Below, piece after piece: positions 1 through 64,000 of a DNA stretch of 64,000 nucleotides (positions within the stretch are counted from its first letter, which is position 1; each line of letters starts with the position of its first letter). Where the stretch lies: positions 65,534,001 through 65,598,000 of the forward strand of contig CM097888.1 in assembly GCA_044892525.1 (NCBI GenBank), written 5' to 3'. This DNA is from Schmidtea polychroa (Eukaryota). Position numbers and translations under genes: made by a program. The notes under the pieces are model-generated. The model searched no databases, was not told the DNA's origin, and saw only the letters and a list, made by a program, of their open reading frames with translations.

Positions 1-165
1 AAGTTGAATTTGTTATAATTTTTTAGTACAGAATATTTTATAGTGCTATTTGGTGATTTATATAAAATTTTCTCTAAGTTATAATTTTATGGTAAGCGAA
101 TTTTACGTATTTTAAACATTTTTTTTACAGAGGTATTGTTTTAAAATTTAGCTAAAATAAATTAA

Positions 166-1095
166 ATGGAAGGGCGTAAAAATAGTGGTTATCAAAGTAG
201 AAAATTAGCAAAAGAAAAACAAAGAAAGTTCGATAAAATCATTGAAAAAAACAACTAAACTAGATGGATTTTTAATTAAAAAGCCCGAAACCGTAGTTCA
301 AGAACAGGTAAGCAATTGTGTTTCGATTGTGGAAATACATAACGAAACTACCACAGATGTGTCATCACTTGATATTCAAACATTTAATGATTTAGAACAA
401 AACAAACACTCTGACACAAATAATTTAGAACAAAACACTGACACATCTGCTAATTGTTCAAAAATGGTAAATCTGTCCGAAAATCATACAAACATTCAAA
501 TAAACCTTGATCCTGCTACATGGAAACGGTGTGATGACTCTACTATTACATGTTTATGTAATCAAAATAATTCCATTAGTCAAAACATCCCTACAGATTT
601 CTCGTCAACAAAGAAGGTTTATACCGACAAAATAGCAAGATATTTAAATGAAAGTGGTTTTAAAAGAAAATTGCAAAATGATGAATTTATACGTCGAAAT
701 TATCTAATATATTCTGAAAGTAACAAATCAATTTATTGTGCTCCTTGTCGATTGCTAGGAGGTGGCGAATTAGCACTGGCAACAACAGGTTATTCTGATT
801 GAAAAAATGTAAGAGAATAAGGACAAAATACATCACAACACAGACAGTTAGAAACAGTTTTAAAGCAGCGATTATTAGGAGACTGCGTCAAATGTGAATG
901 AACTATTAAATTCAGAAACTCTAAAGGAAAAAAATTATTGTATTCAGGTAGACAAACGGGTTGTGTGTATTATACGAAAACTTGCTAGCCGAGCAATTTT
1001 TTATTGGCCGTGGAATTAGTTGCCAAATTTGACCCGTTTTTAGCTGCGCATATTGAAAAATATGGAAATTCAGGAAAAGGAGGTACATCATATAA
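166..1095 (+). pseudogene. Truncated hAT transposase (ZMYM1-like, TTF zinc finger plus DUF4371-type segment)
   Basis: ORF 242-802 ends in YLIYSESNKSIYCAPCRLL...ATTGYSD, with TGA where W is expected. Downstream reads ELVAKFDPFLAAHIEKYGNSGKGGTSY. Frameshift near 240, truncated about 1095, no TIR found. Confidence 0.75.
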
Positions 1096-2396
1096 TTGGT
1101 CATCAAAACGAAGTAAAAATTACCAAATAAAAATTTTGTTTACCTACCTGTAGAGATAAACTTAATAATATCAGTGGTAGTCAAATAACGACCATGGGTC
1201 TTAAAGGTAACTAAATAAATTAATATCATGGACATAAAAAATATAAACAATAGAATCGTCATCTGACTAATATGGGTGCTAATGGGTTAATATCTTATTT
1301 GATTTAATAAAAAGTTCATTGAATCTAATTAATAAATAAAAAATTATTTTACAATGGCACATTAAACTAAATACACTAAGATACACATAAATTATCGTTA
1401 ATAACTTATTGAATTTATCGAATATTCAAAATTTAATTATTTGTTATTATTCTCCTCTGTCCCACCAATAAATACCCCTATATTATGCAGTCTGTATTTA
1501 GTACAAAAACCCTGAGACCGAAAATCCCTCTTCAATATAGTGTGATATTCACATTGGCATAATCATTGTAGATCCCCGTAGTCGTGGCTTTTTAGCAAGG
1601 GCCAAAATCTGCCATGTGTCACTATCTACCTACTAATAATGAAATGTTAAATAAAATCACTTACAAACAGTAATATTCAATTTAATTTATCCGAATTCAC
1701 AACGTATACACCATCGATTTCCACATTTTTCCAAATTTTAGCCGAACCCCTTGAAATTTCGAATAAAATTTTAATTTGGAACTGTTCAGAAATTATGTAA
1801 TTATGAATTTCGCTTTTTTATGAAAGACACTCTTTAGAAACGCTCGAATATATCCGCTGAAGCGGGATAATCGGGACGTCTGACAAGCCAACTATCATGT
1901 CTCTATCAACCACGACATAAGATATTAATTAATTTATTCTAATGTTAGCTATAACTCTAAAGAATTCTTGGATGAAATTTATTGAATTTTTATAAAAATT
2001 TAATAGAATTAAATAAAGATTTTTTGTTGGATACTTAATACGTTTCTAAAATATTATGGGGAGAGAGCAGTTTAATGGAGACTTTTTTAAATGTTGTTCT
2101 TCACATTAAATTACTCTATTGTGCGATTCATAGAAGCTCACTATAAAATAATTTTGTTTTTAGGTAATTTTGGTAAGTAGAAGGGTAGAAGAGCAATTTC
2201 ATGTACTCTGATTTCGAATAAAATGATTAATAATAAAAATAATCAGTGTTTAAAATCGAATCTTTAAAATAAATTAAATAAACTCTTAAAGTATATTACT
2301 GAATCAAATGTTTTATTTAAATAGTATTTTAAAACTTGGTAGTGATTTAATGTGTACCTTTTTTTGAACTTATTTTATTATAATATAAAATTTTAG

Positions 2397-5300
2397 GTTT
2401 TAAAAGTTCCTCTATACTGGAAGCATTTAATATTTTTGAATTCTGGAGGCAACGAAACTAATTTATGCATTTATAGAGAAAATCTGGTATCCATGTGGCA
2501 AAAGTATTAAATAATTTGTGACTAGCATTCTTTCAATTTCAAAATTTTAGAATTGCCGCTGTCAACCACAGTGATGCTTCCAAATTATTTTCTCTTTTGA
2601 CTCAAGATAAAAAAGGTTTTATCGAACCTCCAGATTTTTATCCGTTAGTACAGGTAAATATTAAATGTGTTGAATATATATTTCAAAATTTTTAAATGGC
2701 TGACAGTTAATTTCTAATTTAAAAGAATATGAATTTTGTCCTTGTGTATTCAAATTTCTAAAATTTAATCTCTGTTTAATCAACACGAGGTTTATGTTAG
2801 TTAAATTATTTCAGAAAAACTATTGTACTAACAAGTTATTTTATAAATCATAAGGTATTATAACTATTTTGGTCATTTCGTGGTATTCATGGCATTGAAC
2901 TGGTTTAGTTTATTTTTAAATATTTATTTTTTGGTATAAAAATAATTATGCGCAAATCAAGCTATATCGAAGATAAAAATAAAGCATTTTAAAAACGATG
3001 GGAAAGTGAATAATTTATCAAAAATAAGGCAAAATATTCATTTCTTGATAGTTATTATTTTCTACCAGAATAACAATTGTGAATAAACAAGGTAATTTTC
3101 AACAAGAGCTATGCGATCTACATTGATAATAATGAAATAAAATTTAGAATTTATTTATTTCCTGTAAATAATAAAGAAATTAATTTAACAAATGCTTCTA
3201 CGGGTAAAGAGTCACTGTCTGCAGTACTACAAATTTTAACTATCTTCACCACATTCCAACGTTTTATAGAATAAAAGTGTTCATATCTAAATTATCAAAG
3301 CATAAATAATTAATAAATTAATTAAAATAATTTGATAAATAAATAGAACATGAAAAGGAATATGATCAATGATAATTGAGAAGTATAGTATGTAAAAGGA
3401 AGTAGCGGATCAAATTGGTCATAACGAGGACCTCAAAATCAGATTAGAAAAAAAATAAAAATGTTTTTCTGAATCAATTTCCTTTTTTGTTATCACACAT
3501 ATAAAAATATCAACATATGTAAAACAACTTTCTCCATGTTTACATTCCAAGTTAAACAAGGTTTATGTAAAACAAAATTATCTAAATTTTGGTACTTTTT
3601 AAAAAAAATTTACTTTTTTCAAATAATTTCAACATTCAATTTTAACATACCACAACATTTAAATAATAAAATATAAATTCTGTAAATATGAATAGTTTAT
3701 ATAAATACATATTACAAATACAAATACTCGAGAAAGCAATTTACCTAAATCTCGTTTGACTTGCGGTGGAAACGTGGCATTAGAGTGTTCAGCTAAAGAA
3801 ACTGGGAAATAATGAAAATAACAATTTTTTATATTCACTTTCTGGCTTTATTTTTTGTAAATTCTTCTTTTACTTTATCTGTATTAATGTGATTAAGAAT
3901 ATCTTTCTCTATATACAAAATCGGCTTTTCATTCAATCTATCTTCCCATAGTGCTTCTTAAGTAATTTTTCATGCGTTTCAGGACAGTAAACGATCTTTC
4001 TCCCGAATCATTAGATAATGGAATTGTTCTAAATTTTTTAATAATACTTCAATATTTGGAGATGTACATAACATTTCTTTTGTGGCTTTATGGATTTCTT
4101 ATATAGTTTTTATGGTGTCCTTGTTTTCCTTGAGAAACAACAAAAACTGTTCAAATTCATCTTTGAATATATCAATGAACATTAATGTAATATATGTAAA
4201 TATTCATCAAATTTTTTATTGCTTTCTGTTTTTGTTCTTTAGACATTTCTGAACCAAAAATATTTTGAAAAGCCCTACAATCACTTCATATAATTCTTAG
4301 AGATAGTTCTGATTTTAAGTTATCACATAAAACATAAAACGAGTTTACTATGAAATTTTGTTTTCTTGTAAAGTTATGGCCAACATCTTCATTTTCATCA
4401 AAAAATAGTTTTCACTTTTGTCGTCTGAATAATTGGTCCTCTCCTACATTGAATGAAAGATTTGATAATTCATTTGCTTCATTTTTCAAATTTCTCAAAA
4501 TTTTGCCTGAAGTTATCGATAAAGATTTCCAAAGATCTTAATAATATGGATTCTTTCATTAAACCACATTCTTTAATTGTAGTAATTTGTTCGTAGCATG
4601 AATCCTTTATAGAATTGTGTTCCATACTACTCACTAAAACCATTTCATACTTGTCTATTTTTTTTAGTAATTTCACTTCTAACACAGTGAATATTTTTTC
4701 CTCTTTTGAATTGGAAATTTCATTTAACACTTCCTTTATGTTGCTGTAACCAAGTTTCATAGCCAATACAGCATCTACCATTGCTGACTATTTTATAACT
4801 GAAATCCTTTTAACTGAGATGGTTCACTTAATTCTAATATTCTTTCCAAAATTTTTCAGCTACTGATAGTTGATGAAAAAAGTGTAAATAAATTTTGTAC
4901 TAACATAGAATAGTCTTTATCGTCTTTATATTATGTAAAATGCATAAAACTTTCGTTATCGGCTCGGATAAAAAAATCCATCGAAAACGTGTAGTAGCGA
5001 AACAGTAACAGGGTTATCCAGCGAAGAACGCCGTACATAGAAGATATAAATGAAAAGGTGGAAAATAAAAATAACCTAGTAAAAACATTTAAGATGTCAT
5101 TAAGAAAAAAAACAAAAAAAAATTTGATAAATTTAAAATTTTTTTACTATCTGTTTTTCAAAAATCACGTTTCTAAAATTGAATGCAGGAGTTATAAAAT
5201 AATTTTTATGAAAATAATTTAATACAATAGGCCATTTTGGGGGTTCTAAGCCTCCGCGACCGCTTAGTCCGCTTACAGTATAATTTACCATTGGGATCAG

Positions 5301-8300
5301 TTTAAAAAGATATAAAAGGAAGGTTTTATTAATTAAGGAAATTGAAAAACTGAATACCGCAAACAAAAACAAATTTGTTTTCATGGAACCTGGTAGATGA
5401 AAAATGTAGCAACTGTGAAACAAATGTAGTAGTGAAAAATAAAATGATTATTTTTATTGCTTTTACATGGGTTTTTCACAAATCTTAACTGAATTCGCTG
5501 GGCACTCAGAATACTGATAAATGATGATGGGAAGTGTATAATTAACTAACTAGGAGAACGAATCAAAAACAAAGTGACAGGAATTGAATTTTGGAAAAGT
5601 GAGTTGACGAAAATTTAAAGGATCAGATTATGTTAATGAAATTGTTGACCGATAAAATTAAGAGTTGATAAAGAAATTGAATTTATTTGAGAATAAAATA
5701 GAAAAATAAAATCATGAAGCCAACACTATGGAAACATTAAATTAAATTATGCCGAAAATTTTTTAACCGGAAATAATAGTAAAATGTTTTTAAATATATT
5801 TGAGTTTAACTTAAAGTCTTATTCTACATGTTTTTCAATAATGTTTTAATAATTCTGTGAAATTTTGACCAAAACAGTGAATATTCCACTTGTATTTTAA
5901 CTGTTGAATATTTTAACTTTCAAAACAAGAGATATTTGTTACTTGTGTAAGAAAAGAGTTATAGATAAGGTCAGGGAATAAATTGGTGTTGCATATAAAA
6001 GATATAATATTTTGGGGAAAATCAATAAATTTATAACCGCTGTGTTTCATAATTTGAAGGGGATATAATATTCATCATATTCTCAAGTATGGCTTTAATC
6101 GATTTCCTGATTGGAGTTTAAGTTGTATTCCACTTACTAGTGAAAATATTTTATTATTTAATATATGCGCTGGCTGAACTTCAATAAGACTTATTGGCTC
6201 TGCAGTACTAGTTAGGTAAAACAGTCAAAATATTAAATGTCTTACACATCACAAAATCGGAATCTAATAGAATTACAATGGCATCGAAGAGAATATTTCC
6301 ATATAATTACATCACAAACCGAGTTTTGGAAAAAACTACAAATTTGCCACCACTCTGGAAAGATATTACAGAAAACGAATATAGAAAGACTCAGAAAATG
6401 TAACAAGATACTGGATGTGAAAATTTGATGGATTATCAGTTAATATATTTAAAATTAGATGCAGGGGCGTAGCCAAAAATTCCTGAGGGGGGTGCCCAAA
6501 AAAAATTTTTTTTGAACCACAAAAACTGTTAAAATTTTAACATTTATTTCAAAAATTTTAGCTTTTACATAATCCATACATTTATTTTGATTCTACGGGC
6601 AGATTTTGACATTTCAATCAAAACTTCTTCGATCTCAATTGACTCATCTCTATAAATATTTAATAAAACTAATCCATTTAATCGATCCTCATTCATAGTA
6701 GCACGGTCAAAAGTTTTGATTAAATTTAATTTGCTAAAGCTTCTTTCAAGCGTACAATTTGTAACCGGAAGGGCTACTAGTATCAAAAGCAACTTTAAAA
6801 CGTTTGGAAAAAATTTACTATTACAAGACTTGATATGATCGATTATTGAATTCGGTTTTTCAACAAGGTTTGATAATCTTAAATTCCATATTTTAATTTC
6901 TGCCCTTAATTGAGTTGCTGAAGCATGCAAGTAGTCACCATAAAAGTCCAAAATATCATCAACAGCTTTCGCAATTTCTTCTTCAACAATAATGTTGTGG
7001 TTAGTAATTATTCGAAATCCTGTCAAAATTTCTTTATGCTTTTGAAATCTTTCCTCAAGTTCGCTGCAGAAATTATTAATAAGCGGTTTGAATAAAATAT
7101 TTTGATAATATTCTTTTGTGCTTAAAATAACCATAAGTGGTCTACCACAAAATCTCGATTTTCGAATATCAATTTCATATTTTTCAGCAATTTTTGTTGC
7201 ATTTGAATATATCGCATCAAACTTGTTTGATAAATCTCCCTCAATTTCCTTGAATGTGTCAATAATATCATATGATACTTCTATAGCTTGTGTTATGTCG
7301 ATCGAAACTGATTGTAAATATCTGCTAAGTCCTACAGTGATGCTCAGTGTATAGTCAAGTGACAATAAAGACATTATAAATTCTAATGTAAGAATCGTAT
7401 TTAAGAATCCAATTGCTAAATGTGAAGGATCATCATTCCATTCAACAATGATCTGTAAGCCAGACACAACTCCATCGAAAAGTTCAGTGAAAGTTGCAGT
7501 TGTTTGATGGCGTTCTATAAATCACGTAGGACATATATTTTTTAACTTCTTTTTGTGCTTTCTGGAGATTTTTCTGCAATGCTTTCTAAAAGAACTTGCT
7601 GACACTTTGGTGTATTAAAAAGTTGAAAATTTGCTTAATTGTCTCAGTACAGCTTTTAAGTAAGACAATATAGCACGAATGTGTCAATGCCAAATTAAAA
7701 CAGTGACTCATGCAATGAATGTAGATAGCACTTGGAAAACTATTTCTAATTCTTCTTGCAACGCCTGATTTCTCTGCTGCCATAACAGCCGCTCCATCAT
7801 ATCTCTGACTGGCACAGAAGCTTAAATCTACATAAAGTTTTTAAAGTTTCATTATCTCTGATGATATTCCATCGGCGGTTTTATCGATTATTGGAACAAA
7901 TTTTAAAAAGTCTTCATTGATTTCAAGCTTATCGAAATCGAAGTAACGCACTCCAATAGCCAACTGTTCTTTGTTAGCTCTATACGAAGTTTCATCAGCG
8001 TAAATTTAGAAAAATGAAGACTTTTTAATTTAGCTATTCGACGTTTGATAATAATTTTTTCAATTATTGAGATGATTTCGTTTTAAATCGTAGGACTCAG
8101 ATAATTTGCATTTTTTGGAGCATTTTGTGCTAGTTCGTTAAATTCCTTATCCGAATGTGCTCACCATTGAAGGAGGGCTCGTAAATTTCCATCATTTACA
8201 CTGTTATCTCTTGAAAGTAATGAGCCTGAATCATATTTTTCACGCAACGAAATGTTTTGACGACCACATAAAATAATAGATTCTATGATTGGATATAACA

Positions 8301-11300
8301 ATAAGTGATTCTTCTGCTTTTCCAAATTCAATTCTTTTTTAATTATCATATTAATTGGTTGAGTTTTTCCTTCCGATATAGAGCTTAGAGATGTCACAAT
8401 AACTAAGTTTTCAGATGAGAAGCAATGCTTTGATGATGTGTAAAATTTTCTGAACTTTTATGCCAATTTTTGAAACCCACCGAAACCAAATTTCGATCTT
8501 GCTCGCGTTCAAAAAAGTAGCAAAATTTACAAAAACCACTATCTCTAGATTTTGAATAAGCCAACCATGGAAAAGTTTTAAACCAAGTCCACTGAAATTT
8601 TTGGTTCTTTCCGTGTATAGTTGTCTGTGGATAGTTGTATCAATAATCCGGATTTTCGATCATATTGATTGCATTAATCTTTTCATCATCGCTCAGTGAT
8701 GTAACATTTTGATAAAATCTAATGTCACCTGATAGTACATTACTTGATCGATTCGATGTCTCATAAGTTGACGGTAGACTTTGAGTTGTATCTCCAGTTT
8801 CTGCTTGAATAGGTTTTTCTGATTTTGGCTCATTCGCGACGTAACTATTGTCATTATTATTGTACTCATCAATTCCATCCGCTGTCTTTATTTCTCTTTT
8901 TTCTTTATTTCTCTTCATTTTATTTCTAGAATATATTAAGTTATTCTTTACATGAACGTTTAAAAATGATTTGATTCGATTTACTTACCTTAATTAATGA
9001 TCAATTCAATTAAATCAATTTAATTGGTTGAATTTATATTTTAAAAAATTTATAAACAATATGTTTAATTCAAAAAGATTAAAACCGTTAAAACTTGTAT
9101 TAAATATCAATCAAGAGGGGGGTGGCCAGGCATCTAAGGACCCCCTGGCTACGCCCCTGATTAAATGTCTTTCTCTTGACTGATTTCTTCCAGCAGTTTC
9201 TATTCAAGTCCTTATCTTATAACCGATTAGAATTGCCTAAAATTAATGAAATTCTTGATATGTCATAGCCATCAATCCTTTAGATGAACCCATTGATTTA
9301 TTACAAAAAATTGAGATGTTCAACTTCTATGAAGGAGGAATTCGAGGGGGTTTGAAATTTGTAAATAAGCACTATGTTAAATCAAATGAGCGTACAGAGT
9401 CATTATACAATGACATCAATAACCTATATGATTGGGCTTTAAGTCACATCTTATCATGTGAAAATAATAGTTGGATTAAAAATTCTTTTATATGGTTATA
9501 CTGTGGAAGTTGACCTAGAAATCCTAAAATCTATTCATAATTTCTAGGATGATTTACCTGTTGCCAAGACCAGATTTGGCTAACTGGTGCCCTGAGGCCA
9601 AAATAACTGTAATTTTTCTAAAAACAATATTACTTAGAGTTTCAAATGAGATTTTTTTTTTCAAATTTCCGATTTTTTTAAAAATTTTTCGTATACAGAA
9701 AACCAGTATCTTTTTTCTTTTTTGCCCCATTTTGCTTGGTGCCCTGAGGCGATGACCTCAGTTGGCCTAATAGTATATCCAGCCCTGTCTGTAGCCACAA
9801 ATAAAATGTCTTCTCCCGAGTCTTAAGTAAAAATATTAATGTTGACATACTATCCACAGAAGAATTATGTAATTCATTGGAAATTACTTCAAAAGTTTAT
9901 GTTATTAGGTGTAAGAGTATTCAATATATTAGAGCCGTTAAATTTAAACAGGCTGCTATTTTCAGGAATTATATTGATTCTAACAAAAAGCTAAGAGCAG
10001 ACTCAAATAATACCTCTTTTAGTCGCTGCCTTATGACATAAAAATCATATTTGTTTGAATAGATCAAATCATATTGATTAATCAATTTTGGATTTATCGA
10101 AACTTCTGATTTATCTTTTACAATATCAGGAATTAGCTAAATATCGGTCAAAATTTAATTGTTGCCAGAGATAGTGATTCCTTCTTTATGGATATGTAAA
10201 AATATCAGATTGGATACATTAATACCAGCAAAAGTTAATATATCGAATTATCTTACAGATTATTCACTCTTTTCAAGGCAATGGAATCCAGTTATCGGGA
10301 AATTCATGGATGAAAGTAAAGTAAAGGGATGCGAAGAACATATCCTTTTACAGCCAGAATTTTAATGTCTGTGAGTAACAAAGAACCGATGAAGGCTATG
10401 GAAATAACAATGAAGAGTACTGATATAAAACATTAATTGTAACTAGATTGTTACGAAAAATAAAATGTTTACAGTACCACAATATCGAATTGGTAATAAA
10501 AACCATCAGTAATTTATTTCAAGGAGTCAAAAGTTACTTTTACAAAAGTAGATGATAAGAGCAACTTGATTGTAAAAAATTAAATGCATGCATATGGACT
10601 CTTGCGATAACAAAATGAAAACAATCTACGAAAAAGATAATTTGTGATAACAATTAATTTTTACAAATTGGATTTTATGAGAAATTTATTTATGGTTATA
10701 TTAACAAAAATTTTATTATTTTAATTTTATTAATAACTAAAAGTCACTGGTTCAATAAATTTATATTTTCACTTCTAATTTGTTTAATCATGAAGTAGAA
10801 TAATTTACCAAATTCCATAAATGAAATGATGAAAAGTTTAATTGAAAATTATTTTACACACATAACATAGTAAAATGATATTCTAGTAGTTGAACTAATA
10901 TTTAATTCAGGATGTTTTAGAAAGTCATCCGGGCTTGACATTTTTGCTCTCTGCCCGAGATTTTCACTCTCGATACATTGCTACAGTTGTATATAGAATA
11001 TTTTTCGGTATCAATTCATCATGGTCGGGTAAAATCACTTTGCAAGAATTGGAAAAATCCGATATATTATTAGTATTGGAATCATTAGAAACAACAGACG
11101 ATATCAACACAATTACACAGTATTTCTCATATGAACATTTCTACGTTATTTATTGCAAATTCTGGGAATTGGACGAAGATCACGATTTGGTCATTAGTAA
11201 GGCAGATTTAGCTCGGCATAACAATTATGGTATTTTTTTAAATATAAATAAATTTAAATGTCATTATAAAACAAAAATTTTGAATTTGTTTTCAGAATTC

Positions 11301-14300
11301 ATCAAAAAATTTTTTATTTATTTTAAAATATATAAATAACTATAATTTTAATGTTCACAAAATAAAGAAAACGATTTTTTTATTAAGTCCTTAAACAAGT
11401 TTGTAACCTATTTGTTTATTTAGTAATACAGAATTCATTTAGGAGATTTTTTTAAGAAATTTTTTTAACAATACGAAATGTAATTTATAATGACGTTAGT
11501 GAGATATATAACTTCGTGATTCAATGCTTCTTCACCTTATCAGAGTTTGACACAAAATTCTCACTGTATGAAATAAAATAAAACTCTTCCTTTATACATA
11601 TGGTGCAAATCATGTTAATTAGACCTGGCTTTAATTGTGTTTTTTCAACAAATGCTTGTGGTTTTTATTTCTTAAATAGTTCCAAGGCCCAAAATAAGTT
11701 GTCGATATAATACTTGCTAAATCTTTAATGACTTTGGTTGTTTAAACTTTGCTAACTTTAAAAAAATTGAAATTTTAAGTTACCTAAAAGACATAGGATT
11801 AAAAACCGCCCATGAATTGATAGATATGTAGACTCGATTCAAGGTCGAAAGCCCCGTTTTCTGCGATACTCCCTTATAAAATTTGGTTTTTATTGATGTT
11901 TTCGTAATATTAAAAAAGTTTATGCAAACCTCCAAATTTTTTTTATTTTCAAGTTTGGTTTTAATCGATGATTACTTTTAACGCCTTTATACTTGAAAAT
12001 TAATTTCCTGTTTTAATGAAGTGATTAAGCCCATACCATTTTGACAACATACATACGCGAATCATAACCTTTGTTTGTGTTACACATGGTTTTTTTGTGT
12101 AATATAAATACAGAGGTTATGAATTACTATTAAAATAAAAAAATTATAAAGCATTTCATTTAAACAAATAAAATGAAAATATTAATTACTTCACTAAAAG
12201 AAAATATTGGAAAAAATACCCTACCCTGTCTGGAAATAAATTCCTTTTGGCCCCAAAGTCGTGATTATCTGGGATTTATGATTTGGCACATTGCTCATTC
12301 CTACTTCCATAAATGACGTCTCTTAATTTTAGCCCATTTTTGACACCTTCTCGTCACATCGTCACAAAAAGTTATTCTCCCCAAATATTATATGATAAAG
12401 ATTTGTATCCACTTCAACATATTCTCAATTTGGAAATTATCGTAATTATTAACTGCTTGTCACTGCGGTATTTATTTTTTAATATGGAGATGTTACTGAC
12501 AATAAGTTTAAAATGAATATTATAATTTGAGGGAGGTCTTGGGAAGCTGAAATTATTATAAAATTCTTTTTAAAATATTCTTTATCTAGACTAAAATGCG
12601 GATGTTCAGAATGTTATTATTTAAATTCTCTTCTAATTATTAATTAACGTATTTATTACTATAATAAACTTGAAATTGTATTGTAGAACAACAATAAAAC
12701 GAAGGCTCCTGGCGTGGTCGCCAATGTTATGATTTGACATAATGAGATAACAAAATTCAAAAATCTATTTTATAACAAGTTTTAATATTTTAATAAAAAT
12801 TAATATTTTGTTAAATGGTTTTGTGTGATTAATGCTTTTCTAATCACAACAGGTATAATTATATTAAATAATCATTATGCAATAATGTATATGCAATAAA
12901 GTGAAAAGTCGTAGTAATAATATTACATTGTTCTTTCAAAATTATGTACACAAAATTTTGTTTTTAATAGATTTAACAATTTGCTCAATTTTGGATTGTT
13001 TTAATCAACAGGCAACTAAACTAAATTGGATTATATGAAATGACATTTTGAAAATACCGTATGTTCCTAGAATAGGGATTCTAAAGCTTTTTCCTACTGG
13101 AACCCACTGTTCAAAGTGGAAACCTTTAGCAACCCACACTTTGAGAAACTTTGTTCTAGACAGTCCTAGACGACTCGCATAATACTAAAAAATAAATATT
13201 TTCAAAAAATTATATATTTTTCTGATTCAAATTTTATTTGTTTATTCAGCCATCATATTTTTTTATGTCGAATTTTATATTTAAAAATAATTTAATCAAA
13301 CTTACTAAATATTTTGTACTTATTAACATGTTTTAATTTAGAAGTCATTTTAAATTTATATCGAAAATTGTATTTTATTAATTTTAAAATGTTAATCTAA
13401 CTCCAATCATTTGTATAATTTTATTCTTTGTAGCTGTCTCCGAACGAATGGTTGAAAGAATATTCAGTGGAGCTGTGACGAAGTAAAATAGATTGTCTAT
13501 ATTTTATTTAAATTAGTAAACACTTCAGAAGTCGCGCTCGAACAGAGGGCCTTATGACATACACGGAATTTGTATGGTTTTTGTTATCAGAAGAAGATAA
13601 AAAACACCCTCGAAGGTATTTATTGAAGTTTGTCAAAGTATTTGATTTTCATGTATTATCATTGCAATTTAACATGTTCATAAATCTTTAAATAATTTTA
13701 AACTTTCATTTTATATATTAGAGGTTTTACAATGTTTTCCCTGAGATATCCTCAGTTCATTGTCAACATATATTAATGTAATCTAATCAGTGGTGCTACA
13801 ACGCAATTTGGCACCAGGATCAATAGCCAAAACCTTATTTTCGAAGTTATTGGTCAATTGTAAAAATATTATTTTTTATGACCGCGTAATTCGAAGGATT
13901 GGTGTATAAGAAAAAAATCAATAATATTATATTTCAAACATACAAACTCACTTTGATATTCTCATAAATAGAGAAATGAGATACGCTATACACTATAGAA
14001 ATCGAAAAGTGGTAGAAAAATTAAATACTGCACATAAACACAACACATACTAAAAAATACATGCAAACTTTCGATATATAGAAACTTGCCGTTGAGATAC
14101 GTTTCTATAATAACTTTATTTCAGACAATTTTGAGGGGGAAAATCGTTGAAAATTGTTTTAAATCTTTTTATAAAGAAACTACTTTAAGTTGTCATGAAA
14201 ATAATGAAATATTATTTATTTTTAAGTTAATTATTCTTTAGAATTTCAGTTCTTTCTATCATAACTTTCTTTAATTAATTAAAATTTAAAATTTATCTAA

Positions 14301-17300
14301 CTTACATTAAATTGAAATAATTCCAAAATAAATTTCAAGCATAAAATCCTTTAAAAACTGAAAAAGTAATTAAAAATAAATTATAATAGAAATTTTGACT
14401 AAAAATAATATTTAGGAACTTGAAAAATGATCTCATAATTATATAAAATCAAACTTCAAGCCTTTAAATTTATTTAAAATTAAAAACTTACTTGAATGCC
14501 ATTTCTAAAATGGCTAAAATAAATTGAATAAAATTCATTTTTGCATATGAGAGTCACTAATAATTGGTGTACACATCACATCAACCACCATTATAGAAAC
14601 CGCATCTCAGTGGTTTCTGGTGAAATATAGATAGTTCACCGGTTTGCACTGAATAAACGCGTCTATAATGTAAAAATAAAATCAATACGTGTATATTATA
14701 TAAACATACAAACTTACCTGTGTTTTGATTTTTAGCGTTGCAATGAATAAACTCATTTAATATAGAAAGTGGTAGAAAAAATAAACTGACACACAAAATC
14801 ACAATACATAGTACAAAATGCATGCAAATTTTCGATATGTAGAATCGTTGTAATGAATAAATCATTTACATTTTTCTACTTACATTTTTAGAAATAAATG
14901 ACAGATAAAATTTTGACAAAAATTCCGAAAACTCAATTTCGAGTTGTATAGATAATAAAGACATTATTTCGTAAGATTTATCTTCAATTTTTAATAAATT
15001 TAATATTAGTTTTTTTAATAGAACATGACAAAATTCGACTAATTACTTTATTTATTTATAGTTAAAAATATATCTGACTTACATATCGAAATAATTCCAA
15101 ATAACTTCATAAAATTTCATAAAAATCCTAATAACCTTGAAATTTAATTATAATTTATAATAAAATTGTTGATAAAAAGTAATATTTAAGAGCTTGAATA
15201 ATGATCTCATATCTCATAATGATTACATTGAATACATTCCATCACAAATTATGACGAATCTATAATATGGGTTGTACGCACCAACCCATATTATAGATGC
15301 GTTTATTCAGTGCAAACGGGTGTAAAAGCATAACTTTTACAAAATCGTTAGCAAAATCGATTATAGATAAAAATTATTTTTTGAGCTGTTAATATTTTTG
15401 AGAATTTTAAAGGGTTCCATTATTAATAAAATTAATCAGCATCGATTGATATACAAATGAATAGAGTCGAACTAGTTGAAGAAACCTTTGAAGATTTTAA
15501 ATATTTTTAAAAAGGCAGTAATTTTTTAAAACATTTAATATAAAAATGTTGTCAAGCTTTCTAACGTCACACTACTGTTATTCAATACATATTCACAAAC
15601 GCATTAGTGTAGCATATAGTTAGAAACAAGAGAAATTTAAATGAAAAAGGATATTAGCACAGTGACTATATTTAACACATTTGAAAATGAATACGTATAA
15701 TTTTCTGCTTTCGTTTATTTACTACTTAAAAAAACATTCTTCACTAAAGCTGCGATAGCTTGTTGTTTCATGGTTGATTATTGCAATCAAAAAGTCCAAA
15801 TAATTTGAATACGTACTTTATTAATCACACAAAAGAATATAATAACATATTATGTTAAAATTACCGCATCGTAATATGTTTCACTATGAAGTGTTGATTC
15901 CAGTGATGCATAACGATCTCGAAGTTCAATAATATTACGCAATATTGTAAAACTCATTATAACTATTATGTTCGTAAATCTAGTAACAAACTTTATTTTC
16001 ATAATATTTATTTACTTTTGATATTTCAGCTTTAATATCATTTACCGTAAAATGAAGATTCAAACTCCGGAATATTTAAATAACTTAATTTTGAAATGCA
16101 ACTCGACTGTTTAACAAAACAAGTTTATTTTAAATTTATCAAAATTAAATTTCATTAATTAATTTTTATATAATGTAGACCATTTTTTTATCATGTGAAT
16201 TTAATTGTTTTCTATGGTAACCCGACAAAAGCGTGCAGGACTAATTAAAAAACTTTTAGAAGATTTTTGAGGATTTTATTAAGAATCGACCAATGCCCTT
16301 ACGACCAGTACCCATAGTGGGACAAAACATCCTGTCGGATAAACTCAGACTATATAATAATTTCTATCTTTGCGCGCTTTTGTTACGGCGCCATTTTCTA
16401 TATATAGTTTATTTAATTATTGCTGTCCCTTTGAAAATTAATTAAAAATTTGAAATCATTCTCCAAGTTATTTAATCCATGAAAGCCATGGAGCTCAAAT
16501 TTTCAACAGTTATAACATAATTTCTTATCGGTTTCAGCAATTTAAAAAATAATATTTTTATGAAGCTATCAATTTACATGATTATAATTAGAAAATTATT
16601 TAGTGCAAATTATGTTATTTTTTGTCATTTTATGTCTAGTATTGAATATTGGTTTCGTTGCATGGATTTGGACGGAGATGGAATTTTATCACTTTATGAA
16701 TTGGATTATTTTTACCAAGAGCAGTTATTCCGAATGGAAGAAATGGGAATTGAACCAATTAGTTTCGAAGATTGTATATGTCAAATGATGGACATGATTA
16801 AACCAAAAGAAGAAAATAAAATCCGTTTATCAGATCTTAAAAATTGTCGATTAGTATCGATATTTTTTGATACATTTTTTAATTTGACCAAATACCTTGA
16901 ACATGAACAACGAGATCCATTTACAAATTTAAAAGTATAACCTAAAGTTTCGTAAAAATCTGATTTAGTATGATGATCTTAGGATTTAGAAGAAGGTCTT
17001 AACGAAATGTCTGATTGGGATCGATATGCATCCGAAGCATATGAAATCTTAGTAGCAGAAGATGGTTCACAGGATAATTATAATGATAAGTAAGCTTATA
17101 ATAAATATACAAAATCGAGTTCAAATATAATTTTGAACTGTGTTAAAATAAATTAAATTCAAAATGTAATATTCAATAAATTTTTGAAAGATTTTCGCCT
17201 TTTTATGATTTCATTATGGAAATTATTGAAATTTGATCTTATCAACAAACAAAATATTTATAAAATAATTAATTGTATATATCAATGATTTAAATAACGA

Positions 17301-19548
17301 AATTTACTGTCATTTTCAGTTGACATAGCTATTAAACAAAATGTATTTTTTGATAATTGTTCGGGTCTAAAATAAAACTAATAAAAATAATAATCAATAA
17401 ATTTGAAGAACTTTTACTGAAAGCATTTTAAGAATTCCTGAAAGAATAATACCAAAAATAAAATACTGGTTTTACGATTTGTGATTGCTTCTAACTCATG
17501 TAGAATAAGTTGTTGACATTTTTATATAAATATATGCAATAAATACCATATACTAGTTGGTATGAGTTATTATTTCGTTTGTAAATTCTTTTGTCTAATA
17601 TCTAAATAGACTATATAAAACAATAAAGTGATAATTTAAGCCATGCTGCGAATAATGTATTTAATGAAAAAAATTTCGACTATAAGATAGTTCTTGTCAA
17701 TCACCTGGAATTTAGCATTCCTCTTCCCGAGGATACATTTCGATCTTTATTTTATTCCCTTTTGGTTAAAAATATAATATAATGATATATTTTTTTTTCT
17801 AAAGAATTTTTAAAAAATTTTATTTAAAATTAAATATCCTCTAAGACTATATATAAATATTATTATATAGTTTAACACTGTTAAAAATTTGTGCTGACAG
17901 AAAAGTATTAATCTATAACCTGAAAAGAAAGGAAGATAACTGACAATGAAAGTTGATAAATGGTTTAAAGAATAAAATATTTATAAATTTTTTTTTTCGT
18001 TAGAGATTTTCAATTACAAATATAATATTACCATTAAATCAAAAGTGTTAAATATAATTAATTTTTTCTGGTTTAAAAATAATAAAAATATTAGTCAAAC
18101 AATATTTCTTGAAAATAAAAAATTTTCACTTTGTTATTACTATATAATTAAATCGTAAAATATAAAATATATATTTTCATATAATTAAATCAAATTATAA
18201 ATATGTAAATTGTTATAATTGATGTAAAGAATTTTTTGAACAAATATAATTTATTTTATTAAAACAAATTTTTATAACTGAAATTTAATTATGGTGTATA
18301 TTTATAAGAGTTGCATTTATATGCCTTAAGTTGTTCATTTATATAGAAATTGTTTAAAGGCGTAAGTGTGAAATCTATGGCTAAGTGAAATTATGCAACA
18401 CAGTTCGCAAAAATGATTACTTTTTATAAATTTTTTATTAATATTTTATTTATTTGACGTCATTTACTTGAATGAAAGTATAACGTATTACTGTCCTTGC
18501 AAGACAATTGCGGTTTCTAAATGGTTTGAGGTGTTAGGATTAAGGCTGTCAATGGTTACCCGGGTATTTAAATCGTTCCGTTTATAATTCAAATTCGAAA
18601 TAATAACATTTTATTCAAAACAGTAAAGATAGTAGCCAAAATGGCAAAATTCAGCAATTATTCAAAGAAAAAAGTTTGTTAGATTCGTGCATCAGTTGTT
18701 GGCTACTGTCGTTCTGCGCCATGCAAGCTGATCGCTTGCTGTTATCTATATCTTCCTACAATAACAAGGTACATGATGTTACAGGTTAGTGCTATTTCAT
18801 ATCAAGATTGTGGCGTGGACGGGTATTCGGTTGCCCATCTGTCGAGCGGACGGGTAACCGGGCGCGCCTTTTCCAACGTTTTGCCAGCCTTAGTTAGGAT
18901 ATTTATAATTGTTTCTGGGATTTTAAATTAGTATGAAGTAGTAGACTTAGTTTAGATTAGCTAACTTTCAAGCTTATAATAAATAGTCCTTTATATTATC
19001 ATAAGATTATTACTTTAAAAAAAATTGTATTTTTGTTTCTTAAAATTGGCGCCTTATGCAANNNNNNNNNNNNNNNNNNNNNNNNNNNNNNNNNNNNNNN
19101 NNNNNNNNNNNNNNNNNNNNNNNNNNNNNNNNNNNNNNNNNNNNNNNNNNNNNNNNNNNNNNNNNNNNNNNNNNNNNNNNNNNNNNNNNNNNNNNNNNNN
19201 NNNNNNNNNNNNNNNNNNNNNNNNNNNNNNNNNNNNNNNNNNNNNNNNNNNNNNNNNNTTAACTATCAGCATTTATTAAAGATTTCAAAAATTTAAAGGT
19301 AAATGCACAATTAAATTAATTTATTGTTTCGATTCAGCTATCGTGAATCAAATCAGACTTTTAGAAACTCGTGTAATACTCGAGATGATGAAGCTGTTTA
19401 TGAAAATGTAAGCACCAAGTTAAATGTGTCAGGGAAAAAACCAGAGAAAATCTATGAATCATCGAGATATAATGATTTTGTCAATGATAAATTATCCGAA
19501 ATGACTGATAGTTCGTCCCCATCACAGTTTGCAGTGGGAAACAATTAG
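2397..19548 (+). CDS. PPP2R3: Serine/threonine phosphatase 2A regulatory subunit B'' (PR72/PR130/PR70 family, EF-hand), 5'-partial
   Basis: Exons 2397-2503, 2551-2653, 10911-11229, 13434-13482, 13529-13615, 16640-16934, 16983-17089, 19338-19548. All introns are GT-AG and the phases are consistent. Family motifs: PLYWK, HPGLTFL, FSYEHFYVIYCKFWELD, RIFSGAV, FVWFLLSEEDK, SIEYWFRCMDLDGDG, EQRDPF, SDWDRYA. The last exon is inferred from splice phase only. Confidence 0.93.
3400..5280 (-). mobile_element. Degraded hAT transposon in PP2A intron
   Basis: The minus strand near 3930-4080 reads ...IPLSNDSGERSFTVLKRMKNYLRSTMG (hAT dimerisation domain). ORF 4479-4781 lies upstream on the same strand. Degenerate end-like motifs aagtagcggatc (about 3400) and gtccgcttacag (about 5278). 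No TSD; boundaries approximate. Confidence 0.65.
6462..9159 (-). mobile_element. hAT DNA transposon, 2698 bp, nearly complete but with a disrupted transposase (PRKRIR/ZMYM1-like)
   Basis: Perfect 14-bp TIR caggggcgtagcca / tggctacgcccctg. 8-bp TSD attagatg / attaaatg (7/8). Minus-strand pieces 8640-8918, 8161-8397, 7586-7783 and 6565-7467 carry the TTF Zn finger (FPWLAYS...FCKFC), ADET, YDGA, CMSH and LERSFS motifs. Confidence 0.93.
9565..9787. mobile_element. Degenerate hAT-type MITE inside the pPolB relic
   Basis: Ends caagaccagatt / atccagccctg, internal ggtgccctgaggc repeats, TSD cctgttgc / tctgtagc (6/8). Removing it restores DDLPVA-TNKM. Confidence 0.65.
13073..13153. mobile_element. 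Short degraded Charlie/Buster-type hAT MITE
   Basis: Ends tagggattctaaagct / actttgagaaactttg; TSD-like tcctagaa / ttctagac. Confidence 0.45.
13935..14870. repeat. Two diverged copies of an unclassified interspersed repeat
   Basis: 13935-14115 and 14700-14870 share catacaaact...aaagtggtagaaaaa...catgcaaa.tttcgatat.tagaa. Related sequence occurs in opposite orientation at 49345-49405 and 50010-50270. Confidence 0.6.
16270..16350. repeat. Fragment related to the internal region of the 45212-45590 element (inverted)
   Basis: cgaccagtacccatagtgggacaaaacatcctgtcggataaactc matches the reverse complement of 45433-45480. Confidence 0.7.
18541..18892. mobile_element. hAT (Ac-like) MITE, 352 bp
   Basis: TIR taaggctg / cagcctta, perfect 8-bp TSD gttaggat, subterminal acgggta-like repeats. 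Confidence 0.9.
19062..19258. other. Assembly gap (N run) in PP2A intron
   Basis: Run of N. Confidence 1.
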
Positions 19549-19586
19549 TCACTACTTAATTTTTTGTTGTCTATAATCTTCTATAT

Positions 19587-19592
19587 AATAAA
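19587..19592 (+). promoter_or_regulatory. Candidate polyadenylation signal of the PP2A B'' gene
   Basis: AATAAA about 40 nt after the inferred stop codon; weak evidence in AT-rich DNA. Confidence 0.35.
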
Positions 19593-19869
19593 ATGTTAAT
19601 TATAAATAATATCTTGTCTTTGTGTTTAATTATGTTTAATTATATTATCCTAATTAATCCTATTGGATAATTCCAGCTCAATTTATAAAATTTATTTACC
19701 AATTTATTGGTAAACATAAACAAGAGACGTGCTACATTGTTTGTATTTTCAAAGGCTTTCATATTTCTATTTATACGGAAAAGAATCAAAATTTTTGATG
19801 TTCTGCTGTTTATTTTTAATTTTCTACTTAAACGACACATTATCGGCTTATACATAAAGGCCTAAATTG

Positions 19870-20300
19870 ACTTGAAGTTACAGTAGTCGACAAAAATGCT
19901 CTCGATTGTCTTATGGCGTATTTGTTACACATGTGGATGTTACATACATTACCTCTATAAAATTGTGGACGAGGAACCAAGGGAAGAGCCACTATGAGTT
20001 CAAGAAACTCCATTCTTAATTTAAAGTCATCAATGAAAACCGAATTGACCTAAGTTGATATCACATTTACACAGGCAAATAATACGAATATACCTTCTTA
20101 CCAATGAAGATGTCACTTATGCTTACGATCTGAAGACAGAAAATCGAAAATAAAATGTGCAAATTGTGACCGATTTGTGTGTCACAGCCACCGTGACTTT
20201 TTAAAACTTATTAATTGTCATACGTGCGCTCTAATTTTTTTTCTCAATTATTGTATGAAATATGTCGCGTTTTTGTGGGACGTATCCCACAGGTTTGTAA
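19870..20300 (+). mobile_element. piggyBac transposase 3' relic
   Basis: SRQKCSRLSYGVF resembles the RRxxRWPMxxF region. RCHLCLRSEDRKSKIKCANCDRFVCHSH (about 20107-20190) is a piggyBac-type cysteine-rich domain. Palindromic subterminal gtgggacgtatcccac follows. Confidence 0.75.
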
Positions 20301-21898
20301 CCTACATATATGATGCAATATTTTTATTTTGAGCATAAACCACACACGTCTACAAACATGGAAACTTTATTAGTGTATAATTTTTTTGCTCCTAATAATA
20401 CACATTTTCTTCAATAAATTATTTTAATAAATAGTTTTTATACAGTTACGATTTAAGATCACGCTGAGAAATATGAAGTTACTTAAATGCACCTCATTCA
20501 CCTATACTCTGCTAAACCTCACATCGAGATGCCTCTTTGACTTTTCGTGGTAAAGAATCGATATTCTATTTTTATGTTCAAATGTTAAATTTTTAAATCT
20601 ATATGTTTACAAAGTATTGTCTGTTTCGGCCTTCCTCAAATTCCAAAAATCCCATAATATAATAAAAATAGAAAATGAGTTTATCAGCAAAATGAATAAA
20701 ATTTTAATATGAATGCCAATTCTTTTGCTACGTGAAAATTTTTAATTATAAAATAATCCTTTTAATCAATCCATTTAAGAACTTAAGTGGAAAAATGTTT
20801 TCTTTTTTAAAATTTACTGCTTTCATATTGGTTGTAATTTTGAATAAATAAAATGAAATTTAAAATTCTTGAAAAATTATTTTAAAACCGGAATTCAATA
20901 TTTCAATTTCTATTCCCTGACATTCTGCAATTTAATTAATTTTTTAAAAAGTCACCAATAAATATATCCAACTATATTTTCAAAATCTTGAAAATTGAAA
21001 GATTGTAAATTTTCCTTTTTTATAAGAAATCAAATATACCAACAGAGTCAACAATGAGTTTGATGTCAATGTCTTCTTCCCTATTTTTGATTGTTCGTTT
21101 ATGAATAGAATATATTTATAAATCGGAGATTTTTTTGAATGTTAAAGGCTAAAATTTTTATTGATAATATTTCCCCTTCCCTAGCTCATTGTTGAACATT
21201 TTCCAGAATCATCCAAATATCTAACTCCTTCGTACAAATTCATGGGGCGATTACAATTTACATTCGTTTGTAAGCGGCTCACATCATGCTGTAGACAATA
21301 TATTTGTAAAAGTATATCTTCAGTGACTGTAAATTTCACGTCATGTAAATGTCGTGTAAATATAATAAATTTTAAATTTAAGTTCATTTTAAAATGTCCT
21401 GATTTCAGAAAATATATTCCATCCTATTTTATTTTAATTTAACAGTTAGCCCACATTTTGCATTTTTTATTATCTGGTAACCCAAACTACCAATGACATC
21501 AATAATGGGTTAAACAAGAAATTTGTATTTTAGAAATTTTTTAAGTAAATTTAATCAATATCCAGTTATATTTTAATTAAATACTTTATTCCATGCAATA
21601 GAAAACTATTATTTGAATTATTCTGTAAAATTGTAATTAAAAATATTGCCAATTTGTCCTTTATAAATTACAAATATTTTGAAATGGTACCAATTAAAAC
21701 TCCAAAAAATAGTCGCATGATCTGTCCAATCATATGCAAAGTAACATTTTTTCAGAATCAAATAATACTATTAAACAAAACTAAAAATTGTAAATTTATC
21801 ATAGATTAGTTTTTCACAAAAAGTAAAATTGAGCAATTTCATGATCAGCAACACCGATTTATAAAAGCGAGGGAAAAAATATTCAGTAAAAATTAATC

Positions 21899-23347
21899 CT
21901 AAATATCTGTATAAATCAAACGAACAATTTTTTCCATACTATCAAAATTTAAAGAAATAATCCGATAATCATCAAATTGAACCGTTTCGAATGAGTATTT
22001 GATTCCGAACGGTAAATCTTTATCGGCAATTTTGATAATGTTCGACTTGGACAGCTGGATTTGAGTGTTGAAATTGAACAGCACGTAATGCCGATTTCGT
22101 CGTCGTTGCTGTTGACTTTCACTACTATTGACAAATACATTTCTAATCACCAATGGACAATGAAAAACGGTTTCATGGCAGCAATCGGTTTTCAATTTCA
22201 ATTTTATCAACTCTTCGAATTCAACAAACACGGCACCATTGTCATGAGATTTCTCTTCGGTGATCGATAACAACACTATTTGCGGCTCTATAGATTTAAT
22301 CGATTTAGCATAATAGACAAAATCCAACAACGTTAACGAATTCATTAAATATGAATCGATTAAAAACTTCCACTCGTTGTTTTCCAAAATAAAATACGCT
22401 TCACGAAAATAATGGATAATTCTGTCAAGGCTCAATTTGTTGATGTTTCGAGCGCAATTCTGTTGAGGCATTGCTGGCGTTAAAATCGTCACAATTCCGT
22501 TTTTGCGAGTGAGAAAATTCGGACTCCGTTTAACAATTTCTCGAACATTATCAACAAATTTCTCATTGCCAATATTGATGGTTTGAGTTGACCAATTCAA
22601 TTCAGCGTAATAGCGAAAGAAAGCATAAAGATATCCAATCACAGTTGACGATTCCTGTTGACATTTATGAAATATGCTAGCTAACATTATTGCTAAAGAT
22701 GTTCCATTTAAAAATTTTGATGTCGATTTGTAATATATTAATTTAAATATTGCCCACTTTTTTAAATGGAATAAAGTTTCTTGATAAATAGAGAATAAAT
22801 CGCCCAAATAATCACGTATTAATAAACTATTTCTAAGGCTATTTAATGCTAAAATCGATTTTAAATCCATTTGTTCGAGTAAATTCTCAGACGGATTTCT
22901 CAAATCAAAAATTGGTTTCTTAGCCATGCAATATTGAGATGGAAGAAAACAGAGGAGGAAATCAAATGAATTATTTGATATTACCAATTCTAATACAGGA
23001 ATTAATCTGGTGGATAAGTTTGCTATAACTTGGAAATTTCCCGTTTTATTAAGAAAAGGAACTAGTGATTCATACACTTTATTAAGTTTAATAATACCTG
23101 GAAGGCATAATACAAAATCTTTAGGATTGTCAGGATATGATTTATGATATGTTATTGAACCAACAGGAAATAAATAAAAATACATGTTTTCTGAGTTTAA
23201 TTCAATTTCTTTTAAAAACCCTTTCATCCATTCAAAGATTTTATTTACTGTATAACTTAAGGCAGCAGTACCATTTTCGTTGGGTTGAAAATATTCTTCT
23301 TGTTCAACTATACATAAATTATCTACATGATCCATCTGAGAGTCCAT
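21899..23347 (-). CDS. Divergent canonical poly(A) polymerase-like protein (482 aa), first catalytic Asp substituted
   Basis: Uninterrupted ORF. Collinear PAP motifs: FPVGS...PKDFVL (vs FTFGS...DIDAL), SFDFLL (vs EIDIL), LALNSLR (vs RSLNGCR), LKKWA..IY, FLNGTSLAIMLA, ILTPAMPQQNC (vs IITPAYPQQNS). Confidence 0.85.
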   Translation of the reverse strand: MDSQMDHVDNLCIVEQEEYFQPNENGTAALSYTVNKIFEWMKGFLKEIELNSENMYFYLFPVGSITYHKSYPDNPKDFVLCLPGIIKLNKVYESLVPFLNKTGNFQVIANLSTRLIPVLELVISNNSFDFLLCFLPSQYCMAKKPIFDLRNPSENLLEQMDLKSILALNSLRNSLLIRDYLGDLFSIYQETLFHLKKWAIFKLIYYKSTSKFLNGTSLAIMLASIFHKCQQESSTVIGYLYAFFRYYAELNWSTQTINIGNEKFVDNVREIVKRSPNFLTRKNGIVTILTPAMPQQNCARNINKLSLDRIIHYFREAYFILENNEWKFLIDSYLMNSLTLLDFVYYAKSIKSIEPQIVLLSITEEKSHDNGAVFVEFEELIKLKLKTDCCHETVFHCPLVIRNVFVNSSESQQQRRRNRHYVLFNFNTQIQLSKSNIIKIADKDLPFGIKYSFETVQFDDYRIISLNFDSMEKIVRLIYTDI

Positions 23348-25269
23348 TACACGAATAAATATCTATTTCAGAAATAATAGAAAATAAATGAAAATGTAAA
23401 ATCTTTCGTTTAAAATTATTAATATGCGTAAATTATAAAGAATCTTAATGATTAATTCAAATTATTTTAAAAAATATATAAGTAAAATTTTGAAAGGAAC
23501 ATATAAGTTAAACAAAGTAATTAGTTGTTGATTAATATAAAAATTGGAAAGAAATTTCAAACATATTAAAATTAAGTACAAATAATGATCGAAGACAACA
23601 TTGGCGTGAGCTTATTAATACCAAAGCTAATTTATAGAAATTAAACTAAATTTTTTTTGAATTATTTTATATGGAGTCAAATCGATCTAACATTCACATA
23701 ATTGAATAATTTCTTAAAATTACACAAAACTAAATATGAAAAGTGTAAATTCTTTTACAAATTAACAATGTTAAGAGCATTTGGAATGTAACTGGAAATT
23801 GAACCCATAAAATGATGTGTGTAGAAATTGGTTGAGAATTGATATTACTGGTGGGTTACGAGTAGGCAAACTTTCGCTTTTTGAAACTGATTTAACACTC
23901 TCTTTCACTCTATTCGCGTCATCCTGGCAACCACGTATATTAATTTTATTTGACCACTAAACGCCCGTCACAAGCGACGTTGGTACTGCACTTTAGTCAG
24001 TGACTGTCGTCAAAAGGTGACCTCTACAACTAGAACTAATAATGATCCGACGAATCGCTGGGTTCATAGGCTACCGTAGAAGATCTCGTGCCTTGTTTTA
24101 CATAGTCCATTTATCATTTCCCTACGTACTCCATCTCTTATTAGTCGCCATATACTCCGAATCTTTAAAATAAAGACCTTCGCTTAAACAGTTGTTGAAA
24201 GATCAAACAAAATTTTCAAGATAATAAAATTTGAATTCCCTGAGATTAGGTTGAAAAAATTAAGTAATAATTGTTTATTTCATGTGGCGAAGTGTTTTAC
24301 AAACATTATTATGTCCCTAAAGTCAATTAAATTTTCTTCTTCGATTTAATGTGTTCCTATCTTATGGGTTACTTGGTTTACTATTTAAAATTCGTTTACT
24401 TCACACTTAACCCGACATATAAAGAACTCTAATGACCAATCAATTCGTCACAAGTGGAGATTTCGGCAAGAAACGAAGTTTCGGGGTTGGCCTACCTGCT
24501 TCACTTGCACTCCTCTTTCCAGATCAGCAGGGGTTAGATCCGACTAAGCCCGGGTATATTTCCGTATGTTGTACATGGATATTTTACAAAACCAAAGGAA
24601 AAGAAATTAATTATAATTGCATATAAATATTATTAACAGTGAAATTGATTTATGGAAAACAAGCGTTACATTTGCGAAAAGATATCTAGTTCCTCAGAAA
24701 AAAATTCAAATTTAAATTTTAACAAAAAAATTTCAATGGGTTCCTGATTGAGATATCATATTATATAATTATATTAAAACCAACTATTCGTTGTTTATCC
24801 ATACTATTCATATAAAAAGACGAAACCTTAAAACATATTCCTAGATAATTTATTAAATTTATGACATGATTAAACATAGGATTATCATAAGAATTTATAG
24901 ACACACTCTTCACTGAAATAGTATTGGTTTTCAAATTAAAGTAAAGAGTATATAATGTACAAAAATTAACATTTTCTATTTAAGCATCGCTATTTCCACC
25001 CGTCTGCATGGAATAATAACATCTATAATACAGTATATGTGAAAACCAATAGATACATCGTGCCCCCAAGAAATAGTGAGATTCGTATAGAAATAAATAA
25101 ATAAATGCAAATTCATATGTATGGTTCATTTCTCAAAATAATTTTCATTTGAATTATTTATATTTTTAACCAGCGTCTAATCAGGATTTTGAAGAAATTA
25201 GAAATCCTAAAATCCTAAAATCCGTCACTTTATCTTTCAAATTGTTAGAGCCAAATCCGGAGAAGATGG

Positions 25270-25560
25270 GGAAGTGCATTAAGTTCACTACTCTCAATTG
25301 TGTCCATTAAAATTGCATTTGTGTGAATTGAAGCGTAATCGTGTAAATAATATAGCCCAAATCACTTTAAGCTAAATCAACCAAAACAATGCCATTGGCA
25401 TACAAAATCACAATAAACACGAGAGCTTTCGATAACTTGTTGATGACCTCATCCTCTTAGAACAGACTTCTCCAGTCAGTTTCCCGTTTAGACTGTTAGA
25501 CATATAGTGAAAGTACTGTATCATTCATGGAAATAATATTATCCAAAAAACGCTCTCCAA
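25270..25560 (-). mobile_element. Degraded non-LTR (LINE) reverse transcriptase fragment
   Basis: The minus strand reads SLNGKLTGEV..KR and VILYANGIVLV (decayed YADD region). Probably extends towards 25930. Confidence 0.45.
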
Positions 25561-26117
25561 CATCGTCCAAAATCTGGAGGTTCTCTTCACAGCACTTGAG
25601 ATGTCGATTTTGTATTTCAGCAGTTAAACAAACGAAACAAGATCATTCTCTGTAACTTCACTGATTAATGTCAAAATAATGCCTTTACTCACATTCAGAC
25701 GCATTGTTAGTTTTATCGTTGCAATTATCCTCTCAGTCTTACAATCTCAAGTCTTCCGTTATTTTTTCTTTTATTTCACAAGCTTTTCCAGGGTTTGGCT
25801 CACTGTAAACGGAAGTTATAATTTTTTATTTGGTACCAAACAAAGATTAAATTTCACAAGTGTTAATCGTATTCTCTACAATAAAAAGCTAATATCCTGA
25901 ATTATTTTTAAGATAATGAAATTGCTTCTAGTACGAAGTAATTTGAGAAAAACCACTGCTCAAGATGATCAAAACTTAATAAATTATTTAAAAAAAAATA
26001 TATTAAAAATCGAAATGTGAATAAGTTATTTTATATACTATCTTAGATGAATAAAGATCTTGAGGGTCTCTTAAAAAATCACACTTAAAAACAGTATTGA
26101 TATGAAGTCGTTAAAGA

Positions 26118-62915
<36,798 letters not shown>

Positions 62916-63824
62916 CTAAAGTGATGATGAATTTATAAATTAAAATACCATAAAAGGAGCTATGAAATACACTATGGAAATTCAAATTTAAATGAGCTAC
63001 CAAATATTTGAAATGGAAATCTTATTCTAAAAATTAGTGTTTTTAAGTGATTATTCAGAAATACATTAAATGAAAGCAATGTAGAAAATCTTTGTAAGAC
63101 TATATCAAATAAAACGTACCATGGAAATAAAACTCGAAATGTATATTAAAACGATTTTATTCAACTATAATATACATCATAACAACATGATCGGATATGA
63201 CAGTTTCACGTAAATTATATTTACCGATCCCAGCCAAACATAATTTTACTTTATCATAGTAAGAAGAAGGTTAAAATACTAAAATTTCCATTAATCGACA
63301 TTATCAAAGCGTACCACCAAAACGCAACAGTCAATTTGTTTTTTATATTAAAACCGATAAATACAAAAGAAATTATATCGAATGAACAAACTTTTACTTT
63401 ACATTACCCATAGAATTTCTGTTATTTATTGAATTGATTAAAACAATATATTTGATAAATAATTTTAATACATTCATATTTGGAGAAATTATTAATTTGC
63501 TCGAGGAGTTTCTATAACAATTTACGAATCTTAGTATATATAATCATATATTCAAACCAACAGACAATAATAATTTGGTATGCCAATGTTTAATATTATT
63601 ACGATTATAGGTGAGCAAGATTGGTCTTAGATATATCTCATTAATAGTCATTATCTTTGAGGTTCTTCGTCTATTACTCTTCCTAAAATCGAACGTATTT
63701 TGTCCTATGGGCATATGTGGTTTTCTCCTCAGAATTAGTTTTACATTCATTAGTTACTCAGTGACGACATCCTATCTAAGGCAATATCTTTTCTTGCTTG
63801 CTATATTAAGTCAACCCTGTAGAT

Positions 63825-63852
63825 CAGGGGTCTCAAACACGCGGCCCGCAAC
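63825..63852 (+). mobile_element. Charlie-type hAT left-end remnant
   Basis: caggggtctcaaacacgcggcccgc; no partner end in the window. Confidence 0.55.
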
Positions 63853-63969
63853 GAAAAAACATAGATTTGTAATTTAACCAAACTTATTTAACAATTAAAA
63901 TCATAATTGGCTGTATAAATTAAAACTTATCTTTTTAATTATTTTTATTTATACATATGACATTATACA

Positions 63970-64000
<31 letters not shown>

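Follow-up and report, generated by a model that had tools for sequence, protein, structure and literature searches.

Introduction

Common to the nucleotidyltransferases are a two-metal mechanism and a conserved triad of aspartates (PMC6232586; PMC6309179). The canonical poly(A) polymerases (PAPs) are represented by bovine PAP-alpha (1f5a and 1q78), human PAP-gamma (4lt6), yeast Pap1 (2q66) and S. pombe Pla1 (7q73). Pseudoenzymes of the nucleotidyltransferase fold are known regulators, among them the N-terminal NTr-like domains of TUT4 and TUT7, NF45-NF90 (DZF) and MiD51. These proteins belong to non-canonical or other nucleotidyltransferase branches.

A described extra copy of a canonical PAP is PAPOLB (TPAP), a testis-specific, cytoplasmic enzyme of mouse and human, which is close in sequence to PAP-alpha and whose gene is listed as intronless (PMC6309179). 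The triad of PAPOLB is complete, and the enzyme cannot fulfil its function without adenylation activity (PMC5177979). The mouse PAPOLB mutant D114A polyadenylates at background level in vitro and does not rescue the knockout; according to the primer used for mutagenesis, D114 corresponds to the first Asp in the motif G-A-D-I-D (PMC5177979). A canonical-PAP paralog with a degenerate triad is found in the annelid Dimorphilus gyrociliatus (CAD5111542.1, hereafter P0009), where a protein of 474 aa carries Lys at the position of the first Asp and has lost the third Asp.

The gene described here is located in a window of 64,000 nucleotides of the Schmidtea polychroa genome (assembly GCA_044892525.1, contig CM097888.1, positions 65,534,001 to 65,598,000); all coordinates below refer to this window. 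Its product differs from canonical PAPs in having Pro in place of the first catalytic Asp (Ser in one ortholog) and a rebuilt YSN..GFLGG loop, and, unlike them, it does not match the PAP_NTPase and PAP_RNA-bind models. Like PAPOLB, it represents an additional, intronless version of a canonical PAP that selection has maintained, and the PAPOLB D114A mutant models its natural substitution; unlike PAPOLB, it lacks a complete triad and is extremely diverged. The candidate, known from sequence alone, can be likened to the inactive domains of TUT4/7, NF45-NF90 and MiD51 as a putative nucleotidyltransferase-fold pseudoenzyme. These proteins, however, align to only its first ~340 residues, whereas the candidate is derived from a canonical three-domain PAP and keeps two carboxylates of the triad.

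Results

Gene Structure and Transcription

The candidate is encoded by an uninterrupted, intronless ORF (Table 1), as described in the earlier note, which gave no strand; the coding strand is the minus strand. There is no other ORF of at least 80 aa within 21–24.5 kb of the window, and the frame above the ATG is open for just 5 codons. Stop codons are frequent around the ORF because the region has a G+C content of ~28%, and with the local base composition the probability of 482 open codons arising by chance is ~5e-18. The gene is single-copy in the genome, besides a decayed 60-residue fragment, interrupted by two stops, on a different chromosome.

Both neighboring genes are multi-exon, in agreement with their earlier description as intron-rich. 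The dynein heavy chain gene is located on the minus strand, with its last exon (26118–26381), which ends the Dynein_C domain, lying ~2.6 kb upstream of the candidate transcript. The EF-hand gene is located on the plus strand and includes the exons 10935–11339 and 16560–16940.

Contigs of four public runs (X1–X4) were compared over positions 20400–24900 in 30 depth bins, the library type of X1–X3 being taken as RNA by guess only. Run X4 (study P3) is DNA-like, with depth in all 30 bins and a 3011-nt contig over 20994–23985 that shows zero differences from the window. Run X1, which comes from a separate study (P1) and is eight years older than X4, yielded essentially one 1568-nt contig collinear with positions 21905–23472; its depth is zero in 20853–21607 and from 23571 onward. 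A 306-nt contig of run X2 covers the 3′ end of the gene. The pattern of X1 and X2, given the guessed library type, probably represents an unspliced mRNA of at least ~1.74 kb, comprising a 125-nt 5′ UTR, the ORF and a 3′ UTR of at least 168 nt, and the gene is probably transcribed. The 125-nt 5′ UTR of the X1 transcript contig contains no ATG.

Table 1. Features of the candidate gene and its product, with positions in the window.
Feature	Position	Strand	Evidence
Complete intronless CDS of diverged PAP paralog, 482 codons + stop	21899..23347	-	ORF listing; jointless collinear 1568-nt X1 contig; orthologs of 481 and 474 aa
5′ UTR, minimum	23348..23472	-	X1 contig extends to 23472; X1 depth absent in bins from 23571 on
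3′ UTR, minimum	21731..21898	-	X2 contig covers 21731-22035
Nucleotidyltransferase (palm) domain, residues ~50-150, with degenerate metal-binding triad	22898..23200	-	HMMER alignments to bovine PAP and Pla1; model strands E58-62, E76-83, E105-111, E118-123, E126-135
G63-S64 codons, hG[GS] motif, kept	23156..23161	-	G invariant and S in 56/57 other PAPs; both invariant in family
Pro75 codon CCT at first catalytic Asp site (bovine D113, mouse PAPOLB D114)	23123..23125	-	Column Asp in 55/57 other PAPs (96%); family P, P, S
D77 codon, second triad Asp, kept	23117..23119	-	D77 invariant across 57 PAPs and family
D129 codon for the third carboxylate of the triad; Glu in 49% ortholog	22961..22963	-	Column Asp in 55/57 other PAPs
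PAP central domain, residues ~151-345, with kept K196 and Y205 (bovine K228, Y237) and TPAMPQQN	22313..22897	-	Pfam PAP_central; alignments
Rebuilt pocket loop, residues 205-215: Y-S-N-x-x-G-[FY]-L-G-G replaced by Y-Y-K-S-T-S-K-F-L-N-G	22703..22735	-	Alignment with family
C-terminal domain, residues ~346-482, family-specific sequence, predicted RRM-like, invariant I-Y-T-D-I end	21902..22312	-	Ortholog comparison; model

Homology to Poly(A) Polymerases and Domain Organization

Three Pfam models had been proposed as a check of the PAP assignment, and they gave a divided answer: PAP_central is matched over residues 188–323 with 30.2 bits (cut-off 27.1), PAP_NTPase, representing the catalytic palm, reaches only 13 bits against a gathering cut-off of 27, and PAP_RNA-bind is not matched by the C-terminal third. 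Of the two known orthologs (see below), P0001 scores 30.5 bits with PAP_central and P0002 24.4 bits, below the cut-off. A phmmer search of PDB sequences recovered human PAP-gamma as well as bovine PAP and S. pombe Pla1, the last two with E-values of 2.5e-7 and 7e-7, respectively. Judged from these matches, the homology of the protein to canonical PAPs is real though weak, its identity to ordinary PAPs being 17–27%. A structure prediction overlaid on PAP, another check proposed earlier, agrees with this assignment: the full-length AlphaFold model contains the three-domain PAP fold and superposes on whole three-domain PAPs.

The C-terminal third had been described as lacking recognizable similarity to the PAP RNA-binding domain, and this holds also for profile comparisons. 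In addition to the missing Pfam match, none of the matches outside the family in a search of 1.84 billion cluster representatives aligns beyond ~residue 364, and in a profile–profile comparison (hhalign) against the RNA-binding domains of 34 canonical PAPs the C-terminal domain reached a probability of only 0.1. The Atlas feature score for a C-terminal PAP RNA-binding domain is only 0.85. An RRM-like arrangement is expected for the RNA-binding domain of PAPs. In the full-length AlphaFold model, whose input alignment contained canonical PAPs, residues 356–456 adopt a beta-alpha-beta-beta-(alpha)-beta, RRM-like order (E356–364, H372–388, E394–401, E416–424 and E449–456) with pLDDT ~65–79, and the alignment of the whole model to PAPs reaches residue ~469. 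The C-terminal 143 residues folded alone, with three family sequences, gave a pLDDT of 32.7. The domain is 45% identical to that of P0002 (pN 0.375), and its C-terminus I-Y-T-D-I is invariant in the three family members. The C-terminal domain is best described as family-specific in sequence and placed in the position of the RNA-binding domain, probably with the fold of that domain according to the model. The candidate lacks the K/R-rich tails in which ordinary PAPs of the same genome end, so that a non-nuclear location of the protein is possible.

Catalytic Triad and Nucleotide Pocket

The active site was examined in a 60-sequence MAFFT alignment of the three family members and 57 non-family PAPs. 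The earlier note placed Pro at the first metal-binding Asp (D113), and both this alignment (Table 1) and the HMMER alignment to Pla1, in which P-K-D of the candidate faces D-I-D, agree with it. The GS motif and the equivalents of D115 and D167 are kept, as had also been stated, in the form of G63-S64, D77 and D129. The complete carboxylate triad (D-x-D plus the third D) is thus absent from the family, the first site being occupied by Pro, Pro and Ser, while D77 and a third carboxylate (Asp, Asp and Glu in the window protein, P0001 and P0002) are present. K76, at the middle position of the motif, where the canonical D-h-D has a hydrophobic residue, is invariant in the family, as is D77. The conservation of the P-K-D motif in relatives, raised in the earlier note, therefore applies to its last two positions, and Pro itself is not preserved in the 49% ortholog.

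Other pocket residues are kept, namely N169, R172, K196, Y205, T290, P291, P294 and N297, the last four of which lie within TPAMPQQN at canonical-invariant positions, in line with the earlier statement that the central-domain motifs persist. The surviving residues of the pocket (G63, S64, D77, D/E129, K196, Y205, N169, R172, T290, P291, P294 and N297) fit selected nucleotide binding or residual catalysis.

The degeneration of the site goes further than the single lost Asp from which it had been recognized. Of the 45 positions with at least 80% conservation among the 57 non-family PAPs, 21 are kept and 20 are replaced in every family member, and 4 are mixed. Besides the first Asp, the losses cluster in the loop after Y205, where S206, N207, G210 and G214 of the canonical sequence are replaced in 3/3 family members, and the replacements K207, S210 and N214 are themselves invariant within the family (n = 3).

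The same Asp, replaced by Ala in PAPOLB, leaves polyadenylation at background, and ordinary poly(A) polymerase activity has therefore most likely been lost in the candidate, as far as the mutant can be compared with the natural sequence. The explanation that we consider probable is that the gene codes for a pseudoenzyme or near-dead enzyme that arose from a PAP and was kept because it binds its targets in RNA 3′-end metabolism. Appreciably less probable, but the strongest of the alternatives, is a still-active nucleotidyltransferase with a rebuilt active site, in which D77 and D/E129 would act together with D73 or in a water- or lysine-assisted arrangement, possibly with altered metal or nucleotide preference or low processivity. 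Such an enzyme would account for the invariance of the GS turn, the two carboxylates, the K228/Y237 equivalents, N169/R172 and TPxxPxxN despite 49% overall identity, for the restriction of the third carboxylate to Asp or Glu, and for the invariance of the replacements K76, K207, S210 and N214, which suggest a newly constrained pocket and no decay. However, replacement of the corresponding Asp abolishes the activity of PAPOLB (PMC5177979), the first site, with Pro in the window protein and P0001 but Ser in P0002, is conserved as no metal ligand, and 20 of the 45 canonical-invariant positions are gone.

The family-invariant Asp D73, which precedes Pro75 by two residues in the same segment, would count against the pseudoenzyme reading if it could reach the metal site. 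An acidic residue at this position is, however, present together with the full triad in 18 of the 57 canonical PAPs, so that D73 is no specific compensation, and this weakens the case for an active transferase. Rather unlikely is the more definite proposal that the protein is not dead at all but a polymerase or nucleotidyltransferase that would use two carboxylates with K76 and K207, or D73, instead of the Asp triad, possibly with another nucleotide, metal or substrate preference. If this were true, the rebuilt two-carboxylate site would have no described counterpart among the catalytic sites of canonical PAPs.

Poly(A) Polymerase Genes of the Genome and Origin of the Candidate

The genome (781 Mb in 1012 contigs, the window being on piece C4) was searched for PAP genes, and the conventional PAPs whose existence elsewhere had been left to be checked were found. 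It contains seven copies of an intronless PAP of 518–549 aa, 96.5–99% identical in DNA and arranged in two clusters, and one intronless PAP of 508 aa on C3 (chromosome 3). Altogether, at least eight other PAP genes consist of a single ORF (508–549 aa) and have intact G-S and D-x-D motifs. Two further loci look exon-split and conventional, and one of them (L009) shows an intact F-G-S...D-I-D-A-L motif. The ordinary PAPs of the genome score 134–178 bits with PAP_NTPase, 175–191 with PAP_central and 38–53 with PAP_RNA-bind.

The closest paralog of the candidate found by search is the intronless PAP on C3 (27% identity, E 9e-14). In the maximum-likelihood tree, the ordinary PAPs of the genome form a clade with P0003, P0025 and the PAP of the cestode Rodentolepis nana (SH-aLRT 97), and the stem of the candidate family is ~3.2 substitutions per site long. 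The free tree places this family beside the PAP of Giardia muris (P0028), a flagged long-branch join that was rejected as an artefact. Constraining the family into the PAP clade of its own lineage gave a likelihood 9.2 lnL better than that of the free tree (p-AU 0.64). These data are compatible with, and mildly favor, an origin in which the candidate was duplicated within the PAP expansion of flatworms and then diverged very fast.

The earlier note regarded the candidate as retro-duplicated, and this is not shown: at least eight catalytically intact-looking PAP genes of the same genome, its nearest paralogs included, are also intronless, so that intronlessness alone is no sign of retroposition. 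The absence of introns may go back to a parent gene that itself had none and was copied by ordinary DNA duplication. No long A-run was found in the 400 nt past the stop, and at such divergence the scars of retroposition would be erased.

Orthologs and Selection

The family is known from three sequences only, the Schmidtea polychroa gene and P0001 and P0002, both recovered by a word-indexed search, and this small number makes for thin statistics of conservation. P0001 is an intact protein of 481 aa, 90% identical to the candidate and available as a UniParc-only record, and P0002 is an intact protein of 474 aa, 49% identical, from a 2285-nt Logan contig. When a profile HMM of the three sequences was searched exhaustively against 1.84 billion cluster representatives, P0002 scored 909 bits and was followed by ordinary PAPs with no more than 83 bits; a search for further family members seeded with P0002 returned only P0002 itself. 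The first triad Asp is lost in the window protein and, by alignment, in both known orthologs, P0001 having Pro and P0002 Ser at this site.

Comparison of the window CDS with the P0002 CDS gave a pN of 0.32 against a saturated pS of 0.79. Every domain is constrained, amino acid identity to P0002 being 45–56% across the main three domains and 31% over residues 1–49. The X1 contig differs from the window at three positions, and all three differences (in G43, K327 and V404) are synonymous. The low pN relative to saturated pS, together with synonymous-only strain differences, shows long-term purifying selection; the gene is no decaying copy. The impression that the ORF looks selected, recorded earlier from its open frame among decayed elements full of stops, is supported by intact orthologs at 90% and 49% identity.

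These data bear directly on the reading of the ORF as a non-functional relic, either a young pseudogene or an ORF that is open by chance and not yet broken. The very weak Pfam scores, the loss of many residues invariant in the PAP family and the decayed fragment of a second copy elsewhere in the genome would fit a relic. However, the frame is intact in three sequences despite the long stem of the family, pN is far below saturated pS, the chance of such an ORF is negligible, the strain differences are synonymous only and a transcript-like contig covers the gene, which makes this explanation very improbable. Still more improbable is an assembly or sequencing error at the Pro codon of an ordinary PAP, a possibility named in the earlier note, since the X1 and X4 contigs of two studies agree at 23123–23125 without a differing letter, the 90% ortholog has Pro and the 49% ortholog Ser, and the remaining protein is as distant from ordinary PAPs as stated above. 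Both the relic and the error are effectively excluded.

Discussion

The candidate is an enzyme homolog that lacks a residue essential in PAPOLB, is under purifying selection and is apparently expressed (on a guessed library type), as would be anticipated for a pseudoenzyme. The protein, encoded by a single-copy, intronless gene, is a very fast-evolved derivative of a canonical three-domain PAP. It retains the overall arrangement of PAPs, the G-S turn and the equivalents of bovine K228 and Y237, along with two carboxylates of the metal-binding triad. The first triad Asp is replaced by Pro or Ser, and the neighboring nucleotide-pocket loop is rebuilt. Under the preferred explanation, that of a PAP-derived pseudoenzyme or near-dead enzyme, poly(A) would no longer be polymerized at a useful rate. 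The protein would instead act through binding, its C-terminal domain and remodeled pocket possibly engaging RNA 3′ ends, a nucleotide or partner proteins, and it may thus serve as a regulator or adaptor in RNA 3′-end metabolism.

The annelid protein P0009 resembles the candidate in its degenerate triad and in its length. Unlike the candidate, it scores 148 bits with PAP_central and 80 bits with PAP_NTPase; the two proteins share 22% identity and fall apart in the tree, and by this comparison its triad loss is an independent one in another phylum. The losses in P0009 indicate that degenerate canonical PAPs are not unique to the planarian lineage. Literature searches for degenerate canonical PAPs or planarian PAP paralogs found nothing specific. 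Nor did the literature searched describe a conserved protein that derives from the canonical nuclear PAP over its full length, with all three domains, and has a broken triad; this is weak evidence of absence, as the early searches probably missed “poly(A)”.

The significance of the finding is moderate, the gene being lineage-restricted and the proposed inactivity being deduced from sequence. RNAi and in situ hybridization are routine in planarians, and the planarian host makes the function of the candidate directly testable. Intronless PAP genes with intact catalytic motifs have undergone an unusual expansion in the genome, and this offers a natural comparison of active and degenerate paralogs. 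It raises the question of whether the degenerate paralog modulates the active PAPs.

Genomic neighborhood of the diverged poly(A) polymerase paralogue

The gene on the 5' side of the diverged, intronless poly(A) polymerase (PAP) paralogue encodes a dynein heavy chain, lies on the same minus strand and ends about 2.6 kb upstream, while the 3' end of the paralogue faces a convergent gene for an EF-hand protein (Table). The ORF with a hAT-family domain is probably a transposase remnant.

Table. Features of the window and PAP-related loci of the Schmidtea polychroa genome (C1, C2 and C3, other chromosomes or pieces of the assembly).
Feature	Location	Strand	Characteristics
Dynein heavy-chain gene, many exons	window 26118-53351	-	DHC_N2, AAA_8, MT stalk, AAA_9, D6, AAA_lid_11, Dynein_C
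EF-hand gene exons	window 10935-11339 and 16560-16940	+	EF-hand_13 (57.8 bits); weak EF-hand pair matches
300-aa ORF	window 6565-7467	-	hAT-family C-terminal dimerisation domain
Intronless PAP genes L001-L007 (n = 7)	C1:156.289-156.339 Mb and C2:126.881-126.949 Mb		One cluster on each of the two chromosomes
Intronless 508-aa PAP (L008/L012)	C3:39033389-39033829		Triad intact; separate from L001-L007
Short decayed fragment	C1:99614585-99614761		49% identity to candidate residues 292-351

Other PAP-related sequences

The nearest paralogue of the candidate, at 27% identity, is the intronless PAP encoded on C3, of which P0003, from a different sequence source, is a close relative. The seven clustered genes code for proteins of 518-549 aa with an intact G-S/D-I-D motif and K/R-rich tails. 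Their mutual DNA identity of 96.5-99%, with likeness running past the ORF limits, suggests that a catalytically intact PAP has recently undergone segmental amplification. The C1 fragment, interrupted by one TGA and one TAA, probably represents the remains of a second gene copy from the diverged family.

Short repeats adjoin two other PAP-related loci. The short palindrome …ctactgacaat(t)tgtcagtag… recurs in about five copies, at intervals of 60-130 nt, in the 3' flank of the orthologue that is 49% identical to the candidate (L019:1680-2050). Directly 3' of an exon of a conventional, exon-split PAP (L009:2879-3286), a 27-nt unit is repeated perfectly in tandem, and one frame of the array reads as HSNQILTTS repeats.

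A degenerate PAP is also encoded by the annelid Dimorphilus gyrociliatus. In this 474-aa paralogue of canonical PAP (P0009, CAD5111542.1), the first Asp of the metal-binding triad is replaced by Lys and the third is absent; despite the broken triad, PAP_central and PAP_NTPase score strongly. These features make it a candidate for an independent PAP pseudoenzyme.
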